Origin: Candidatus Wolfebacteria bacterium
Lineage (GTDB): Bacteria; Patescibacteriota; Minisyncoccia; UBA6257; UBA9933
Direction of reading: 5' to 3'
NCBI GenBank assembly: GCA_024654025.1
Contig: JANLIR010000005.1
Span: forward strand, 1,174-65,173
DNA length: 64,000 nt
Made by a program: the position numbers and the translations under genes. Under the pieces are notes generated by a model. It saw only the letters and a list, made by a program, of their open reading frames with translations, was not told the DNA's origin and made no database searches. This document shows, in pieces, positions 1 through 64,000 of this stretch (position 1 is its first letter; each line of letters begins with the position of its first letter).

Positions 1-379
1 CTTAAAAATTGCTTTTGCTTTGAAATCAAGCCGCGATAAGGCAATTAGCCAAGAGGGAGGAACTCCTTGGGGGATTCATTTTGTAAATACTTCCGGCGCT
101 CAGGGATACTATATTATTTTTAGCGGACCTGCTTATGCCGGCCAGATTTTTCCTAAAACCGAGTTAAATCCCGGAGTGCAGTTTTTAATGCCGGTTGCAA
201 GCAGTACGGTAAATATTGTTTTTTTAAATCCGTTTTTTTCTGCGACGTCTACCTATGCGACTCCATTCACAATGAATGGAGTATTAGCAGCAACAACAAG
301 TATTATAATCGCGTTAACGGACGACGAAACTTCTTCGTCCACCATAATCATTAACGCCAACGGAGACGTTCAATATTAA
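1..379 (+). CDS. pilin-like protein, C-terminal part (5' end outside window)
   Basis: The reading frame is open from base 2 with no upstream stop. The product is Ser/Thr/Asn-rich and sits directly upstream of three prepilin-type genes. Confidence 0.35.
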   Translation, partial: LKIAFALKSSRDKAISQEGGTPWGIHFVNTSGAQGYYIIFSGPAYAGQIFPKTELNPGVQFLMPVASSTVNIVFLNPFFSATSTYATPFTMNGVLAATTSIIIALTDDETSSSTIIINANGDVQY

Positions 380-383
380 ATTT

Positions 384-1409
384 ATGAATTTTAATAAATA
401 CCACAATTTAAAAGGGCAAGCTTTAATAGAAATTCTTTTAGGAATGGTTATAGGGATTATAATAATCGGAGGTATTGCGGGAATTTTAACTATAACTTTA
501 AAAGGCGATTTTAATACAAAAAATACCCAGCTTGCCGCATCGTTTGCTCAAGATTTAGTTGATAAAACTAAGTCTGTTTCAGAATCAAATTGGAATTATA
601 TTTATGGTTTAAATAAAGGAGGTTCAAGTCCTTATTATATTTATTACAACACAAGTACTTTTGTGGCGGAAATAAAAAGCGGAATTGAAACGGTAACCTC
701 GATAGACGGCAAAAATTTTAACCGATATTTTTACGTGGAAAATGTGAACCGAAATTATTGCGGAACCGGCGATATTTCCACTTCTTCGGCAACTGGCGCT
801 TGTTTAATTTGGCCGCCTTTTTTAACTTACGTTTCCGAAGACCCCTCGACTCAAAAAATTACCACTTTTATAAAATGGGACAGCGATACGCGTTCAATAA
901 AAGAAGTACAATATTTGATGCGTAATCTAAATAATGTATTTTCTCAAACCGAGTGGCAGGGCGGCGCCGGGCAGGAAAATTTTCCTATTTCAGGAAGCTC
1001 CACCCTTGTTAACGATAAATTTAGCGCGTCCACAAACACAAATTTTTCTTCGGCTGGTTCAATTACCATGTCAACAACAACATCGCCGGCTAATTTAACG
1101 TCTAGCGTTTTTGATACTTTTATTGCTTCTGGGAGCGCCATCAATTCAATTGTTTGGAAAGGTTTGCAGCTCCCAAACACATCTGTAAGTTTTCAAATTG
1201 CTTCTTCAAATAATTCTGGCGGGCCTTGGAATTATTTAGGCCCTGACAACACAAGTGGAAGCTATTACGTTCCCAATCAAAATACTTCAATCTCCGTAAA
1301 TCCGATAAATCATATGAATCAAAGATATTTCAGATACGAAATTTTTTTACAAACGACCGTAAGTCAAAGCCCCAGAGTTGACGACGTAATTATTAACTGG
1401 TCATTATAA
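384..1409 (+). CDS. type IV pilin-like protein (prepilin-type N-terminal cleavage/methylation domain)
   Basis: N-terminus reads KGQALIEILLGMVIGIIIIGG, a G|xxxxE prepilin signature followed by a hydrophobic helix. The rest is Ser/Thr/Asn-rich. Confidence 0.6.
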   Translation: MNFNKYHNLKGQALIEILLGMVIGIIIIGGIAGILTITLKGDFNTKNTQLAASFAQDLVDKTKSVSESNWNYIYGLNKGGSSPYYIYYNTSTFVAEIKSGIETVTSIDGKNFNRYFYVENVNRNYCGTGDISTSSATGACLIWPPFLTYVSEDPSTQKITTFIKWDSDTRSIKEVQYLMRNLNNVFSQTEWQGGAGQENFPISGSSTLVNDKFSASTNTNFSSAGSITMSTTTSPANLTSSVFDTFIASGSAINSIVWKGLQLPNTSVSFQIASSNNSGGPWNYLGPDNTSGSYYVPNQNTSISVNPINHMNQRYFRYEIFLQTTVSQSPRVDDVIINWSL

Positions 1410-1410
1410 A

Positions 1411-1881
1411 ATGAAAACCTTTACGAAAAATAGCCAGAAAGGAATGACATTCCTGCCTATGATTATTTTAATCAGCGCGATTATTTTGGAAATCGGAGCC
1501 ACGGTTGTGTTACTTGCTAACTTTTCAACGGAAAACGGTTATGGTTTTAAGAATTCCCAAGAGGCGTTTGCATTGGGGCGTTCCGGTATTTTTGACGCGA
1601 TTCTCCAGCTTGAAAGAAATAAAAACTACACCACCAACGGCATCGTATATTCTTTAAATATCGACATCGGAAAGTCATTCGAGGTTGTAGTTTGTAATAA
1701 TTCAAAAATTAATATTGCTAGTTCAACCTGCGATTTTGCGGCGCCTGGATACCAAAATAAAGCGGATATCATTTCTACCGGAAAAGTTGTTAATAAGAAC
1801 AGGCGATTGGAGGCAATTATTAATATAAATAGCGCCACCACCGAAATAAAAATCGAATCTTTAAAAGAAATCTCGATTTAA
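1411..1881 (+). CDS. pseudopilin/minor pilin-like protein
   Basis: N-terminus reads QKGMTFLPMIILISAIILEIG, a prepilin-like hydrophobic segment that lacks the canonical E5. It lies inside the pilin cluster. Confidence 0.4.
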   Translation: MKTFTKNSQKGMTFLPMIILISAIILEIGATVVLLANFSTENGYGFKNSQEAFALGRSGIFDAILQLERNKNYTTNGIVYSLNIDIGKSFEVVVCNNSKINIASSTCDFAAPGYQNKADIISTGKVVNKNRRLEAIININSATTEIKIESLKEISI

Positions 1882-1985
1882 TAAAAATTAGAGATTTAGC
1901 TAGTCTTTGTAACTATGTCTTTCGCGGCAGTTGAAACCGGGGAAAACTGATGAATTCCTCCGCTTAATATGATAGAATTTATTTA

Positions 1986-2732
1986 ATGCATGAATTTAAA
2001 ATAAAAACAAAAGCTTTTTCAATATTGGAAGTGGTCATTTACATAACTATTTTTACGGCAGTTATCGGTTTAGTAATCGGAATATTTATAAGCACCGTCA
2101 AAATAGGAAACAGAGAAACCGCTTCGGCCGAAGTTACTAGCCAATTGAATTTTGTTTTGCAATATGTAGAGAGGTTAGCCAAGCAGTCTTCTAATTTTGA
2201 TATTGTATCTGGCACAACAACGTCGACTTTAAAACTAAGAATGCCAGCACCGTCTAGTAGTCCTACTTGTGTATTTCTTTCCGGCGGAGTTATTAAAATT
2301 GCCGGACCAGACGCATCAAATCGAAATTGTGATTTTGTGAACGCAACAAACCTAACTAACGGTAAAGTTACTGTTGATAGGTTAAATTTTACAAAAATAA
2401 CGTTTTATCCCGGCCACGACAATGTTTTAATTGACGTGCAATTAACATATAACAGCTCTGACCCTCAAAGCAGAGTAGTTAGAAGCTTGCAGTCGGCGAT
2501 TTCTCGAGTTTCAGCCGCCACTTTTGACGATAATTTACTCCCGGGAAGCGACAATACATTTGATTTTGGACTTACCGGCACGCGATGGAGAAACGGTTTA
2601 TTCTCTGGAAATTTACGGGCTGGTTCTGATTCTTCTCACGGTTTGATTTTGACTTCTCCTAACGGCACCTGTTATCGCCTTACGGTTAGCGATGCCGGGA
2701 CCTTATCTACGATTTCTATAACCTGTCCTTAA
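1986..2732 (+). CDS. type IV pilin-like protein
   Basis: N-terminus reads KAFSILEVVIYITIFTAVIGLVIG, i.e. A|FSILE with E at +5 and a hydrophobic helix. Confidence 0.6.
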   Translation: MHEFKIKTKAFSILEVVIYITIFTAVIGLVIGIFISTVKIGNRETASAEVTSQLNFVLQYVERLAKQSSNFDIVSGTTTSTLKLRMPAPSSSPTCVFLSGGVIKIAGPDASNRNCDFVNATNLTNGKVTVDRLNFTKITFYPGHDNVLIDVQLTYNSSDPQSRVVRSLQSAISRVSAATFDDNLLPGSDNTFDFGLTGTRWRNGLFSGNLRAGSDSSHGLILTSPNGTCYRLTVSDAGTLSTISITCP

Positions 2733-2845
2733 TAAAAAATAAAAACGGATATGGTTCGATCTATTTAATGTGGGGCGACGATAGTTATAATATCCACTTA
2801 TCTTTATTGACTTTTTATTCAAGATGCTTTAATTTATTACTTATT

Positions 2846-3187
2846 ATGAAATTTGCCGTAATCGAAACCGGGGGGAAACAATATAAAGTTTCTGCCGGAC
2901 AAAAAATAAAAGTTGAAAAAATAAAAACCTCCTCCAAAGGCGAGGCTCGTCAAGTACGACAAGAGGGTGAAATTTTTGTTTTTGACAAGGTTCTTTTGGT
3001 TTCAGAAGGGGATAAAACCGAGGTTGGAGCGCCTCATATTGATGGCGCTAAAGTGGAGGCAAAAATTTTAAAAAACAGCCGCGACAAAAAGAAAATTGTT
3101 TTCAAGTACCATTCCAAAACCCGTTATCGCAAGAAAAAAGGCCACCGCCAACACTTCACGGAAGTTGAGATAACCAAGATAACTTAA
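2846..3187 (+). CDS. rplU: 50S ribosomal protein L21
   Basis: Product begins MKFAVIETGGKQYKV..., a typical L21 N-terminus. I use the internal Met at 2846 rather than the upstream ORF start at 2768. Confidence 0.85.
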   Translation: MKFAVIETGGKQYKVSAGQKIKVEKIKTSSKGEARQVRQEGEIFVFDKVLLVSEGDKTEVGAPHIDGAKVEAKILKNSRDKKKIVFKYHSKTRYRKKKGHRQHFTEVEITKIT

Positions 3188-3190
3188 ATT

Positions 3191-3787
3191 CTAAATCCTT
3201 CGCTCTAGCGCTTGTCCGAGCGTGTCTTCATCGGCAAATTCGATTTCTCCGCCGGTCGGTATGCCTCTGCCGAGCCGGGTTATTTTTTTTGACAAACCTT
3301 GCAGTTCTTTGGAAATAAGCAGCGCATTCAAATCTCCATAGGTAGTCGGATTAATGCCGATAATTATTTCATCAATTTGCCCACCTCGATTTTTAATTAA
3401 ATTTTTTAAACTATTAAGCCGTAATTTCTGGGAGCTTTCCAAAACCCCGCTTTTAGTAAGCTCTCCCAAAATCAAATACTTGCCCGGATATTTTTTGGTT
3501 CGTTCAATCGAAATTAAATCCGTTTCTTTTTCGATAATCATCACAACGGTGTTTTTCCTGTTTTTATCTCGGCAAATATTACACAAATTATCGGAATTAG
3601 AGTGGATAAAAAAACACTCGGAACAAATTTTAATATTTTTCAAGTTGCCAACCGCTTTTGACGTTTCTTCAATGTTTGCTTTACCGCTATTTACCAAATG
3701 AAAAGCCAGTCTTGTGGCTTGCCGCGGACCGATTGAGGGCAACTTGGAAAACGTGTCAATAAAAAGTTTGATAGATTCGGGGTACAT
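3191..3787 (-). CDS. recR: recombination protein RecR
   Basis: Helix-hairpin-helix segment LPSIGPRQATRLAFHL, a C4 zinc finger (CSEC...CNIC) and a Toprim-type region. Confidence 0.9.
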   Translation of the reverse strand: MYPESIKLFIDTFSKLPSIGPRQATRLAFHLVNSGKANIEETSKAVGNLKNIKICSECFFIHSNSDNLCNICRDKNRKNTVVMIIEKETDLISIERTKKYPGKYLILGELTKSGVLESSQKLRLNSLKNLIKNRGGQIDEIIIGINPTTYGDLNALLISKELQGLSKKITRLGRGIPTGGEIEFADEDTLGQALERRI

Positions 3788-3790
3788 AAA

Positions 3791-5125
3791 TTAAGAATGA
3801 ATAGACGTTATTTCTTTAAAGCTGGCTTTTTCCGGATCGAATTTAAGCGGAACCGTTCCTAGAGGCCCGTTTCTGTGTTTGGATATTATGATTTCGGCGG
3901 TATTTATTTCTTCAGGCGAAGGATTTAATTTATCGCGATCTTTCCGGTAAATAAACATAACCACATCCGCATCCTGCTCCCAAGAACCCGTTTCACGAAG
4001 ATCCGATAAGCGGGGGATTTTAATTTCCCTTTGGTCCACAGCCCTGTTTAATTGCGATACCGCTAAAACCGGAACGTTTAATTCTTTGGCAAGGGCTTTT
4101 AGTCCATGGCTTATTTCGGTAAATTGTTGGACGATGTTTTCAGAATTGGAACTAGACGTTATTAATTGAACATAATCAATAACAATAAGTCCTAAGCCGT
4201 GTTCCATTTGCATTCTCCGGCCCATTGACCTTAGCTGTAAAAGCGTTGGCGATGGCGTATCGTCTATGATAATCGGCATTGTTGAAAGCCGGTCAAGCGC
4301 TTCGCGGATCATTTCGAATTCAATTTCATCGGTTAACCGCCCGGTTCTTAACCGCCATAAATCAACCTGCGCTTCTGCCGCGATAAGCCTATCAATAATT
4401 TGGTCTTTGGACATTTCTAAAGAAAAAATTGCCACAGGCACGCCGGCTTTTGAAGCGTTTCGGACAAAATCAAGAACAAGCGAGGTTTTTCCCAAGGATG
4501 GCCTTGCTCCTAAAATAATCAAATCGGATTTTTGAAATCCCGAAAGATATTTATCAAGTTCGACAAATCCGCTTGTCACTCCGCGCAACCCCCTTTCTCC
4601 CCGGTTCATTTTTTCGATTCGCTCGTACGCCTCGCTCAAATGTTCTTTGACAAGAGAATAAGTTGGTAAAAGTGATTTTTGGCTGATTGAAAATATTTTT
4701 TGCTCTATTTTGTCCAAAACATTTTCGACATCTTCCTGATTATTGAAGGCTTGTTCGGTAATTTCTCCCGAAACTTGTATTAAGTCGCGCAGTATTTTTT
4801 TCTGATGAACAATTTTTCCATAATGGAAAACATGGGCGCTTGAAGGCACCATATTTATCAAATCGGTAAGATAAGTTGATCCGCCGGCATCAGTAAGCAA
4901 GTTTTTATCTTTCAGTTTATTGGTGACTGTTAAAATATCAATCGGTTCCGATTTTTTGAAAAGCTCTATTATAGCGGCGTAAATCTTTGCGTTAGCCGGC
5001 TGATAAAAATCTTCGGCGGCGATTGAATCCGCCACTTTGATAATGGCGTTTCCGTCTATCATCAGCGCGCCTAATAATGATTTTTCTGCCTCCAAATCTT
5101 GTGGAGGAATTTTTATTATGCTCAT
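3791..5125 (-). CDS. dnaB: replicative DNA helicase DnaB
   Basis: Walker A motif GARPSLGKTSLVLDF and DnaB-like N-terminal and C-terminal domain organisation. Confidence 0.9.
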   Translation of the reverse strand: MSIIKIPPQDLEAEKSLLGALMIDGNAIIKVADSIAAEDFYQPANAKIYAAIIELFKKSEPIDILTVTNKLKDKNLLTDAGGSTYLTDLINMVPSSAHVFHYGKIVHQKKILRDLIQVSGEITEQAFNNQEDVENVLDKIEQKIFSISQKSLLPTYSLVKEHLSEAYERIEKMNRGERGLRGVTSGFVELDKYLSGFQKSDLIILGARPSLGKTSLVLDFVRNASKAGVPVAIFSLEMSKDQIIDRLIAAEAQVDLWRLRTGRLTDEIEFEMIREALDRLSTMPIIIDDTPSPTLLQLRSMGRRMQMEHGLGLIVIDYVQLITSSSNSENIVQQFTEISHGLKALAKELNVPVLAVSQLNRAVDQREIKIPRLSDLRETGSWEQDADVVMFIYRKDRDKLNPSPEEINTAEIIISKHRNGPLGTVPLKFDPEKASFKEITSIHS

Positions 5126-5141
5126 TTTGTAAATTTTAACT

Positions 5142-6518
5142 TCAACGCTTGGTTACGAACGGTCCCAGCGGCGTATCCTTTATTAAGTATCCTAAACGTT
5201 CTATTTTAATTCTCAAGCGGTCGGCGGGGACAAACTGTTTATTTTGCCTCGATAACTGCCTTTCCTGGGCTAATTTCGCTATTTTTAGGGGTATTTCTGT
5301 AGAAGCGTAGTTTATTTCAAATAGTTTTAAAAGCTTGTTTATAGACGTTTTTATCGCTATCGCTTCTTTTTTTGAAAGCTTCCATAATTTGGGGTTTATT
5401 TGGTTTATGAGATTAAAAATTTCTGATAGCGCCTTAGGAGTGTTGAAATCGTCGTCCAGCGCTTTTTTAAAATCATTTTCGAATTTTTCTAATATTTTTT
5501 TTATGTTTGTTCCGCCCTTTTTATTTACGGCGTTTAACTCCACAAATTTTAAAGTTGTTATAAAATCTTCAATATTTTTTAGAGATTTTTTTGCCGACGC
5601 TAAAACTTCATCGTTGTAATTAATAGGGGAACGGTAATGATGGGAAAGCGCAATCATTCTTAAATCGCTGCTGGAATTTTTTTTCAGGAATTCGCGGATA
5701 GTTATAAAATTATTCAAGCTTTTGGACATCTTGTCGCCGTTGATAAGCAAAAAGCCGGTATGCATCCAAATTTTCACGAACGGTTTTTTCCCTGAAGCCG
5801 ATTCTTGTTGGGCTATTTCCGATTCATGATGGGGGAATTTTAAATCGTTTGCTCCGCCATGAATATCGTATTGGGGACCGAAAAATTTTTCGGTTATTGC
5901 CGTATCTTCTATGTGCCAGCCTGGCCTGCCCCAACCCCAAGGCGAATCCCAGCCAATGTTTTCTTTGGTTTCTTTCCAAAGCGCAAAATCAAGCGGATCT
6001 TTTTTTTGCGGGTCTTGTTCAATTCTGTATCCATGCCTTAGTTCGCTTAAATTTTGTTTTGAGAGATTGCCGTAATTAGTGAATTTTTTAACCTGGAAAT
6101 AAACTCCGTTTTTTGTTTCGTAAGCGAAGTTTTTTTTCAAAAGAACGGCGATTTGTTTTTGAATTTCTTTGATATATTTGCTGGCAGGAGCGTATTTATC
6201 AACCGAATTTATATTCAGCGCTTTTATGTCTGTGTAATATTCCTTTTCAAATTGTTTCGCCAGTTTTTCGGGTCTGATATTTTTGTCTTTTGCCCTGTTT
6301 ATGATTTTATCGTCAATATCGGTTATATTTTGCAAATAAAAAACCTTATTTTTTAAAAAACGAAGGTATTTAACAAAACTATCAAATATTATGTAGGTCC
6401 GGGCGTGTCCTATGTGCGAATAATCGTAAACCGTTGGCCCGCAAACAAAAAGCTTAAGGCCGTTTTTTGGTTTTTTTACCGCTATTTTTTTGCCGCTAAG
6501 AGTGTCTAAAATGCGCAT
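5142..6518 (-). CDS. cysS: cysteine--tRNA ligase
   Basis: CGPTVYDYSHIGHAR (HIGH motif) and KMSKSLNNF (KMSKS motif), with the class I aaRS layout. Confidence 0.9.
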   Translation of the reverse strand: MRILDTLSGKKIAVKKPKNGLKLFVCGPTVYDYSHIGHARTYIIFDSFVKYLRFLKNKVFYLQNITDIDDKIINRAKDKNIRPEKLAKQFEKEYYTDIKALNINSVDKYAPASKYIKEIQKQIAVLLKKNFAYETKNGVYFQVKKFTNYGNLSKQNLSELRHGYRIEQDPQKKDPLDFALWKETKENIGWDSPWGWGRPGWHIEDTAITEKFFGPQYDIHGGANDLKFPHHESEIAQQESASGKKPFVKIWMHTGFLLINGDKMSKSLNNFITIREFLKKNSSSDLRMIALSHHYRSPINYNDEVLASAKKSLKNIEDFITTLKFVELNAVNKKGGTNIKKILEKFENDFKKALDDDFNTPKALSEIFNLINQINPKLWKLSKKEAIAIKTSINKLLKLFEINYASTEIPLKIAKLAQERQLSRQNKQFVPADRLRIKIERLGYLIKDTPLGPFVTKR

Positions 6519-6611
6519 GAATAATTATTGAAGGATTATTTAGAGTTTATTTTAAAATTAGCCCTTTCGCAAGCTGGCGCTTTCGCGATTAAATGGTAAA
6601 ATATTTATATT

Positions 6612-7736
6612 ATGGATCAAGATTTGTATCCAATTTTTGTGATTGTGATGGCTTTGCTGTTAGCCGTAGTGTTTGCCGGGCATTATCTTATTTACTATTC
6701 AACAGTTAAATTTTTTTCAGTTGCAACCGCGCAAACAAAAGCGATTTTGGGGCTAGTCCTTTTAGGACTGGCGCTTAGTTTTTTTGTAACGTCAATCCTG
6801 GCCCGTCTAAGCGAAAATTTTGTAACCAGAACGCTTTATTTTTTATCAACTTTATGGCTTGGCGTGGCAACAACACTACTCGCTGTTTTTATCGCCAGTT
6901 GGGTTGTAATTTGGATTTCCAAATACTTTAGCTGGCAGATTAATTTAATTGCTTTAGGCGTTGTGGCTTTAATATTTTCATTCGCGTATTCGGCGTATGG
7001 AATTTGGAACGCGTATAATCCGGTCATAAAAGAAATTACCGTAAACATAAAAAATCTTCCGCCCCAATGGAAAGACAAAAAAGCCGCCCAACTTTCCGAT
7101 GTTCATTTAGGCCACGTTCTAAGAGCCGGGTTTATGCAAAAAGTAGTTGACGAAACTAATGCTCAAAAACCGGACATCATTTTTATTACCGGTGATTTGT
7201 TTGACGGAATGGACGGCGATTTAGCGCAACTCGCAAAGCCTTTAAGTAATATTAAAGCGCCGCTCGGAACTTATTACGTAACCGGGAATCACGAAACTTA
7301 TTTAGGAGTTGAAAATGCTTACTCTGCTTTAAAAACTACTCCTGTCAAAACTTTAAAAGACCAGCTAGTTAATATTGACGGCATGCAAATAATCGGAATT
7401 TCTTATCCTGAACGGGGATTTTCAAAAGACATAGGCCAGGTTATTAAAAATTTAGCATATTTTAATCCGCAAAATCCGTCTATTCTTTTGTGGCACGACC
7501 CCACAAAGATTGACCAGGTAAAACAAGCCGGCGTTAGTCTGCAATTATCCGGGCATACTCATCACGGCCAAATTTTCCCAATTAATCTTGTTTCGCGTTT
7601 AGTATACGGAAAATATTATACCGGCCTTCATCAAGAAGAGAACTACTCGATTTATACTTCAAACGGCGTCGGCGTTTGGGGTCCCACTATGCGCACCGGC
7701 AGTCGTCCGGAAATTGTTATTATAAAATTTAAATAA
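6612..7736 (+). CDS. membrane-anchored calcineurin-like metallophosphoesterase
   Basis: N-terminal transmembrane helices followed by LSDVHLGH...ITGDLFDG...GNHE metallophosphatase motifs. Confidence 0.7.
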   Translation: MDQDLYPIFVIVMALLLAVVFAGHYLIYYSTVKFFSVATAQTKAILGLVLLGLALSFFVTSILARLSENFVTRTLYFLSTLWLGVATTLLAVFIASWVVIWISKYFSWQINLIALGVVALIFSFAYSAYGIWNAYNPVIKEITVNIKNLPPQWKDKKAAQLSDVHLGHVLRAGFMQKVVDETNAQKPDIIFITGDLFDGMDGDLAQLAKPLSNIKAPLGTYYVTGNHETYLGVENAYSALKTTPVKTLKDQLVNIDGMQIIGISYPERGFSKDIGQVIKNLAYFNPQNPSILLWHDPTKIDQVKQAGVSLQLSGHTHHGQIFPINLVSRLVYGKYYTGLHQEENYSIYTSNGVGVWGPTMRTGSRPEIVIIKFK

Positions 7737-7737
7737 A

Positions 7738-8160
7738 ATGTGGATTGTCTATGCGTTTTTCTCGGCAATTACCGCGGCGCTCGTGACGATATTGGCTAAA
7801 GCGGGACTAAAAAATATTGATGTTATTTTAGCGACCACAATCCGCGCGATTATTATGGTTGCGGTTTTGTTGCTTATAACCGCGACTTTGGGAAAATTTA
7901 ACGGTTTTTCCTTTAAATTTTTAGCCGGAAGAGATTGGTGGTTGATAATTGCCGCCGGAATTTTCGGCGCGCTCTCGTGGCTGTTTTATTTTATGGCGTT
8001 AAAATACGGATTGGCTTCGCATGTGGCGGCAATTGATAAATTAAGCTTGGTTTTTATAATTATTTTTAGCCTTCTATTTTTGAAAGAATCATTTCATTGG
8101 CTGGTAATTTTAGGAGGTCTTTTAATGGCTATCGGCGCGATTTTAATAAGCATAAAATAA
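7738..8160 (+). CDS. EamA/DMT-family small membrane transporter
   Basis: 140 aa with four transmembrane helices in an EamA-like repeat pattern. Confidence 0.55.
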   Translation: MWIVYAFFSAITAALVTILAKAGLKNIDVILATTIRAIIMVAVLLLITATLGKFNGFSFKFLAGRDWWLIIAAGIFGALSWLFYFMALKYGLASHVAAIDKLSLVFIIIFSLLFLKESFHWLVILGGLLMAIGAILISIK

Positions 8161-8168
8161 ATTATTTT

Positions 8169-9767
8169 TTATTTTATAATCGTTGTATAAGACCCTTCTG
8201 GTATCTGATTAATTTGAGAAGGTAATTTGTAATAAATATTTTTTTTAACTTGTTTTTCCGGAGTGAAAGTGTCGGTTATAAACATAACAGTTTGGCTGGG
8301 CATGGGAATACCTCTGACTTCAGCGCCGGATGCTTGAATTATAACGAATTTCGGCCTCTCCGGCGGTAAATTATTTAATTCCCGCCCAATCGCGACATAA
8401 TCAGCCGCGAAAGCGCCCTGAACATTGTGATTTTTGCCCCAGACAATGAAATAATCATAATAAGCGTTAAAAGGAAGAAATATTAAGAATACTACGCTGG
8501 CGGTAAATAAAAATTTTCTAAAAATTCCGTGCTCAAATTCGCCGAAATAATTTTTTAAAAATTCATAAAGCCACACCCCACCGAATCCGGCTAAAATAAA
8601 AACCGGCGGAATCATTATAATTGATCGAAGCGCGTGAGGAATGCCTTCGTTTGAAATTACTACCGGAAGAGAAACAATAGCCAGCGCTGAAAATAAAATC
8701 CAAGAAGAGAATCTGATTGTTTTATCGCGGTCATTTAGCGGCTTTTTAAAAATACCGATAAGACTGAATAAAACGCCAATTAAAAATATTGTTCCCACTG
8801 GCCAAAATAATTGGGGGCTGCCGGAAATATTATGCCGCCAGTTATAATCGCCGACAACGCCAAACATTCCTAAAGTTTTTAGCGTATTAAGCGCCAAGTT
8901 TTTTAACGGCGCTTCAGAGCTAAAAACAGAAACTTGTGAAGTTCTGCCCATAAAATCCGCCGGGTTTTTCAAAAAATGATATCCCAAAGGCGCGAAAGCC
9001 AAAAGAGAAAAAATTGCAAAAACAATAAAAATTTTTACAGTGGCCTTTCTTGATTCTTTATGGGCAAAAAACCACATTCCGAAAACAATTAGAATCAAAA
9101 GCGGCGTGGCTCGATAAGCGATATAGCTGTGCATTCCTAATCCGTAAACAAGGCCTGAAATAATTCCGTACAAAAGCCATTTTTGATTCCGCAGTCCTTT
9201 TAAAAGAAAATACAAAGCCCAGGTTAGGAAAAACGGCGCCATTATCGCTCTAAATCCGATACGCGAAAAATTTATATGCCAAAAACTCGTGGCAATCAGA
9301 AAGGCGCTGAGTAATGCGATTTTTTGGTTCAGCGGAATTATTTTATTTTCTGTTTGTCGTTCGTCGTGCGTAGTTCGTAGTTTTACAAAGAGCTCTTTTG
9401 CCAAAAAATAAACGCCCAAAACCGTAAGTATGCCGAATATAACGCTTACTATTCGAAGCGCCCAAGGTTCATTGCCAAAAGTTTCAATTGAAAGACCCTG
9501 TATGTTTATAAATAATCCCTCGCGTCCATTATTTTCCGGGTAAAAAACTTTCCAATTACCGGTTGAAATTGCTTCCAGCGCGTTGTTGCCGTTCATTGCT
9601 TCGTCCGGATAAAGTCCCGGCGGCAAACTTTTTATGTTGTAAGCCCTGAGAAAACCGGCTATAATTAGTATAACTAGCAATAAAATAAAAGAAAAAGATT
9701 TTTTTCTTCCTTTATTATCCATATAATTTTGATGTAATTTTATATTATGAACGACCAAATTAATCAT
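8169..9767 (-). CDS. PMT_2/ArnT-like (GT39/GT83) membrane glycosyltransferase
   Basis: Polytopic membrane protein with an LYPDEAMNG DE motif in the first loop, which is the family signature. Confidence 0.6.
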   Translation of the reverse strand: MINLVVHNIKLHQNYMDNKGRKKSFSFILLLVILIIAGFLRAYNIKSLPPGLYPDEAMNGNNALEAISTGNWKVFYPENNGREGLFINIQGLSIETFGNEPWALRIVSVIFGILTVLGVYFLAKELFVKLRTTHDERQTENKIIPLNQKIALLSAFLIATSFWHINFSRIGFRAIMAPFFLTWALYFLLKGLRNQKWLLYGIISGLVYGLGMHSYIAYRATPLLILIVFGMWFFAHKESRKATVKIFIVFAIFSLLAFAPLGYHFLKNPADFMGRTSQVSVFSSEAPLKNLALNTLKTLGMFGVVGDYNWRHNISGSPQLFWPVGTIFLIGVLFSLIGIFKKPLNDRDKTIRFSSWILFSALAIVSLPVVISNEGIPHALRSIIMIPPVFILAGFGGVWLYEFLKNYFGEFEHGIFRKFLFTASVVFLIFLPFNAYYDYFIVWGKNHNVQGAFAADYVAIGRELNNLPPERPKFVIIQASGAEVRGIPMPSQTVMFITDTFTPEKQVKKNIYYKLPSQINQIPEGSYTTIIK

Positions 9768-10145
9768 AACATATTAGAGCAGGACATTGAACGTTTAAGC
9801 CGGCAAATCAAAGAAAATAAAAATAACCCGGAGTTTAAAGAAATTTCAGAGAGAGAACTTATAAAACGTTCGCTCGGACCGATTGTTAGAAAACAAATTT
9901 TGGGACAACCGATAGATTTTTCTCCGGCTAAGCCGTTTCAAACGACTGTTTTGCCCAACTATCTCATAGACGCGCCAGATGAAATAAAAATCAAAGTTGA
10001 AAAACTTATTGATATGACTTTTCACCAAGGCATTGAAAAAACAGTTGATGAAGCCCAGAAATTCGGCCCGTTTGTTTTAGACGCATACCATGACGCGTTG
10101 ACCGATAAGCTTCACGCCGAATTAAAAGAACGCAATTTGATTTAA
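9747..10145 (+). CDS. hypothetical protein
   Basis: ORF only; no recognisable motif. Confidence 0.3.
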   Translation: MNDQINHNILEQDIERLSRQIKENKNNPEFKEISERELIKRSLGPIVRKQILGQPIDFSPAKPFQTTVLPNYLIDAPDEIKIKVEKLIDMTFHQGIEKTVDEAQKFGPFVLDAYHDALTDKLHAELKERNLI

Positions 10146-10157
10146 GGTTGATTTAAA

Positions 10158-12527
10158 ATGATTTTTTATATTATTTTAATAGTCCCGGTTTTAATTGCGG
10201 CTATTACCGCGCTCTTTTTAATTTACCGCTCAAGCAAAAAACGAAAGCTGGCGCAAACGATGGAAATGAAATTGCTTTCGATTAGCTTGCCCAAAAAACA
10301 AAAAAGCGATTTTTCTCAGCCGGGCCAGCCCAATGATTGGAAAGAAGAAATAAATTTATCAGCCCAGCTTTTTTCCATTCTTGCCAGTTTAAAATCTCAT
10401 TTTGTATTGGAAGCCGCGGTTCATCATGTCGGCGAAGAAATTCATTTTTATATCGGGGTTCCGACAAAATCCGTGGAAGCCGTAATCCGGCAAATCCAAG
10501 GCCTTTGGAAAGACGCGCAAGTCAGTTACGTTGACGATTACAATATTTTTAATTCAAACGGCGAAAGCGCCGGAGTTTTTGTCCAGCAAAAATTTTCTTA
10601 CGCCCTGCCGGTCAGAACCTATATTGAATCCAATACCGACACCTTTGCGCCTATTTTAAGCGGATTAAGCAAGATCAGCGAGGTGGGAGAGGGAATAGCC
10701 ATTCAAATTTTAGGAAATCCCGCGCCCGAGTCGGTAAAGAAAAATATTTTACAAATGCTCGAATCTTTGAAAAAGGGAGCTAAAATGGAGGATTTGATAA
10801 AGGGATTAAAAATCGGCTTCGGCGACATAAAAAAAATAGTGGCAGGACCGGAAGAGAAAAAAGAAAACGAACCGAAAATAATCGATGAAGACGCGATAAA
10901 AGCGTTGGAGTCAAAAATTTCCAAACCGCTTTTAGCTTTAAATATCCGCGTTGTCGCTTCGGCCTTAAATAATATTCAAGCGGATATAATTTTAGACGGC
11001 GTATTAAGCGGTTTTTCCCAATTCAGTTCGCCTCGCCGGCAAGAATTTAAAATAGTAAAACCGCGCAACGCGAAAGATTTCTTTTATAATTTTTCTTTTA
11101 GGGATTTTGATGAAAATCAAAATGTCGTGTTAAACACCGAAGAGCTAGCCAGTGTTTTTCATTTCCCAACCGCCACAACCGATATCCCTAAAATAAAATG
11201 GGCGAAAGCTAAAGAAGCGCCGCCTCCTGTTCTGCCGAGCTCCGGAACCTTAGTCGGTGAAAGCGATTTTAGAGACGAACATAAGCCCGTTTATATCGCC
11301 GAAGAAGATCGTAGGCGGCATGTTTATTTAATCGGCCAAACCGGAACCGGCAAAACTAATCTGCTGATGAATATGGCGATCGAGGACATCAAACAAGGCA
11401 AGGGAGTTTGTATTATCGATCCGCACGGCGAAGACGCGGAATCCGTTTTAAGCGTTATTCCCAAAGACCGTCTCGATGACGTTATAGTTTTTGACCCTGC
11501 CGACCTCCAAAAGCCGTTGGGCATGAACATGCTTGAATATGATTTTAATAAACCTGAAGAAAAAACATTTATTGTCAATGAATTATTTAATATTTTTGAC
11601 AAACTTTACGACATGAAAGTCGCGGGCGGTCCGATGTTTGAACAATATACTAAAAACGCGATTCTGCTTTTAATGGAGGATATGGTAAACGAACCGGCAA
11701 CTTTGATGGAAATCCAGAGAGTTTTCACCGACGACGATTATCGGGAAAGAAAATTAATGAGAATCGCTAATCCGGTAGTTATAGATTTTTGGGAAAAAGA
11801 AGCGCAAAAAGCCACAGGCGAACACTCATTGGCAAATATGTCCGCGTATATAACTTCAAAATTCAATAATTTTACGATTAACGATTATGTGCGGCCGATA
11901 ATAGGACAAGAAAAATCCGCGTTCAATTTTCGGAAAATAATGGATGAAGGTAAAATTTTAATTCTGCCTCTTTCCAAAGGAAAAATCGGCGAAGCCAACG
12001 CTAATTTATTAGGAATGATAATATTGGGGAAAATTTTGATGGCGGCGTTGTCGCGAGCTGATATGCCGCAGGAAAACCGCCGGGACTTTAATTTATTTAT
12101 CGACGAATTCCAAAACTTTACAACTGATTCAACATCGATAATTTTAGCCGAGGCGCGCAAATATCGGCTTAACCTGGTAATGGCGCATCAATTCATCGCC
12201 CAACTGCCCGACAAAATAAAAGATTCAGTTTTCGGAAACGTCGGCACCAAAATTGCTTTTAGAGTTGGTATTTCCGACGCTGAATTTCTGGTGAAAGAAT
12301 TTTCGCCGGTTTTCGACCAAACTGACTTAACAACCATTGCCACCGGCCGCGCTTATATAAAAATGTTAATTCACGGCGCTCCGGCTTCGCCTTTCAGCAT
12401 CAAAACTTTTTTAAAACCAAAAGCCGATTACAACACTATCGCTACAGTCAAAGAAATTTCTCGCTTAAAATACGGAACCAATCGCCAGGAAGTGGAACAA
12501 AAAATAATTAGTCGCCTTCGCTCCTAG
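10158..12527 (+). CDS. TraG/TraD/VirD4-like (type IV coupling protein-like) membrane ATPase
   Basis: N-terminal transmembrane helix. Walker A motif GQTGTGKTNLLMN followed by IDPHGE. Walker B motif LFIDEFQNF followed by an RKYRLNLVMAHQ-type motif. Confidence 0.5.
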   Translation: MIFYIILIVPVLIAAITALFLIYRSSKKRKLAQTMEMKLLSISLPKKQKSDFSQPGQPNDWKEEINLSAQLFSILASLKSHFVLEAAVHHVGEEIHFYIGVPTKSVEAVIRQIQGLWKDAQVSYVDDYNIFNSNGESAGVFVQQKFSYALPVRTYIESNTDTFAPILSGLSKISEVGEGIAIQILGNPAPESVKKNILQMLESLKKGAKMEDLIKGLKIGFGDIKKIVAGPEEKKENEPKIIDEDAIKALESKISKPLLALNIRVVASALNNIQADIILDGVLSGFSQFSSPRRQEFKIVKPRNAKDFFYNFSFRDFDENQNVVLNTEELASVFHFPTATTDIPKIKWAKAKEAPPPVLPSSGTLVGESDFRDEHKPVYIAEEDRRRHVYLIGQTGTGKTNLLMNMAIEDIKQGKGVCIIDPHGEDAESVLSVIPKDRLDDVIVFDPADLQKPLGMNMLEYDFNKPEEKTFIVNELFNIFDKLYDMKVAGGPMFEQYTKNAILLLMEDMVNEPATLMEIQRVFTDDDYRERKLMRIANPVVIDFWEKEAQKATGEHSLANMSAYITSKFNNFTINDYVRPIIGQEKSAFNFRKIMDEGKILILPLSKGKIGEANANLLGMIILGKILMAALSRADMPQENRRDFNLFIDEFQNFTTDSTSIILAEARKYRLNLVMAHQFIAQLPDKIKDSVFGNVGTKIAFRVGISDAEFLVKEFSPVFDQTDLTTIATGRAYIKMLIHGAPASPFSIKTFLKPKADYNTIATVKEISRLKYGTNRQEVEQKIISRLRS

Positions 12528-12601
12528 TTGTCATCCCGATCCGTCAGCTGACGGAGAGGGATCTCATGATTTTTAAAATTTGTATTTTGTAATTCTTAAT
12601 T

Positions 12602-12943
12602 ATGGTGGCCCACATCTTTAAAGACAAAAATTTGCGTTTAATATTTTCCGCAGCTATGGTTGTTCTGATAATTACGGCAGTTGTCGGTTATTTTAAATTC
12701 GGGTCAGTGACTGAAAAAATAATCGTTCATTTTGATATTTTTAAAGGAATTGATGTTTTAGGAAACAAAACGGATGTTCGCGCAATTATTATTTACGGCT
12801 TTATCGTCTCGGCCATCAATTTTTTTCTGGCCGATTTTCTTTACGAACGGGAAAGATTTTTGTCTTATATTTTTTCGTTCGCCACTCTGTTTCTATCGCT
12901 TCTAATTCTAACGGTTATTTCGGTTATAATTTCGAAAAATTAA
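12602..12943 (+). CDS. hypothetical membrane protein
   Basis: ORF with two predicted transmembrane segments. Confidence 0.3.
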   Translation: MVAHIFKDKNLRLIFSAAMVVLIITAVVGYFKFGSVTEKIIVHFDIFKGIDVLGNKTDVRAIIIYGFIVSAINFFLADFLYERERFLSYIFSFATLFLSLLILTVISVIISKN

Positions 12944-13662
12944 GCCTTAGCAATAACAAGCGCGGCGATTTTACGCGCGCCGGCACTTCTTAAAACTTTC
13001 ACAGCTTCATTTATTGTCGCTCCTGACGTAAAAACATCATCAACTAACAAAATATTTTTGCCTTTAATCTGGTTCGCGTTAATAACCTCGAAACAATCCT
13101 TTACGTTTTTTTCTCGGTCGCCCGATTTTTTTGCCTGCACTTGAGGATTTGTTTTCTTTATTCTTTTCAACCCATCAACTAAATTAATTTTTAACTTTTC
13201 GGATAAAATTTCAGCCAGTAATTTTGACTGGTTATAGCCCCTCTGGCGCTCCCGGGAAGTATGCAAAGGAATTGGAACTAAAATAAAACCAGAAGTATCA
13301 AATCCGGTTCGGCCAAGAAATTCAAGAATAAGTTCAGAAAGAAAAGGCGCCAGATTTTGAAAATTTTCGTATTTAAAATAATGAATTAAGCTGTTTATAA
13401 CAGGATTGTCGTAATTTGCCGCCGCGCCCAAAATATATCTGGGCACGCCTTCGTGACGGCAGATTACTTTATTGTCGGCTAAACGAAGACGACAAACCGG
13501 ACACGAAAAAGCCGAATTAATTACGATTAACTTTAGGCAAGCGTCGCAAAGGCATTGTTTTTCTTTGGGTTTTTCTTCAATTTTTTCTTCGAGATTTTTA
13601 AAACAACCCAAGCAAACCGGCGGAAATAGAACGTCAAGAATTATTTTTTTCGCGTTAATCAA
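12940..13662 (-). CDS. comFC: ComF family protein (competence, PRTase domain)
   Basis: Double Cys4 zinc finger at the N-terminus plus the PRTase motif LLVDDVFTSGATI. Confidence 0.75.
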   Translation of the reverse strand: MINAKKIILDVLFPPVCLGCFKNLEEKIEEKPKEKQCLCDACLKLIVINSAFSCPVCRLRLADNKVICRHEGVPRYILGAAANYDNPVINSLIHYFKYENFQNLAPFLSELILEFLGRTGFDTSGFILVPIPLHTSRERQRGYNQSKLLAEILSEKLKINLVDGLKRIKKTNPQVQAKKSGDREKNVKDCFEVINANQIKGKNILLVDDVFTSGATINEAVKVLRSAGARKIAALVIAKA

Positions 13663-13663
13663 A

Positions 13664-14443
13664 TTATTTCAGCGCAAATCGAAACCGGCGGATTATCAAG
13701 GTTATAACAAAAAATCCGGCGCTTATAAGTATGAATAATGGTCCCGGAGCTGTTTTAGAATTAAATGCGAAAATCATTCCCAGTATCGTCGTTAAAATTC
13801 CAAGCGAAACGCTGATTGTCATAAAAGATTTTAAACTTTTAGCTATATTTTTAGCGGAAGCCGCCGGTATTATCACAAGCGATCCCATCAAAAGCGCCCC
13901 GACAAATCTTATTCCTAAGGCAACTGCCAGCGCAAAAATAAGAAGATATATTAATTCCAAAATTCGATTTTTAATGCCGATTGATTGCGCCAGCTCTTGT
14001 GAAAGCATATTTAACGCTAATTTTTTATAGATTGCCAAAAGCGTAATTATAACAACAGCTGAAACAAAAATAGAAAATAACGCTTCTTGTCGGCTTAATA
14101 AACTTATGTTTCCAAAAAGAGCTTCCAGAAGTTCTTGTTGAGGAGTAATCAAAACTCCAATTGCCAAACTGACCGTAAAAAATACTCCGATTAAAGTATC
14201 AACTGAAAGCGTTGTGTAATATTCTAAAAACCATACACCGAGCGTAGCTAACAGTAAAAATCCTGCGGCGCCCCAAAACGGATTAAAGTTAAACATAAGG
14301 CCCAAGGCAAGGCCCGGCAAAGCCACATGCGAAAGCGCGTCGCCAGCCAAAGCCATTTTTCGCAAAATAACGAAAGCGCCCAGCAAACTAGTGCTGGCCC
14401 CTATAAAAATCGCCACGATTAAAGGTTGTATTAAATCCGTCAT
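13664..14443 (-). CDS. znuB: metal ABC transporter permease (ABC-3 family)
   Basis: ABC-3 family signature ALAGDALSHVALPGLALG; polytopic membrane protein. Confidence 0.8.
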   Translation of the reverse strand: MTDLIQPLIVAIFIGASTSLLGAFVILRKMALAGDALSHVALPGLALGLMFNFNPFWGAAGFLLLATLGVWFLEYYTTLSVDTLIGVFFTVSLAIGVLITPQQELLEALFGNISLLSRQEALFSIFVSAVVIITLLAIYKKLALNMLSQELAQSIGIKNRILELIYLLIFALAVALGIRFVGALLMGSLVIIPAASAKNIAKSLKSFMTISVSLGILTTILGMIFAFNSKTAPGPLFILISAGFFVITLIIRRFRFALK

Positions 14444-14476
14444 AGTAATTAGGAATTAGTAGTTAGAATTTAGTAA
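14444..14476 (-). repeat. heptad repeat (TTACTAA ATTCTAA CTACTAA TTCCTAA TTACT, in sense orientation) exactly filling the znuC-znuB spacer
   Basis: Direct reading. Confidence 0.7.
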
Positions 14477-15163
14477 TTAATGTTTATGCTCGTAAAACGC
14501 TTTTTCTCCCCCATAAAGCTCGTTTAGATTTTGCGCGGTTAAAACTTTAGCTGGCGGGCCGTAGCATAAATTCTTTTTGTTCAAACAAATAACTTTAGTG
14601 GCGTACTCTGAAACGATATTCAAATCGTGCGATATTAAAATAACCGTAAGATTCAATTTTTTGTGCATTTGGCTGATTGTTTTTAAAATTGATTCCTGAC
14701 CGTAAATATCAATATCAGCTGTCGGTTCATCAAACAACAAAACATCCGGATTATCCATCATGGCCCAGCCAACCAACAGGCGCTGTCGTTGTCCAACAGA
14801 AATTTCTCCCAGCCCTTTTTTTAAAATATTTTCTTCAAGCTGAATAAAACTAAGAGCTTCTCGTATGCGTTTTGCGTTAGCGATTTTTCCTCTTAATTTA
14901 AAAAATTCTTTGACGGTTATCGGCACATCAATGTCTATATCCAAACGTTGGGGAACATAGCCTATTTTAACATTCGGCTCCCATTTTATTTCTCCCTCAT
15001 AAGAAATCATATTGAGCAGCGCTTTAAATAAAGTTGTTTTGCCCGCTCCGTTAGGGCCAATTACGGTTAAAATTTCGCCGCGGTTAACCTCTAGAGTTAT
15101 ATTTTGCAAAATTTTTTCACCGCCCAAATTAACGCTCAAATTTTTTACTTTGAGTATTTGCAT
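14477..15163 (-). CDS. znuC: metal ABC transporter ATP-binding protein
   Basis: Walker A GPNGAGKTT, ABC signature LSVGQRQR, Walker B LLFDEPT. Confidence 0.8.
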   Translation of the reverse strand: MQILKVKNLSVNLGGEKILQNITLEVNRGEILTVIGPNGAGKTTLFKALLNMISYEGEIKWEPNVKIGYVPQRLDIDIDVPITVKEFFKLRGKIANAKRIREALSFIQLEENILKKGLGEISVGQRQRLLVGWAMMDNPDVLLFDEPTADIDIYGQESILKTISQMHKKLNLTVILISHDLNIVSEYATKVICLNKKNLCYGPPAKVLTAQNLNELYGGEKAFYEHKH

Positions 15164-15192
15164 GTTTAATTATTATATCATAAAATTTAACA

Positions 15193-15741
15193 ATGAAATA
15201 TTTAGAAGAAAATATATTGGCAGCCCTAGAGGCTGTTTTATTTGTTCACGGAGAACCTCTTGAAACAAAAAAACTTTCAAAAATTTTAGAGGTCGGCGAA
15301 GAAAAAATTGGCGAGTTGGTAGAACGATTATCAAAAATTTTAGAAGACAAAAATAGGGGATTAGTGTTGATTAGAGACGGCTCGCGTGTTGAATTGGCCA
15401 CAAAGCCCGAGCTATCTTCTTTGATAGAGGGCTTTATAAAAAGCGAATTTGACGAAAATTTGACGCCGGCAGCTCTGGAAACCCTTTCGTTAATAGCCTA
15501 TTTCGGGCCTTTATCACGCGTTCAAATTGATTACTACCGGGGAGTTAATTCGTCTTTTACCGTAAGAAATCTTTTATTAAAGGGTCTTATAGAAAGATTC
15601 AACAAGCCGGACAACCAGCACGTCTTTTTTTACAAACCCAGCATAGATTTGTTAAAATATTTAGGTATTTCTAAAATAGAAGAATTGCCTGAATACGAAA
15701 AATATAAAGAGTTGTCGGTTCAAGACAGCCAACAAACATGA
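15193..15741 (+). CDS. scpB: segregation and condensation protein B
   Basis: ScpB winged-helix N-terminus AALEAVLFVHGEPL. Confidence 0.8.
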   Translation: MKYLEENILAALEAVLFVHGEPLETKKLSKILEVGEEKIGELVERLSKILEDKNRGLVLIRDGSRVELATKPELSSLIEGFIKSEFDENLTPAALETLSLIAYFGPLSRVQIDYYRGVNSSFTVRNLLLKGLIERFNKPDNQHVFFYKPSIDLLKYLGISKIEELPEYEKYKELSVQDSQQT

Positions 15742-16709
15742 AGTCCTACAGTCGTATATTTTTTTTAACTTTAATTTTTATCGTTTCCGTTTTGACGGTT
15801 AAAATTTGGGGCGATAAAATTTCCAGCCCTAAAGTTTCAGCTCTAGCAACGGTTAAAAATGTTCTGGAGGGTGCCGGCGGAGACATAAACCAAGAAAGCC
15901 CCGTTATTGATAAAACATTCGTATCAGAAATAGCCTCAACGGGAAATTTTTCAGAAAACCCCACCTCTACCTTGAAATTCGCTTCCGAAGGAGTCTGTTC
16001 GGAAGTTGAATTTTCCAGCCGAGCGATTTTAGTTGAATATTTAAATCAAAATATTAGCGTGGCGGAAATAAATTCCACTCGGCGCTGGCCAATCGCTTCA
16101 ATAACAAAATTAATAACTGCCGTTGTCGCCGTCGAAAACATCGACCCGGAACTTTCCATCACTCTCACGGATAAAGCGTTAAAAGCCGAGGGAGATGTCG
16201 GTAATTTCAAATCAGTCCAGACATTTAAAGCAAATGATTTAATAAAAGCGATGCTTTTACTTTCCAGCAACGACGCGGCAATGGCTTTGTCGGAAACATT
16301 CGGTTCAGAAAAATTTTTGGCGTTGATGCGCGGTAAATTAAAAGAAATCGGAATGGAAGAAACGAGCCTTTATGAGTCTACCGGTCTTTCGTCAAAAAAC
16401 CAGTCCACTCCGCGTGACATCGCAAAATTGATGAGGTATCTTTACAATTATCATCCCGAAATTTTAAAATTGACTCGGTCGCCGAGAGAAATGGCTTACG
16501 AAATAAAAACTAAAACGAGGGAAGTTTTTATGAATATAAATAAATTTGCCGGCCAATCGGGCTTTATCGGCGGTAAAACCGGCTTCATAAATGATTCCGG
16601 AGGAAATTTAGTTTCACTGTTTAATGTCCGGGGCCAGCCGGTTGTTATAATAGTTTTCGGCTCAAACGACAGGTTTAAAGAAAGCGAACAAATTTTAGAA
16701 TGTATTTAA
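15738..16709 (+). CDS. D-alanyl-D-alanine carboxypeptidase (serine-type, PBP5/6-like)
   Basis: SxxK motif (ASITKLIT), SxN motif (LSSND) and KTG motif (GKTGF). Confidence 0.8.
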   Translation: MKSYSRIFFLTLIFIVSVLTVKIWGDKISSPKVSALATVKNVLEGAGGDINQESPVIDKTFVSEIASTGNFSENPTSTLKFASEGVCSEVEFSSRAILVEYLNQNISVAEINSTRRWPIASITKLITAVVAVENIDPELSITLTDKALKAEGDVGNFKSVQTFKANDLIKAMLLLSSNDAAMALSETFGSEKFLALMRGKLKEIGMEETSLYESTGLSSKNQSTPRDIAKLMRYLYNYHPEILKLTRSPREMAYEIKTKTREVFMNINKFAGQSGFIGGKTGFINDSGGNLVSLFNVRGQPVVIIVFGSNDRFKESEQILECI

Positions 16710-17779
16710 CTCACGTATTTTTAATAATTAAAATTATAAGTTTTTTAGCGGCGTCTTTTGTGGTCGCGCTCTTGATTGAACCGGCGCTAAGTTATTTTTT
16801 ATATAAATACCAAGCCTGGAAAAAGAAACCGAAAGATGTGAGCGCCGACGGACGCGACACCCCAATTTTTAAAAAATTCCACAGCGTTAAAGAAACGAGC
16901 GTTCCCAGAATGGGAGGAATATTAATTTGGGGAACGGTTTTAATAGTCACGGCGCTGAGTTTTCTGATGTCTAAATTTTTCCCTGCTCAAATAGGAGCTC
17001 GGATTAATTTTCTTAACCGTTCGCAAACTTGGCTGCCGCTTTTTTCTTTAATCGCCGCTTCTCTTTTAGGCTTAGTTGACGATATAAAAACAATCAAGGG
17101 AAACGGGAAATATATAACCGGCGGAATGCGATTTAAAACCCGTTTGGCTTTAATATCCGCTATAGCCCTTGCCGGCGCTTGGTGGTTCTATTTTAAACTC
17201 GGCTGGAGCAGTATTTATATTCCATTTTATGGAAACGTCGCGATAGACGGTTTATATATAATACTTTTTGTTTTGGCTATTTTAGCAACATTTTCAACCG
17301 GCGTAGTAGACGGCTTGGACGGGCTTTCGGCCGGGGTATTAGCTCCAATTTTTGGAGCTTACGGGGTTATAGCTTATTCAAGAGGTTTGTATGATTTAAC
17401 CACCTTTATAGTTATTATTATTGGCGCTTTAATAACATACCTATGGTTTAACGTGCCGCCGGCGAAATTCTATATGGGAGAAACCGGGATCATGGGGCTT
17501 ACGGTTGTTCTTGCTGTAATCGCGTTTTTAACGAATTCCATTTTATTTTTGCCCATAATCGGATTGGTGTTAGTAATTGAGGCTCTTTCGGTTATAATTC
17601 AGCTCACTTCTAAAAAATTTAGAAACGGGAAAAAAGTTTTTTTGGCAGCTCCGATACACCATCATTTTGAGGCTAAGGGCTGGTCTGAAGCCCAAATCAC
17701 AATGCGGTTTTGGATTATTTCAGGAGTATTTTCCAGCCTGGGGCTAGTTCTTTACTTTTTAAGCAAGTTTTTGTATTAA
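16700..17779 (+). CDS. mraY: phospho-N-acetylmuramoyl-pentapeptide-transferase
   Basis: Conserved motifs VDDIKTIKG and VDGLDGLSAG; ten-helix membrane topology. Confidence 0.9.
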   Translation: MYLTHVFLIIKIISFLAASFVVALLIEPALSYFLYKYQAWKKKPKDVSADGRDTPIFKKFHSVKETSVPRMGGILIWGTVLIVTALSFLMSKFFPAQIGARINFLNRSQTWLPLFSLIAASLLGLVDDIKTIKGNGKYITGGMRFKTRLALISAIALAGAWWFYFKLGWSSIYIPFYGNVAIDGLYIILFVLAILATFSTGVVDGLDGLSAGVLAPIFGAYGVIAYSRGLYDLTTFIVIIIGALITYLWFNVPPAKFYMGETGIMGLTVVLAVIAFLTNSILFLPIIGLVLVIEALSVIIQLTSKKFRNGKKVFLAAPIHHHFEAKGWSEAQITMRFWIISGVFSSLGLVLYFLSKFLY

Positions 17780-17787
17780 ATTTTTAA

Positions 17788-18003
17788 GCGGGTGTAGTAT
17801 AGTGGCAATATACGACCTTCCCAAGCCCCGCACCAAAGAAAGATATTGAGCATAATCTTGCGGGTATAGTATAGTGGTAGTACGCGACCTTCCCAAGGTT
17901 GAAGCGTGGGTCCGATCCCCATTACCCGCTCATAAAAAGCAAGCAATCTTTCTTTTGGTGACGGGGCAAGGTTGAGACGAGGGTTCGATTCCCTTCACCC
18001 GCT
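17788..18003 (+). tRNA. split/interrupted tRNA-Gly(CCC): 5' half 17788-17824, 3' half 17970-18003, separated by a ~145-bp insert
   Basis: The 5' half carries the acceptor strand GCGGGTG, a D-arm, the anticodon stem CGACC and the loop TTCCCAA. The 3' half carries GGTTG, a variable loop AGAC, a T-arm GAGGG-TTCGATT-CCCTT, the acceptor strand CACCCGC and a discriminator U. Joined, they give a canonical 71-nt tRNA. Confidence 0.5.
17860..17930 (+). tRNA. tRNA-Gly(CCC), intact and nested inside the split tRNA-Gly
   Basis: 71 nt with acceptor GCGGGTA/TACCCGC, loop TTCCCAA (anticodon CCC, U33 present) and discriminator U. Confidence 0.75.
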
Positions 18004-18038
18004 CATGAAGTGCCGGGAATAAACAGAAAATCACAACT

Positions 18039-18557
18039 ATGTTAACGCTGGAGCAAGAAAAGTGGATTGCCCATTTGTCTGATGAGAACAAAATAATAAT
18101 CGTTCCATTCGACCCGACTGCAGAAGAAAAGTTCCAAAAAGTTAAACAAAGAATCAACGACTCGATAGGAAGAGAAGTGCCAGTAGAACATCGAGGAGCG
18201 ACGAGTTTAGGAATATCCGGACAAGATGAAATTGACGTCTACATTCCAATTCCATCGGCGAGATTTAATTCATTAGTCGATCCATTAAAAAATATTTTTG
18301 GCGAACCAAAAAGTTTGTACCCGCTTGAAAGAGCGAGGTTCGTAACAGAAGAAAATGGAAAACATATCGATGTATTTTTAATAAACGAAGAGCATGACGG
18401 GTGGAAAAATGCAGTTAAGTTTGAAGAATATTTACGATCTCACCCAGAAGCCTTAGAAAAATATCGACAATTAAAAGAAGACGGTAATGGATTAAGTGTT
18501 CGAGAATATTATCGAAGAAAAACAGAATTTATAAATGAAATTTTATCTGAAGTCTAA
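18039..18557 (+). CDS. GrpB-family nucleotidyltransferase-fold protein
   Basis: The segment HRGATSLGISGQDEIDVYIP matches the GrpB signature. Confidence 0.55.
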   Translation: MLTLEQEKWIAHLSDENKIIIVPFDPTAEEKFQKVKQRINDSIGREVPVEHRGATSLGISGQDEIDVYIPIPSARFNSLVDPLKNIFGEPKSLYPLERARFVTEENGKHIDVFLINEEHDGWKNAVKFEEYLRSHPEALEKYRQLKEDGNGLSVREYYRRKTEFINEILSEV

Positions 18558-18628
18558 AAATAAAAATTATTAAAATAAAACTCTTAACCTCTCTCAAGTC
18601 TAAAAATCTATCAAATAAAACGTGTCTT

Positions 18629-19723
18629 TTGCGCGTTGATTTTAATATAGAAGAAGGCGAAATAATTAATAAAAACCCGCGATTTTTGAACGCCGTCAAT
18701 ACGATAAAGTTTTTAAATAATCATGGCGCAAAGGTGGTTGTTTTGAGCCACCGAGGAAGGCCGAAGATAACTACAAACTACAAACTACAAACTACAAACT
18801 ATTCATTAAAATCATTTGCAAAAGCACTTTCTAATACGTTAAAAAAACCAGTTCATTTTGCAGGGTTAAACGATAAAAATTTTAGAGAAAAAATCAGAAA
18901 TTCTAAATCAGAAAGCGTTTTTTTACTGGAAAATTTAAGATTTTTCCCGGGTGAGGATAAAAACGATAAAAACTTCGCTAAAAAAATAGCTACACTCGGC
19001 GATTTTTACGTAAACGACGCGTTCGCGTTCAGTCACAGAAAAACAGCTTCAATGGCGGCAATAACCGATTTTTTGCCGTCTTATGCCGGACCGAATCTGG
19101 AAAAAGAAATTAAAAATTTAAGTTCAGTTTTAAAAAACTACAAAAAACCATTAATTGTTATTTTAGGTGGTGTAAAAATTTCTACAAAACTCGGATTGAT
19201 AAAAAACTTTTTCAGTAAAGCGGATTATTTTTTGATTGGTAGCGCCATGGCCGACAATTTTTTGGTTGCCCAAGGGCTTCCGATAGGCGATTCTGTTTAC
19301 GAAAAAGAAATGGTTCCTTTCGCCAAAAAACTTCTAAAACAAGCAAAAATTGTTTTACCAACAGATTTAGTAATTAACAATCGTAAAATTTTGGATATTG
19401 GCAAAAAAACCGAAAAACATTTCGCGGATATTATTAAATATGCGAAAACTATTATTTGGAACGGGCCAGTAGGGCGATTTGAAATCCCTAAGTTTGCCAA
19501 AGGAACACAGACAATAATTGAAGCGATTCTAAAAAACAAAAACGCTAAGGTCGTTATTGGAGGAGGGGAGACGATAGCGGCAATTTCTAAATACCAGTCA
19601 GTGATTTCTAAAAATAAAAATATATTCGTTTCCACCGGAGGAGGGGCGATGTTGGAATATTTATCCGCTAAAAAACTTCCAGGTCTAATAGCTCTACACA
19701 ATACCAATAATACTAACCGATGA
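18629..19723 (+). CDS. pgk: phosphoglycerate kinase (TTG start)
   Basis: RVDFN at the N-terminus, VVVLSHRGRPK, and a C-terminal GGGA/GGG nucleotide-binding region. The gene contains an in-frame (CTACAAA)x4 repeat. Confidence 0.85.
   Translation: MRVDFNIEEGEIINKNPRFLNAVNTIKFLNNHGAKVVVLSHRGRPKITTNYKLQTTNYSLKSFAKALSNTLKKPVHFAGLNDKNFREKIRNSKSESVFLLENLRFFPGEDKNDKNFAKKIATLGDFYVNDAFAFSHRKTASMAAITDFLPSYAGPNLEKEIKNLSSVLKNYKKPLIVILGGVKISTKLGLIKNFFSKADYFLIGSAMADNFLVAQGLPIGDSVYEKEMVPFAKKLLKQAKIVLPTDLVINNRKILDIGKKTEKHFADIIKYAKTIIWNGPVGRFEIPKFAKGTQTIIEAILKNKNAKVVIGGGETIAAISKYQSVISKNKNIFVSTGGGAMLEYLSAKKLPGLIALHNTNNTNR
18771..18798 (+). repeat. (CTACAAA)x4 perfect heptanucleotide tandem repeat inside pgk (encodes TTNYKLQTTNY)
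   Basis: Direct reading of the sequence. Confidence 0.9.
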
Positions 19724-19815
19724 TGCTAATTGATACAAATTTTAAAAAATGAATTCCTTAGTGTTATGCTTTAGCATAACACTAAGGTTCTGCCAAACAA
19801 AAAGCCAAACTATTT

Positions 19816-20655
19816 ATGAAAAATATTGTTGTTATTTATCACAATGACGAAGACGGCTTTGCCGGCGCTTGGGTAGCGTGGAAAAAATTTAAAAATAAAG
19901 CAAAATATATAGCCGCCGGCTATTCAAATCCTCCAAAAAATAATTTCAAAAATAAAGAGATTTATTTAATAGATTTCTGTTTTAATAGCGCGGAATCGAT
20001 GAAAAAATTATTAAAAAACAATAAAAAGGTAATAGTTGTAGATCATCATATATCAGCAAAAAAACTGGTGGAAATTTCAACCGAAAATCGCTTTGATATT
20101 AATCACTCCGGCTGTGTCTTGGCTTGGAAATATTTTTTTCCTAAAAAATCCGTTCCAAAATTGCTGCAGCACATCGAAGATATGGATTTATGGAAATTTA
20201 AAAAGAAAAATACTCGAGAAATCATTGCGTCTTTGGATACATATGAATTTAAATTTTCAATATGGAATAAGGTCGTAAAGGCTTTGGAAAATCATTCCTC
20301 TACAAAGAAATATATTGATGAAGGCAGGGCGATAGTAAAATATCAAGATACTTTAATTAAGAAGCTCGCTGATGGGGGAATAGAGGTTAAACTAGATAAA
20401 AAAAGGGCTGTATCGGTTAATTCCCCAATTTTAATTTCAGAAATCGGAAATTATATATATTCAAAAAAAGGAAAAATTGGTTTGGTCTGGTCATCAGAAA
20501 ATGGCAAAGTCAGAGTATCGCTAAGGTCGCAAAAAGGAGTAGACGTGTCAAAAATCGCAAAAAATTATGGTGGGGGAGGCCATAAACAAGCAAGCGGATT
20601 TTCGTTTGATTATGAATTTAATTTTCCTTGGAAACCAGTAAAAAAATATGGATAA
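19816..20655 (+). CDS. DHH/DHHA1 phosphoesterase (NrnA-like)
   Basis: DHH motifs (HNDEDGFAG and VDHH) and the DHHA1 motif GGGHKQASGF. Confidence 0.7.
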   Translation: MKNIVVIYHNDEDGFAGAWVAWKKFKNKAKYIAAGYSNPPKNNFKNKEIYLIDFCFNSAESMKKLLKNNKKVIVVDHHISAKKLVEISTENRFDINHSGCVLAWKYFFPKKSVPKLLQHIEDMDLWKFKKKNTREIIASLDTYEFKFSIWNKVVKALENHSSTKKYIDEGRAIVKYQDTLIKKLADGGIEVKLDKKRAVSVNSPILISEIGNYIYSKKGKIGLVWSSENGKVRVSLRSQKGVDVSKIAKNYGGGGHKQASGFSFDYEFNFPWKPVKKYG

Positions 20656-21067
20656 AATTACAATTTATTGCGACGGAGGAAGCAGGGGAAACCCTGGCCC
20701 GGCGGCGCTGGGCGTATATATTCCCGATTTTAAAAAAGAATATTCCCAATATTTAGGCAAAACCACTAATAACGACGCCGAATACCAGGCGATAATCTTC
20801 GCTCTCAAAAAAATAAAACAACTCGTAGGTAAAGCAAAAACCAAAAAAACAGAGGTTGAAATAAAAGCCGATAGCGAACTTATCGTGAACCAATTAAACG
20901 GCGAATATAAAATAAAGGAAAAAAGTTTAATTCCGTTTTTTATCGAAATTTGGAATTTGAAACAAGATTTTAAAAAGATAAATTTTAAGCACATTCCTCG
21001 CGAGCAAAATACTCGCGCCGATTTTTTAGTAAACAAGGAACTCAACTCTCAAAACTCATTATTTTAA
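20648..21067 (+). CDS. rnhA: ribonuclease HI
   Basis: DGGSRGNPGPAA and TNNDAEYQA motifs. Confidence 0.85.
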   Translation: MDKITIYCDGGSRGNPGPAALGVYIPDFKKEYSQYLGKTTNNDAEYQAIIFALKKIKQLVGKAKTKKTEVEIKADSELIVNQLNGEYKIKEKSLIPFFIEIWNLKQDFKKINFKHIPREQNTRADFLVNKELNSQNSLF

Positions 21068-21082
21068 AGATTTTTAATTTAC

Positions 21083-21114
21083 TACAATAGCCAGCGATCG
21101 CTGGCTATTGTAGT
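21083..21114. terminator. perfect 16-bp palindrome downstream of rnhA
   Basis: ctacaatagccagcga / tcgctggctattgtag. Confidence 0.4.
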
Positions 21115-21118
21115 AAAA

Positions 21119-21127
21119 TGTGGATAA
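21119..21127. promoter_or_regulatory. perfect DnaA box (TGTGGATAA)
   Basis: Exact 9-mer. A second identical box lies at 49277-49285 with the same extended TGTGGATAACT context. Confidence 0.35.
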
Positions 21128-21161
21128 CTCGATAACTTATAAATGAAATGATTTAGGCGAT

Positions 21162-21197
21162 AAAAAAACACCGCTCCGACGAAAAGTCGGGGCGGTG
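21162..21197 (-). terminator. intrinsic terminator downstream of rnpB
   Basis: Hairpin CACCGCCCCGAC-UUUUC-GUCGGAGCGGUG followed by U7 on the minus strand. Confidence 0.5.
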
Positions 21198-21662
21198 TGG
21201 CTGGCAAGTGGTAAGCCGGATTCTGTTTCTAAACGATAATTTATCTGGTCCCTCGATTACTCTCAGGATCTAGCCCTTCGATAAACTTAGGGCAATAGCG
21301 GCACTCCCCGCTAAAAGCGGGACACGACCTTGCACCCAGTAAGGATTTAGCCGTTTCATTTCTGTCTTTTTATCCTTATGACAGAACTAAGCCTTCTACG
21401 TTAGGATTGGGCTTTCCTTCAGCTTTCGCATCAGGACGTTTCTGTTCGCACCTCTCGCATTTCCTTCGACGGGTCATTCGACTCTGAGAGTCTCAGACTC
21501 GATGAGCTCAGGATAACCCTGAGTAAAGCCGAAGGGTTTCTGCGGCAGGCTGTTAGCCTGTACAATTTTTGATCCGCCTTTGAGCGGAAAAGGGTGTCCG
21601 GACTTTCCTCTCCAACTCTTAAGTTAGAGTAACCGTTCCCTTACCAGCTTTGGCAATTATAC
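21190..21662 (-). ncRNA. rnpB: RNase P RNA (bacterial type)
   Basis: Read on the minus strand, the P4 halves are GGAGAGGAAAGTCCGGAC near the 5' end and ACAGAATCCGGCTTACC near the 3' end. A P1 helix AAGCTGG/CCAGCC closes the molecule. The region is GC-rich, has no ORF, and is followed by a hairpin and U-run. Confidence 0.75.
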
Positions 21663-21681
21663 CACCAAAATTTTATTCGGT

Positions 21682-21812
21682 CAACCCCGCACCTTTAATG
21701 AATGGCGAAGCTTTGAAATTCTATAGATTTAAATTTTTATTATTAAATAACTATGTTTTATGCTTAGTTCGGCGGCTTCGGAAAGAATTTAAATTCATTA
21801 AAGGTGCGGGGT
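21682..21812. repeat. 24-bp perfect inverted repeat flanking an ~85-bp AT-rich spacer
   Basis: gtcaaccccgcacctttaatgaat ... attcattaaaggtgcggggttgac. It lies between the rnpB 5' end and the stop of the 146-aa gene. Confidence 0.5.
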
Positions 21813-22238
21813 CAACTTATTTTTTTTGACCATAATACTGTGGATTTCTTGAGTCAATTCATTATTGATTTTTATTAATCTATGAATTTCGTCCTGAATC
21901 TTTAAAAGCGCTTCAGCGTCTTGATATGTTTGAAGCGCCTGCTTATCAGCGGCTTGCGCGGCTACTTTTTGGCCAACCATAATAACTGAAAGAAGAACTA
22001 GTTGTAAAAATGTTTGAGCAATCCATGATATAAGAGTTGGCGTTCCTCCTAAAATAGCAGCCGGAAGGCTTATAAGCGCTATGATAGCAAAAAGGTATGC
22101 GCACCACATTGTACCAACTGCGCCGGTTATTAACACTGCTAAACGGCCATTAAATCCAGCATGCTCATGCTTTGTCAAATGAGGACCGGATTTTGTCCGT
22201 TCTTCAATTCGAGGATTTGGAATGTGTATTATTTTCAT
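21798..22238 (-). CDS. DUF1003-like small membrane protein
   Basis: Two transmembrane helices after a TKSGPHLT...GFNGRLAV N-terminal segment. Confidence 0.4.
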   Translation of the reverse strand: MKIIHIPNPRIEERTKSGPHLTKHEHAGFNGRLAVLITGAVGTMWCAYLFAIIALISLPAAILGGTPTLISWIAQTFLQLVLLSVIMVGQKVAAQAADKQALQTYQDAEALLKIQDEIHRLIKINNELTQEIHSIMVKKNKLTPHL

Positions 22239-22263
22239 ATTACGATACCTTTATTCTTTAAAA

Positions 22264-23238
22264 TTATACCATAAATTTATTAATTTTATCCATAAGAATA
22301 AGCCACGTTTTAGCCGACATCAAATCAGATCTTATTTCTTTGGATCCTTTAAATCCGGAAATATAGCCCTTTAGGTATTTTTTTACCATATTGATACTCC
22401 GCGTCTTGCCGTAACATTTATTGAATAATTGTACGTGAAATTTTAATAATTCCAGCCTTTCCTCTAAAGAAATAGTTGCGAAATCTTTACTTTCGTTGAA
22501 AAACCACGGATTGGACAAAACCGCCCTCCCAATCATCACGCCGTCAACTCCGTAAGTTTTCGCTTTTTCATAAGCGTCTTTTGAATCGTTTATATCTCCG
22601 TTTCCCAAAATTAAAGTTTTGCTTTTATGATCATTATTATATTTCTTGGCGATTTTGACCCCTTCGCCGATCGCGTCCCAACCCGCCGGAACTTTTGACA
22701 TTTCTTTTTTTGTCCGGCCGTGGATTGTTATTGTCGCAGGTTCAGCTTTTAAAAGATAGAGTATCCATTTTTTAATAATATTTTTATCATAACCAATTCT
22801 GGTTTTAACTGATACCGGAATTTTACCGGCGCCTTTTTTCGTAGCCTCAATAATCTTTTGCGCTAAAAGGGGATTAAGAATAAGCTCTGCGCCGGCTCCG
22901 GCTTTAACTACTTTTTTATCCGGACAACCCATATTTATATCAATACCGTCAAAGCCCAGCTTAGAAATAATTTTTGCCGATTCGTAAAATTTTTCCGGAT
23001 CAGTGCCCCAGATTTGAGCCACAATCGGCCGTTCTTTTTGGGAAAATTTCAAATATCGGCGTATTAATTTTTCTCTCGATTCTTTATGGGTAAGTCCGTC
23101 AACCGAAACAAATTCCGTAAACATAACGTCAGGTTTTCCGCATTTGCAGACCACTTGCCTAAAAACGGTATCCGTTACGTCCAGCATGGGCGCCATAACT
23201 AAAATCGGCTTTCTTATTTTTTCCCAAAAATTATTCAT
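22264..23238 (-). CDS. dus: tRNA-dihydrouridine synthase
   Basis: MAPMLDVTD, IDINMGCP and VSVKTRIG motifs of the Dus TIM barrel. Confidence 0.85.
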   Translation of the reverse strand: MNNFWEKIRKPILVMAPMLDVTDTVFRQVVCKCGKPDVMFTEFVSVDGLTHKESREKLIRRYLKFSQKERPIVAQIWGTDPEKFYESAKIISKLGFDGIDINMGCPDKKVVKAGAGAELILNPLLAQKIIEATKKGAGKIPVSVKTRIGYDKNIIKKWILYLLKAEPATITIHGRTKKEMSKVPAGWDAIGEGVKIAKKYNNDHKSKTLILGNGDINDSKDAYEKAKTYGVDGVMIGRAVLSNPWFFNESKDFATISLEERLELLKFHVQLFNKCYGKTRSINMVKKYLKGYISGFKGSKEIRSDLMSAKTWLILMDKINKFMV

Positions 23239-23316
23239 ATTTAAAAAGTAAGCTAATTTTTAAAATTAGCGATTTTTTGGAGTTTTGTCCATCAAATAAA
23301 ACTAAACACGGTTTTT

Positions 23317-23712
23317 TTATATTATAATTTCCTTTATTTTCTTTCCAATTTCTTTTGGATCCGAATAAAAAATAATTGAAGCGGCAATTCCTTTAAGCGT
23401 GGTGGAAATTTCCGATCCGGATACCGCGATAACATAAATCGGCTTGTTTTTTGCGTACGCATATCCGGCCTCTATTCCTAATCCCGTTCCTTTTTCGGAA
23501 AATTCTAAAATTAAAATATCGCAATCATCTATTTGTTTGAAAGATAATCGCATAAGCTCTTTGGGAGAATATGTTTTATTACCCCAATCTTCAAAATCTC
23601 TAGCCATTATTACGGTCTCTATTCCGTTTTCTTTTAAAGACTCTGAGATATCTTCGATTAATTTTCTGTTTCTGCCGTCAGAATAAAATTTATGCGCTAA
23701 ATAAGCTTTCAT
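23317..23712 (-). CDS. nucleoside 2-deoxyribosyltransferase-like protein
   Basis: Small Rossmann-like protein with the GLGIEAGYAYAKNKPIYVI segment typical of the PF05014 family. Confidence 0.55.
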   Translation of the reverse strand: MKAYLAHKFYSDGRNRKLIEDISESLKENGIETVIMARDFEDWGNKTYSPKELMRLSFKQIDDCDILILEFSEKGTGLGIEAGYAYAKNKPIYVIAVSGSEISTTLKGIAASIIFYSDPKEIGKKIKEIII

Positions 23713-23719
23713 AAAAAAT

Positions 23720-25501
23720 TTATTTTGCTTTTGACTTGTCGGACTTCGTTAAAAACTGTTTTCTTAACCGAACGCTTTTCGGGGTGATTTCCAGATATTC
23801 GTCTTCGGCCATAACCTCAAGCCCGCGCTCAATAGTAAGCTCAAAAGGAGGCGTAAGAACTATCGCTTCATCGGAACCGGACGCCCGCATGTTAGATAAT
23901 TGTTTTCCTTTTGTCGGATTTACGTCCATATTAATTCCTTTTGATGTGTTGCCGATAACCATACCAACATAAACGTTTATCCCTGGATTAATATAAAGCA
24001 TGCCGCGTTCTTGAAGCCCCCACAGCGAATATCCTAAAACTTTTCCGTTTGCCATAGAAACCATTGATCCCAAAGTCCTTCTGCGAATTTCTCCGGCGTA
24101 TGGTTTGAATCCCAAAACGCGCGAAGACATAATTCCTTCTCCTTTTGTATCCACCACAAATTGATTTCTATATCCCAAAAGTCCGCGTGTCGGGCCTTCA
24201 AACGTTAATCTCATAATATCAGCGTGCTGAAAAATATTTTTTAGCACAAACGCGCGCGTGCCCAAACGCTCGATAATCGTGCCTTGAAATCTTTCAGGAG
24301 CGTCGATAATAACCTCTTCAAACGGCTCGAGTTTCACGCCGTTTTCTTCTTTGGTAATTACACGCGGTTGAGAGACTTGAACTTCGTATCCGGCGCGCCG
24401 CATATTTTCCAATAAGATCGCGATATGGAGTTCTCCGCGTCCGTAAACCTGAAATATATCCGCCGTGGAAAATTCCACGCGTAAACCGACATTTACTTCA
24501 AGTTCGCGCTTCAAATATTCTCTAATCTCGCGAGAGGTTATATGTTTTCCTTCCCGGCCCATAAAAGGGGAGTTGTTAACCAAAAAATTGAGCGTGATGG
24601 TCGGTTCGTCAATCGCGATAGCCGGAAGCGGCTCTGCGTTTGCGTCGTTTGTTATAGTTTCGCCGATGTCGATATCGGGAATTCCGGCAATAAGCGCGAT
24701 ATCGCCCGCCTCTGCCTCTGTTGAATCTATCCGCTCCAAACCGTCAAAAGTAAAAATCTTCGTGAGTTTTCCGGAACGAATTTCGCCATCAGGTTTTTTA
24801 ATAAATATATTTTCACCCAATTTAAGAACGCCTTCGTACACGCGTCCTACAGCCATGCGTCCTATAAAATTGTCGTAGGCGAGATTGAACGGCTGAAACC
24901 TAAGCGGTTTTTCTTTAAGCGCGCCAGACGAAGCGCAAGGAACGTGAGAAAGAATAGTTTCTAAAAGCGGCGTGAGATCTTTTGATTCATCGGTTAATTT
25001 AAGTTTCGCGATTCCTTCGCGGCCGATTGCGTATACGATTGGAAAATCTTCTTGTTCTTTATTCGCTCCAAGTTCTATAAAAAGCTCAAGGACTTGTTCT
25101 TCGGCGTGCCCGGGGTCTGCCGCTGATTTGTCTATTTTATTTATTACGACAATCGGCTTTAATCCAAGTTCCAAAGATTTTTTTAAAACGAACCGAGTTT
25201 GCGGCATCGGGCCTTCTTGAGCGTCCACAACAAGAAGCACCGAATCAATTGAACGCAAGACACGTTCGACTTCTGAACCGAAATCGGCATGGCCGGGAGT
25301 GTCAACAATATTTATTTTTGTGCCTTTATACATAATCGCCGCGTTTTTTGAATAAATAGTAATTCCGCGTTCAAGTTCAAGAACGTTCGAATCCATCGAA
25401 ACCCCTTCTTTAAAAGCGCCTGTCTGACGCAACAGGGCATCGGTCAAAGTTGTTTTGCCGTGGTCAACGTGAGCGATGATTGCAATATTTCGTATTTCCA
25501 T
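23720..25501 (-). CDS. typA: translational GTPase TypA/BipA
   Basis: AIIAHVDHGKTTL, DTPGHADF and NKIDK motifs; EF-G-like domain order. Confidence 0.9.
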   Translation of the reverse strand: MEIRNIAIIAHVDHGKTTLTDALLRQTGAFKEGVSMDSNVLELERGITIYSKNAAIMYKGTKINIVDTPGHADFGSEVERVLRSIDSVLLVVDAQEGPMPQTRFVLKKSLELGLKPIVVINKIDKSAADPGHAEEQVLELFIELGANKEQEDFPIVYAIGREGIAKLKLTDESKDLTPLLETILSHVPCASSGALKEKPLRFQPFNLAYDNFIGRMAVGRVYEGVLKLGENIFIKKPDGEIRSGKLTKIFTFDGLERIDSTEAEAGDIALIAGIPDIDIGETITNDANAEPLPAIAIDEPTITLNFLVNNSPFMGREGKHITSREIREYLKRELEVNVGLRVEFSTADIFQVYGRGELHIAILLENMRRAGYEVQVSQPRVITKEENGVKLEPFEEVIIDAPERFQGTIIERLGTRAFVLKNIFQHADIMRLTFEGPTRGLLGYRNQFVVDTKGEGIMSSRVLGFKPYAGEIRRRTLGSMVSMANGKVLGYSLWGLQERGMLYINPGINVYVGMVIGNTSKGINMDVNPTKGKQLSNMRASGSDEAIVLTPPFELTIERGLEVMAEDEYLEITPKSVRLRKQFLTKSDKSKAK

Positions 25502-25754
25502 AAAAAATAGGCCTCCAGGCCGATAAAAAATAATTATAATACAACTTCAAAATTTAATCAAGGCTTATTTCTGCCTTATTTCCTCTGCGAGAAAATAAAG
25601 TAAGAGGTAAGAAAAGAGAATGCGATTAATCTTATCCGCAGATTAGTTAAACAATATATCTAATGAAATTGGCTCTGACATATTTTATAATATTTCGCTA
25701 CCGGGCTAGGCATTCCTACATTTTTAACGCAGAACCTTACGATTCCGCCCTGAG

Positions 25755-25825
25755 CTGCGGGGCTAGGACTCGAACCTAGATGACATGATTCAGAGTCATG
25801 TATCCTACCGTTAGATGACCCCGCA
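25755..25825 (-). tRNA. tRNA-Gln(CTG)
   Basis: On the minus strand: TGCGGGG-TC-ATCT-AACGGTA-GGAT-A-CATGA-CTCTGAA-TCATG-TCAT-CTAGG-TTCGAGT-CCTAG-CCCCGCA-G. U1:A72, anticodon CUG and U33 are all present. Confidence 0.8.
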
Positions 25826-25871
25826 GCTCAGGAAAGAATTCCATCAAGCCATTTTCTGCCTTGTCCTGATT

Positions 25872-26066
25872 TTAAAAACTTTCCCGTTTTATTGCTTCAG
25901 ATCGCGTAGCGTATTGTTCTTTATAAATAAGCATCCAAGGCTTTCTTCCGCTAGTATACCTGCATTTGCCTTTATTATGTTCGTCTACTCTTTTTACCAC
26001 ATTATCTGTTGAGCCAATATATCTATTATTATGACTTGAGCTTAAAATAACATAAACATAAAACAT
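25872..26066 (-). CDS. GIY-YIG nuclease-domain protein (YhbQ/UPF0213-like), possibly C-terminally short
   Basis: YVYVILSS..RYIGSTDNVVKRVDEHNKGK...SGRKPWMLIYKEQYATRSEAIKRE aligns across the GIY-YIG core. Confidence 0.6.
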   Translation of the reverse strand: MFYVYVILSSSHNNRYIGSTDNVVKRVDEHNKGKCRYTSGRKPWMLIYKEQYATRSEAIKRESF

Positions 26067-26084
26067 ATTAGAGCAGGGATTCTC

Positions 26085-26175
26085 CGCCGGAGGCCTCGCC
26101 TGAGGCGAGTGCGCCTTTGGCGCAGAACCTAGATGACATGATTCTTAGCCGGAGGCTAATGCGCCTTTGGCGCAA
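26085..26175. repeat. run of five GC-rich tri-loop hairpins (6-bp stems) including two copies of GCGCCTTTGGCGCA
   Basis: On the + strand: CTCCG-c-CGGAG, CTCGCC-tga-GGCGAG, TGCGCC-ttt-GGCGCA, TTAGCC-gga-GGCTAA and GCGCC-ttt-GGCGC. A 21-bp copy of the internal segment of tRNA-Gln sits among them. Confidence 0.5.
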
Positions 26176-26208
26176 GAGTCCATAGTGCTACCATTACACT
26201 ACCCGGCA
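26173..26208 (-). pseudogene. tRNA-like 5' half (acceptor, D-arm and anticodon region, homologous to the tRNA-Gln 5' half) with no adjacent 3' half
   Basis: Minus-strand TGCCGGGTAGTGTAATGGTAGCACTATGGACTCTTG aligns with the intact tRNA-Gln 5' half TGCGGGGTCATCTAACGGTAGGATACATGACTCTGAA. A plausible acceptor 3' strand CCCGGTA lies about 480 bp away at 25699-25705. Confidence 0.4.
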
Positions 26209-26265
26209 ATACGAATATTCTACTGAAAATTCAATTATTTTCAACCCTGCTTAGTACAATTGGAG

Positions 26266-26295
26266 TTATCCACAAAATTTTGGGTTTTATCCACA
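26266..26295. promoter_or_regulatory. two perfect DnaA boxes (TTATCCACA) 21 bp apart, followed by an AT-rich tract
   Basis: TTATCCACA at 26266-26274 and at 26287-26295. Confidence 0.45.
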
Positions 26296-26598
26296 AGTTG
26301 CCCACTTTTTTTATTGAAACAGCAACTAATAGCCATATAATAAAAAGGTAATATAAAACATTATATGCCACCAAATAAAACGAAGGCGCTAACGTCGAAA
26401 TTGAGTAGAGGTTCTGTTTTTTTTCTGGCAATAATAAAATCGGTATTTTTTTACGGGAGCCCATTTTGCGGGCTTTTTTGTTTCTCTAAAAATAAAATAG
26501 CGAAAAGATTTTTTAATTAAAGGTCGGGAAAAATCAATAAAATTAAAAAGGTCGAAAGATACAAAATAAAAGGTTGAAATAAATTAAACAATAAAACA

Positions 26599-27627
26599 AT
26601 GAATAAAAAAATTTTACTAAGCGTTAGCGCGATTGTTGCGATTGTGGCGGTTGCCGCCGTGGCAACAACAGCATACTTTTCCGATACGCAAACAGCGACC
26701 GGAAATACTTTTTCGGCTGGAACAATTGAAATGCAGGTTAATTGGGACAAAACAATTCCAATCCAACTGGCGGACATGAAGCCGAGCCAGGTTGGATATA
26801 CCAATTTTACGGTACTAAATGTTGGCAGCGATCCGATTAACGTAACCAAGGAAATAAACGTTACTAATCGGGAAACAGTTGACGTTAATCGGCCAGAATG
26901 TATTGCCGAAGGAGGACAATGGACTAATGGCGAATGTTCAAATAATACTTCGAAAAACGACATTGATTCTGTGCTCCAATACGATTTATCGGTAAAAGTT
27001 TACAACACAAGCAGTGTATTAGCATGGAATCAAACATTGCGCGACATGGACAAAACAGTGGCAGAGCTCCAAGGACAAAAAATGTTTCTTGGTATGATTC
27101 CATCTGGCTGGCATATGGATGTGGTTGAGAGCTATCACATGAAAAGCGAGGCCGGCAACGAATATCAAAGCGATAAAATAACTTTTAATATCGTTTTAAC
27201 GGGAGAACAACTAAAGGGTACGCTGGTTATGTCCAATAAAGACCCGAATCGTCCGGTTACAGACGGCTGGTTTGTTTTGGGAACCAAAACCGGAACATTA
27301 ACATACGGCGTAAAGGACTCAACATTTAATTATAGCTTTACAGGAACTGCTCCGTTGGCGAGTACAGGCTATTCCTTGGTTATGTATGAAGAGCCGTTTT
27401 CCACTCCCTCTGCTTCAGGTTGGCCGAGAACTGTTAAAATTCTTGGCGCGGGCACAACAGACGGAAGCGGAGACTTAACTCTTAACGGTAATCCTGATAC
27501 CGGCGATATGCTTAATGCCAAAATTTGGCTTGTAAAAACCTCTGACTTGGTTGGCAGCACATTGAGCGGTTGGACTCCGGCTGACTATCTGTTTGAGACA
27601 GGAATGATTGATTACTACAAGTCATAA
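26599..27627 (+). CDS. TasA/camelysin-like secreted protein with a SipW-cognate signal peptide
   Basis: N-terminus reads MNKKILLSVSAIVAIVAVAAVATTAYFSDTQTATGNTFSAGTIEM, matching the YFSDTE..GNTF.AG signature. Confidence 0.65.
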   Translation: MNKKILLSVSAIVAIVAVAAVATTAYFSDTQTATGNTFSAGTIEMQVNWDKTIPIQLADMKPSQVGYTNFTVLNVGSDPINVTKEINVTNRETVDVNRPECIAEGGQWTNGECSNNTSKNDIDSVLQYDLSVKVYNTSSVLAWNQTLRDMDKTVAELQGQKMFLGMIPSGWHMDVVESYHMKSEAGNEYQSDKITFNIVLTGEQLKGTLVMSNKDPNRPVTDGWFVLGTKTGTLTYGVKDSTFNYSFTGTAPLASTGYSLVMYEEPFSTPSASGWPRTVKILGAGTTDGSGDLTLNGNPDTGDMLNAKIWLVKTSDLVGSTLSGWTPADYLFETGMIDYYKS

Positions 27628-27785
27628 TGATGTTTGAAATCAAAGTTAGAATTTGATTTCTTTTTGGTTGCTTCATAGATCGCCAAGAAAATAAAAGGAA
27701 ATGAAGCAACCGATAAAAAAATCAAAACAAAGAAAAACTAAAGAAAAATAAAGGTCGGTGTAATAAATATAATTTCAATAACTCA

Positions 27786-28442
27786 ATGAAAAAATATATC
27801 GTTTTGGGAATAGTCTCTACTGTCGGGCTGGCGATTGCGACAATAGTTTTTGCCGGAAGTTTACAGCGTATTGATTTTGTAAATATCGGCAGTCCTTCGT
27901 CTGAAGCAAGCCATAATTTACAGGGCTGGGGAACCATTGAGCCGTTAACGAGCGGGGGAAATTGGGGACAAATTGGTTCGTCAGTAACCTGCGATTTGCC
28001 GGTTGGCGAAACATGCGACAAGGCGTTAAGAGTGACGTACGCGAAAGACGAACCCGACCATCCGCAAATAAACGGCAGAATGGCAAACGTTACGTTAAAT
28101 TCGCAAAACCGCTGGGGGCTTATAAAAGAATTGAAAATAAGAGCGCTGGACGGAATAGCCAATGACGATTTTATGGTCTTTATTAAAAACAAAAAAGGCC
28201 GTTTGGAATTGGTTTACACATATATTTCCGATCCCAGCACAGCTGAAATTTGGAAAGTCCACACAATCGCGCTTGACCATAAATATTGGTTCAATAAGGG
28301 GCCAATAGAAATAACTATTATGGCGACCGGCGACACATGGAACCAGCACAGCGCATACGGCCAGCTAGGAATCGATTGGATTGAATTGGCGGGGACAAAA
28401 GCTCCGTTTTCGCGCGACAAAAACAATAAGGACGCGGATTAA
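27786..28442 (+). CDS. hypothetical secreted protein (possible fibre accessory protein)
   Basis: Signal peptide with transmembrane anchor; lies between the tasA-like gene and sipW. Confidence 0.4.
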   Translation: MKKYIVLGIVSTVGLAIATIVFAGSLQRIDFVNIGSPSSEASHNLQGWGTIEPLTSGGNWGQIGSSVTCDLPVGETCDKALRVTYAKDEPDHPQINGRMANVTLNSQNRWGLIKELKIRALDGIANDDFMVFIKNKKGRLELVYTYISDPSTAEIWKVHTIALDHKYWFNKGPIEITIMATGDTWNQHSAYGQLGIDWIELAGTKAPFSRDKNNKDAD

Positions 28443-28451
28443 AAGCTGAAT

Positions 28452-28988
28452 ATGCGGTATATGAAAATTTTAAATATAATCTACTACGTTTTTTTAGTTT
28501 GCGCGGTCACGCTCATATTATTGCTTTTATTTTTTGTCCTTTCCGCAAACAGTAAAACGAAAATTTTAATTGTGCAGTCAGGCTCAATGGAACCGGCCAT
28601 AAAAACCGGAGGCATTGTTGTAATAAACCCGAATGACAATTATAAAGCAGGGGATATTATAACTTTCGGGAAAATCAGTAAAGTTGAAACTCCGACTACG
28701 CACCGCATCGTAAAAACAGAAATCAAAGATAATCAAATAATTTACATAACCAAAGGCGATGCCAATAACGGCACCGATTTAAGAGAAGTTAAAAAAAGCG
28801 ACATTGTGGGCAAAGTTATTTTCAGTTTGCCATACGCAGGATACGTAATTAATTTTTCTAAAAAACCGATTGTTTTCGTATTGTTATTATTAATACCAAC
28901 AGCGACAATTATTTACGAAGAAATTAAAAAAATAAGAAATGAAGTCGCCAAAAACAAAACAAAAACCAGCGAGGCAAAAGCGAATTAA
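28452..28988 (+). CDS. sipW: signal peptidase I, SipW type
   Basis: N-terminal transmembrane helix, catalytic SGSMEP motif, then a second conserved box around H in TTHRIV. Confidence 0.75.
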   Translation: MRYMKILNIIYYVFLVCAVTLILLLLFFVLSANSKTKILIVQSGSMEPAIKTGGIVVINPNDNYKAGDIITFGKISKVETPTTHRIVKTEIKDNQIIYITKGDANNGTDLREVKKSDIVGKVIFSLPYAGYVINFSKKPIVFVLLLLIPTATIIYEEIKKIRNEVAKNKTKTSEAKAN

Positions 28989-30174
28989 ATCAATTAAACC
29001 AGGTAAATCTAGATTATCGCCTCGCAAAAAGAAAGCGGAAAGCCCTGTTAAAATTCGGCAATTTTTAGTTAGCAGGAATAATTCAAAAGTTTTAGTTTTG
29101 GATATTTTAAAATCAAAGCCCGTGGCGCTGGTATTGCCGAAAGAAGAGAAAAGCCAATACATCGTACCAAATTATTCTCACGGACTTAGAAACTTTTTCT
29201 TTAAAACAACGCCGGCTGTTTTAATGGTTTTTTTACTTTCTATAAACTTTGCCGGGGCCAAAAGAACCTTCGCGGTCTTTAATGATTCCGACAGTTTATT
29301 GGCAAATAGCCTTGCAGCGGGGACATTGGAGTTTTCAGTGAATTCAGGCGGAGAACTTTTATTCGATTTAAAACCCGGAGAATCGCAAAAAAAAGATATT
29401 ATAATTACCAACAACGGGACTTTAAATTTTCAATATAATGTTGTCGTGGAAAATGTTTCCGACAACGGCAATTTGTGCGACAAGATTCAATCCTCGGTTG
29501 ATTTAAACGGTTCGCCGGTTTATTCGGGAAGTTTGATGAATTTTACGTCGGGCGATATTGTTTTTACCCCAAACGAACAGCGATGGACATTTAATGTTTC
29601 TTTGCCTTCGGAATCGGATAATTTGGAAAATAAAACTTGCCAATTCAAATTCGTATTTAACGGCCGGCAGGATAATTTACCGTCCGGTTTTGGCTTCAGC
29701 GATACTCAAAACATCCAAAGCAATTTTCAGGCGAATTATTGCGACCATTCGAACGGCAACGATCACAATCCTCATTATAAACATAAGGGCGACGAAGATG
29801 ATAACGATGAAAAAAATGAAGGGGATTGCGAACACCACAACAACCATAATGGAGGGGGAGGACATAAAGAAGATGGAGATGAAAACGAAGAAAATAATAA
29901 ACATGATTCGGAAAACACCGGAGAAAATTTAATATTAAGTTCTACTATTACACAACAAGAAGAGGCGTCCAGCACGACAGAAAAACAGGCTGAACCAGAA
30001 CAATCATCCATACCTAACGAGCCCACTTCTTCAACCGAAGAAACTAAAACTCCGCCAACAGATAATCAACCGCCAACAGAAACCGCAGAACAACCGCCGC
30101 AACCGCCCTTAGAAACTTTTGGGACTTCGGAAACGCCAACAGACACCCCGGTTGATAACACTGCGGGCGTATAA
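28939..30174 (+). CDS. TasA-like secreted protein with a His/Asp/Gly-rich region and a Pro/Thr-rich tail (start uncertain)
   Basis: Signal-anchor followed by AVFNDSDSLLANSLAAGTLEF, which is a SipW-cognate-like segment. C-terminal HNNHNGGGGHKEDGDENEENNKH and PTETAEQPPQPP low-complexity stretches. The annotated 5' end overlaps sipW. Confidence 0.5.
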   Translation: MKSPKTKQKPARQKRIKSIKPGKSRLSPRKKKAESPVKIRQFLVSRNNSKVLVLDILKSKPVALVLPKEEKSQYIVPNYSHGLRNFFFKTTPAVLMVFLLSINFAGAKRTFAVFNDSDSLLANSLAAGTLEFSVNSGGELLFDLKPGESQKKDIIITNNGTLNFQYNVVVENVSDNGNLCDKIQSSVDLNGSPVYSGSLMNFTSGDIVFTPNEQRWTFNVSLPSESDNLENKTCQFKFVFNGRQDNLPSGFGFSDTQNIQSNFQANYCDHSNGNDHNPHYKHKGDEDDNDEKNEGDCEHHNNHNGGGGHKEDGDENEENNKHDSENTGENLILSSTITQQEEASSTTEKQAEPEQSSIPNEPTSSTEETKTPPTDNQPPTETAEQPPQPPLETFGTSETPTDTPVDNTAGV

Positions 30175-30190
30175 TTTATTTTGTACAAAA

Positions 30191-30215
30191 AAAGGGCGTT
30201 TAGCGCCCCGTCTCT
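30191..30215. terminator. bidirectional intrinsic terminator (fmt on minus, tasA-like on plus)
   Basis: An A7 run, the hairpin GGGCG-TTTA-GCGCCC, and U-runs on the minus strand. Confidence 0.5.
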
Positions 30216-30229
30216 TCCGTGGCGATTTG

Positions 30230-31114
30230 TCAAGCTTTTATCACAAATGGCGTTTTTCCTTCCACCTGAACCTTAGTGAGTATCAATAACCCAGTAGGGG
30301 ACAAACGCCCCTCCAAGAGCTTTATACGCTTATTATCGGGTATTCTAAGGGGTGCTTTAAGGCCCAATGTCCAAACCCCGGGATCAGGGTTTAAAGCTCT
30401 AATTTTACGCTCTATTTCAACGGCATTAGACCCTCCTTTTGCCTGCGCTTCCTCCAAATCCTCAGGCTTTACAAAACCGTCTTCCGTAGTAAATTTTTTA
30501 GTAAAAGTCGCTTCATCGTGATTTTGCTCTTGAGGCTTTATTTCGCCATTTATAAATTTTGGCAAAACTTCAACCAATAAATCTCCGCTCATTTCCGCTA
30601 ATTTTTTTGACAAAGTTTCGTAATTATCACTACTGACTATTGGCAAATCTCTAGCGGCTAATATTGGCCCATGATCCACCTTTTCATCTATTAAAAATAA
30701 AGTCGTGCCGGTTTCTTTTTCTCCATTTAAAATAACGCTTTGAATAGGCGTTGCGCCGCGGTATTTGGGGAGAAGCGACGGATGAACTCCAATAACTCCA
30801 AGTTTTGGAATGTCTATGATTTCCTTGGGAATTATTTTTGAATAAGCGGCAACAACGAAAAAATCGTATTTAGTATTAAGTAGTAAGTATTTAGCCTCTG
30901 ATAAATTTTCCGGTTGAAAAATCCCTATCTTACCCTTAATACTTTCTACTTGTTGCATAATACTCGCCTTTACCGGAGGAGAAGTTAGAACCTTTTTCCT
31001 GCCAACAGGCTTGTCTGGATTGCAAACAACCGCAGCCGGAATAAATCCGGAAATTATCAGCTTATTTAAAATTATCTCAGCAAACTTAGGCGAACCGAAA
31101 AATATGTATTTCAT
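30230..31114 (-). CDS. fmt: methionyl-tRNA formyltransferase
   Basis: IIFFGSP at the N-terminus; the HPSLLPKYRGATPIQ formyltransferase motif. Confidence 0.9.
   Translation of the reverse strand: MKYIFFGSPKFAEIILNKLIISGFIPAAVVCNPDKPVGRKKVLTSPPVKASIMQQVESIKGKIGIFQPENLSEAKYLLLNTKYDFFVVAAYSKIIPKEIIDIPKLGVIGVHPSLLPKYRGATPIQSVILNGEKETGTTLFLIDEKVDHGPILAARDLPIVSSDNYETLSKKLAEMSGDLLVEVLPKFINGEIKPQEQNHDEATFTKKFTTEDGFVKPEDLEEAQAKGGSNAVEIERKIRALNPDPGVWTLGLKAPLRIPDNKRIKLLEGRLSPTGLLILTKVQVEGKTPFVIKA
30868..30895 (-). repeat. degenerate heptad repeat (AATACTT ACTACTT AATACTA, in sense orientation) inside fmt
   Basis: Direct reading; encodes KYLLLNTKY. Confidence 0.6.
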
Positions 31115-31310
31115 GTTGATAACTAAAAGTTGACCTTAAGCTTAATATGTTTATAATTATACTATATGCCCAGTATTACAACTTCGACAAATTCTCTATA
31201 AAAATTTTTGAGGATTTTAGAAGAAACAATACTGCGCAAAAAGTAAAAAACATTAATTAATTGTCAACTTCGAGAATTAACACAAAAATAATCGAAGTTG
31301 TAATACTGGG

Positions 31311-31736
31311 ATGAAATTTTTTATCGCATCGCCTTGGAAAAATAAAGAGCAAGTAGAAAAATTGACGGAAGAATTAAAAACCAAAGGGCATGACGTCTAC
31401 TCTTTTTTGGAAAGCGGAGAAAATCTTTTAACCGGCCACCCAATAGAAGAAGAAATGAAAGTCTATTGGGAAGCGCTTTCCAACTGGCAGAACGACAAAC
31501 GGATTTCCCAAATTTTTGAATCTGAAATAAACGGCCTAAAAGCCTGCGACGCTTTAATACTGCTCTTACCGGCAGGGGACTCGTCTCACGTTGAAGCCGG
31601 CATAGCGTATGGGCTCGGTAAAAAATTGTTTTTAATAGGAGCGATAAACAAGCCCGAAGTTGTGTATTTGATGTTTAATAAAATCTATATGGACATCACT
31701 TCTTTTCTCTCGGATCTGCCTAATATTTTCTCTTAA
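31311..31736 (+). CDS. nucleoside 2-deoxyribosyltransferase-like protein (paralogue of 23317..23712)
   Basis: FIASPW...ACDALILLLPAGDSSHVEAGIAYGLGKKLFLI. Confidence 0.5.
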   Translation: MKFFIASPWKNKEQVEKLTEELKTKGHDVYSFLESGENLLTGHPIEEEMKVYWEALSNWQNDKRISQIFESEINGLKACDALILLLPAGDSSHVEAGIAYGLGKKLFLIGAINKPEVVYLMFNKIYMDITSFLSDLPNIFS

Positions 31737-32242
31737 ATTCTAGCCTTTTCGTTGTCTCTAAATTTACGCAAATTTTTTGCTTTATCGATAAATAAAATTC
31801 CGTTTAAATGGTCTGCTTCGTGCTGAAAAACGCGGGCCAAAAGCCCCCTAGCTTCGATTTTTATATGTTTGCCGTTTTTATCCTGGCCAGACATAACAAC
31901 CTTTTCAAAACGTTCAACTTCGCCGAATATTTCCGGCACGCTTAAACATCCTTCTTCTAAAATTTCTTTTTCCTTCAAAGCCTTTTCAATTTTTGGATTA
32001 AAAACGTAAAAAAATTTCGTTATCCCGTTTTTATCGGAAAACCCTGCCACAAACATTTTAAAATCATAACCAATTTGATTAGCGCTAAGGCCAATGCCTT
32101 TGGCCTTTAACATTTCACTTCTCATCTCTTGGCATAAATCCCGAATTTCTTTTTTGGAAAATTTTTCAAAATCAAAATCACGCGTTTTCTTGCGTAAAAA
32201 CTTTTCTTCATTCTTATCCGCGATTGTAAAAATTTTTCTCAT
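31733..32242 (-). CDS. def: peptide deformylase
   Basis: GIGLSANQIG, EGCLSVP and HEADHLNG motifs. Confidence 0.9.
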   Translation of the reverse strand: MRKIFTIADKNEEKFLRKKTRDFDFEKFSKKEIRDLCQEMRSEMLKAKGIGLSANQIGYDFKMFVAGFSDKNGITKFFYVFNPKIEKALKEKEILEEGCLSVPEIFGEVERFEKVVMSGQDKNGKHIKIEARGLLARVFQHEADHLNGILFIDKAKNLRKFRDNEKARI

Positions 32243-32268
32243 AAAAGTCGGGGCCTAATGGCTAGTGG

Positions 32269-32520
32269 CTATTTTTTTAATGTTTTCAACATACTCATAA
32301 AATACGCTCCTTTTTTTGCGATTTTTTTATTCTGCGAAATAGTTTTTGCCAGAGCCCTTAACTGCTGTTCATTGTTCTCTTTGGCAAGTTTTATATAAAG
32401 CGATTTGTGGGGCAAGTCGCCTAAAATTTCGGCGATTTCCAAGCCCGTTGCCTGAAATTTCTTATAAACCCGCGCTTTTTGCGTCCTTTCTTTTATTTTA
32501 CTTAAATAATCCTTATCCAT
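32269..32520 (-). CDS. hypothetical protein
   Basis: ORF only. Confidence 0.3.
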   Translation of the reverse strand: MDKDYLSKIKERTQKARVYKKFQATGLEIAEILGDLPHKSLYIKLAKENNEQQLRALAKTISQNKKIAKKGAYFMSMLKTLKK

Positions 32521-32586
32521 TTCTTTTTCAAGATTATAGCATGAAAATTGCTTAAAAATCTCATAAATATGCTATAATATCTTCAC

Positions 32587-33153
32587 ATGATATACGAAAC
32601 AAAAAATTACGAAAATTTAATAGGGTTGCCTGGCTTTAGCGAGCCTCTTTTAAAAAACCACTTTGCTCTTTATCAGGGCTATGTTAACAACACAAATAAA
32701 TTAATAGACATGTTAACCGAATTCGCGAAAGACGGCGTTGGCCATTCAGAACTAAAACGACGATTCGGCTGGGAATGGAATGGTATGAAACTTCACGAAT
32801 ATTATTTTGAGAATCTTTCGAAAGAAAAAATCCAGTTAGACACCAACTCTGATTTATATAAAAAAATAGTTGAGAGCTTCGGTTCATACGAAAATTGGGA
32901 AAAAGATTTCAAAGCGGTCGGCGCTTTACGGGGAATTGGCTGGGTAATTTTGTATTACGATCCAATCGGCAAAAAACTTTTCAATACTTGGATCAACGAA
33001 CATGACGGAGGACATTTATCAGGCGCCAAACCGATTTTAGTGATGGACGTTTTTGAACACGCGTTTATGATTGACTACGGCATAAAAAAAACGGATTATA
33101 TCGAAGCCTTCTTTAAAGTTATAAACTGGAATATCGTAAACGGCAGATTTTAA
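32587..33153 (+). CDS. Fe/Mn superoxide dismutase-family protein (divergent N-terminal His box)
   Basis: QGYVNNTNKL aligns with the SOD N-domain segment QTYVNNLN. GWVILYYDP and DVFEHAFMIDYG align with the C-domain D-x-W-E-H-A-Y-Y box. Confidence 0.55.
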   Translation: MIYETKNYENLIGLPGFSEPLLKNHFALYQGYVNNTNKLIDMLTEFAKDGVGHSELKRRFGWEWNGMKLHEYYFENLSKEKIQLDTNSDLYKKIVESFGSYENWEKDFKAVGALRGIGWVILYYDPIGKKLFNTWINEHDGGHLSGAKPILVMDVFEHAFMIDYGIKKTDYIEAFFKVINWNIVNGRF

Positions 33154-33169
33154 CAAAACGCGCACTAAG

Positions 33170-33634
33170 ATGATAATAACGCCCCATCTTTTAGTCGGAG
33201 CGGCGATTGGCTCAAGAATTCATAATTGGTGGGCTGTGGCAATATTGTCTTTCGCCAGCCACTATTTGCTCGATGCCATTCCTCATCCGGCATACCAGCT
33301 AAATTTTTTAAAAACCAAAACTTTTGGGAAAAAAACTGTCGCCGACATATTAAAATTAGGCGCGGATTTTTGTTTGGGGTTTTTATTTGTTTTCCTGGTT
33401 GCCGAAAAAACCGCCAGCTTTCCTTATGTGGCATTTGGAATGTTTATGGCGATTCTTCCGGATTTTCTGCAAGTACTCTATCGATTTTACAAGAATCGCT
33501 TTTTAGAACCTTTTCAAATTATCCATGATTATTTTCATTTCGATAAGACCAAAAAATTCGCCTGGCAAAGCGCGGTTACGATATTTACCATATTTGTCGC
33601 AATCACTTCAATTATTAGCATTTTAATAAAATAA
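33170..33634 (+). CDS. hypothetical membrane protein
   Basis: ORF with four predicted transmembrane segments. Confidence 0.35.
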   Translation: MIITPHLLVGAAIGSRIHNWWAVAILSFASHYLLDAIPHPAYQLNFLKTKTFGKKTVADILKLGADFCLGFLFVFLVAEKTASFPYVAFGMFMAILPDFLQVLYRFYKNRFLEPFQIIHDYFHFDKTKKFAWQSAVTIFTIFVAITSIISILIK

Positions 33635-33639
33635 ACATC

Positions 33640-34896
33640 ATGATAAAAAAAATACAAAAAATATTTAAAAGTAAAACTTTTCTATCAGCCGTCTCGATAT
33701 TAATAGTCTTTATTTTAATCGGCGGAGCTTTTTATCTCGGTTATTACGAAGGCGTTAAAAATCCGAAAGAAACAATAATAAGAGGCGTCGAAAATCCGCA
33801 AAGTAACGAAAAAAATATCGACTTTAATTTATTTTGGGACGCTTGGCAAATCGTAAAAAATAAATATATAGAAGGAGATAAAATAACAAATCAGCAACTG
33901 CTTTACGGCGCTATTTCCGGACTTTTAAACGCGACCGACGATCCTTATAGTAATTTCTTTTCACCAGCGGATGCCAAAAAATTCTCGCAGGAAATAAGCG
34001 GCCAATTCGGAGGCATTGGCGCGGAATTGGGCATAAAAAACGAGCAGTTGATAATAGTGTCTCCACTCAAAGACACTCCAGCCGACAAAGCGGGAATTCG
34101 AGCCGGAGATGAAATATTAAAAATCAACGACACCATAACCGTTGGATTTACAACCGAAGACGCCGTGAAATTAATAAGAGGGGAGCCCAAAACAAAGGTT
34201 ACTTTGACGATTTTTAGAAACGGCTGGGAGCAACCTAAGGATTTTGTGATAACCCGCGATATTATTCAAATACCTACTTTGGAGTCAAAAGAAATTGAAT
34301 TAAAGCCCGGCTCTCGAGAAAAAATACTCTATTTGCGCTTATACAATTTTAACGAAAACGCGCCGTATCTTTTTTACCAAGAAGCCGTCAAGGCGATGTT
34401 TTATGACAACAAAGGCATTGTATTTGATTTAAGAAATAACCCCGGCGGCTATTTGGAAGTCGCGAACGCGCTGGCCGGATGGTTTTTGGATAAAAACGCG
34501 GTGGTTGTTAAAGAAAAATTCAGAAGCGGCGAAATTCAGGAAACTAAAGCCAACGGCTCTGAACTTTTCAAAAACATTCCGATTGTTGTTTTAATAAACC
34601 AGGGGTCCGCTTCCGCCGCGGAAATTTTAGCAGGAGCGCTAAGAGACAACCGAGCAGTAAAGCTAGTCGGAAAGAAAAGCTTCGGAAAAGGAAGCGTACA
34701 AGAGATAGAAACTTTAAAAGACGGTTCAATGATAAAAATAACTTTCGCGCACTGGCTGACGCCCAACGGGACAGTTATCGAGAAAAATGGCCTTAAGCCG
34801 GATTACGAAGTTGATTTAACCGATGACGATATTAAAGCCGGACGCGACCCTCAGCTTGATAAAGCAATGGAGGCACTAAAGTCGGAAATAAAATAA
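33640..34896 (+). CDS. ctpA: carboxyl-terminal processing protease (S41)
   Basis: PDZ domain (GIRAGDEILKIND) and S41 motifs NPGGYLE and LINQGSASAAEI. Confidence 0.85.
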   Translation: MIKKIQKIFKSKTFLSAVSILIVFILIGGAFYLGYYEGVKNPKETIIRGVENPQSNEKNIDFNLFWDAWQIVKNKYIEGDKITNQQLLYGAISGLLNATDDPYSNFFSPADAKKFSQEISGQFGGIGAELGIKNEQLIIVSPLKDTPADKAGIRAGDEILKINDTITVGFTTEDAVKLIRGEPKTKVTLTIFRNGWEQPKDFVITRDIIQIPTLESKEIELKPGSREKILYLRLYNFNENAPYLFYQEAVKAMFYDNKGIVFDLRNNPGGYLEVANALAGWFLDKNAVVVKEKFRSGEIQETKANGSELFKNIPIVVLINQGSASAAEILAGALRDNRAVKLVGKKSFGKGSVQEIETLKDGSMIKITFAHWLTPNGTVIEKNGLKPDYEVDLTDDDIKAGRDPQLDKAMEALKSEIK

Positions 34897-34922
34897 CCAA
34901 TCAAAGCCACAACTAAAGCCTC

Positions 34923-35387
34923 ATGAAAGTCATACTTTTGCAGAACATAAAAGGGCTTGGGGAAAAATACGACATAAAAGATGTTTCAGACGGCTACGGA
35001 AGAAATTTTTTGATTCCGAAAAATCTAGCCAAGTTCGCCGGCCCGCGCGATATTGAAGAAATAAAAAAATTAAAAGCCGGTCAAGAGTTAGAAAAGGAAA
35101 AAACAATAAGCGAGTTAAAAAACCTTGCTACAAAATTAAACGGCGCCGAGATCGAATTCTATCCCAAACTCGGAAAAAACCATGAAGTTTACGGTTCAAT
35201 TACAAAAGAAAACATTAAAACCTCCATTTTTGAAAAATTTATTTCTGATAAAAACGAAAAAATCCTCAACGATATTGAAATAGAATTAAAAAAACCGATA
35301 AGAGTTATCGGTTCTCACCAGATTGAAATCAATTTAGGATTCGGGATAAAAACGAAAATCAGCGTGCGCGTTTCTGAAAATCATTAA
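34923..35387 (+). CDS. rplI: 50S ribosomal protein L9
   Basis: [32 protein letters not shown]. Confidence 0.85.
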
Positions 35388-35665
35388 AGGCTGGACAAAA
35401 CCGAAACCTCCTTGGCAAATCGGAGGCTGCCGTCGAAATTAGTTTTCTTTTTGGTTTTAAAATTGACAACGCCGGCTTTCATCGCGTAAAGAGAGTCGTC
35501 GCCGGCCCGGACAACATTTGTGCCGGCCGAGTACTTTGTTCCTCTTTGGCGGATTAAAATTTCGCCGACTTTAACTTTTTCGCCGTGCTGCCGTTTAACG
35601 CCCAGTCGCTGTGATCGGGAATCTCTGCCTAATTTTGTAGAACCACCTGATTTAGTATGTGCCAT
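35384..35665 (-). CDS. rpmA: 50S ribosomal protein L27
   Basis: [24 protein letters not shown]. Confidence 0.9.
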
Positions 35666-35798
35666 ATTTGTCTAAATTTTACTTAAAAATTTAGCCACAA
35701 ATTATGAGCAATCCGCCGAAGCCGTGGCGAAGGCGGACACCATAATAAATGGCTAGTTTATTTTGAATACGATAAAGTATATATTATAATTCATTAAT

Positions 35799-36518
35799 AT
35801 GTCAACATCTCATTTAACTGATTTTAGCCAGAAAAAGAAACTGGTTTTCGATATCGAAACAATTGGTGTTGATTTTGCCAGTCTTGATAAAATCTCCCAG
35901 GAGTATCTTTTGAAATTCGCCGAGGATGAAGAAGAAAAAGCGCAAGCTAAAGACCAATTAAGTTTCTCTCCGCTAACCGGAGAAATCGTCGCTATCGGCA
36001 TGCTAAACCCCGACACCGATAACGGAAAAATTTATTTGAAATCAGAAAAAAATATCGGCGCGGACAAATTGGAGGAGGGGATAGACATAGAAATCGGAAC
36101 CGAAAAACAAATATTAGAAAAATTCTGGGAAGACGCGAAACACTATAATTATTTTATTTCTTTTAACGGAAGAGGGTTCGATGTTCCGTTTTTGCTTATC
36201 CGTTCCGCTATTTTAGAAATTGATCCCACTAAAGACCTAATGAGCAATAGGTATTTGAGTTCCCAAAAATTCGGCGCCCATCACATTGATTTATTCGACC
36301 AGCTTAATTTTTACGGCGCGGTCAGGCGTAAATTTAATCTTCACTTTTGGACAAAAGCCTTTGGCATCAAAAGCCCTAAAGAAGAGGGGATTACCGGCGA
36401 TGATGTCGGCCGTTTATATAAAGAAGGAAAAATTTTGGATATCGCCAAATATAATTTAGGCGACTTGCGCGCCACAAAACAACTGTACGAAAAATGGGAA
36501 AAATATCTTAATTTCTGA
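35799..36518 (+). CDS. predicted 3'-5' exonuclease (RNase H-like, PolB-exonuclease-related)
   Basis: DEDD-type Exo I motif LVFDIETIG, then the segment YFISFNGRGFDVPFL. Confidence 0.55.
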   Translation: MSTSHLTDFSQKKKLVFDIETIGVDFASLDKISQEYLLKFAEDEEEKAQAKDQLSFSPLTGEIVAIGMLNPDTDNGKIYLKSEKNIGADKLEEGIDIEIGTEKQILEKFWEDAKHYNYFISFNGRGFDVPFLLIRSAILEIDPTKDLMSNRYLSSQKFGAHHIDLFDQLNFYGAVRRKFNLHFWTKAFGIKSPKEEGITGDDVGRLYKEGKILDIAKYNLGDLRATKQLYEKWEKYLNF

Positions 36519-36522
36519 TTTA

Positions 36523-36678
36523 TGGATAAAATTAAATATTTTTATCAGGAAAGAAAAAAGGTTATTGATCTATTTTTTATTATTTTTATAGTTGGCACAT
36601 TAAGTTTTGGCTTGGGATACCTGACAAACAGAGAATTTTCTCATGCCCCGATTATCATTGAACGTTGCTCTAATTAAC
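36523..36678 (+). CDS. small hypothetical membrane protein (51 aa)
   Basis: The ATG overlaps the upstream stop codon and the product has one transmembrane helix. It falls below the cutoff of the ORF track. Confidence 0.2.
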
Positions 36679-36782
36679 ACGGTGTCTAACGGCCTTTTTT
36701 TGTTTGTTGTCAAATAATTTACAAATAATTTATTTGGGGTAATATAAGAGATAGATTGTATTAAAATATAAAGAAGGAGGCC

Positions 36783-37004
36783 GTGATGGAAAACGAAGTC
36801 AAACGATACATATTCTGTGTGCATTGCACGCGAACAGTCGGTTGTTGTCAAAACGGAACTCGTACAGAGTGCGATCAGTGCCCGGAAGAACGCGAATGCC
36901 CAAAACCAGAAGAGGTTGGAAAACCAAGCCACGGACATTGCAAAACATGCGCTACCAATGATTGGTGCGCGCAACCAATAACGCAACAAGGGGCGCCTAG
37001 ATAA
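36783..37004 (+). CDS. small cysteine-rich protein (12 Cys in 73 aa)
   Basis: A strong Shine-Dalgarno AAGGAGG lies 6 nt upstream. The Cys pattern runs C-x2-C, CC, C-x2-C, C-x2-C. A hairpin and U-run follow. The region is GC-rich relative to its surroundings. Confidence 0.5.
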   Translation: MMENEVKRYIFCVHCTRTVGCCQNGTRTECDQCPEERECPKPEEVGKPSHGHCKTCATNDWCAQPITQQGAPR

Positions 37005-37035
37005 AAACTAGAGCCCCTTTTGTTTTGTAGTTGTT

Positions 37036-37812
37036 TTATAGATATCCTGCCTGTTTAAGCCAATAATCATTTTCCCACTCCCAAAGCTTTTTTGCTCCCA
37101 AAAACGCTTTAAAATCCTCCTGCCAATAGGGGAATTCTTTTAATTCTATTTCACCGGTTAACTCCGACCACTCATGAGTTTCGTCCGGGCACATAGGCAA
37201 AGCTTTGTTGTTTTCGTTTCTAGCCGGCCGTATTTTGTCTCGTCCACCTTTAGTCCTTAGGCTCGCCCTGCATTTAACGCATTTTTTTATTTGATCGATT
37301 CTTAATATCCAGCGTGATTGCAAATTATTAAATTCTTTTTCAAGCGCTCCCATATATGCCGAAGTTTGAAGATTATAGTCGCGGTAAATCGCTTGCGACG
37401 TTTTAATGTCCAACACGCCGAATTTGCCGTCTATTAAAGCCAAGGCGTCTAAAGTGCCGGCATACCTTTGCTCGTGATTAACAACTTGTTTTTCAACAAA
37501 ATCTTTATCAACTTGAATATTATTTTTTTCTATAAATTCCGTGAATGCCTTTATCGACGGCGCGATTGAAGGATCGATAACAGGGGACTGACCGATTAAA
37601 ATCTTTTCCACCGCCTCATGGATAAGAGTTCCCTCTCCAGCGGAAATTTTTTTAACCGCTTCGCCTTCGGCAAAACTATTAAGTTCGCCATAAAAATGAT
37701 ACAGCGCCGGCTTGGCCTTTATTTCTATTATCTTTGTCACGCGGGGATACCAAACGTCACCGATTTCATAACCGGCAAGAGATTTGAAATGTTTTAAATC
37801 AAAATAGTACAT
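37036..37812 (-). CDS. PD-(D/E)XK nuclease, RecB/Cas4-like fold, with a C-terminal Cys cluster
   Basis: GTLDALALIDGKFGVLDIKTS gives D...D-I-K; the QTSAY box (QxxxY) follows; then CVKC...CPDETH. Confidence 0.55.
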   Translation of the reverse strand: MYYFDLKHFKSLAGYEIGDVWYPRVTKIIEIKAKPALYHFYGELNSFAEGEAVKKISAGEGTLIHEAVEKILIGQSPVIDPSIAPSIKAFTEFIEKNNIQVDKDFVEKQVVNHEQRYAGTLDALALIDGKFGVLDIKTSQAIYRDYNLQTSAYMGALEKEFNNLQSRWILRIDQIKKCVKCRASLRTKGGRDKIRPARNENNKALPMCPDETHEWSELTGEIELKEFPYWQEDFKAFLGAKKLWEWENDYWLKQAGYL

Positions 37813-38112
37813 AAGGGGAGTGGTGGTTTAAAGTTTTTATACCTGTCGCAAAATGATTCTTTTACGACATATATTAAAGTAATACCTCATAAATGGCCCA
37901 AATTTCATATTAAGCGGCTAAAACAGATGCATCACCCATTTTACCAGATCAATCGCTAAAAGCAGAAGTTTAATTATTAAATTACCTATAAATTTTATTG
38001 TTGCGCCAATATTATGGATTACATTCAAATTGATCCAGCTAACGGATTTGCCTACGAATAATGTAGTGGCTTTAATTAATTCTGAAAAATTTATTTTGGC
38101 TATCATAAATAA

Positions 38113-39378
38113 TTACAAATAATTAGTCGGATTAATGTCTCCGCCAAATGGCATCGGTCCGCACATTAGGCTGGGACCCATTCGGAACGTCTGGCTGGCA
38201 AAAACCGTAAAATGAAGGTGAGGGCCAGTAGCATAACCGGTCCTACCAACATAACCTATCAAATCGCCCCGCCTAACTTCTTTTCCTTGAGTAGCGGTAA
38301 TTAGGGAAAAATGCGCGTAAAGCGTTGTTAAATTATTTTCATGTTCTACAACGACGAATTTTCCGTAAGCTCCGCGGTAGCAATATTTATCCTGATTGCC
38401 GGTTGCCACAATTTTTCCTTTTTCAGCCGCAAAAACCGGGGTTCCAATAGGCGCGGCTATATCAATGCCGTTATGCCATTTACCGCGATAACCGCCTTTT
38501 GTGGCAAACGGCGTGGCTCCATAGTCCTGCGAAATCAATCCCGTAGTCGGCATTGCTAATATTCCCGGGGCCCGCGTTGGAAGCAATCCTGGATTTATTT
38601 TTAATCTTAATTCTTCATCTATTTTTTCAATCTCAGAAGCGATGGCTGTTTGTTTCTTTTGCAAATCCGTTAAATATATTTGATAATTTTTTTCCTTATT
38701 TTTTGTTTGCGCCAAAAAATCTTGTTTGGATTTTTTTGTTTCTTCCACAATTATTTTCTTGTTTTTTAAATTATCACTTTCGATTTCCTTGGAGGCTTTC
38801 TTATTAGTAAGGGCTTCCAAATCATTCGATAATTCCCCTCTTAATACATTTAAATCCGCCACATCATTATATAGCCCCTGCTGCAAATCAACCAATCCCT
38901 GCATTTGAAAAACGCTCTCGCTTAAATCTTTATTTCTTAAAAATATCTCTAGCGGACTATTAATGCCGGGTTCTTGCTGTAATTTTCTTAAAGCCGCGGC
39001 TATAATTTGTTTTTTATCTTCTATTTTTACTTCCGCTTCAGAAATATTGTTTTGAATCTGCTCTGACTCAAGGCTGTATTTATTAATCAAAATTTCGCTT
39101 GATTTTATGCCCAAATCCATCTGTTTTACGCTATAATTTATCTGGCTTAATTCATTTTGAAGAGAACTTTTTGCGTTTTGAGTAGCTTCCAGCTGTTTTT
39201 GAACAACCTTAATTTGACTATTTACGTTGTCCAATTCCTGAGTTTTTTGTGAAAGCGAATCCTTTAATTCTTGCGCTTCTTTCGCGTCAACTTTTATTTT
39301 TTGAAAAAGCGCAAAAAAAATCGCCACAACCAAAAAAATCGCGAAATATTTTCTAAAATTTCCGGAGTTCTTATGCAT
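38113..39378 (-). CDS. M23 peptidase with N-terminal coiled coil (EnvC-like)
   Basis: Long coiled coil followed by HNGIDIAAP...GPHLHF, the M23 zinc site. Confidence 0.8.
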   Translation of the reverse strand: MHKNSGNFRKYFAIFLVVAIFFALFQKIKVDAKEAQELKDSLSQKTQELDNVNSQIKVVQKQLEATQNAKSSLQNELSQINYSVKQMDLGIKSSEILINKYSLESEQIQNNISEAEVKIEDKKQIIAAALRKLQQEPGINSPLEIFLRNKDLSESVFQMQGLVDLQQGLYNDVADLNVLRGELSNDLEALTNKKASKEIESDNLKNKKIIVEETKKSKQDFLAQTKNKEKNYQIYLTDLQKKQTAIASEIEKIDEELRLKINPGLLPTRAPGILAMPTTGLISQDYGATPFATKGGYRGKWHNGIDIAAPIGTPVFAAEKGKIVATGNQDKYCYRGAYGKFVVVEHENNLTTLYAHFSLITATQGKEVRRGDLIGYVGRTGYATGPHLHFTVFASQTFRMGPSLMCGPMPFGGDINPTNYL

Positions 39379-40825
39379 TAAATTTATCCGCTGCTGATTT
39401 AATTCGTTTTAAGCTTTCGTCTTTCCCTAAAACATCCATCAATTCAAATGGTCCAGCGGAAGCTTCCCGTCCCGACAATCCCGCCCGTAGCGGCCACAGA
39501 AGCTCTCCCCTGCCCCAAACCTCGGTAAGAGGCATAATTATTTGTTCCAAACGTTTTTTTCCAAAATCGCTTTCAGGAATTTTTAAAATTTCTTCAGAAA
39601 GCATTTTTAAATTTCTAAGCGTGTCTTTTTCGGAAATATCTTTCCACAACAAAAGTTTTTTGTCGTAAAAAGGTAGCTCAAAAAACGGTTCTGCTAAATT
39701 TTTAAAACCCGCCAAGCTGTTCATTCGCGATTTTTCCACATCAATTATTTTTATAAGCAAATCCGGATTTTCAAGCCATGTTTTGGGAATAAAACTTTCC
39801 AGCCGGCTTAACAATTCCTTACTATCCATTTTTTGTATATATTGGCTGTTAAACCATTCTAATTTAACGATATTAAAAGCTGCTCCTCCTTTTTGCACTC
39901 GCCTTAAATCAAATTCTTTTATTAATTCTTCAACCGGCATAATTTCTTTATCTTCCGTTGGATGCCAGCCCAAAAATGCCAAAAAATTAACGAGTGCTTC
40001 CGGCAAAAATCCTTCGTTGCGGTAATCATTTAAAGACGTTTCCAAATGCCGTTTTGACAACTTACTTCTGTCCGGCGCGAGTATCAAAGGTAAATGCGCG
40101 TATTTAACTTCGTCAAATTCTAAAGCTCGTTGGAGTAAAATTTGTTTTGGCGTATTAGTTATATGATCTTCGCCCCTTATCACATGGCTGATTTTCATCT
40201 CAAAATCATCAACTACGCCCGCAAACATAAACAGCGGGGATCTTAAATTTCGAGCGATTACGATATCTCCGATTAATTCCGCATTAACCGATACCTTGCC
40301 TCGAATAATATCCGTAAACTCAACTTCTATTGGTGGAACTTTAAATCTTATTGCCGCGTGCTCTCCGTTTTCAACGCGTTTTTTAGCTTCTTTTGGATCT
40401 AAATTACGGCACCGTCCGCCGTATTTCGGAGCCATTCCTTGGCTTAACATCGCTTGCCTGTCTTCTTCAAGTTGTTCCTTGGAACAAAAACAATAATAAA
40501 CTTTTTCTTCATCAAAAAACTTGTTTAAATATTTTTCATATATATCCAGCCTCTCGTTTTGCCGGTATGGCCCGTATTGGCCTCCCACATCCGGCCCTTC
40601 ATCCCAATCAAAACCAAGCCATTTAAGGCCGTTTATTATGTCTTCCTCGTATTCTTTCTTTGACCTCTCAAAATCGGTATCCTCAATCCTTAAGATTATC
40701 TTTCCATTATGGCTCTTAGCAAAAAGCCAGTTAAAAAGCGTTGTTCTGGCTGTTCCTAAATGAAGCGGCCCTGTCGGAGATGGCGCCATCCTTACCCTTA
40801 CGGGCTTTTTTACGCTATCAGTCAT
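39371..40825 (-). CDS. gltX: glutamate--tRNA ligase
   Basis: PSPTGPLHLGTART (HIGH motif) and KLSKRH (KMSKS motif). Confidence 0.9.
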   Translation of the reverse strand: MTDSVKKPVRVRMAPSPTGPLHLGTARTTLFNWLFAKSHNGKIILRIEDTDFERSKKEYEEDIINGLKWLGFDWDEGPDVGGQYGPYRQNERLDIYEKYLNKFFDEEKVYYCFCSKEQLEEDRQAMLSQGMAPKYGGRCRNLDPKEAKKRVENGEHAAIRFKVPPIEVEFTDIIRGKVSVNAELIGDIVIARNLRSPLFMFAGVVDDFEMKISHVIRGEDHITNTPKQILLQRALEFDEVKYAHLPLILAPDRSKLSKRHLETSLNDYRNEGFLPEALVNFLAFLGWHPTEDKEIMPVEELIKEFDLRRVQKGGAAFNIVKLEWFNSQYIQKMDSKELLSRLESFIPKTWLENPDLLIKIIDVEKSRMNSLAGFKNLAEPFFELPFYDKKLLLWKDISEKDTLRNLKMLSEEILKIPESDFGKKRLEQIIMPLTEVWGRGELLWPLRAGLSGREASAGPFELMDVLGKDESLKRIKSAADKFNA

Positions 40826-40889
40826 TTGATTATTCTACCAAAAAAAACCACGCTTTGCTATTGACAAAAAATACAATAAATTGCCTTAC

Positions 40890-42050
40890 CTAGCCTTTGT
40901 TGCCTAACTTAATTATTTCTTCCGCCAATAATTTTGTCGCGTTTGGTTTAGCGAATTTTTTAGCCGCCAAAGACATCGCATTATAATTTTCCTGATTACC
41001 AAAAATTTTATTCACTTGAGCTAAAAACAAATGCGGAGTCAAATTTTCCTCTTCTATTACGATTGCGGCTCCGGTTTTTGCATACTCATACGCGTTTTTT
41101 TTCTGATGATCCGCCGCTGACTCCGGAAGCGGTATTAACACGGACGGTTTTCCTATCGCCGCTATTTCAAAAATAAAACTTCCGGATCGCGACACGATTA
41201 AGTCCGCCGCGGCCACCGCATCCTTCAATAATTTACCATCTAAAAACGGCATTGTTTTATAAGCAACTTGATACTCTTTGGGCAATTTTTCCAAAACTAA
41301 TTTTAATTCATTATTAAAACCATGAAGATTATTCACTCCTGTCTGATGATAAATTTGAAAACCCTCTTTTAATAAATCAGGCGCGGTATCAAGAAAAAAA
41401 TCGTTTATTCGTATTGAGCCCCGCGACCCGCTTATTACCAAAAGAAGCTTTCTATTCGGGTCAAGTTCCAAAACTTTTTTAGCGGTTTCCTGATTTAAAT
41501 CAAAATCGGTTAAAAACATATTTCTTACCGGATTGCCCGTTAAAGCAATTTTTTCCGACATTAATTGACGCTTGATTTCTTTTTTATATAAATTTACAAA
41601 AGAATCGGCGGCAACGTCATATGAAATCGCAATCCTGTCGCTGAATCTTGCGGACAACAAATTTTGCGCGCCCGGAATCGAATCGCTGTCTTGGATGATT
41701 ATCGGCACTCGGTAAAACCAGCACGCCAAAACAACCGCGAAAGATCCGGTTCCTCCTTTTGAAAATAAAACATCGGGCATTATCCAAAAAACTTTCCAAA
41801 AAGCCTGGAAAATGCTAAATAAAAATTTCGGAATGTCTATAAAATTCCTAAAATCGAAATATCTTCGTAATTTTGCCGATACGATACTCTTAATTTTAAT
41901 ACCGGCTTTAATAAGTTCGGCTTCGTAAATATCCGGAGTTCCAACATAAAAAAAATCGCTGCCAGGTATTGTTTCTTTTAATTTGTCGCAAACAGCGATT
42001 ATCGGAAAAATATGTCCGCCCGATCCCCCGCCGGTAAATAAAATTCTCAT
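40890..42050 (-). CDS. murG: undecaprenyldiphospho-muramoylpentapeptide beta-N-acetylglucosaminyltransferase
   Basis: MRILFTGGGSGGHIFP and GT28 architecture. Confidence 0.9.
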   Translation of the reverse strand: MRILFTGGGSGGHIFPIIAVCDKLKETIPGSDFFYVGTPDIYEAELIKAGIKIKSIVSAKLRRYFDFRNFIDIPKFLFSIFQAFWKVFWIMPDVLFSKGGTGSFAVVLACWFYRVPIIIQDSDSIPGAQNLLSARFSDRIAISYDVAADSFVNLYKKEIKRQLMSEKIALTGNPVRNMFLTDFDLNQETAKKVLELDPNRKLLLVISGSRGSIRINDFFLDTAPDLLKEGFQIYHQTGVNNLHGFNNELKLVLEKLPKEYQVAYKTMPFLDGKLLKDAVAAADLIVSRSGSFIFEIAAIGKPSVLIPLPESAADHQKKNAYEYAKTGAAIVIEEENLTPHLFLAQVNKIFGNQENYNAMSLAAKKFAKPNATKLLAEEIIKLGNKG

Positions 42051-42062
42051 AGTCGTTAGTAG

Positions 42063-43148
42063 TTATGTGTTCTTCGATATATTACCAATTATGCCGGCCA
42101 TGGTCAAAAAAATTGCCAGCGAACTGCTTCCGTAGCTTACAAAAGGCAGGGGCATTCCGGTCAAAGGCAATAATCCCGAAATCGAGCCGATATTAATTAT
42201 CGCCTGTATGGTAATTATAGAAACAAAACCAATTACAACCAGTCGGCTAAATTGATCCCGGCAATTTGCTGCGATTTGAACGCCCCTTATAAGTATTATT
42301 ACAAAAAGCACTATCAAAAAAATCGCTCCGGCAAAACCGAGCTCCTCGGCGATTACGGCAAAAATTGAATCTCCTATGGGCTCTGGCAAAAAATTATACT
42401 TATTAGTCGAATTGCCATAACCAACTCCCAGTCCCCCGCCCGAACCTATCGCCATAAGAGCCTGTTCTCGATGAAAACCGCTTGCAAAATTTTTCACCCT
42501 CTCCAATCTATAAGGACTCGCCACAACAAGAAACGCGATTACTAAAACCGTAACAGAAGAAAAACCGACAACATAACGCATTTTCAAACCGCTAACAAAA
42601 TAAACTATCAAACTAGCGGCAACTATAACAACGGCGATTGTTGTTGCGGGCTGCATAAAAATCAATCCTGTTATAAGGGCCACTACTGCCAAAAAAGGCA
42701 AAAAACCTTCCCAAAAACTTGATTGCCTCTCTTTTCGTTTAGAAAGCCACGCAGCTAAATAAATTATAAAAGTTATTTTTAAAAGTTCCGCCGGCTGAAA
42801 CAAAACCGGTCCAAAATTAAGCCACCTATTCGCGCCTCCCGCCTTAAAACCAAAAGGCGAAAAAACTAACACAAGCAATAATATGCTTATTCCTAAAAGC
42901 GGCACTGCTAATTTCTGCCATTTTTTGTAGTGGATAAAAAGCCCGATTAAAAATCCTAAAATCCCCAAACCCAAACCATACATCAACTGTCTTTTTAAAT
43001 AATAGTTCGAGTCGTTGAATTTTATTTTTCCTAAATCCGAAGAAGCGCTTGCCAGCATTATTAAACCAAAAACAACCAGTATTACTACTGCCGCCAAAAA
43101 CACGAAATCCGGCCCTTTCCCAACTCTTGTTAACGCTCTTTTCGCCAT
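42063..43148 (-). CDS. ftsW: SEDS-family peptidoglycan glycosyltransferase FtsW/RodA
   Basis: Ten-transmembrane SEDS protein with conserved C-terminal motifs, located next to murG. Confidence 0.8.
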   Translation of the reverse strand: MAKRALTRVGKGPDFVFLAAVVILVVFGLIMLASASSDLGKIKFNDSNYYLKRQLMYGLGLGILGFLIGLFIHYKKWQKLAVPLLGISILLLVLVFSPFGFKAGGANRWLNFGPVLFQPAELLKITFIIYLAAWLSKRKERQSSFWEGFLPFLAVVALITGLIFMQPATTIAVVIVAASLIVYFVSGLKMRYVVGFSSVTVLVIAFLVVASPYRLERVKNFASGFHREQALMAIGSGGGLGVGYGNSTNKYNFLPEPIGDSIFAVIAEELGFAGAIFLIVLFVIILIRGVQIAANCRDQFSRLVVIGFVSIITIQAIINIGSISGLLPLTGMPLPFVSYGSSSLAIFLTMAGIIGNISKNT

Positions 43149-43153
43149 TTTAT

Positions 43154-44659
43154 TTATCGCCTTAAAACTCGGCCTGACATTATATTCAAATACTGGCCGT
43201 TTTTAACGGTAATTTTCCCGTTAACAAACACATGCTCGATATGCGAATCACGAAAAATTACCAGATCGGCAAAATATTTTTCTTTGATAAGCCCCCGGTT
43301 TTTCAAGCCCAAAATTTTAGCCGGCAACCCCGTTATTTTTCTAACCGCAATTTCAATTGGCAAAACGGATTTTTTTAGCGAAGAATCCAAGAATTTTGGG
43401 AATGCGGAATAAAATTTAGCGGCTACTAAATTTTCCGGATTTTTATTAAAACTTACCCCGCCCGAAGAAACAACGGCTCGGCTGTAACTGATCAAATTCA
43501 ACAAGTTTTTTTGGTTATAACCTTTATAAACAACCGCTCCCCGCAAATTCAAAAAATCAACCAGGTGTAAAAACGCGTTTTTTGCCGTCATGTCCTTTGC
43601 CTCGGCAAAATCTTTTAAAGACCTGCCAACAAGATAATCGTGGCGAGGCGCGGAAATAATTTTGAATTCCTCGCTTTTAAATTTTACCGGCAGTTCTTTT
43701 TTAATCTTATTTATAAAAACCGCGTCGTTTAAATTATTATGGATTTCCTTTAAACTGCCTCTGGTCGCGAAACACGGCAAAAAAGAAAAAATCGGAGCGA
43801 TAAAACGGGAAAGCAGGCTCAGACTGAAATAAATATTTGCCTTGGCGGAACTTTCATCGATTAACTCCGCAATTTTTTTCAAATCCATTTCTGTTCCGGA
43901 AAGCGCCGAAAAATTTCCTATGCTGATTCTGGCTTCGGTTTCTTTCGCTAAATTTATAATTTCTTCGGCCATTGAAACGCTGTCATTTTTACAATCATTA
44001 CAACTTTTTAAATTAATACTCGCAATCCCCTTTTGAGCGGCGACTTCTTCGACTAAAAATTTGATTTCTTTATGCGGCGTTAAAGAAGTAAGCGGAAAAT
44101 TCAAATTGACCGATAATCCAAACGCGCCCTCTTCCAAAGATTTTTTTAAAACCATTCTGGCGACATTAAGTTCATTTTGGGTTAAATCGCGAAAATTATC
44201 GCCGATAATAGATTCCCTGAGCGTCGCGTGGCCCACAAGAGTGCCGAAATTCACGCCGAACTTTTTTTTGTCTAACGTATCAAGCAACTCACCGATCGTA
44301 TGCCAGTTGATGTTTATTTTATAAACATCGGTAAAAAGCTTGTTTAATTCCAAAGACCCGTAAAAAATAGGCGCCAAAGAAATCCCGTTTTGACCGCCAA
44401 TGATGGTTGTTACTCCTTGCAAAAGAAAATCTTTTTGGGAAGGATTTGAAAAAAGGGTCAAAAATAAATCCGATGAAGTGTTTATATCAATAAACCCCGG
44501 CGCCAGATACGCTCCCACGCCGTCTATTATTTCGGCGTTCTGATACCGATGGAAATGGCCAATGGCCGCAATTTTGTTGCGTTTTATGATAACGTCCGCT
44601 TTCCTGGGTGTCTGGCCGGTTCCATCTAAAATAACAACGTTTTTAATAAGTGTAGTCAT
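43154..44659 (-). CDS. amidohydrolase-superfamily protein (D-aminoacylase-like) with the HxH metal motif replaced
   Basis: LAPGFIDINTSSD sits where this family has PGFID-H-x-H. The overall length and layout match N-acyl-D-amino-acid deacylase-type amidohydrolases. Confidence 0.55.
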   Translation of the reverse strand: MTTLIKNVVILDGTGQTPRKADVIIKRNKIAAIGHFHRYQNAEIIDGVGAYLAPGFIDINTSSDLFLTLFSNPSQKDFLLQGVTTIIGGQNGISLAPIFYGSLELNKLFTDVYKININWHTIGELLDTLDKKKFGVNFGTLVGHATLRESIIGDNFRDLTQNELNVARMVLKKSLEEGAFGLSVNLNFPLTSLTPHKEIKFLVEEVAAQKGIASINLKSCNDCKNDSVSMAEEIINLAKETEARISIGNFSALSGTEMDLKKIAELIDESSAKANIYFSLSLLSRFIAPIFSFLPCFATRGSLKEIHNNLNDAVFINKIKKELPVKFKSEEFKIISAPRHDYLVGRSLKDFAEAKDMTAKNAFLHLVDFLNLRGAVVYKGYNQKNLLNLISYSRAVVSSGGVSFNKNPENLVAAKFYSAFPKFLDSSLKKSVLPIEIAVRKITGLPAKILGLKNRGLIKEKYFADLVIFRDSHIEHVFVNGKITVKNGQYLNIMSGRVLRR

Positions 44660-44794
44660 AAAACAAGCGACTTTTCATCGCTTTAATTATTTTACGATAT
44701 TTTTGGGCTAAAAGAAATTGTTGTTATTCACAACTTTCCAAAACATTGATACATTCAGTATGATTCAGTATCAACACTGAGCCTGTCGAACGTG

Positions 44795-44823
44795 TTGACT
44801 TTTACAACAAATGGGTATATATT
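44795..44823 (+). promoter_or_regulatory. sigma70-like promoter (TTGACT, 17-nt spacer, TATATA) with no downstream ORF
   Basis: TTGACT at 44795-44800 and TATATA at 44818-44823. Confidence 0.4.
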
Positions 44824-44829
44824 TATATT

Positions 44830-44920
44830 CATAGTGAGTGTGTTTTTCTTATCCTTGTTCGAAAGAATCAGGACATTTAAGGAAAACTCCCGTTTCCTCC
44901 CCCGCAAGGGGGAGGTTTTG
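44830..44920 (+). ncRNA. candidate ~90-nt small RNA (orphan promoter to terminator)
   Basis: The promoter above plus the intrinsic terminator CCTCCCCC-GCAA-GGGGGAGG-UUUUGUUU at 44896-44922. No ORF lies between them, and both flanking genes are on the opposite strand. Confidence 0.35.
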
Positions 44921-44944
44921 TTTATAGAAAAATAATCAATTTTT

Positions 44945-45397
44945 CTATCTATGGCTTTTATATAATTCTAAAACTCTATTTGCATTCGGTTTTAGCTGAG
45001 ACAACTCGGAGACAACAAACCAACGCGCTTCTGAAATTTCAATCGGGTCGATCTTAAAATGTTTATTAGGAACAGAGGCGGTAAAACAATAAACCGTATC
45101 GCGTTTAAATTGGCTATTAGCCATAAACGACCCTATAAAATCAATATTATTTAATTTAATTCCGACCTCTTCTTTTGTTTCCCGTTTCAACGCCTCCTCA
45201 GGTGTCTCGTTTTTCTTTACTCCTCCTCCCGGAAAAGTCCAAGATTTATGTCCGTATGTATTTTTAATTAATAGGATTTCACCATTGCATTCAATAACAC
45301 ACTTTACGCCTTTGGTTTTTGGCCGAAAAATAAACCGATATAACTTCTTTACTGGTTTTAAAACCTTGTAATAAATTTTAATAGTGCTATCTTCCAT
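44945..45397 (-). CDS. NUDIX hydrolase
   Basis: NUDIX box GGGVKKNETPEEALKRETKEEVGI. Confidence 0.8.
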   Translation of the reverse strand: MEDSTIKIYYKVLKPVKKLYRFIFRPKTKGVKCVIECNGEILLIKNTYGHKSWTFPGGGVKKNETPEEALKRETKEEVGIKLNNIDFIGSFMANSQFKRDTVYCFTASVPNKHFKIDPIEISEARWFVVSELSQLKPNANRVLELYKSHR

Positions 45398-45477
45398 GAC
45401 ACTTTTTATACTTCTTACAACCTACAAAAAAATATAACATGGTTATTTATACCATTTTAAGCCATTTTTATTACATT

Positions 45478-45506
45478 GACAAATATATTTTTACATGCTA
45501 CTATCT
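45478..45506 (+). promoter_or_regulatory. promoter (TTGACA, 17-nt spacer, TACTAT) with an operator-like inverted repeat AATTGGCAATA/TATTACCAATT at 45518-45541
   Basis: The -35 and -10 elements have ideal spacing. An 11-bp inverted repeat with one mismatch lies between the promoter and the ribosome-binding site of the 71-aa gene. Confidence 0.4.
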
Positions 45507-45573
45507 TAATTGGCAATATTATTACCAATTGAATATTTAGGTATTCATATTCCTCAATGGAAAGGAGAACCTC

Positions 45574-45789
45574 ATGTTTCTCGTTCTAAGTATCATTTGG
45601 ATTTTTGGTAAATTTTCAACCGGAATTGCATGGATTTTAAATATCACTCTGGTTCTTTCAGTGGTGATAGCCGCTATTCAAGCGTTCAAAACCGGCGACA
45701 GCGATAACATGTGGAAAAATTCTTCCTGGCTCAATCGTCTTGCCTGGTTATATCTATTAGTTATGCTTATTTGTCCAGGTCCAGGTTAA
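45574..45789 (+). CDS. small membrane protein (71 aa)
   Basis: Shine-Dalgarno AAAGGAG 8 nt upstream, two transmembrane helices, and a terminator hairpin plus U-run downstream at 45850-45885. Confidence 0.45.
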   Translation: MFLVLSIIWIFGKFSTGIAWILNITLVLSVVIAAIQAFKTGDSDNMWKNSSWLNRLAWLYLLVMLICPGPG

Positions 45790-45955
45790 ATTCCTTTTTT
45801 CCGGCCACCATACTATTTGGATTTTCGTTTTGGACTCCTCGCAATCAATGGTCCTGCTTTATATAGAGTAGGACCATTTTATTTTCCATGACATTTCTTA
45901 TACTTTTTCCCGCTTCCGTCCGCCTTCGCCGAAGCTTCGGCAGGACTTCGCTTTA

Positions 45956-48502
45956 TTACTTATGATGTGACGCGTTAATTAAACCGCATTGTTTCCATTT
46001 ATAAACTTTGCCAGTCTCCGAATTAATCGCTCCGCACGGGCAGGGATCATTTCTGCCCACTTTTTTATCAGTCGCAGAAATATTTTTAACCGGCACGTTT
46101 TGCCTAGGAATATTTCCAGTCGGCGATTTCAAAATCCGCCAGATATTTTGAAATACTGTATCTTCAAAATTAGCAAAAAGGTTTTTAAAATGCTGATGCG
46201 CCTCTCGCCGATATTCCACTAAAGGATCGTGCTGGCCGTACGCTCGTATTCCAACCGACTCCAAAAGCGCTTCCAGATTTTCTAAATGCGTCATCCAAAA
46301 CATATCCAAAGTTCCCAGAAGCCGGAACTTTATTTCTTGCTGGTTTTCTTCGGTGATTAAGCCGTTTATTTTATTTTCAACCAGCGCCTCAATATCGCCT
46401 TTTTCTAATTCTTCTTTTTCAAGAATGCCTGTTTCGGTTAAAATTTTCTCCAATTGATCGCGCTCGGAAACATTATTTTTTATCCGCTCCCAACTGTTAA
46501 AAGCTATTTCTTTAAAAATTTCTTTGGCATTCGATTCTATTATTTCCTGCCTTTTTTTATAAACCGCGTCTCTTTGCTTATTTAAAACATTGTCGTAATC
46601 AAGCAAATGCTTTCTGGAATCGAAATTCATTCCTTCAATTTTCTTCTGCGCTTCGTTAACGACTTTTGAAATCATTGACGATTCAATCGGCTCGTCTTCG
46701 GGCAAATTAAAAGTTTCCATTAATTTTCTCACCCTTTCGCCTCCGAAAATTCTAAGCAAATCATCTTCAAGCGAAAGAAAAAATTGCGATGAACCATGAT
46801 CGCCCTGCCGACCGCTTCTGCCCCTAAGCTGATTGTCAATTCTTCGCGCTTCGTGGCGTTCAGTGCCGATAACATGAAGTCCGCCCGCCTCTTTAACTAT
46901 TCGAGCTGTTTCGGGACTTGGCGGATTGCCTCCTAAAATTATATCCACTCCCCTTCCCGCCATGTTAGTCGCCACTGTCACGGCTTTTAATTTTCCGGCT
47001 TGCGCGATTATTTCTCCTTCACGTTCGTGGTTTTTTGCGTTCAAAACCTCATGCGGAATATTCGCTTGACTCAAAAACGCCGAAACAATTTCGTTGTTTT
47101 GTATAGAACCCGTTCCGATTAAAACCGGCTGTCCCGCTTCATACCTCTTCTTTATATCGCTAATAATAGCTTTGTATTTCACTTCCAAATTTTTATATAT
47201 CAAATCTTCCTTATCTTTTCTTATTGTCGGCTTATTTGTGGGAATAGAAACAACTTCTAAACCGTAAACTTTGTCAAACTCTTCGGCAGACGTCTGCGCA
47301 GTACCGGTCATGCCTGAGATTTTCTCGTATAATTTAAAATAATTTTGAATAGTAATCTGCGCGTAAGTACGCGATTCTTCTTTTACCTCCACGCCTTCCT
47401 TTGCCTCAATTGCTTGGTGAAGACCGGCGCTGTAGCGTCTGCCGGGCATTAAACGGCCGGTAAATTCGTCAACGATTATAACCTCGCCATTTTTAACAAC
47501 ATACTTTTTATCTTTATGAAACAACGCCTTTGCTTTAAGGGATTCTTCCAAATAATGGATTAACCGGGCGTTTTCCGGTCCGTACAAATCTTTAATATTC
47601 AACATCCGCTCCACTTTATTTATTCCATTTTCAGTTATTAATACTGATTTTAATTTCTCGTCAACGCTATAATCCTCTTCTTTTAAAAGATTAGCCGCTA
47701 CTTTTGCGAAAACTTTATAAAAATTACTGGACTCGACATCTGGCGCGGAAATTATAAGCGGGGTTCGTGCTTCGTCTATTAAAATGCTGTCCACTTCGTC
47801 GATAATGGCAAAATAATGTTCCCGCTGAACCTGATCTTCCTTGCTATGCGCTAAATTATCGCGTAAATAATCAAACCCGAATTCATTAATGGTGCCGTAA
47901 GTTATATCCGCCAAATAAGCTTCTTTGCGAGATGCCGGCCTTAGAAAATCAGACACAACTTTAAAACTGCCTAAGGCATCGCGTTCTTTGTCTTTTTCGC
48001 CTTCATTGTTTGGCTTATACAAAGGGTCGTACAAAAAAGCTTGATCATGAGTTAAGCAGCCCACAGTCATTCCCAGTAACCAATAAATTTGCCCCATCCA
48101 CACCGCGTCTCTTCTAGCTAAATAGTCATTAACGGTTATAGCGTGCGCTCCTTTTCCCAAAAGAGAGTTTAGATAAATCGGAGAAGTTGCCGCTAAAGTT
48201 TTTCCTTCGCCGGTCGCCATCTCGGCAATTTTACTTTGATGCAAAACCAACCCGCCGATTAATTGGACATCAAAATGCCTTTGACGTAAATTTCTTTTCG
48301 CTGATTCTCTGACTAAAGCGAATGCTTCTTCGATAATTTTATCGAGATCGTTTTTTTCTTTTATTTGATTCTTCAGCTCGATGCTTTTTTCTTTTAATTC
48401 ATCGTCTGATAAATTTTTAAATTTATCTTCCAATAAATTTATTTTTTTAACTTGGGCAGAAAAATCCTGCTTTCCAAGAAAGCTTTTTAAAAAATTCTTC
48501 AT
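45956..48502 (-). CDS. secA: preprotein translocase subunit SecA
   Basis: DEAD-like motor motifs and the C-terminal zinc finger CPCG...CG. Confidence 0.95.
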   Translation of the reverse strand: MKNFLKSFLGKQDFSAQVKKINLLEDKFKNLSDDELKEKSIELKNQIKEKNDLDKIIEEAFALVRESAKRNLRQRHFDVQLIGGLVLHQSKIAEMATGEGKTLAATSPIYLNSLLGKGAHAITVNDYLARRDAVWMGQIYWLLGMTVGCLTHDQAFLYDPLYKPNNEGEKDKERDALGSFKVVSDFLRPASRKEAYLADITYGTINEFGFDYLRDNLAHSKEDQVQREHYFAIIDEVDSILIDEARTPLIISAPDVESSNFYKVFAKVAANLLKEEDYSVDEKLKSVLITENGINKVERMLNIKDLYGPENARLIHYLEESLKAKALFHKDKKYVVKNGEVIIVDEFTGRLMPGRRYSAGLHQAIEAKEGVEVKEESRTYAQITIQNYFKLYEKISGMTGTAQTSAEEFDKVYGLEVVSIPTNKPTIRKDKEDLIYKNLEVKYKAIISDIKKRYEAGQPVLIGTGSIQNNEIVSAFLSQANIPHEVLNAKNHEREGEIIAQAGKLKAVTVATNMAGRGVDIILGGNPPSPETARIVKEAGGLHVIGTERHEARRIDNQLRGRSGRQGDHGSSQFFLSLEDDLLRIFGGERVRKLMETFNLPEDEPIESSMISKVVNEAQKKIEGMNFDSRKHLLDYDNVLNKQRDAVYKKRQEIIESNAKEIFKEIAFNSWERIKNNVSERDQLEKILTETGILEKEELEKGDIEALVENKINGLITEENQQEIKFRLLGTLDMFWMTHLENLEALLESVGIRAYGQHDPLVEYRREAHQHFKNLFANFEDTVFQNIWRILKSPTGNIPRQNVPVKNISATDKKVGRNDPCPCGAINSETGKVYKWKQCGLINASHHK

Positions 48503-48594
48503 ATCTTATTGCAAAATTTTCGTTTTTCTCCGACTGAACGCCGGAGAATTAAATATGCTATCGAGAATTTATTTTTTTTCTAAAACTCCAAATT

Positions 48595-48930
48595 CTATTT
48601 GACCATTCTGGCTTTTTCAATAAACGTTTCTTTATATTTTTGGATGCTTTGTTTTAAAACATCTTTAATCGTATCAATTGCAGCCCGCAAATCAACGCTA
48701 CTATTTTCAACTCTTAAAACTTTTTTTGGCAATTCCATTGTAGCTTCCGCATAAAAAATTTCTCCGCTTTTATGATGTTTTGTGGTTTTTCCAATTTCCA
48801 CAAAAATTTCAACCCCTTCTTTTGCGTCAATTTTTTTAATAAATTTACCAAGAGAACCTATTTTTTTCTCTGTGTATTCTTTCAAAGCGGGGGTTAATTC
48901 AATTTGGGTGGTTTTTATTATAATTTTCAT
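48595..48930 (-). CDS. hpf: ribosome hibernation promoting factor (HPF/RaiA)
   Basis: MKIIIKTTQIELTPALKEYTEKKIGSLGKF, a YfiA-family beta-alpha-beta fold. Confidence 0.85.
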   Translation of the reverse strand: MKIIIKTTQIELTPALKEYTEKKIGSLGKFIKKIDAKEGVEIFVEIGKTTKHHKSGEIFYAEATMELPKKVLRVENSSVDLRAAIDTIKDVLKQSIQKYKETFIEKARMVK

Positions 48931-49009
48931 ATCATTAATATATTTCCTTTATTGTTACTTAAAAATAACAATAAATTCACGCATTGGCATAGTATATAAC
49001 ATTTTTCCA

Positions 49010-49046
49010 ATAATAAAAGACCCGCCCCGATTTGATTCGGGGCGGG
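49010..49046 (-). terminator. intrinsic terminator (GC-rich 10-bp stem plus U-run on the minus strand) following an 18-codon Lys-rich ORF
   Basis: CCCGCCCCGA-uuuga-UCGGGGCGGG followed by UCUUUUAUUA. Confidence 0.5.
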
Positions 49047-49667
49047 ATAGAAATTTACCTTCTCTTTCTCTTTTTAGCAGTTTTTTTCGCTGCTTTCTTT
49101 TTTGCTGCCATTTTACTTATCCGCTTGCGTTTAAAAATTGCGCAAACAGAAAATTATTTTAATCTAGAAATAAATGTCGACCACGCAAATTATTTCTAAA
49201 TTTTAGCGCACGTAAAATAATAATTCCTACTACGTGCTTCTATATATATTTTAGAACAAATATTTCGAAATGCAATTGTGGATAACTTGGTTGGCGAGAA
49301 ATTCGTCTTATTATTTTTCGGAAACAGAATATTTTTGCTCCAGCGGCAAAAATTTCTTCGCCCTCGACGCAAAAACTCTTACGAGACCGAGCTTTTTACG
49401 CCTACGGGACGTTCCTTAAATTAATAAGACGAACTGTGTAGATTAAGTGTGGCTGTATTGTAAGCGGGTGCCCAGAAATTTGTCTATTCACTCAAAAACC
49501 TCATTTTTTTAAAGGAGGTGGGATTGGCATACATAAATCCCTCGCTTATAAACGAAGGATTTATACTGCGGGACAGCGGTGGTGACCTCCGTTTTTACTA
49601 GTGAGTGCGCAGCACGCTGTCCCAAAACATTATAACAAATCGGACGTCGAAAGAGAACGAACAAACC

Positions 49668-50327
49668 CTAAGCAGCTATCGGTTGCAGTTTTTTGAAAAC
49701 AATAAATTTATAGCCCAAAAAGTTCCAAACAAGCGAAGCCAGCGTTGCCACTATCGCGCCAACGTTCGCCCATAAAGTCACGGAAATTCCGCCTACCGGA
49801 CTTATAAAATTCACAACCAGAGACGCGATTCCTATGTTAATGAGAAAACCCACAAAACTAACTGCAAAAAATTGTCCAAATTCTTTAGTAGTCGCCGATT
49901 TACCAGATCCAAAAGTCCCAAAAGTCCAATGTTTATTCCAAAAATAACTATTTATATTAGCGACAATAAAAGAAGCTCCTTTAAAAATCGAATAGGAAGA
50001 TCCGGAAGTTGCCACGAACACAAACATGAGTAGATTCAAAACGCCAATATCAAGTAAAGTATTTAAAACTCCCGTGGCGACAAATTTAGCAATCTGCAAA
50101 ATCATTGGAATTTTTCCGCTGATTATTTTCGCAACCCACAAAGCAATAACCGCCAAAACAGTCAGCGCAATCACCATCACCACGCCACGGATTGTCGTTA
50201 AATTAAAATTAATATTTTTAACAATCGGCAAAATCAATAGTCCTGAAACGAATCCAATTATCGCGACCAAAAAATAATCTTTTTTTGAAACAAACGAGCT
50301 TGAAGAATTATTATATTGAATATCCAT
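49668..50327 (-). CDS. GtrA-family membrane protein with an N-terminal extension
   Basis: The C-terminal ~120 aa have the four-helix GtrA pattern (…LASLVWNFLGYKFIVFKK). Confidence 0.55.
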   Translation of the reverse strand: MDIQYNNSSSSFVSKKDYFLVAIIGFVSGLLILPIVKNINFNLTTIRGVVMVIALTVLAVIALWVAKIISGKIPMILQIAKFVATGVLNTLLDIGVLNLLMFVFVATSGSSYSIFKGASFIVANINSYFWNKHWTFGTFGSGKSATTKEFGQFFAVSFVGFLINIGIASLVVNFISPVGGISVTLWANVGAIVATLASLVWNFLGYKFIVFKKLQPIAA

Positions 50328-50440
50328 GTTTTTTATTTTATGAAATCGACATTTAATTTTATCAAAAAAGAGTCATCGCCAAAATAGTAATTAAGGCGAT
50401 TAGAATTATGAGAATTTTCGTAGCGATTTTTTTCATCCCG

Positions 50441-50992
50441 TTAGAATTTTACTTTCACCGGTTCTTTTTCCGACGCGTTTTCCAAACCAAAAAACTCTTC
50501 TTTGCCAAAGCCAAAAGCTCCGGCCATTAAATTAGTGGGAAAAACGGCTGTTTTAGTATTATAATCCATCACGTTGCCGTTATAGAATCTTCTGGCTGCC
50601 TGTATTTTATTTTCCGTATCAGCCAATTCTCTTTGTAAATCCAAAAAATTTGCATTGGCTTTTAATTCCGGATAATTTTCCGAAACCGCGAATAAAGTTT
50701 TCAAAGTGTTTGAAAGCGCGTTTTCCGCTCCCGATTTTTCATCTTTAGATGCCGCGCCCATAGCTCTTGTTCTTGCTTCGGTAACCTTTTCAAAAACCCC
50801 TCTTTCGTGCGACATATAACCCTTGACGGCTTCCACCAAATTTGGAATCAAATCATACCTTCGCTTAAGCTGAACATCTATATCCGACCACGCTTCCCTG
50901 ACTCTGTATCGTGAGCGAATCAAACCATTAAAAACTACGACCAACCAAAAAACTATTGCCGCCACAATTGCCAAAACTATATATAATGCCAT
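50441..50992 (-). CDS. LemA-family protein
   Basis: N-terminal transmembrane helix then RYRVREAWSDIDVQLKRRYDLIPNLVE, the LemA signature. Confidence 0.8.
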   Translation of the reverse strand: MALYIVLAIVAAIVFWLVVVFNGLIRSRYRVREAWSDIDVQLKRRYDLIPNLVEAVKGYMSHERGVFEKVTEARTRAMGAASKDEKSGAENALSNTLKTLFAVSENYPELKANANFLDLQRELADTENKIQAARRFYNGNVMDYNTKTAVFPTNLMAGAFGFGKEEFFGLENASEKEPVKVKF

Positions 50993-51144
50993 AAATAATA
51001 TAAATTATTGCGACTTTGATAATTATAGCACAAATTCATATTTTATTTGACAATGCCAATCAAAAACATTAATTTAAGGACACATTACAGCAAATTCCCA
51101 ATTTAATATACCTAAAAGACAAGAGAAATAAAGGGAGGATTATC

Positions 51145-51969
51145 ATGAATCAATACCTGGATATTGCGCGAGAAATTTTGGAAAACGGCCACCGAAAAAG
51201 CGATCCGCAAGGAGTTGGTAATCGGGCCTTGTGCTCGCCCGGTCCGATACGAATTGATTTAGAAAAGGATGGATTTCCCCTGCTCACAACCAAAGACATG
51301 TCAAAACAGTGGAAACCGCTTATCTGCGAACTGCTATGGTTTCTTTCAGGAAGCACAAACGTTGCCGATTTGCACAAGTACAATATCCATATCTGGGATA
51401 TGTGGGCAACCCCGGAAATCTGTTCTTCTCTCGGCCTTCCAGCTGGAGAGCTTGGACCGATTTACGGCAAACAATGGAGATTTTTTGGTCGAAACGGAAT
51501 TGATCAAATATCCCGGCTCATCAATAACCTTAAGAAAAACCCCGACACCCGGCGAAATGAAATAACCAGTTGGAACCCCGAAGATATTGATAAAGTTTTC
51601 GTAGCCCCGTGCCACGATAATTTCAAGGTTTTTCACGCCGAGGGAATGCTGTGGCTCCGGCAGGACCAAAGAAGTTGCGATTTACCGATAGGCGCGCCTT
51701 TCAATATTGCGCAGTATGCCTTACTACTGATGATGCTTGCGCAAGTAACCGGTCTCAAAGCAAAAGGGCTTATCTATGCCCCGTTTGACTGCCACATCTA
51801 CGAAAACCAAATCAACGCGATGAAACTGCAGATTTCCCGCGAACCTAAAGCTCTCCCTCGTGTAAAGCTGAATCCGGATGTAAAAGACATTTTCAATTTC
51901 CGACCGGATGATTTTATCCTGGAGAATTACGACCCACACCCCGGCATAAAATTCCCAGTGGCGCTGTGA
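51145..51969 (+). CDS. thyA: thymidylate synthase
   Basis: MNQYLDIAREILENG; catalytic APCHDNFKVF; Shine-Dalgarno GGGAGG; GC-rich. Confidence 0.9.
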   Translation: MNQYLDIAREILENGHRKSDPQGVGNRALCSPGPIRIDLEKDGFPLLTTKDMSKQWKPLICELLWFLSGSTNVADLHKYNIHIWDMWATPEICSSLGLPAGELGPIYGKQWRFFGRNGIDQISRLINNLKKNPDTRRNEITSWNPEDIDKVFVAPCHDNFKVFHAEGMLWLRQDQRSCDLPIGAPFNIAQYALLLMMLAQVTGLKAKGLIYAPFDCHIYENQINAMKLQISREPKALPRVKLNPDVKDIFNFRPDDFILENYDPHPGIKFPVAL

Positions 51970-51978
51970 GGTAATGAG

Positions 51979-52515
51979 ATGGCTAAAATTTCGATTGTGG
52001 TCGCAATGGCCTTGAATCGGGTCATCGGCAATAAAGGAGAACTGCCTTGGCATCTGCCAGCGGACCTCAAACACTTTAAGGAACTAACTACTGGCCACTT
52101 CGTTATCATGGGAAGAAAAACATTTGAATCAATTCTCAGACGTCTCGGAAATCCGCTTCCCGACCGCCGAAATGTCGTGATAACCGAAAACCGCGGCTAT
52201 ATAGCTTCTGGTTGTACCGTAGTTCACTCATTTAGAGAAGCATATTGTCTTACCACCAATCTAACAGACCGCAAAGAAGAAGTTTTTGTTATTGGGGGCG
52301 AAAAGATCTACCGACTGACGTTTCCACAAGCCGAGAGAATTTATTTAACACTGGTGGAAGCACATCCTGAAGGCGACGCCTTCTTTCCCGAAATCGACCT
52401 CCAGAAATGGCCAATGATAAGCGCCCAACACCACGAACCGGACGAGAAAAATAAATATCCTTTCACGTTCATGACTCTGGAACGGCTGCGCTGTTGTCCG
52501 CGCGCACTTATCTGA
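51979..52515 (+). CDS. folA: dihydrofolate reductase
   Basis: ISIVVAMALNRVIGNKGELPW; an intrinsic terminator follows at 52548-52585. Confidence 0.9.
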   Translation: MAKISIVVAMALNRVIGNKGELPWHLPADLKHFKELTTGHFVIMGRKTFESILRRLGNPLPDRRNVVITENRGYIASGCTVVHSFREAYCLTTNLTDRKEEVFVIGGEKIYRLTFPQAERIYLTLVEAHPEGDAFFPEIDLQKWPMISAQHHEPDEKNKYPFTFMTLERLRCCPRALI

Positions 52516-52610
52516 CCGGCAATCGCTGGTCGAAATCATACAAACACGGGGATTTCGCGTTTCAAGCGGAATCCCCTTTTTTATTTTTAAATAAGTTTTA
52601 TAATAAATTA

Positions 52611-53042
52611 ATGGAATATGTAAATCCTCGGTTTGCAAAAGGAAACGAATACAAAAAAGTTATTTCTGATATTGTTAGCGAAGGAAAATGTCCGTTTTGC
52701 TCGAAAAATTTTAAATATCATAAAAACCCCGTCCTTAAAAAAGGACCTAGCTGGTTTATAACAAAATCAAGTTGGCCATACAAAAACAGCGAATATCATT
52801 TTCTTATCATCAGCAAAAAACACAAAGATACTTTTAACCAGCTTTCAATAAACGATTTTAAAACCGTTAAAGCTTTGGCTACTTGGGCGATTAAAAAATT
52901 TGATCTTAAGGGTGGCGGATTAATGCTTCGGTTTGGAGATACGAATTATACAGGAGCAACCGTGACTCATTTGCACTTCCATTTAATAACTCCTACGCTA
53001 AAAAACGGCAAATCCGTTCCGGTGAATTTCCCAATCGGATAA
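52611..53042 (+). CDS. HIT-like (histidine triad) family protein (internal start chosen)
   Basis: C-terminal HLHFHLI histidine triad. I start at the ATG at 52611, where composition switches to AT-rich, rather than the ORF start at 52494 inside the folA terminator. Confidence 0.45.
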   Translation: MEYVNPRFAKGNEYKKVISDIVSEGKCPFCSKNFKYHKNPVLKKGPSWFITKSSWPYKNSEYHFLIISKKHKDTFNQLSINDFKTVKALATWAIKKFDLKGGGLMLRFGDTNYTGATVTHLHFHLITPTLKNGKSVPVNFPIG

Positions 53043-53056
53043 TTTTTATAAAAAGT

Positions 53057-53087
53057 CCCCATCGCGCGTGTTGCATGCGCGATGGGG
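53057..53087. terminator. bidirectional terminator hairpin (11-bp stem)
   Basis: CCCCATCGCGC-gtgttgcat-GCGCGATGGGG between convergent genes. Confidence 0.5.
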
Positions 53088-53107
53088 TATCCAAAATTAA
53101 TTTTTGC

Positions 53108-53965
53108 TTACTTCACAAGAACAATCTCCACGCCCGCCTCTTTAAGGACGGCCTCGCCGTCAAGGCTGGCATGTCCTTCAGCAAAATAAAGCTTCCCGAT
53201 TCCGGATGCCATAATCAACTTAGCGCAAACCGGACACGGAAAAACATTCACATAGAGAGACGCGCCTTTAAGTGAAATGCCTTCCCGAGCCGACCAGGCG
53301 ATAACGTCCTGTTCCGAATGAATCGCGGAACAAAGTTCGCTGCGCTCCCCTGCCTTCACGAAATCACGAGGATCGCCAACCATATAGGGCTGATATTCTG
53401 TCGGCACGTGACGGTTATGAGCGCTATAAACAACTTGCCCATTTTTTACCACGACTGATCCGACCTGCCTCCACCAATCAGACGTTTTCTCGGCCTCTCC
53501 TTTTGCCAAAGCCATTATTTTTCGATCAAACTCTCCCGTCGTTACCCGGTCATAATTAACCGGGGTTTGCGAAAAAATCGAAGCTCGGTCCCAGCGAAGA
53601 AACGCGGTATCATACTCGACCGGTTGACCAGGAAAATATTTATTGACGACGGCTCGACATAATTCGTCACGAGTAGTTATAATTCCACAACCTTTTAGTA
53701 AGCTAAGAATCTTTAAGTTAGCCCGACTCAAAGTAAATACCTCAACCTGCAATCTGCTCCCAAAATCCAACATTTCCTCGACAGTTTTTGGATCAAGAGC
53801 TCGAATTTCTTTTCTATCGCAAAATTCATTTATAAAATCTTCGCCTACGATACAGAGCGCTTCAATTTCTTTCTGATATTTTTCGATAAGTCGCAAATAT
53901 CCAGCGTGGATAACCGGAATATAAAGAAGAAGTATTTTCTCCATTATGCTTCTCCCTTCACACAA
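53108..53965 (-). CDS. dCMP/cytidine deaminase domain fused to an N-terminal degenerate HxGH nucleotidyltransferase-like domain
   Basis: C-terminal HSEQDVI...PCPVCAKLI is the CDA zinc site. N-terminal YIPVIHAGYLRLI resembles the HxGH box of the adjacent gene. Confidence 0.65.
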   Translation of the reverse strand: MCEGRSIMEKILLLYIPVIHAGYLRLIEKYQKEIEALCIVGEDFINEFCDRKEIRALDPKTVEEMLDFGSRLQVEVFTLSRANLKILSLLKGCGIITTRDELCRAVVNKYFPGQPVEYDTAFLRWDRASIFSQTPVNYDRVTTGEFDRKIMALAKGEAEKTSDWWRQVGSVVVKNGQVVYSAHNRHVPTEYQPYMVGDPRDFVKAGERSELCSAIHSEQDVIAWSAREGISLKGASLYVNVFPCPVCAKLIMASGIGKLYFAEGHASLDGEAVLKEAGVEIVLVK

Positions 53966-54509
53966 GTCCGCTTTTTTTCATAAACTCGGCCATCGGGGCC
54001 AAAAAATCTTTCATGGCCTTATGAAACAGGCTGGAACTGCTGGTTTCAGCTTGACGAGACAATACAACCACTTCTCCGCATCGCTCGCGAATTTGGTTGA
54101 GTTGATCTTCCGGATAAGAATCGGTCACGGCAATAAAAACGTTCGGCCGAATACAATCCAAAAGGCCGTATTGCCATTTACCGTCATCCGTCACATCATC
54201 CACCACTGTGGCAAAGTTGACGCACTCCTGATAACTCAACATTTCAAGACGCTCGATTTGGGGATTTAATGGCCGGTACGGACCTTTGTAAAGTTTAATG
54301 GCCCGGTCAGAATCCGCTCCGACAACAAGGATATCGCCGTGTTCTCTCGCCTTTAGCAAGTAACGAACGTGCCCGACATGCAGTTGATCCCAACTCCCGA
54401 TTGTGCAGATGATCTTGTGCTCAAGCTCCTGATACGCCTTGCAAAGCTTCGCGAGCTTGTCATAATCCAGCACGATTTTCTTGGCATAATCAATAGTATT
54501 CGTAGACAT
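53958..54509 (-). CDS. cytidylyltransferase-like (HxGH) nucleotidyltransferase
   Basis: GSWDQLHVGHVRYL HxGH motif; Shine-Dalgarno AGGAGG; GC-rich. Confidence 0.6.
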   Translation of the reverse strand: MSTNTIDYAKKIVLDYDKLAKLCKAYQELEHKIICTIGSWDQLHVGHVRYLLKAREHGDILVVGADSDRAIKLYKGPYRPLNPQIERLEMLSYQECVNFATVVDDVTDDGKWQYGLLDCIRPNVFIAVTDSYPEDQLNQIRERCGEVVVLSRQAETSSSSLFHKAMKDFLAPMAEFMKKSGLV

Positions 54510-54672
54510 TGGACAATCCTCCTGTGGAATATGAGATTAAATTCTTTATTCACTTCTTAAAAATCTGACCAATTCTAATCACGAATAGACCCCAAAGTCA
54601 AAAATTTTTCTGGCAAAAGAAAAAGGGGCTTTGCGAGCCCCTTGTGATTCCGCGGCCTATGGCCGAAAAATT

Positions 54673-55206
54673 TCAGTCCGTATCTTCTTTCATTCGTTCC
54701 GCGTTGACCCGGCTTTGGCCTTCATTCCAAAACCGTTCCTTGAGATATCGGAAAAACTCGATTCCTTGTCTAATGCTGTCTTTCTCTACTCTTTCAAAAT
54801 TCCCTTTTCTTGTCATCTCGACAGTGTCAAATATCGGTTTGAAATGCATCCAGCATGCGGGGTTTATTATAATTCCTTTCGGCCTCAACTCATTTGCAAG
54901 ATAGTGATACGCGCAATGCACCAAGTAACACATTAATGAATATTCTTGACCGAGTGTGAATTTAACCGGAGGAAAATCCGGATCCAGTTCGCGCCCCTTG
55001 GAGGTTACGAACTTCATATCGCCAATGATCTTTTTCATATCCTCTGCCGCAATTCCCAAAATGCGATTATCCTCATCGGACAACCTATTTTTAGGGTTTG
55101 AAGCCACTGAGAGAATGCCGGCGGCCCGACCAAAAATAATCGCCCTGTCCATCAAAATAATGCCTTTCACCGGAATATAATTTTGGCATGTCCTCATGTC
55201 AGGCAT
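54673..55206 (-). CDS. hypothetical protein (GC-rich island)
   Basis: ORF followed by the terminator GGGGCT-ttgcg-AGCCCC plus U-run at 54613-54643. Confidence 0.35.
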   Translation of the reverse strand: MPDMRTCQNYIPVKGIILMDRAIIFGRAAGILSVASNPKNRLSDEDNRILGIAAEDMKKIIGDMKFVTSKGRELDPDFPPVKFTLGQEYSLMCYLVHCAYHYLANELRPKGIIINPACWMHFKPIFDTVEMTRKGNFERVEKDSIRQGIEFFRYLKERFWNEGQSRVNAERMKEDTD

Positions 55207-55265
55207 TCCTCCATGTTCTTTTTTTATTTGCTGATTTCAAGATAAATAAACACTTGACCAAAGTC

Positions 55266-55302
55266 AACCAAAAACCGCTCCGATCTAAATCGGAGCGGTT
55301 TT
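55266..55302 (-). terminator. groEL intrinsic terminator
   Basis: AAACCGCUCCGAU-cuaa-AUCGGAGCGGUUU followed by UUUUUGG on the minus strand. Confidence 0.6.
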
Positions 55303-55350
55303 GATATTGCGTAATAATAACTTTTTAATTCGTGTGAGTGCGTTCGTATG

Positions 55351-57003
55351 CTAGTACTCCTCCCCCATCATCGGATTATGGCCATGAGATTCTTTTTCTT
55401 TTTCAGGAAGTTTGGCAATTGCCGCGCCGATTGTAAGATAAGTGCTCGCAACCGAAACTGCGTTTATAAACGCGGTTTTGGTAACCTTAAGCGGATCAAT
55501 CACTCCGGCGTCTTTCAAATTTTCTATCTTATTGTTAAAAGAATTAAAACCCACCCAATCGCTTTTTTCCTGTTTCTTATGAATCATCAATTCCCTCACA
55601 ATAACCGGCGTAAGCTCTCCGCTATTGTCTATAATTGCCTTTAAAGGCGCACGGACAGCCTTTAAAATAATTTCCATTACGGCTTTGTCAACTTCCTTTT
55701 CGTGTTCCAAAACCGATCCAACGTTTTCCAGGTTAGCAACATTAAACAACGCTATTCCGCCTCCGGGAACAATTCCCTCTTCCATTGCGGCTTTAGTCGA
55801 GTTAACCGCGTCTTCCACTCTTTGTTTTAATTCTTTTTGCGCGGATTCGGTCGGCGCTCCAACTTTCATCACCGCCACGCCTCCGGAAAGTTTTCCCAGC
55901 CGTTCTTGTAATTTTTCCCTATCGAATTCCGAATCGGTTTTTTCCAATTGATTTTTTATCTGTAAAATCCGTTTATCAATAGTTTCTTTATTGCCTTTTC
56001 CTCCGACAATCGTTGTGTTGTCTTTATTGGCGATTACCCGATGCGCCTGACCCAGAGAACTCACATCAACACTGTCCAGTTTTTTTCCGATATCTTCAGA
56101 GATAAATTCCGCTCCGGTAACCGTGGCAATATCTTCCAACATCTCTTTTTTTCTGTCTCCAAATCCCGGAGCTTTAACAGCCAAAACATTTAAAATTCCG
56201 CGAAGTTTGTTAACCACAAGCGTTGCTAGCGCCTCGCCTTCAACATCATCAGCAATAATAACCAATTCTTTTTTGCCGTTTTTGATTATTTTTTCCAAAA
56301 GCGGTAAAAGCTCGCTAATTGAAGAAATCTTTTTATCGGCAACCAAAATATACGGGTCTTCCAAAACCGCTTCCATCCGTTCAGGATTAGTCATCATATA
56401 AGCGGAAACATAACCGCGATCAAAACGAAGTCCTTCGACAACTTCATAAGAAAGCCCCACAGCGTTGGAATCTTCTACCGTAATTACGCCTTCTTTTTTA
56501 ACTTTGTCCATCACTTCGGCAATAAGTTTTCCCACTTCTTTGTCTTTTGCCGAAAGAGTGGCAACCTCTTCAATGTCTTTATTGCTCTCAACGGGAATTT
56601 TTTGAGCTTCAAGGGCTTTTACAACCGCTTCGCTTCTTGTTTTAAGGCGTTCCGCTAATCTGATTACGTTAAACCCCTTTTCACGAATTGCTTTTTCTCC
56701 CTCGTCAATCATCGCGTGCGCCAAAACAACGGCGGTCGTGGTACCGTCTCCAACATCATCATTAGTTTTAGAAGCCGCTTGTTTTATAAGTTCGGCTCCT
56801 AAATTCTCATATTTATCTTCAAGCTCGATCTCTTTAGCAACGGTTACTCCGTCAAAAGTTACTTGCGGCGCGCCGTACGCTTTTTCAATAACAACTGCCC
56901 GGCCGCGCGGACCCAAAGTCATTCGTACCGCTTCAGCTAATTTATCAATGCCTTTTTTTATTGCCGCCCTGGCTTTTTCATCAAATAAAATTTGTTTTGC
57001 CAT
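55351..57003 (-). CDS. groL: chaperonin GroEL
   Basis: Full-length Cpn60 with a Met/Gly-rich C-terminus. Confidence 0.95.
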   Translation of the reverse strand: MAKQILFDEKARAAIKKGIDKLAEAVRMTLGPRGRAVVIEKAYGAPQVTFDGVTVAKEIELEDKYENLGAELIKQAASKTNDDVGDGTTTAVVLAHAMIDEGEKAIREKGFNVIRLAERLKTRSEAVVKALEAQKIPVESNKDIEEVATLSAKDKEVGKLIAEVMDKVKKEGVITVEDSNAVGLSYEVVEGLRFDRGYVSAYMMTNPERMEAVLEDPYILVADKKISSISELLPLLEKIIKNGKKELVIIADDVEGEALATLVVNKLRGILNVLAVKAPGFGDRKKEMLEDIATVTGAEFISEDIGKKLDSVDVSSLGQAHRVIANKDNTTIVGGKGNKETIDKRILQIKNQLEKTDSEFDREKLQERLGKLSGGVAVMKVGAPTESAQKELKQRVEDAVNSTKAAMEEGIVPGGGIALFNVANLENVGSVLEHEKEVDKAVMEIILKAVRAPLKAIIDNSGELTPVIVRELMIHKKQEKSDWVGFNSFNNKIENLKDAGVIDPLKVTKTAFINAVSVASTYLTIGAAIAKLPEKEKESHGHNPMMGEEY

Positions 57004-57040
57004 ATTTTTTTTAGAAATTAGTTATTAGAAATTAGAGTTT
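57004..57040 (-). repeat. heptad repeat (ACTCTAA TTTCTAA TAACTAA TTTCTAA, in sense orientation) filling the groES-groEL spacer
   Basis: Direct reading. Confidence 0.65.
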
Positions 57041-57048
57041 TCGCTATT

Positions 57049-57336
57049 TTATTCCAAAATAGCGAGTATGTCTTCTTCATCCCCGACCAAATATTTTTTC
57101 CCTTCAATTTCAATTTCATCGGGTCCGTATTTTTTAAATAAAACAATGTCCCCGACCTTCACGGACATTGGAATTTTTTCTCCTTTTTCATTTACTTTTC
57201 CTGAACCAACTGCGACAACTTTGCCTTTAATCGGTTTATTTTCGGCTGTTTCAGGAAGAACAATGCCTGATTGAGTAATTTTTTCCGCCTCCAAAGGTTC
57301 GATAAAAACGTGATTTGATAATGGTTTTATATTCAT
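57049..57336 (-). CDS. groS: co-chaperonin GroES
   Basis: MNIKPLSNHVFIEPLEAEKIT... Confidence 0.95.
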   Translation of the reverse strand: MNIKPLSNHVFIEPLEAEKITQSGIVLPETAENKPIKGKVVAVGSGKVNEKGEKIPMSVKVGDIVLFKKYGPDEIEIEGKKYLVGDEEDILAILE

Positions 57337-57485
57337 AAAATTTATTATATTTTGCGACCTTACAGCGTTTACATTCTATATAAAAAAATAGGTAAGTCAA
57401 CCCCGTAATAATCCGCCTTGGACGAGCTACTGCCGAAAACAAAAAAAGGGCTGGTCAGGCCCTGAATTTAACGACCGATAAAACA

Positions 57486-57905
57486 TTAGCCAACAGCTGT
57501 CAATTCAGGAAAGATTTCCTGGATGGCTTTCTCAATATCCCCCAAAGAAAATGGCTTTGACAAAAACGCGTCGGCGTTGGACCTTGTAAACGCCGCCCCA
57601 TCATGCGTGTATGTAGGAGGATAAAGTCCGCTCATCAGTATTGTTGCTACATTTCCATTGCTGAATTCCTTCACGCCCCAGACCAATACGTCTCCGGTAA
57701 TTCCAGGCATTTCGTAATCCGAAATGACCAGGTCCGGGTAAGAATTAAACTGAGCTTGCTTTAGAAAATCCGCCAAAGCTTTAAGCGGGTCTGAAAATGC
57801 AATGGGCCGATGACCGAGTTCCCTTAGTAAGGCCTTCACCATCATCAAAACCTCTTCCTTGTCATCAACAACATACACCAAAAGACTTTTTTTCATCTCT
57901 CTCAC
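57486..57905 (-). CDS. response regulator, receiver domain only
   Basis: Segments VVDD, ISDYEMPG and the lysine in LSKP match CheY-like receivers. A terminator follows at 57441-57464. Confidence 0.75.
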   Translation of the reverse strand: MREMKKSLLVYVVDDKEEVLMMVKALLRELGHRPIAFSDPLKALADFLKQAQFNSYPDLVISDYEMPGITGDVLVWGVKEFSNGNVATILMSGLYPPTYTHDGAAFTRSNADAFLSKPFSLGDIEKAIQEIFPELTAVG

Positions 57906-57959
57906 CTCATTCTTTCAGTATTTTGAACTAAAGCTGAAGATAGTTTACGAATAAAAATG

Positions 57960-59021
57960 CTAAATGTCAAGTGTTTCTTGCTCCTCTTCCTTCGGCCTGT
58001 CTATTATCATCGGCTCTATTTCCGCGGCTTTACCGCTTATTCTTAAAACGTCTTTGTCGATTTTCCCAAGCTCTTTATAAGCGCTATTATACATATTTAC
58101 CGTTGTGCCCAAGTGAACTCCTATTTTTTTCATATAGGTTTCATAACTCGATAAATGCCTTCCTAGCTCCTCTACTCTTTTTCTTATTTCTTTTGCCGAT
58201 TCCTCAATCTGAAGCGCTTTTAATCCCTGAAGAACGGTTTGTAAATACGCCAAAAAAGTTGTGGGCGAAACAATCATTACTTTTTTATCGCCGGCCGCGT
58301 ATTGAATCAAATCGCGAGTATTGGACTTAACGGCGCCGATTTTATTAATAAGCAAATCATAGTAAACCGCCTCGGAAGGAATAAACATAAAAGAGAATTC
58401 CATCGTGCCTTCATTCGGTTTTATATATTTCGAGGTCTCGTCAATGCGATTTTTTAAATCGTCTTTAAAAGCCGCCTCGTAACGCGCCTTTTCGCTTTCG
58501 TCTTTTGTTCCTAAAATTCGATTATAATTTTCCAAACTAAATTTCGAATCAATAGGAATTATCTTATCTCTTACAAAAATCACCGCATCCACGATTGTCC
58601 CGTCTTTAAACGGGTATTGCATTTGAAAACTGCCGGGAGGCAAAACATTTTTTAAAACCGTTTCCAAATAATACTCTCCCAGCACTCCCCTTTGTTTCGG
58701 ATTGGTCAAAACATCTTGAAGATCTCTGAGCTGATCGGCAAAATCTATAACCTGCTTGTTTGTTTCGTCTAATTTAACTAAACGCTCCGTCACGTCTCTA
58801 ATAATTTTTGCGCTTTCGCCAAATTGGCTTTGCAAAATTCTGGTTGATTCGCCAAGTTTAACGTCTAAAGTGCGGGTTATTTCATTTATCTGGCCTTGAA
58901 TCATCAGCAGCGCTTGATTATCGTCTTTCGGTTGTAAAAATTTCTTGAATAAAAAATATACAGCTCCGACTATAGCTCCTAAAAATATTATTAATAATAT
59001 TAAAAGACTTCCTAAATCCAT
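57960..59021 (-). CDS. rmuC: DNA recombination protein RmuC
   Basis: N-terminal transmembrane helix, coiled coil, and an RmuC nuclease-like C-domain. Confidence 0.75.
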   Translation of the reverse strand: MDLGSLLILLIIFLGAIVGAVYFLFKKFLQPKDDNQALLMIQGQINEITRTLDVKLGESTRILQSQFGESAKIIRDVTERLVKLDETNKQVIDFADQLRDLQDVLTNPKQRGVLGEYYLETVLKNVLPPGSFQMQYPFKDGTIVDAVIFVRDKIIPIDSKFSLENYNRILGTKDESEKARYEAAFKDDLKNRIDETSKYIKPNEGTMEFSFMFIPSEAVYYDLLINKIGAVKSNTRDLIQYAAGDKKVMIVSPTTFLAYLQTVLQGLKALQIEESAKEIRKRVEELGRHLSSYETYMKKIGVHLGTTVNMYNSAYKELGKIDKDVLRISGKAAEIEPMIIDRPKEEEQETLDI

Positions 59022-59025
59022 ATAT

Positions 59026-59667
59026 TTATCTAAATATCACAATCGCTCCCTTGCCTTCTTTCTTTTTTGCCAGATACATTGCTTTGTCCGATTTTTCCAA
59101 AAGTTTAATCATATCGGCGATGATTTTACCCTCTTGATTTTTTGCCGCAATTACCCCGAAGCTGGCGCTCGGTTTTATTCCCGGCATTCCTTTTAATTTT
59201 GCGCGCGATAAGGCAGTTTTAATTTTTTTCGCCACCGCTTCAGCTTCATTGATGTCAGTATCTATCAGCCCCACAACAAACTCGTCGCCTCCCCATCTGC
59301 CAACTATATCTATATCGCGCAAAGTTTTTTTAAAAATATCGGCGGAAATTTTTATATACTTATCGCCGGCTTTATGACCATACCTATCGTTTAGTTTCTT
59401 TAAATTATCGAGGTCAATAAAAATAATTGAAAAATTTCTAATGGCGAATTTTCTCCTTTCTCTGCCTCCTTTAAAAAATTTTTCGCTGTCTTTCAATAAA
59501 TCCACAAACCTTTCCGCTTCCCGTAAAAACCCTTGTCTATTATAAAGACCGGTTAAAAAATCATAGTCCGCCAAAGATTTTAATTTTTCTATCTCTTTTT
59601 CCTGATTCTCGGACATTTTTTTCAATCGCAGTATTTCGCTCTTTAATTCAAATATTTTTTTATCCAT
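59026..59667 (-). CDS. GGDEF-domain diguanylate cyclase with N-terminal coiled coil
   Basis: DFLTGLYNR, FIDLDNLKKLND and RWGGDEFVV, the active GGDEF motif. Confidence 0.85.
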   Translation of the reverse strand: MDKKIFELKSEILRLKKMSENQEKEIEKLKSLADYDFLTGLYNRQGFLREAERFVDLLKDSEKFFKGGRERRKFAIRNFSIIFIDLDNLKKLNDRYGHKAGDKYIKISADIFKKTLRDIDIVGRWGGDEFVVGLIDTDINEAEAVAKKIKTALSRAKLKGMPGIKPSASFGVIAAKNQEGKIIADMIKLLEKSDKAMYLAKKKEGKGAIVIFR

Positions 59668-60563
59668 TACTTTATTTCCATTCCCTTTAACGCCGCAATT
59701 CGTTCTTCAATAGGAGGATGTGTCATAAAAAGCTTAGCAAATCCACCTATTTTTTTGCCTTTGAACGGATTATCCAGCCACAAATGAGCCGTGGTGTTGT
59801 TGGCAACCGCCATTGGGATATTAGCTCCTGAAATTTTTTCAAGCGCGTTTGCCAATCCTTCCGGATAACGGGTCAAAAGCGCGCCATCGGTGTCAGCCAA
59901 AAATTCCCGCTTTCTGGAAATCGCCATCTGTATCAAAATCGCGGCAATAGGCGCCAGTATCGCCAAAGCGATTCCGATTATAAAAAACAATCCACCCCCT
60001 TCCCTGTCATCGTTCCTCCTAAAACCGCCGAAAAGCGACGATCTCATAAAAATATCCGAGGCGATAGAAATAAATCCCACCAAAACCACGACAGCGGTTG
60101 ATAAAAGCATATCTCGATTTCCAACGTGTGAAAGTTCGTGAGCTAACACTCCTTCAAGCTCTGACCTGTCCATAATTTCTAAAAGTCCTTCAGTTACTGC
60201 CACAACGGCGTGTTTAGGATCTCTGCCGGTAGCAAAAGCATTTGGTTGTTTTTCCTTAACCAAATAGATTCTGGGCATCGGCAGTCCCGCGGTAATCGCC
60301 AAATTTTCTATAATATTATAAAGTTCAGGCGCGTCTTTTTTTTCTATCAATTGAGCTCTTGCCATCGAAAGCACAATTTTATCCGAATACCAATATGCCA
60401 AAATATTCATAAAAACGCTGAAAATCACCGCGAAATATAAAATTCCCGGGCTTCTATAAGCTTGCGCGAAAACCCAGCCAAAGCCGATAACGACAATCAA
60501 AAATAAAGTGAATAACAGCCAAGTTTTTCGGATATTCGAATCTTTTTGAGTATAAAGAGTCAT
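59667..60563 (-). CDS. htpX: zinc metalloprotease HtpX (M48)
   Basis: HELSHVGNRD HExxH motif and four transmembrane helices. Confidence 0.85.
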   Translation of the reverse strand: MTLYTQKDSNIRKTWLLFTLFLIVVIGFGWVFAQAYRSPGILYFAVIFSVFMNILAYWYSDKIVLSMARAQLIEKKDAPELYNIIENLAITAGLPMPRIYLVKEKQPNAFATGRDPKHAVVAVTEGLLEIMDRSELEGVLAHELSHVGNRDMLLSTAVVVLVGFISIASDIFMRSSLFGGFRRNDDREGGGLFFIIGIALAILAPIAAILIQMAISRKREFLADTDGALLTRYPEGLANALEKISGANIPMAVANNTTAHLWLDNPFKGKKIGGFAKLFMTHPPIEERIAALKGMEIK

Positions 60564-60578
60564 ACAATATTTACTTTA

Positions 60579-60620
60579 CACAAAAAACAAAAACTAAACA
60601 ACGTGTTATTATTGTTTAGT
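60579..60620 (-). terminator. long AT-rich hairpin terminator
   Basis: Minus strand AAAAACUAAACAA-uaauaacacg-UUGUUUAGUUUUU followed by a U-run. Confidence 0.45.
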
Positions 60621-60653
60621 TTTTATTAATTCAAGGCTAGTGGTTTACGGCCG

Positions 60654-61409
60654 TTATTTAATCTCGTAAGTAATATTGACGTTTACGGTTATCTCTTGAG
60701 TTCCCGGCTGAATTGACGGCGCAACCGAAGCAACTCCCCCACCCATACCTATTGATTTTTCAGCTCCATAATAAGGAATTGGCCCGTTTTGATATTCGCT
60801 AAGGTTTATAATCCTGCCCAAAGAAACCCCATTTTTACCAGTCATTTCTTGAGCTTTTGTTTTTACTTTATCAAACGCCTTATCTCTTGCTTCTTTTAAG
60901 AATTTTTCTTGATCATCGACTTCAAAAGAAATACTTCCGATTTGATTAATGCCTAATTCAGGAAGTCCGGCCAAAACAACAGCGACTTTATTTAAATCCC
61001 TAACTTTCACTTGAACAGATTGAGTCAATTTGTATCCGGAAAGATATTGCTTCCTTGTTTTTTCATCATAAACATAGTTCGGCTCAAGACTATAAGAAGT
61101 GGTTTTAATGTCTTTAGCGTCAACGCCCTGTGATTTGATAAAATCAATCGCTTTATTAATTTTTGCGTTATTGTCATTGGCAATTTTTGCCGGATCAGAG
61201 CCTTCGTTTACAACCGAAAAAGAAAATTTGGCGACATCCGGAGAAACCGTCACTTTACCTTCTGCCGAAACATTTATAGTCCGAGAAGGATACAACGAAT
61301 CCATATATTTTCTCGCTGGCCCCCAAACAACCGAGTAAATAACGATCAAAGTCAGCACTCCTAAAAATCCTGCTATCGCGCTATTTTTTACTTGTGAATT
61401 GTCATTCAT
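60654..61409 (-). CDS. SIMPL-domain (DUF541/BP26-like) protein
   Basis: N-terminal transmembrane anchor then an INVSAEGKVTVSPD...-type SIMPL fold. Confidence 0.7.
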   Translation of the reverse strand: MNDNSQVKNSAIAGFLGVLTLIVIYSVVWGPARKYMDSLYPSRTINVSAEGKVTVSPDVAKFSFSVVNEGSDPAKIANDNNAKINKAIDFIKSQGVDAKDIKTTSYSLEPNYVYDEKTRKQYLSGYKLTQSVQVKVRDLNKVAVVLAGLPELGINQIGSISFEVDDQEKFLKEARDKAFDKVKTKAQEMTGKNGVSLGRIINLSEYQNGPIPYYGAEKSIGMGGGVASVAPSIQPGTQEITVNVNITYEIK

Positions 61410-61416
61410 AATACAA

Positions 61417-62211
61417 TTAATTTATTTTATTAGTTAATTCGACTATTTTTTTAAATTCTTTTGCATTTAGACTCGCGCCACCGACCAAAGCGCCGTCAAT
61501 CTCGTTATGCTGTAAAAACCCTTTAATATTTTTGCTATCCACCGAGCCGCCATATAATACTCTAGGAGTTAGTAGTTGGTAATTAGTAATTAGTAGTTTT
61601 TTAATATATTTAATTGTTTCCAGGGCGGTTTCAGGGGTTGCCGAAATGCCGGTGCCTATCGCCCAAATCGGTTCGTAAGCAATAATCAATTTATTGCTCA
61701 ATAATTTTCCTTTTAAACCCTTTAAATCTTTCTGTAATTGATTTTTAACAAAATCCATTGCGGCTTTTTTGCCTTTTTTTCTAATTTCTAACGGCTCCCC
61801 CACGCAAAGAATCACTTTTAAACTCTCTTTTAACGCGGCTATAACTTTTTTGTTTATCATCTCGTCGGTTTCAGCCGCATATTTACGACGTTCAGAATGG
61901 CCGATTATGGCGTAATCCACGTACAAATCTTTAAGCATCTTCGGCGAAATCTCACCGGTGTAAGCCCCTTCAGTCGCCCAAAAAATATTTTGGGCTCCAA
62001 TTTTCAATTTTATCTGCCCCGTAGCAAGCGTGCTTTGCTTCGGGGAATTTTTAATTTTTAATAATTCGGATAAATAAATAAACGGAGGAACGATTACAAT
62101 TTCCGCATTTTTTGCTTGTAGTCTGTAGTTTGTAGTAGCTGAAAAAAGCTCTTTGGCTTTTTTCAGCGTCGGCGGGTTCATCTTCCAGTTGGCAATAATA
62201 AGTTTTTTCAT
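61417..62211 (-). CDS. tpiA: triosephosphate isomerase
   Basis: IIANWKMN, IGHSERR and GGASL motifs. The gene contains two in-frame heptad-repeat insertions. Confidence 0.9.
   Translation of the reverse strand: MKKLIIANWKMNPPTLKKAKELFSATTNYRLQAKNAEIVIVPPFIYLSELLKIKNSPKQSTLATGQIKLKIGAQNIFWATEGAYTGEISPKMLKDLYVDYAIIGHSERRKYAAETDEMINKKVIAALKESLKVILCVGEPLEIRKKGKKAAMDFVKNQLQKDLKGLKGKLLSNKLIIAYEPIWAIGTGISATPETALETIKYIKKLLITNYQLLTPRVLYGGSVDSKNIKGFLQHNEIDGALVGGASLNAKEFKKIVELTNKIN
61567..61597 (-). repeat. degenerate heptad repeat (ACTACTA ATTACTA ATTACCA ACTACTA, in sense orientation) inside tpiA
   Basis: Direct reading; encodes LLITNYQLLT. Confidence 0.7.
62113..62135 (-). repeat. heptad repeat (CTACAAA CTACAGA CTACAAG, in sense orientation) inside tpiA
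   Basis: Direct reading; encodes ATTNYRLQA. Confidence 0.8.
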
Positions 62212-62225
62212 ATTCCTCGTTTAAT

Positions 62226-62606
62226 TTAACCAGAATTTGCCGATTTTTTCCAGTTATAGTAAGCGCGTTCAATATCTGCCATATGGACTTCATCGATATG
62301 ACCAAGTTCGGAAAACACTTTTGACGCTTTCTCTTCCGCCATTAAAACTATATTTATTCTTATCTCGTCGCTCGGATACTCAATTGCATTGGTAATCAGA
62401 TAAATACATTCCTTGGCTAAATCGGGCGGAATTTGGCTAGGCTCGTCCAAAACTTCCACGATTCGGCGGGCTATCTGCCAATTTTCCGTTTCTTGGGGTT
62501 TTGCGCCGTGAATTAATTCAAACGCCTTTACTAAACTTTCATTGACTATTTTTTTCTGTTCCGGCTTTTTATTTTCTTTTTTGTTGCCGAAGAAATTTTT
62601 TTCCAT
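62226..62606 (-). CDS. hypothetical protein
   Basis: ORF only. Confidence 0.3.
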   Translation of the reverse strand: MEKNFFGNKKENKKPEQKKIVNESLVKAFELIHGAKPQETENWQIARRIVEVLDEPSQIPPDLAKECIYLITNAIEYPSDEIRINIVLMAEEKASKVFSELGHIDEVHMADIERAYYNWKKSANSG

Positions 62607-62607
62607 A

Positions 62608-64000
62608 TTAATTAAAATATTTTTTTACCAATTTGTTAAATTTATTTCCCCGGTCAAATTCGTTTTTAAATTTTTCAAAACTTGCCGCCGCGGGCGAAAA
62701 AACAATTACTCCTTTTTTAACTTTAGAAAGTTTCCGAATGATTTCTTCAAGTGTGTCGTGTAGATGCTTTTCACCGGATTTTTTAAAATAACCAATCTTA
62801 TTGAGGCATGAGATTAATTCCAATGTGGCGCTGCCTTTAAGCAAAAATAGATTCCGGGGCAGGATATTTTTTTTAATATATCCGGCTAAACCAGAAAAAT
62901 CCAAATCCTTGTCAGTGCCTCCGCAAATCAAAAAAAATCTATTTTTAAATCTTTTAAATCTTTCAATCGCGGCAATTGTGCCATCAGGACTGGTAGCGGC
63001 GGAGTCATTGACAATCAAAAAGGATTTATTTTTCAAAACAATTTCCTCCCGAAAAGCAATGACTGGCAAATTGTTGATTTTGGTCGTTAAAGTTTCCCAT
63101 GATTCCCCGCTTAAATAGGCTACCAGAATGGATGCCAATAGATTATGTTTTTGATGGGGGCTTAAATTTTTAACTGCGACAATATTTTTTTTGTCGCCGT
63201 TTTCTTGAAAAAATATCTTTTCTCCCCTGAAAAAAACTCCGTTTTTCTCTGGCGGCAACGATTTTAACGAAAAAAAGTACAAGCGGCTTTTAGGTTTTTC
63301 CTTCAGAAAAAAGTTTAAATTTTTATCGTCATTGTTAAGTATAAGGAAATCGCCTCTGGTCTGGCCGGAAAAAATCAGGGACTTAATTCGGCCGTATTTC
63401 ACCATAGTTTTGTAGCGGTTTAGATGATCTTGAAAAAGATTTGTAATAACAGCAATGTGCGGAGCTATTGTGGGGGTCTTTTTATCCAGATATTCAAGCT
63501 GATAAGAAGAAAGTTCAAGCACCGCCGGCTTATCGTTTTTTATCTCATCAATAATATTCAAAAGGCCCTTGCCGGGAATATTGCCCCCAAGAACGGCGGG
63601 GGAAAGAAAGTGAGCCGTCCAATTGGCAACTGTAGTTTTACCCCTTGTTCCCGTGATACCGATAAATTTTCCTGGCCGGTTACGAAAAGATAATAATTTC
63701 AAAAAAAGGGTGTAGTCGTTGTATATTTCCTTGCCAAATTTTTTGGCTTTTTTTACCCAGACGCTGAAAGCGCTGACCGCCGGATTAAAAACGATTATAT
63801 CGCTATTTTTGAAATCCCGATCGTCATGCCCACCCAAGCGAAATCTCATCTTGAATTTTTTAAGCTTGTTCAGCGATTTTCTCAACTCCTTATTTGTCCG
63901 CAGATCGGTAATGGCGAGATTGACGTTGTTTTTTAATAAAAATTTAGCAGTGCCGACACCGCCGCCTAATTGTCCCAAACCGACCAAAAGAACTTTTTTA
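62608..64000 (-). CDS. murD: UDP-N-acetylmuramoylalanine--D-glutamate ligase (5' end beyond window)
   Basis: The open frame reads ...KKVLLVGLGQLGGGVGTAKFLL into the window edge. GITGTRGKTTV is a Mur ligase P-loop. Confidence 0.85.
   Translation of the reverse strand, partial: KKVLLVGLGQLGGGVGTAKFLLKNNVNLAITDLRTNKELRKSLNKLKKFKMRFRLGGHDDRDFKNSDIIVFNPAVSAFSVWVKKAKKFGKEIYNDYTLFLKLLSFRNRPGKFIGITGTRGKTTVANWTAHFLSPAVLGGNIPGKGLLNIIDEIKNDKPAVLELSSYQLEYLDKKTPTIAPHIAVITNLFQDHLNRYKTMVKYGRIKSLIFSGQTRGDFLILNNDDKNLNFFLKEKPKSRLYFFSLKSLPPEKNGVFFRGEKIFFQENGDKKNIVAVKNLSPHQKHNLLASILVAYLSGESWETLTTKINNLPVIAFREEIVLKNKSFLIVNDSAATSPDGTIAAIERFKRFKNRFFLICGGTDKDLDFSGLAGYIKKNILPRNLFLLKGSATLELISCLNKIGYFKKSGEKHLHDTLEEIIRKLSKVKKGVIVFSPAAASFEKFKNEFDRGNKFNKLVKKYFN

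Follow-up and report, generated by a model that had tools for sequence, protein, structure and literature searches.

The closest described counterpart of the locus analysed here is the cellular combination of thyA and folA with a dCMP deaminase of the ComEB or T4 cd type. The same three enzymatic functions are found in T4-type phages as td, frd and cd. Fusions of a deaminase to another nucleotide-handling domain are also known: DcdV of Vibrio cholerae (532 aa) joins an N-terminal P-loop kinase to a C-terminal DCD, deaminates dCMP and dCTP, and offers an earlier example of a fusion of this kind that directs dCTP to dUMP. The cytidylyl(adenylyl)transferases GCT, CCT, ECT and HldC (Pfam CTP_transf_like) are associated with lipid, teichoic-acid and LPS genes. 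Furthermore, non-homologous displacement of ThyA by ThyX has been documented, and both enzymes are generally prone to lateral transfer, with a sporadic distribution (PMC5954106).

The window examined in this work is a stretch of 64,000 nucleotides from Candidatus Wolfebacteria. It contains a cluster of five genes, encoding a stand-alone nucleotidyltransferase (NTase), a deaminase fused to an N-terminal domain (NTD), a HIT-family protein, dihydrofolate reductase (DHFR) and thymidylate synthase (ThyA). This locus is probably the Wolfebacteria lineage's own thymidylate cluster, and we infer that the NTase, the NTD and the HIT protein feed or gate the pathway. The five-gene arrangement was found nowhere described in the literature, and neither an experiment nor a published account of the role of the NTase, HIT protein or NTD was found there. 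The features are as follows.

51054–54541, both strands: replaceable cassette of 3,488 bp (blastn breakpoints), thyA–folA–HIT convergent with NTase–deaminase
51145–51969, plus strand: thyA, thymidylate synthase, 274 aa (Pfam Thymidylat_synt, 288 bits), GGGAGG 6 nt upstream
51979–52515, plus strand: folA, dihydrofolate reductase, 178 aa (Pfam DHFR_1, 203 bits), weak GAGG site
52548–52576, plus strand: terminator-like hairpin 3´ of folA (11-bp stem, 7 G–C pairs, T-run)
52611–53042, plus strand: HIT-family protein, 143 aa (Pfam HIT, 27.6 bits, cut-off 21.5)
53057–53087, no strand assigned: bidirectional GC-rich hairpin separating the convergent HIT and deaminase genes (inverted repeat I18)
53108–53539, minus strand: dCMP-deaminase domain, about aa 136–278 of the fusion (Pfam dCMP_cyt_deam_1, 57.7 bits)
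53540–53944, minus strand: predicted nucleotidyltransferase-like NTD, aa 1–135 of the fusion (AF2 fold and Foldseek)
53958–54509, minus strand: stand-alone cytidylyltransferase-like NTase, 183 aa (Pfam CTP_transf_like, 43 bits)
54572–54601, minus strand: promoter-like TTGACT-18-TAGAAT 5´ of the NTase gene
54623–54643, minus strand: terminator-like hairpin 3´ of the orphan gene
54673–55197, minus strand: orphan protein, 174 aa, with its own GGAGG and terminator

Profile matches confirm every gene identity proposed in the initial annotation (ThyA, DHFR, HIT, dCMP deaminase and CTP_transf_like), and family membership bears out a dTMP-synthesis set of ThyA, DHFR and dCMP deaminase. As in the cellular system, ThyA, DHFR_1 and the zinc-dependent deaminase all score above their cut-offs. 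ThyA shows the PCH, QRSCD and PFNIA motifs and passes the thymidylate-synthase equivalog TIGR03284 (265.7, cut-off 108); folA begins 9 nt after it. The start of the HIT gene is revised to ATG 52611, beyond the folA terminator, and that of the deaminase to ATG 53944, giving a protein of 278 aa.

Unlike the ComEB and T4 cd enzymes, the deaminase of this cluster always carries an NTase-like N-domain of about 135 aa and has lost the allosteric G[YW]NG motif. Its profile-matched domain spans aa 146–262, with T4 cd and S-TIM5 dCD as best PDB matches. HxE and PCxxC are invariant across 116 deaminase homologues; G[YW]NG, as defined in 10.1101/2021.03.31.437871, is lost in these homologues, with [ASGE][HY]N[RKHQ] in its stead. 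The NTD carries the motifs PV[IL]HxGY ('HAGY' in the window protein), EIRA and FLRWD, and its AF2 model (pLDDT 86.9–89.9) has a five-stranded Rossmann-like fold. The best Foldseek matches in the PDB are Fom1 CyTase, NMNAT, PPAT, GCT and HldC (E 5.6e-3, prob 0.97–1.0, TM about 0.5), and these modest scores suggest a divergent NTase-like domain; profile comparison with the NTase gave no significant homology (prob 3.6%). A search of 1.84 billion representatives with the NTD returned 584 matches, almost always deaminase fusions of 270–300 aa. The initial description of a deaminase fused to a degenerate HxGH domain, beside a bona fide HxGH cytidylyltransferase-like gene, agrees with the results.

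The fusion resembles DcdV in combining a nucleotide-handling, nucleotide-binding N-domain with a C-terminal DCD of degenerate allosteric motif, and it is partially matched by the dCTP-deaminase model of PADLOC (E 5e-17) and by antiphage_deaminase of NCBIfam (59 bits). However, these matches are limited to some 55 residues surrounding the zinc motif, 59 bits compare with a cut-off of 400, and the predicted N-domain is of the HIGH-nucleotidyltransferase fold, not a P-loop kinase, in a protein of about half the length. The gene lies among housekeeping thymidylate genes and not in a defence island; its constant linkage to ThyA, DHFR, GlyA, FolD and Tmk, and often to the nusG–rplK core region, points to a housekeeping role. 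A DcdV-like anti-phage protein that depletes dC nucleotides is therefore extremely improbable.

The NTase shares HxGH, KGxxRP...ER and a C-terminal (S/T)-rich motif with the GCT, CCT, ECT and HldC enzymes. In the window protein the motifs read HVGH and KGPYRPLNPQIER, AGGAGG precedes the gene by 8 nt, and 13 nt separate its end from the deaminase start. The NTase family profile matches ECT (3e-28) and HldC (1e-25) best in the PDB, followed by CCT and GCT, with E-values over these families from 3e-28 to 1e-13. The protein scores 90 bits against rfaE_dom_II, under the cut-off of 181.5, and stays below every NCBIfam equivalog cut-off. In contrast to these relatives, it is partnered with a dCMP deaminase. 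The HIT protein has the motifs CPFC, HLHFHLI and NFPIG, and the family invariants are C27, P28, C30, H71, H120 and H122. Its gene is AT-rich, without a Shine-Dalgarno (SD) site, and has TATAAT 6 nt 5´ of the ATG.

The cluster is conserved across hundreds of species of Patescibacteria and is present in some Actinomycetota; the NTD–deaminase fusion is encoded in at least 548 GTDB species. Among 80 sampled loci with the fused deaminase, the neighbours include NTase in 79, HIT in 77, ThyA in 69 and DHFR in 51, so that both a cytidylyltransferase-type gene and a HIT gene are almost always present, a further difference from the ComEB and T4 cd type. A thymidylate synthase of any kind is found at 73 of the 80, four of them as a divergent Thymidylat_synt-family gene; GlyA-like, FolD, Dut and Tmk genes are other frequent neighbours. 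The HIT gene had been read as an AT-rich interruption, which the counts contradict, since it is a core member of the cluster. Its orthologues hold the same position in four loci of differing genomic context (L001, L003, L005 and L006), and a DHFR–HIT fusion occurs in three lineages (L034, L040 and L079).

This constant adjacency supports the view that the extra nucleotidyltransferase-type genes belong with the dTMP genes, as had been proposed. The NTase and HIT genes could instead be unrelated passengers, for example from CDP-alcohol or sugar-nucleotide envelope metabolism: among named proteins the NTase comes closest to heptose-1-P adenylyltransferase, ECT, CCT and GCT, HIT proteins are generic nucleotide hydrolases, and a GtrA-family gene lies nearby. 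This is made quite improbable by an adjacency that persists over many flanking contexts, by NTase and deaminase genes that overlap by 4 bp or lie 13 nt apart, by the fusions of an NTase-like domain to the deaminase and of HIT to DHFR, and by the joint loss of NTase, HIT and DHFR in the ThyX cassettes described below.

The block is distinct in composition and translation signals, as first noted, with elevated GC and GC3 and GGAGG leaders. The whole window has 38.6% GC (1-kb windows, sd 2.75%, maximum 46.8% at 51501; top 500-bp window 49.4%). The jump from about 35% to about 50% initially claimed is real as a rise, but its actual size is from about 38% to about 46%. Against a background of 58 genes (GC 0.383 ± 0.031, GC3 0.369 ± 0.049), GC and GC3 are 0.469 and 0.502 for thyA (z +2.7), 0.467 and 0.458 for folA, 0.453 and 0.419 for the two-domain deaminase gene, 0.473 and 0.527 for the NTase gene (z +2.9 and +3.3), and 0.434 and 0.486 for the orphan ORF of 174 or 177 aa. 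The HIT gene (0.350 and 0.319) is the sole cluster member with host-like composition in this lineage.

Strong GGAGG sites had been ascribed to all these genes. This holds for thyA, the NTase and the orphan (ATG 55197), with GGAGG 6–10 nt upstream, but only partial sites precede folA (GTGAGG) and the deaminase gene (AAGGGAGAAG). Three of the four GGAGG-led starts in the window belong to these three genes; one of the other 53 genes has an upstream GGAGG, which sits in a hairpin (Fisher tests, block versus other genes: GGAGG, p = 0.002; any SD core, p = 0.0003). The confinement of GGAGG to the block is more telling than the initial annotation recognised. The reported GC-rich intrinsic terminators are present as T-run hairpins at 52548–52576, 53057–53087 (I18, 14-nt arms, 93% complementary), 54623–54643 and 55271–55302; the count of terminator patterns in the region is not above that in shuffles (6 versus 5.5).

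A phage origin, as a T4-like td/frd/cd island whose extra NTase genes serve a non-canonical nucleotide or DNA-hypermodification pathway, had been suggested for this block. PHROG families exist for ThyA, DHFR, dCMP deaminase and heptose-type NTase, and one 158-kb IMG/VR contig (L092) has the NTase and NTD–deaminase pair, beside glycosyltransferases and methyltransferases. However, this single viral contig contrasts with 548 or more bacterial species, and none of 50,697 phage records contains the two-domain deaminase. Among phage proteins, the top matches cover its C-terminal third only (34–40% identity, the range that T4-like cd, which lacks the NTD, shows to the deaminase domain), and BFVD structures match the deaminase domain alone, with none to the NTD. 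The nearest relatives lie outside phages: for ThyA, identity peaks at 48% among phage proteins, versus 55–62% for the named nearest homologues, all Patescibacteria. An integrase, att site, adjacent tRNA, flanking direct repeats and phage genes were sought in the window and none was seen; the flanks are SecA, LemA and GroEL. Nor is a DNA-modification pathway supported, since DHFR co-occurrence, which implies dihydrofolate production, and the ThyA equivalog score argue for canonical reductive methylation. A phage-derived island is thus highly improbable.

The gene order in the window instead recurs in distant Wolfebacteria. In L034 (Ca. Wolfebacteria GW2011_GWB1_47_1) and L016 the order is groEL, NTase, deaminase, HIT, then DHFR and ThyA; the GroEL of these loci is only 58–66% identical to that of the window. 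In neighbour-joining (NJ) trees, which carry no bootstrap support and whose deep identities are saturated at 45–62%, the window ThyA adjoins L034, and the NTase, deaminase and HIT protein group with another Wolfebacteria MAG; in both of these nearest genomes the cluster lies directly downstream of groEL, as in the window. The phylogenetic check proposed for ThyA and FolA, run here on ThyA and on the NTase, deaminase and HIT protein, places the window's genes with Wolfebacteria and speaks against a recent acquisition. ThyA is 92% identical to that of L001, and DNA identity to L001 is comparable in the cassette (83–86%) and the flanks (78–83%).

A non-phage donor, namely a GC-richer, SD-using Patescibacterium whose genes arrived by homologous replacement between the groEL and lemA flanks and have not yet ameliorated, is nevertheless conceivable, given that GC3 lies 1 to 3.3 sd above background, that GGAGG leaders are restricted to this set and that cluster-bearing Patescibacteria of 48–51% GC exist. 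The same slot demonstrably exchanges cassettes (L007), a published report describes horizontal transfer of thyA into Patescibacteria of groundwater (PMC12455944), and ThyA and ThyX are transfer-prone in general (PMC5954106). We consider this rather unlikely: in distant Wolfebacteria the cluster likewise lies next to groEL, the trees group the window with them, the cassette has diverged from L001 as much as its flanks, and outside the subclade no database ThyA exceeds 62% identity. The GC3 excess is also seen in L001 and L034, and in L034 (50% GC) the module is GC3-enriched relative to its own flanks, so that the signature travels with the module and is not a mark of recent arrival. As the lineage's own, the cluster would keep higher GC3 and SD leaders within an AT-rich, SD-poor genome; the suggestion that biased gene conversion at a recombination hot spot produced them is speculative.

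The real lateral event is found in the closest relative, as cassette replacement by a ThyX set and not as a phage island here. In this relative (L007) the same slot holds ThyX, a 161-aa deaminase and a P-loop kinase (2,587 bp), with exact blastn breakpoints at 51053/51054 and 54541/54542 and flanks of 95–98% protein and 86–90% DNA identity. The NTase promoter-like element lies within the block still homologous to L007, where homology reaches window position 54542. L009 independently confirms the ThyX cassette, and both cassettes have the short deaminase and lack NTase, HIT and DHFR. As in documented ThyA/ThyX displacement, close relatives hold either ThyA with DHFR or ThyX; here, in contrast, the exchange is visible in place, with its breakpoints resolved to the base, and accessory genes move too (NTase, HIT and long deaminase versus kinase and short deaminase).

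The orphan gene, probably starting at ATG 55197 (174 aa) rather than ATG 55206 (177 aa), had been counted as part of the module, from which it varies independently. Its product has no match in Pfam, NCBIfam, PHROG, PADLOC or PDB; only nine homologues were found, all immediately downstream of groEL, and it is absent from L001 and from all 80 cluster loci (0/80). The unit carrying it (54604–55351) is an indel relative to L001.

The established part of the pathway, read from family membership, leads from dCMP through dUMP to dTMP and includes recycling by DHFR: the deaminase converts dCMP to dUMP, ThyA methylates dUMP to dTMP and produces dihydrofolate, and DHFR regenerates tetrahydrofolate. The NTase and then the NTD–deaminase form one operon, convergent with a unit of thyA–folA followed by the HIT gene. 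From family mechanisms, the NTase, NTD and HIT protein may channel cytosine deoxynucleotides into the pool of dCMP and dUMP or control their entry. A conceivable route would lead from dCTP and X-P to dCDP-X, then to dCMP or dUMP, with the HIT enzyme releasing NMP through a His-nucleotidyl intermediate. Since Dut and a DCD-family (dCTP-deaminase-like) gene lie near some clusters, an extra dCTP-to-dUMP route is not obviously needed; alternatively, the NTD may act as a nucleotide sensor in place of the lost G[YW]NG site, or may offer the NTase a place to dock.

For the Wolfebacteria, the cluster's position immediately downstream of groEL would predate the diversification of the lineage, with the neighbouring orphan gained and lost independently of the cluster. 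The slot itself is probably a recombination hot spot, where in the closest relative another gene set took the place of the entire cassette while the flanks on either side stayed conserved.

The thymidylate gene cluster of the window encodes a cytidylyltransferase-like protein (NTase, 183 aa), a two-domain dCMP deaminase, a HIT protein, dihydrofolate reductase (DHFR) and thymidylate synthase (ThyA). It is not a phage island but a native, widely conserved cluster lying in a slot where cassettes are swapped. Its anomaly in composition and translation signals is real, and is tied to this native cluster with two uncharacterised partners. Mean GC of the window is 38.6%, with a standard deviation of 2.75% among 1-kb windows and a maximum of 46.8% at 51501-52500. 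The genes of the locus, including an orphan ORF beside groEL, were compared with 58 window genes (GC 0.383 ± 0.031, GC3 0.369 ± 0.049).

Composition of the genes at the locus
51145-51969, thyA: GC 0.469, GC3 0.502
51979-52515, folA (DHFR): GC 0.467, GC3 0.458
HIT gene: GC 0.350, GC3 0.319
53108-53944, deaminase gene: GC 0.453, GC3 0.419
53958-54509, cytidylyltransferase-like gene (NTase): GC 0.473, GC3 0.527
54673-55197, orphan ORF: GC 0.434, GC3 0.486

The initial annotation, made from the sequence alone, had described a jump from 35% to 50% GC; a rise exists, but window and per-gene values put it at about 38% to about 46%. GC-rich hairpin terminators were found at the positions it gave. The strong GGAGG sites it attributed to all island genes hold for thyA, the NTase gene and the orphan, where the motif lies 6-10 nt 5´ of the start, but folA and the deaminase gene have only partial sites. 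GGAGG is found upstream of 1 of 53 other window genes, that copy within a hairpin, and the remaining genes have AT-rich leaders without a Shine–Dalgarno (SD) sequence (Fisher p = 0.002 and 0.0003). The ribosome-binding signal is sharper than the GC signal. Across positions 1-64000 almost all genes lack an SD, which is seemingly limited to a few GC-richer genes. A stand-alone response-regulator gene (57486-57905, minus strand) is also GC-rich (0.452, GC3 0.479), and has a purine-rich, SD-like leader in L001 and L007, homologous loci of other genomes.

The start of the HIT gene was corrected to ATG 52611, 3´ of the folA terminator; a TATAAT lies 6 nt 5´ of this ATG, and the gene looks leaderless. 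The corrected deaminase start, ATG 53944, gives a 278-aa product that matches an NCBI 'Candidatus Wolfebacteria' entry exactly, and the orphan probably starts at ATG 55197, which gives the length of its homologues (174 aa).

The GC3 excess of the module over its flanks is also seen in L001 and in a locus of 50% GC, L034 (Ca. Wolfebacteria GW2011_GWB1_47_1). This recurrence marks it as a lasting property of the module in the class and not as a sign of recent arrival. High expression as the source of the GC-rich codons was rejected, GC3 being 0.377 in GroEL, 0.281 in GroES and 0.412 in BipA. As a guess, GC-biased gene conversion may maintain the signature at this locus, which is prone to recombination.

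The phage origin that had been suggested is contradicted by the distribution of the genes. The nearest named ThyA homologues are all from Patescibacteria (55-62% identity), and the closest phage ThyA in 50,697 phage records reaches 48% by tblastn. The two-domain deaminase is absent from the same records (tblastn) and from BFVD structures (fold search). A scan of IMG/VR found the NTase–deaminase pair in one viral contig only, compared with hundreds of bacterial species. This contig (L092, IMGVR_UViG_3300037483_001116, 158 kb, 62% GC) carries the two genes at 5444-6810; it is phage-like, lacks HIT and ThyA beside the pair, and has two phrog_14775 glycosyltransferases and methyltransferase-like genes next to it. 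For the cluster of the window, no sign of DNA hypermodification was seen, and the suggested role in non-canonical nucleotide or DNA modification is not borne out.

At the cassette borders, no integrase, att-like repeats or adjacent tRNA was found, flanking direct repeats did not exceed chance, and an Rfam search revealed no mobile-element hallmarks; the tRNAs of the window lie solely at 17.9 and 25.8 kb. The neighbours of the locus are SecA, S30AE, GtrA, LemA, GroEL/ES, a response regulator and RmuC, with no phage structural or replication genes. Two distant Wolfebacteria (GroEL 58-66% identity) have the cluster directly 3´ of groEL, as in the window. Placement with the host lineage had been named in the initial annotation as one result that would speak against acquisition, and neighbour-joining trees group the window genes with Wolfebacteria. 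In these trees, built without bootstraps, ThyA of the window and L001 falls beside one of the two distant loci, and concatenated NTase, deaminase and HIT of the window beside the other. DNA identity to L001 is 83-86% in the cassette versus 78-83% in the flanks, which we regard as equal.

The true lateral event is the exchange of a ThyX-type cassette at the groEL–LemA slot. The closest relative found, L007 (SecA 95%, GroEL 98%, LemA 95% identity), has the flanks and the orphan as in the window, and between them a 453-aa ThyX, a 161-aa dCMP deaminase and a P-loop kinase. Homology between the two ends at 54542, just 5´ of the NTase SD, and restarts at 51053; these breakpoints define the replaceable cassette as 51054-54541, and their position leaves a promoter-like TTGACT-18-TAGAAT common to both genomes. 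An independent contig (L009) shows the order orphan, short deaminase, kinase, LemA. Since ThyX cassettes replace the whole set, NTase, HIT, DHFR and the N-terminal domain of the deaminase are gained and lost jointly with ThyA. The orphan unit (54604-55351), which L001 lacks, is an indel of its own.

ThyX proteins are usually about half the length of that of L007 (8682-10043, GC 0.473, GGAGG leader), which has two Thy1-matching stretches. L007 also carries, at 460-2419, a 1.96-kb AT-rich insertion between SIMPL and M48 peptidase genes that is missing from the window and contains a PDDEXK_4 nuclease-family gene and two small ORFs. The triose-phosphate isomerase gene of the window (61417-62211, minus strand) has 62% identity to its L001 counterpart compared with about 88-94% for its neighbours, and may be another local gene replacement.

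The two-domain deaminase is encoded in at least 548 species (scan with a single genome for each GTDB species), and on long contigs the same gene set is found in four differing genomic contexts. The NTase gene precedes the deaminase gene, often with a 4-bp overlap, and the pair is convergent with ThyA, DHFR and a HIT orthologue of about 150 aa. Within the top 80 loci (± 6 kb, some incomplete), the deaminase is adjoined by NTase in 79 and by HIT in 77, with ThyA nearby in 69 and DHFR in 51; four others have a divergent Thymidylat_synt-family gene. HIT, taken previously for an interruption of the island, is therefore a member of the cluster, and the orphan, counted as a module gene, was beside the deaminase in none of these 80 loci. 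Further repeated neighbours are nusG-rplK, GlyA-like, FolD, Dut and Tmk genes. A role of NTase and HIT as substitutes for Dut or Tmk was rejected, as each of the latter adjoins the cluster in 15 loci; no ThyX, Dut, Tmk, GlyA or FolD was found elsewhere in the window. All five cluster genes are found together at 3425-6798 of L060 (NZ_BAAAHH010000008.1) in the cultured actinomycete Actinocorallia libanotica JCM 10696, at its native 68% GC, and in an uncultured Actinomycetota MAG (L080). No description of the cluster was found in a literature search.

DHFR and HIT form a single polypeptide of 314-327 aa in three separate lineages of Patescibacteria (Ca. Wolfebacteria GW2011_GWB1_47_1, a Kazan bacterium and a WWE3 bacterium). 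A second HIT paralogue adjoins the first in about 15-20 of the loci L012-L091, and some of these copies have a degenerate histidine triad, such as HLHVNFQ in L085. In loci without canonical ThyA and DHFR, a divergent Thymidylat_synt-family protein of 263-277 aa (35-45 bits, matching in its C-terminal half only) adjoins HIT; L012 additionally has an HD_3/YfbR-like 5´-deoxynucleotidase.

Variant genes in homologous loci
L034:6903-7886, minus strand, DHFR–HIT fused ORF
L040:6892-7836, minus strand, DHFR–HIT fused ORF
L079:6859-7815, minus strand, DHFR–HIT fused ORF
L014:6977-7570, second HIT paralogue
L035:6910-7485, second HIT paralogue
L052:3008-3463, second HIT paralogue
L012:7442-8269, divergent Thymidylat_synt-family gene
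L013:7354-8172, divergent Thymidylat_synt-family gene
L016:4378-5211, divergent Thymidylat_synt-family gene
L027:7362-8153, divergent Thymidylat_synt-family gene

Judged by profile matches and motifs, ThyA and DHFR are canonical. ThyA scores 288 bits with PF00303 (cut-off 24.3) and 265.7 with TIGR03284 (cut-off 108.35), and carries VAPCHD, QRSCDL and APFNIAQYA, that is, the catalytic Cys (PCH), RSxD and PFNIA motifs. By the residue roles of E. coli and L. casei thymidylate synthase, the Asn of PFNIA gives specificity for dUMP rather than dCMP. DHFR matches PF00186 with 203 bits (cut-off 25) over profile positions 1-159 of 159.

The C-terminal domain of the deaminase matches PF00383 with 57.7 bits, and its closest solved structures are T4 cd and cyanophage S-TIM5 dCD. 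H209, E211, P236, C237 and C240, of the zinc-binding and catalytic motifs HxE and PCxxC, are invariant among 116 homologues. The G[Y/W]NG motif forms the allosteric (dCTP/dTTP) site of dCMP deaminase (as defined in the DcdV preprint, 10.1101/2021.03.31.437871). This motif is lost here: the window protein has A-H-N-R, the family [ASGE][HY]N[RKHQ], and the final Gly is absent from all 116 homologues. An antiphage deaminase of the DcdV type was rejected, with 59 versus 400 bits for NF041025 over 55 residues only and a nucleotidyltransferase fold in the N-domain; the defence-system match in PADLOC is partial and limited to the zinc motif.

The N-terminal domain (NTD, first 135 residues) is modelled with confidence as a five-stranded Rossmann-like domain (pLDDT 87-90). 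Its closest PDB folds by Foldseek are almost all of the HIGH superfamily (Fom1 CyTase, NMNAT, PPAT, GCT and HldC), with prob 0.97-1.0 but E only about 5e-3 (5.6e-3) and TM about 0.5. On this model, a Rossmann-like nucleotidyltransferase fold of the HIGH superfamily is predicted. Residues 1-140 have no match in Pfam or NCBIfam. The domain had been read as a degenerate HxGH domain, and the motif is indeed altered to HxGY, with Tyr in place of the second His in 90% or more of the family, but PV[IL]HxGY, EIRA and FLRWD show little or no variation, and the domain is not decaying. Descent as a recent NTase paralogue was rejected, hhalign being non-significant in two attempts (prob 3.6% versus the NTase family). 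The NTD alignment alone was too variable to seed the genome scan; an NTD profile search of 1.84 billion representatives returned 584 proteins, nearly all of 270-300 aa, so the NTD essentially exists only when joined to the deaminase. The window deaminase has only 61% identity to that at L001:8001-8852, compared with 84-96% for neighbouring genes, and the divergence is centred on NTD residues 21-100, away from the conserved motifs.

The separate NTase agrees with its reading as a bona fide HxGH cytidylyltransferase-like protein: it has HVGH (H44, G46 and H47 invariant) and KGxxRP...ER, and matches PF01467 (43.2 bits, cut-off 21); in profile comparison its E-values are 3e-28 to ECT and 1e-25 to HldC. 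It falls under every equivalog cut-off, including that for RfaE domain II/HldC heptose-1-P adenylyltransferase (TIGR02199, 90.1 versus 181.5 bits). HIT (143 aa) belongs to the HIT superfamily, with CPFC and HLHxHL motifs (HLHFHLI in the window, H120 and H122 invariant); it scores 27.6 bits with PF01230 (cut-off 21.5), which 42 of 46 family members match. The orphan family, with nine homologues, has no match in Pfam, NCBIfam, PHROGs, PADLOC or a PDB profile search.

Family membership shows the steps from dCMP to dUMP (deaminase), from dUMP to dTMP (ThyA) and from dihydrofolate to tetrahydrofolate (DHFR). Cytidylyltransferases convert (d)CTP into (d)CDP-X, and HIT enzymes free NMP from nucleotidyl conjugates. 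In the unrelated DcdV, a P-loop kinase domain helps to funnel dCTP to dUMP, a parallel to the nucleotide-binding-fold NTD of the cluster deaminase. The deaminase family would have lost the allosteric motif and gained this domain; combined with cytidylyltransferase and HIT chemistry, this suggests that NTase, NTD and HIT may supply cytosine deoxynucleotides to the dCMP/dUMP pool or control their entry, which is the least secure part of our account. NTase would couple activated dCTP to a phospho-acceptor, giving dCDP-X; the deaminase would bind or deaminate dCDP-X through its NTD, or bind dCTP itself; and HIT would free dCMP or dUMP via a His-nucleotidyl intermediate. In this way, dUMP could reach ThyA without free dUTP, possibly inside a physical complex, since the NTD–deaminase and DHFR–HIT fusions suggest contact. 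That the three make up a hitherto undescribed branch of pyrimidine deoxynucleotide metabolism, working by nucleotidyl transfer via dCDP-X, is, in our estimation, unlikely. If true, it would explain how dCMP-deaminase-dependent cells in these organisms draw substrate from dCTP.

The in-situ exchange between ThyA/DHFR and ThyX within near-identical flanks is an unusually clean case of non-homologous gene displacement, and an "island" signature in GC and SD can mark a recombination-prone native locus instead of foreign DNA. Thymidylate synthesis is essential, a drug target and among the few biosynthetic capacities retained by the ultra-small Patescibacteria. In hundreds of species, two nucleotide-handling enzymes, both uncharacterised, and an additional domain of the deaminase are linked to the dTMP pathway; this link, backed by domain fusions, suggests that dTMP supply includes a step or control point not yet accounted for, and the complete cluster in cultured A. 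libanotica makes its role open to experiment.
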